Of a stretch of 5,955 nt of DNA, positions 1-5,955 are shown piece after piece. Source of the DNA: Octopus sinensis (lineage: Eukaryota); contig NW_021829785.1 in NCBI RefSeq assembly GCF_006345805.1, forward strand, positions 1-5,955, read 5' to 3'. The translations under genes were made by a program, and so were the position numbers. Numbering within the stretch: position 1 is the first letter of the stretch; the number at the start of each line of letters is the position of its first letter. Below the pieces are notes generated by a model. That model was given only the letters and a program-made list of their open reading frames with translations. It was not told the DNA's origin and searched no databases.

Positions 1-1
1 T

Positions 2-350
2 ATTATTTTTATATATACGTCGACATACACATATAGCACAATAAGCATTGAGTACTGTACCAAACAACGAAAAACTAAACAATTATAACAACATTAATAC
101 TGCTGTAACGAAGACTATCCCTCTTCCAATATCGTAGTGCCAAGGCTCACTATCAGCTCCTAAAATGACTAAGGTTATAAAATAGAGAATTGTAAATCCA
201 AAATAATTATCATTTCGATAAATCTTTGACGAGAATATCCGAATTTTGTATTTATTTTGAGAAAATAAATAGAAAGTGCAGGATACTGAAAATCAGCGAC
301 GTCGCTCCACAAAACAGAATATTCTTTCCCATGTCTAATAAATCTGTCAT
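2..350 (-). pseudogene. Possible decayed membrane-protein coding remnant
   Basis: The minus frame from 214 to 2 reads NDNYFGFTILYFITLVILGADSEPWHYDIGRGIVFVTAVLMLL*LFSFSLFGTVLNAYCAICVCRRIYKN, with one stop in ~71 codons. A second frame starting at ATG 350 gives MTDLLDMGKNILFCGATSLIFSILHFLFIFSK*. No family is recognised, and the hydrophobicity may only reflect a T-rich strand. Confidence 0.2.
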
Positions 351-614
351 TCAAGCTTGATGTGATTAATACTGAAAACTGAAATAATCTAAAATGGAAT
401 TTTTTATTTACAAATGTCCCGATTTGTATGAGAAAGGAAGAAGTCCTGATATGTCCGGGTCACAACGATTTGGTGATCTTTTGTGTGTAGTATCATTACA
501 GATATGAATATAAAATATATATTTGAGTTAATTATATAGTTAGGTAAAATCAAGTATAATAAATATAATAATTTATTTTATTTCTTTTTTTCATCAATAC
601 TTTATTTTTTAATC

Positions 615-670
615 TTTTCGTTTATTTATTTTTTGAAGATTAATTAAATTTAGTAGTTGTAAAATATCTT
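615..670 (+). repeat. Dispersed AT-rich direct repeat, copy A
   Basis: Three exact blocks, TTTTCGTTT (615-623), TTTGAAGATTAATTAAATT (632-650) and GTAAAATATCTT (659-670), recur in the same order at 5663-5723. Confidence 0.7.
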
Positions 671-1069
671 CACTATATTTATATTTTTATAGTATTTTTG
701 ATTATTTATTGAATTCTCTTGCTTTAGTCAAAAACTGAGTATTTTGATCAAAAATTAAAGTACATATCGAATTTTGTAAATTAAAGTATTATTTTTTAAT
801 GTAAATTATTTAGTTCGAATTGCTTAATTATAGTCAACTAAACTATCCTAATTGTTGTATTTAAATAGCTTTGCTTATATGTTATTTTATTTATTTTGAT
901 TTTTTTAATCACAAAGACTACGGCAAAAACCGAACAAACGTCACGTGATCCCGATGGACTCAAGCAGGGACCTCATCCTCGCTCGGTGATCTTTCCACCA
1001 ACCCACACAAGATCGAACCGGGCGGCTGACCGTATTTGTCGGGGCATTTGCAAACAGACTGAGTGAGGT

Positions 1070-1335
1070 TCAGCTTGAGTAGTTGAAGATACCCGTTAGA
1101 AATGTGATTCCTTCGACACCAAGATTTTTTAATAGAATGACCGGGATTTTTTCCGAGCCGTGAGAGTACGACGTTTTTGTGGAGTCAAGGTATTCTCCTC
1201 CTCTTTTACTGAGAGGAGGAACGGATCCGTCCGTTTCTTTAGGCTTCTGTTTCAGGGAAGTGAATCCGATTTCCTGTGTTCCTTGTGTGCTGTTTTTGCG
1301 TAGAATTTGATGAGGTTGTTTACATCTTTTTGATC
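1070..1335 (-). mobile_element. Decayed non-LTR retrotransposon fragment (endonuclease-RT linker and start of the RT domain)
   Basis: The minus frame reads ...PPLSKRGGEYLDSTKTSYSHGSEKIPVILLKNLGVEGITFLTGIFNYSS* (stop at 1070-1072). This matches the LINE pre-RT motif K.S.A.GPD.I....LK.LG...I..LT.IFN.S. Neighbouring frames supply PLSKEE and NLIKFYAKTAHKEHRKSD, implying frameshifts. The stretch is GC-richer than its flanks. Boundaries are approximate, and no TSD was found. Confidence 0.75.
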
Positions 1336-1701
1336 ATATTCTTCAAAAGATTCGGCACGTCACCCCTGGCCACGTTCCGAGTGGCTTTAAACACTTTACA
1401 AATTTGAATATTAATACAATATTGAATTTTTAACAATCATTTAATTTTGACCCGTGCATATTTTCCGGACCAGTGATTAACAGCATCAAAAAAAAACAAC
1501 TTTATTCAATGAAAATATCTTATTTAAAAACTAATTAATTTTACCTCTTTTATTCTTTAAAACATCGATCATCCTATTCGGAAGTGATTGATAAAGATTT
1601 TCTATATGAACATTTTCTATTTCATCACATTTTGTTTTTGTAATTCTCAAGAGTTACTGGAGATCTTCTGGTTCTTTTTCACCTATTCTTTGTATAAGAA
1701 T

Positions 1702-1735
1702 ACACTGTCATAACACTGACAGCTGTCAAAACACT
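1702..1735. repeat. 12-bp palindrome TGACAGCTGTCA within three ACACT direct repeats
   Basis: The palindrome is at 1717-1728, and ACACT occurs at 1702, 1713 and 1731. It lies ~30-60 bp upstream of the integrase-like ATG at 1765. A role as a subterminal transposon motif is inference. Confidence 0.55.
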
Positions 1736-1764
1736 AATAATCCACATTAATATAATAATGTTAG

Positions 1765-2075
1765 ATGTTTGTTAAAGTTGATGCAGAGTACAATCTACTG
1801 AAATTTGTTCTTGAAGGTCAAGACGCAGATATTTCGAAAGTTAAAAAATTCCGACTAAAAGAAGCTGAAAATTTTATTCTTATTGACGGAAAGGTATATC
1901 TGCGAATATTAATAGACTTCACAAGCTCGTTATAGCTTTAACAAGTTCAGAAGAATGAAAATCATTGCTTAAGAAATCCACGAAACAAACCATTGTGGGC
2001 ATAATGCTCTGGATGGACTTTGCACTATGTTTTTATACAATCAAACGCCCCATTCATACACAGGTAAATTTGTGC
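1765..2075 (+). pseudogene. Pseudogenised N-terminus of a DDE/rve-type integrase (Ginger/Gin-like; the family often annotated KRAB-A-domain-protein-2-like in microsporidia)
   Basis: Stitching frames gives MFVKVDAEYNLLKFVLEGQDADISKVKKFRLKEAENFILIDGKVYLR / NRLHKLVIALTSSEE / MKIIA*EIHETNHCGHNALDGLCTMF / YTIKRPIHTQVNLC. This includes an H-x3-H-x-G zinc-binding motif followed by an FY.I.R..I..V..C-like segment. It needs about three frameshifts and one stop, and no catalytic core follows. The family match is from memory, not a search. Confidence 0.6.
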
Positions 2076-2449
2076 TTTTATTTTTTCGGTGGGTGTTAGT
2101 CCGTTTCAAAGATATCGAGGGATTCCGGGCTACACACCATTGAGAAAATACTGTAACGGAGACAGACGGCGGCGAAAAATTGGAAAGTGTGCATAATATG
2201 CTAAATCAAAATAGCCCCAACGGTAAAGACATTCACGAAAAATGTAATAAAGCTTTATAATTTTACAAAAGGTGAGTACGAATTGATTTTTCTTCGGGTA
2301 GATCTGACTTCTGTTATTATGAAAAGATAAATAAAATGATAGGAATTCATCGATCGAACTATGGATTAATCCTTTACTACGTCTGCAAAGGTTGAGCATC
2401 TTTACAGAGATGCGTCACTATTGTTGCAAAATTTTTCAACAATTTTGTC

Positions 2450-2462
2450 AATGTTAAAAATA
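2450..2462 (+). repeat. Target-site duplication, left copy (AATGTTAAAAATA)
   Basis: Identical to 3438-3450. The flanking bases differ on both sides (2449 C vs 3437 A; 2463 G vs 3451 T). It abuts the (GTTA)n tail. Confidence 0.9.
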
Positions 2463-2478
2463 GTTAGTTAGTTAGTTA
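2461..2478 (-). repeat. (TAAC)4 3' microsatellite tail of the LINE
   Basis: The plus strand reads TA(GTTA)4 and the minus strand reads GGGG-TAACTAACTAACTAAC-TA. It contains the ORF2 stop codon (2472-2474). Confidence 0.85.
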
Positions 2479-3159
2479 CCCCGTTTTCCTCTAACATGTA
2501 GGAAGCCGGCTGCAATCAGGTAGCGGACAGCGGCGATCGGGCGCTCGCAGAGATCCCGAATCCCAATAGGTGGCGACTGGTGAGGCGGCCCAGGACAGGA
2601 AAAAGGTCTTCAGGGGCGAGGGTGCGAGTGTTTCGAAAAAGAGTGGATGATGTCCCGAGCGAAGTCGTGCAAGCTGGACACGGAAGTACCTGTCGAGTGA
2701 TTGCTCTTAAGGATGGACTGGTGGCGGAGGAGAATCAAGGAGTTTGTTATTTTTAAGCATCCTGATAGCACGAGTTGAGATTTAATCGTGAATTAATTTC
2801 TTCCCAGTTTTCCCATTGTTCGTTAAGAGTATTTTTGAGAGAGGTCTGCATTGATCGGCTAGAGTAGTGATAATATGTCTTTTGTTTTCTAAGATAGAGA
2901 TTTTGTGGCATGGATGAGATATTTCTTGTATTTCGTAGAGGAATTGAAGTCCTCTCATCTCCAAATGGTCTTCGATCGGAAGGATACAAGATTCCCAATG
3001 AAGATGATCGATGGGAGTGGAGGCTAGGCAGCCAGTTATTGTGCGGAGCCCTGAGTTTTGGATTCTTTGTAGTTTTTGGAGATTTGATAGAGAAAGGTTC
3101 CATGACCAAGCCGGACTGCCATAGTTCATTGATGATTTGACAAATTGTCTGTAGACCAG
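2472..3159 (-). pseudogene. LINE ORF2 C-terminal (post-RT) region, inactivated
   Basis: It reads LVYRQFVKSSMNYGSPAWSWNLSLSNLQKLQRIQNSGLRTITGCLASTPIDHLHWESCILPIEDHLEM...KLIHD*ISTRAIRMLKNNKLLDSPPPPVHP*EQSLDRYFRVQLARLRSGHHP. After a frameshift or deletion it continues FSCP...IRDLCERPIAAVRYLIAAGFLHVRGKRGN*. Stops are at 2782-2784 and 2707-2709. The Y.SPAW, LQ..QN..LR.ITG, HLH.E..ILP and L.RLRSGH motifs are typical of LINE ORF2. This includes track ORF 2782-3129. Confidence 0.9.
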
Positions 3160-3437
3160 AAAATCTTGTCATATTAAACAACCCACACTTACACACAAGG
3201 TGTGCCCTGAGACCTAGCGACACTAATACTTCTCCAGATCTCTCCCTCTGCTCCCCGTCGATCTCCTCTCGCATAAATTGGTCAGTGACTTATGATCTCC
3301 CATCGGACCACAATCCGATTCTCATTGCAATTAGCCTCCTATCTCCTCGGGACATTTTCCGAAAAACTATCATCAATTACAACCGGACAAATTGGGCCGC
3401 CTATCGTCAAGATACAGAAGCCGCCTTCGAAGGCAAA
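3159..3437 (+). pseudogene. Inverted LINE AP-endonuclease (APE) C-terminal half plus start of linker
   Basis: The open plus frame reads ENLVILNNPHLHTRCALRPSDTNTSPDLSLCSPSISSRINWSVTYDLPSDHNPILIAISLLSPRDIFRKTIINYNRTNWAAYRQDTEAAFEGK. It carries the APE motifs LN..TR, S.PD(I/L) and SDH.PI, and the post-APE NW..Y motif. The segment ends exactly at the right TSD. Confidence 0.9.
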
Positions 3438-3450
3438 AATGTTAAAAATA
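3438..3450 (+). repeat. Target-site duplication, right copy (AATGTTAAAAATA)
   Basis: Identical to 2450-2462 and directly follows the last LINE-like codons of the inverted segment. Confidence 0.9.
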
Positions 3451-4285
3451 TTGAAAGAATAGTAAGGAAGGTGCATTCTAAACACCTTAAAAAGATACTT
3501 AAAAATAATTAGTTAATGTTTTGAAAACTATTTGATTGTCTTATTTTTGACAAAATTGGCATTGATGGCAGCTTTCAGTCTGGACTCGGTTTCATTCTCG
3601 CTCGCAACATAATGGTCGACGTCTACAACTCTATAACGTCAGCCGTTATGGGATCGTCAAACCCACATGCATGTTAACATCCGGAGGAACGTGCCAGCCA
3701 CGAGTGCTAGGATGTGAATCGCTACGAGCTTCCTCCTCGAATGAGTGGAAGTGAAAGAGTTTCTAGAAAGAAAAAATCTAAAATCTTTACGAAAATTCGA
3801 ACTTGAGCACCCTGAATGAGCGTGTGATAGTTAATTTGTGTGGTCTTTAAAGTCGGAAATCCTCGACTAAATATCTCTTGATTGTTTCATTGAAATTATA
3901 GTGGGTGCTGAAATGTTCACTAAGAAACATCTAACACGCATATTGGGAGAATAGTGGCTGAGAAGCTCAATGATATGATCCCAAGAGTTTTCATATGCTT
4001 GCAAACTATCATAAGTGGGAGTGATGTAACGATCCAGACAGTAAAGAAGTGCGAAATAGAGCACACAAATAACTAGGAAGGTTAAAAGACCAAACAAACC
4101 AATTCTTAAGAGCTTAAGAATAAGTGAGAAAAAAGACTCGGAAAGAAAGCTTGTTACACGGGTAGGAAAACGCAAAAAAGAAACAAGATAGCTCTCACAA
4201 AATTTTAAGACAGAATGAAAAATGTGGGAAGAATGGGCTAAACAACGTTGAAAAAGAAACGCGCCGAACCGACAAGCACACGTTT

Positions 4286-4499
4286 GGGTATTCACACGGT
4301 AGGCCAGCCGTCCTCGCGGGCTACCTGAATAGGGCTGACATTATTTATGGGTTATTCGCAGTTTGTTTTCTTTCCAGGCGCTTTGCACTCAGAATCTTTC
4401 CAGATTCTTTGTTATTGTTATTGACTTTGACTTTAGGAACCATAACAATGTTGAAACAATACACGAAACGTACAATAACGAAAATTTATCCAATTGGCC
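4286..4499 (+). ncRNA. Candidate HDV-like self-cleaving ribozyme with an expanded P4
   Basis: Folded by hand. P1 is GGGUAUU 4286-4292 / GCUACCU 4320-4326 (G1.U wobble, 4 WC pairs, one mismatch, one wobble). P2 is GGCCAG 4302-4307 / UUGGCC 4494-4499. P3 is CCG 4308-4310 / CGG 4317-4319, and L3 is UCCUCG. G4327 is available for P1.1. The P4 base is AUAGG 4329-4333 / UUUAU 4485-4489, and J4/2 CCAA 4490-4493 fits C-N-R-A. L3 is one nt shorter than canonical in this register. Confidence 0.45.
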
Positions 4500-4688
4500 G
4501 TCAATTGTGATAATTATTATGATAACGAGGTTATAACTGTTAAAGTACTTTTCAAAATCTGTTAATTGCACACAATGCCAAATATGATAATAGCTTTAAT
4601 TTTGATTCATGGTCGATAATGATATATTGGCATTAATTTTAAAGAGAAAATCTTGTTTTTATTGAAGATATTCTTGATTCTTGATATG

Positions 4689-4857
4689 TAACCAAAATAC
4701 AGAAAATAATTTTTTGATTTTTTTGGCGGAAAGGTTTAAGGGACCTCATCATTTGAGTCGAGGACATGGGTGTTGTTCATTTTAACCAAAATCCAGAAAA
4801 TATTTTTAATTTTTTGGCGGGAAGATTTTAAGGACCTCATAATTTTGGGCTTGTTCA
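4689..4857 (+). repeat. Imperfect tandem duplication, period ~94 bp, two copies
   Basis: Shared blocks are TAACCAAAAT (4689/4783), CAGAAAATA (4700/4794), T-run+GGCGG (GGCGG at 4725/4816), GGACCTCAT (4741/4832) and TTGTTCA (4773/4851). Confidence 0.85.
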
Positions 4858-4913
4858 CCATTATTGGAGAATTATAAGGGAAATATAACTTTCCTGCTTT
4901 CACTTTAAATACA

Positions 4914-5011
4914 CCTACACTACCTACATTGCCTACATTACCTACGCCTAGACTACCTACATTGCCTCATTACCTGCACCTATATTACCTACGCTTACAC
5001 TAAATACACTG
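4914..5011 (+). repeat. Degenerate 9-bp minisatellite (CCTACATTR) with a 33-bp higher-order unit
   Basis: The units are cctacacta, cctacattg, cctacatta, cctacg | cctagacta, cctacattg, cct-catta, cctgca | cctatatta, cctacg, cttacacta, aatacactg. Confidence 0.9.
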
Positions 5012-5143
5012 TCTATGCACCCTTTTAATTTCTCTCCCAAACTCCTTTAGTTATTTTGTTTTCTGATCCACATTATTTTCTTCAATAGAATTCGGTCTCA
5101 AAATACAAAATCGATGTCGTCGACGTAAATTATATCTATCACA

Positions 5144-5428
5144 TTAGTAAAAATTTTCTTTTCTTATATGTTGAAATACATCCAACACTTTTGAAACCAA
5201 AAGTTTATGCTCTTCATTATTTACTGACTCTGAAATCTCTGCATTTGAATAAATTTGTCTTTTTATGAATGGAGCAATGTATCTTTTGATTGTTCCAATA
5301 CTTGTGTGAAACATTTTAGAGTCTAAGTGGTTTACTGAAAGTACTGTAGTTATTGATTCCACTGATTTTGTCAGATCTTGCACTAGCAGCCTTTGTAAAT
5401 GTGGACTTTGTAATGCCTAAAAATCCAT
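5144..5428 (-). pseudogene. Orphan ORF or pseudogene of unknown function
   Basis: Track ORF 5144-5383 extends in frame to an ATG at 5428 (MDF*ALQSPHLQRLLVQDLTK...KENFY*), with one stop at codon 4. About 95 codons with one internal stop is few for AT-rich DNA, and the composition is protein-like. No motif was recognised. Confidence 0.3.
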
Positions 5429-5662
5429 TATGCTGAAAATGTAGAAAAGGCATTATGAAAGAATCAAAATCTAGCCTAGATGAATTCAAAAAGGCTAAGG
5501 ATAATAAATGTTATTTATTTTATTTTTTAATTTTCTTAATTATCGAATTAAATATGATATATTATTCACACGCTAAGCACGCTATATTCTTCTTGTGTTG
5601 TGCATTTCTGTTGTTAATTATTATTTTATTTTTTTGTACTTTAATGTTTAATTTTTATAATA

Positions 5663-5723
5663 TTTTCGTTTTTTATATGTTTGAAGATTAATTAAATTGA
5701 CTACTGGTAAAGTAAAATATCTT
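5663..5723 (+). repeat. Dispersed AT-rich direct repeat, copy B
   Basis: TTTTCGTTT (5663-5671), TTTGAAGATTAATTAAATT (5680-5698) and GTAAAATATCTT (5712-5723). The first spacing equals that in copy A, and the second is 5 bp longer. Confidence 0.7.
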
Positions 5724-5912
5724 GGATAAAGGTTTATTTTGCAAGTGAATTTGTATTCATTTTATCAATTAATTAATCTCCATTCATATGGATTCTTTAA
5801 ATTCAATTTATTTATTTTGTTATTTTTATTTCAGTTATTTTGCATTCTGTATGTCCTTCCTTGGTTGTTCAGATTTATCGAACGATTATCTCATTTATTA
5901 TTCGTTCCGAAT

Positions 5913-5955
5913 TACAGTACGACCCCGGTTTGGGGCAGCATTTTTATCATAGTGC
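5913..5955 (+). mobile_element. Possible terminus of a TA-targeting pogo/Tc1-mariner DNA transposon
   Basis: TA|CAGTACGACCCCG at 5913-5927 resembles pogo-type TIR starts (TA-CAGT...CCYCG), and composition shifts there from very AT-rich DNA. No partner TIR is in the window. Confidence 0.25.

Follow-up and report, generated by a model that had tools for sequence, protein, structure and literature searches.

Two pieces of a non-L1 LINE, joined head to head and enclosed by a single pair of 13-bp direct repeats, are found at positions 2450–3450 of the 5,955-nucleotide stretch of DNA analyzed here (the window). The locus probably arose when a CR1/L2-like LINE retrotransposed once, with priming from either side of a staggered break (twin priming), and we assign this reading a probability of about 0.65. 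Judged by the layout of the locus, twin priming would be the simplest explanation. The copy itself is dead: it lacks the reverse transcriptase (RT), and in its C-terminal part two nonsense codons are accompanied by a frameshift and a deletion.

Layout of the insertion

The order along the window is the target-site duplication (TSD), (GTTA)4, the minus-strand sense piece, the junction, the plus-strand AP endonuclease (APE)/linker piece, and the TSD again. The features are as follows:

2450–2462, no strand: target-site duplication, tail-side copy; exact 13-mer AATGTTAAAAATA, its last TA in phase with the tail repeat
2463–2478, minus: microsatellite 3′ tail (TAAC)4, from direct reading and TRF
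2479–2784, minus: decayed C-terminal part of ORF2, from tblastn with the C-termini of relatives
2785–3159, minus: sense segment, open post-RT region of ORF2, from profile and HMMER matches
3160–3161, no strand: 5′-to-5′ junction, two A's outside both alignments, which end at 3159 and start at 3162
3162–3437, plus: inverted segment, end of the AP endonuclease and linker, open reading frame, from profile and Pfam
3438–3450, no strand: target-site duplication, inverted-segment side; exact copy of 2450–2462, GC 22.7% from here on

Exact copies of the 13-mer AATGTTAAAAATA are present only at 2450–2462 and 3438–3450 when the whole window is searched, and the match is not extendable in either direction, the next bases being C and A on the left side and G and T on the right. 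This single pair surrounds both LINE pieces, abutting the tail on one side and the end of the LINE homology on the other. The sequence between the two copies is 975 bp long and has a GC content of 46%; GC is 36% in the left flank (2350–2449), and on the right it drops from 46.6% (3159–3437; the same value is obtained for the inverted piece) to 22.7% (3438–3512). The fall at 3438 is a marker, independent of the TSD, of the same right boundary. No inverted repeats are present at the breakpoints 3159 and 3437.

On the left, (GTTA)4 of the plus strand (2463–2478) abuts the TSD copy, TRF reporting a perfect period-4 array at 2461–2478 with 100% matches. The last TA of this TSD copy is in register with the tail, which amounts to 2-nt microhomology between primer and tail; a TSD end in phase with the tail is the usual trace of target-primed reverse transcription. 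Prior to the insertion, a target with a single 13-mer would read ...CAATTTTGTCAATGTTAAAAATATTGAAAGAAT....

The two LINE pieces and their family

The sense piece, on the minus strand from 3159 to 2479, covers a LINE ORF2 from the post-RT region to the C-terminus, its final ~240 codons. Its frame is open from 3168 to 2785 (128 codons), with homology beginning at 3159. When the minus strand is compared with a 1022-position profile of 12 full-length ORF2 relatives, its part from 3159 to 2641 aligns to positions 781–960 with 158 bits; a single-sequence HMMER search of 1.8 billion representative proteins with the post-RT piece yields 1351 matches (best E 7e-25, the best ones 46–53% identical), several of them full-length LINE ORF2 proteins of ~1000 residues. 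The post-RT match starts 20–40 residues past the end of Pfam RVT_1 in relatives; in P0011 (920 aa), the piece maps to residues 797–885, and RVT_1 ends at residue 755.

Further downstream, the frame is interrupted by in-frame stops at 2784–2782 and 2709–2707, at both of which relatives have sense codons, and by a frameshift near 2610–2640, while the Cys/His knuckle has lost ~10 codons. The main frame of this decayed part, as aligned by tblastn, reads IHD*ISTRAIRML..LARLRSGH, and the terminal motif DLCERPIAAVRYLIAAGFL at 2561–2499 matches DLWxRPxxxxxFL of the relatives. The ORF2 frame (…FLHVRGKRGN*; 2476–2499, minus) takes its stop codon from the tail, as the first TAA of (TAAC)4, hence, the copy lacks a 3′ UTR. 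The element ends with ...AAAACGGGG(TAAC)4. In three contigs of relatives (L001–L003), the ORF2 stop is followed by 18–35 nt with GGGG and then by (TAC)3 or (CAA)n; this ending of relatives, GGGG and a short microsatellite, confirms 2463–2478 as the tail of the element itself.

In the inverted piece, the AP endonuclease is represented by its final ~60 codons, with the SDHNPI motif, and the linker by ~35 codons. The peptide encoded by the plus strand at 3162–3437, NLVILNNPHLHTR...TSPDLSLCSP...LPSDHNPILIAI...INYNRTNWAAYRQDTEAAFEGK, corresponds to the C-terminal third of the APE and the beginning of the linker. It matches profile positions 166–255 (76 bits), positions 65–116 of the 117 positions of Pfam Exo_endo_phos_2 (E 9e-4, below the Pfam cut-off), and residues 162–261 of P0011. 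The linker end of the piece, which is its 3′-most end, lies at 3437 against the right TSD copy, and the element there reads ...GAAGGCAAA (...GGCAAA).

At the junction, the string is TGTAGACCAGAAAATCTTGTC, and possible microhomology is at most 4 nt (GAAA, 3159–3162). Relatives have E/N-N-L/M at the boundary of the sense piece (ENMIIINNP in L001), and a hydrophobic residue or T ahead of L-x-Y at the boundary of the APE piece. Pairwise alignments hinted at an extension of the APE piece to the left of 3159, underneath the post-RT piece; the profile score gains nothing from it, and the extension was rejected.

With the two pieces at profile positions 166–255 and 781 to the end, ~525 codons (~1.6 kb) are absent, namely the remaining linker and the entire RT. 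Both pieces match one and the same set of full-length ORF2 relatives, at the identity expected for each domain; these shared relatives support the origin of both pieces from one family, and we infer that both were copied from one RNA.

What is seen directly comprises the layout, the TSDs, the tail, and, for both pieces, their identity and their place on the relatives; here our results agree with the sequence-only reading. It had described an insertion bounded by identical 13-bp TSDs, with a (TAAC)4 tail, a sense post-RT segment from ~3159 to 2479 (recovered here as the profile from position 781 to its end, followed by the tail), and an inverted APE/linker segment from 3437 to ~3159, the two joined at their 5′ ends in the head-to-head arrangement within one TSD that twin priming gives, and each of these elements is found at the coordinates it had been assigned. 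The gap, which it had put at probably over 1 kb with all of RT included, is likewise seen, with ~525 codons missing both on the profile and on P0011.

The element probably belongs to the CR1/L2 lineage of the Jockey superfamily, as suggested by comparison with relatives. The ORF2 proteins of the latter are 40–53% identical and have a C-terminal Cys/His region. Pfam finds only Exo_endo_phos(_2) and RVT_1 in seven full-length relatives, and RVT_1 alone in the eighth, the truncated P0001; no RNase H family is found in any of the eight at E≤0.001, and there is no space for RNase H between profile positions 781 and 1022. The tails of the element and of the relatives are non-poly(A) microsatellites. 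The closest relatives are metagenome contigs. One of these, L002 (ENA ERZ893782), has an ORF of 1251 codons with a PHD finger (Pfam, 29.4 bits) upstream of the APE in the same frame, and a 2A-like GDVELNPGP directly before the PHD finger (~380–555); a degenerate second 2A-like region is seen further upstream in this contig.

Within the Jockey superfamily, an N-terminal PHD finger in a single ORF has been described for CR1 subgroup 6 and L2 subgroup 4 (Metcalfe and Casane, 2014; PMC4120745). The absence of RNase H from the eight relatives, the PHD finger in the single ORF of one of them, and the short 3′ UTRs of three follow the CR1/L2 pattern, hence, the label "I-group-like" given in the sequence-only reading probably names the wrong group; its other statement, that the LINE is not an L1, holds. 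The PHD finger of L002 would be indirect support for placing the window copy with CR1/L2. The relatives share with the published CR1/L2 elements the combination of APE and RT, the lack of RNase H, microsatellite tails, and, in L002, the PHD finger (PMC4120745); the window copy differs from them in having lost RT and everything upstream of mid-APE, retaining the APE C-terminus and the post-RT region.

Two other assignments were considered. The I clade, or I group, is disfavored by the absence of RNase H from the eight relatives and the lack of room for it downstream of RT. The L1 clade is disfavored by the (TAAC)4 tail without poly(A) and by the full-length relative P0103: in a PDB sequence search, it matches human L1 ORF2p only in RT (~57 bits), no better than R2 (~60 bits), and is therefore not an L1-clade protein.

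Searches for further copies of the family gave no matches in the collections covered. A word-indexed protein search with both pieces concatenated returned 90 candidates, none of them significant; exact look-up of three ORFs of the window returned no record; metagenome scans with the APE piece and with the 3′-end DNA pattern AAACGGGGTAACTAACTAAC, as well as scans of prokaryote genomes and viral contigs with the post-RT piece, returned no match. A literature search found no (TAAC)n-tailed LINEs.

Several other features of the window were also noted. A third LINE fragment, from the N-terminal part of RT, is seen on the minus strand at 1070–1207, within a GC-rich block (~920–1400); it matches profile positions 429–473 (15.6 bits, E 1e-6) with several frame breaks, its best pairwise match being 50% over 38 residues. 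As a candidate for the missing middle of the insertion, this fragment was rejected, since it lies outside the TSDs and in the wrong order. At 1765–2100, on the plus strand, a putative decayed N-terminus of a retroelement integrase, …NFILIDGKVYLR… and …EIHETNHCGHNALDG… in three frames, was noticed by eye; it resembles the zinc-binding HHCC region, and has no Pfam or protein-database matches. Rfam gives a full-model match to SNORD59 (C/D-box snoRNA) at 1916–1986, minus (35.4 bits, E 1e-4; gathering score 45), and a weaker SNORD50-like match at 221–284, plus (23.4 bits, E 0.26). Repeats include a ~95-bp AT-rich sequence at 573–666 and 5621–5714 (81% identical, same orientation, 5048 bp apart), which may be a small dispersed repeat; a 66-bp direct repeat at 4689–4754 and 4783–4845 (83% identical), containing TTTTGGCGG.AAG.TTTAAGGACCTCAT; and a C-rich minisatellite at 4910–5002 (period 9/18/33, CCTACATTG-like units, score 124). 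The two ends of the window are not coding paralogues, as they have only the ~95-bp AT-rich repeat in common and their surroundings are otherwise dissimilar. No tRNA is found in the window, and Pfam gives nothing significant for its other GC-rich blocks.

Twin priming as the probable mechanism, and alternative explanations

Under twin priming, the endonuclease would nick the plus strand of the window after ...AAAAATA, and the 3′ end at the nick would pair via TA with the (UAAC)n tail of the RNA and prime the first cDNA, ~700 nt long, from the tail back to just past RT. The opposite strand would be cut 13 nt away, freeing a 3′ end ...AACATT; this end would anneal to an internal site of the same RNA, within the linker that follows the endonuclease domain, and prime a second cDNA of ~280 nt that extends back into the endonuclease. 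The intervening ~1.6 kb of RNA, with the remainder of the linker and the whole RT, would never be copied. The 3′ ends of the cDNAs would then be joined at 3159–3162, possibly via 1–4 nt of chance complementarity, and fill-in would yield the 13-bp duplication. We infer this order of events and the internal priming from the product.

The inverted piece is the more 5′ one in ORF2 and its 3′-most end lies against the TSD, as twin priming requires. The junction is clean, with only 2 nt outside both alignments. The 5′ inversions of L1 accompany duplications of 10–20 bp, which has been explained by the second priming requiring a long 3′ overhang (PMC4245944); the 13-bp TSD of this insertion falls in that range. 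Against twin priming, the 1.6-kb gap is large, and 5′ inversions of non-L1 LINEs are almost absent from cell-culture assays (PMC4245944). The two cDNA ends are far apart on the element, unlike the typical small deletion or duplication, although such closeness is typical rather than obligatory: among 287 inversions of human L1, 46% have cDNA ends within 20 bp, and in 54% they are farther apart (PMC12016303). Since only 46% of the L1 inversions are within 20 bp, the gap is not disqualifying, although 1.6 kb is still large.

Chance occurrence of the TSD and the position of the right boundary were assessed separately. The window contains nine exact direct 13-mer pairs, compared to 1.35 in block shuffles, most of the nine being AT-rich low-complexity sequence. 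The shuffle rate is ~8e-8 per position pair, from which, with one copy abutting the tail, the chance of a second copy no more than ~15 nt from where LINE homology ends is ~2e-6, or ~2e-4 if the second copy is allowed anywhere within 3 kb. The APE/linker frame continues past 3437 for 24 more codons (NVKNIERIVRKVHSKHLKKILKNN*), across the right 13-mer, to a stop at 3510–3512, and the alignment to linkers of relatives continues in frame to 3506, adding 4.7 bits to the profile score. This gain is reached by 2 of 308 controls, peptides from open AT-rich stretches elsewhere in the window; in a pairwise version of the test, none of 180 controls do as well. The gain is diffuse, ~0.2 bit per residue, with no conserved motif, and a profile search of the joined flanks alone finds no LINE signal. 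Due to the latter result and the fall of GC to 22.7%, the alignment beyond 3438 is probably a Lys/Ile/Asn/Glu-rich peptide that fits a poorly conserved linker by chance; were this homology true, the right boundary of the insertion would be misplaced.

The same layout within one duplication would be given by an ordinary 5′-truncated insertion (3159 to the tail) if end-joining had captured a stray LINE cDNA or DNA fragment (APE/linker) as filler, reversed by chance. Such capture would readily explain the 1.6-kb gap, the pieces not having to neighbor each other on one RNA, and the 5′ junctions of L2-clade LINEs commonly carry extra nucleotides; however, the usual filler is a few nucleotides from the flanks (PMC4245944), compared to 276 nt of the same kind of element here. 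Requiring an additional free LINE fragment at the right moment, and faced with two clean piece boundaries, this scenario is unlikely, if less so than the other three considered. It is quite improbable that the inversion was inherited from an already rearranged master, that is, an older twin-primed or otherwise rearranged copy that had kept the 3′ end to which the reverse transcriptase responds, transcribed from a nearby promoter and copied in trans. For LINEs with specific 3′ ends, short derivatives that keep this end are commonly mobilized in trans, and the decay of the C-terminal part (two nonsense codons as well as a frameshift and a deletion), beside TSDs that are still perfect, fits a source that was already defective; but perfect 13-bp TSDs beside ~5% decay are not unlikely by chance, and no second copy with such a layout was found in the protein, metagenome, prokaryote, and viral collections searched.

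An assembly artefact or a coincidence would mean either a chimeric contig at 3159–3162 or unrelated head-to-head LINE fragments with a chance 13-mer, the APE/linker piece then running to ~3510. The excess of 13-mer pairs, the weak plus-strand extension to 3506, and the fragment at 1070–1207, by which LINE debris is common in the window, agree with this; the exact abutment of the 13-mer on the tail, with its ~2e-4 chance of a second copy within 3 kb, the fall of GC at 3438, and the diffuse extension gain do not, and the left flank has no APE homology, although that would be expected if an older plus-strand copy had been split. We rate this possibility a shade below that of an inherited inversion. 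Most improbable of all is a colinear 5′-truncated copy (mid-APE to tail) that later underwent an inversion in place of its first ~280 bp and a 1.6-kb deletion: the final order of pieces would be identical, but two or three additional events are needed and one breakpoint must hit the boundary between element and TSD at 3437/3438 exactly, while inversion via inverted repeats is unlikely because there are none at 3159 or 3437 to drive it.

Comparison with L1 and other LINEs

Inversions at the 5′ end are a routine by-product of L1 integration, and twin-primed (5′-inverted) insertions of mammalian L1 were reportedly described by Ostertag and Kazazian in 2001; of 106 papers that use the term "twin priming", the 40 listed concern mammalian L1 almost without exception. 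In human, the 5′-inverted class makes up ~18–22% of L1 insertions (PMC12016303). The insertion described here shares with twin-primed mammalian L1 a single TSD of 10–20 bp and a sense piece with the tail joined 5′-to-5′ to an inverted, more 5′ piece. It differs in the tail, which is (TAAC)n rather than poly(A) and contains the ORF2 stop; in the gap, which is ~1.6 kb, whereas 46% of L1 cases are within 20 bp; and in the host, which has an AT-rich genome.

Outside L1, a single 5′-inverted insert was obtained for Nimb-2_DR in chicken DT40 cells (Yamaguchi et al., 2014; PMC4245944), hence, 5′ inversion is possible for other LINEs. Both that insert and the present locus are 5′ inversions of a non-L1 APE-type LINE, and the duplications of Nimb-2_DR peak near 12 bp; however, the former is an experimental I-group insert in a foreign cell, while the latter is a natural, old genomic copy, CR1/L2-like by its relatives. 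ZfL2-1, of the L2 clade and with ~5-bp duplications, gave no inversions in the same assay, and in this one systematic cross-species assay 5′ inversions were almost confined to L1 in human cells, hence the view that both element and host matter (PMC4245944).

The layout is rarely reported for LINEs other than L1, and as a twin-primed insertion the locus is a rare natural example, from another LINE group, of a known mechanism. This is a single dead copy with no effect on a recognizable gene, and its value is that of a pointer to survey the family in the genome. On balance, we lean toward the view that twin priming is restricted neither to L1 nor to mammalian host factors, but occurs naturally with a LINE that has a specific, microsatellite-tailed 3′ end and makes 13-bp TSDs. 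A clear natural CR1/L2-like case would show that the 3′ end of the second strand can prime on internal RNA in a very different LINE, and a 13-bp TSD accompanying an inversion would fit the proposed dependence on overhang length. If so, it would be the long 3′ overhang, and not poly(A)/oligo(T) chemistry, that permits the second priming.
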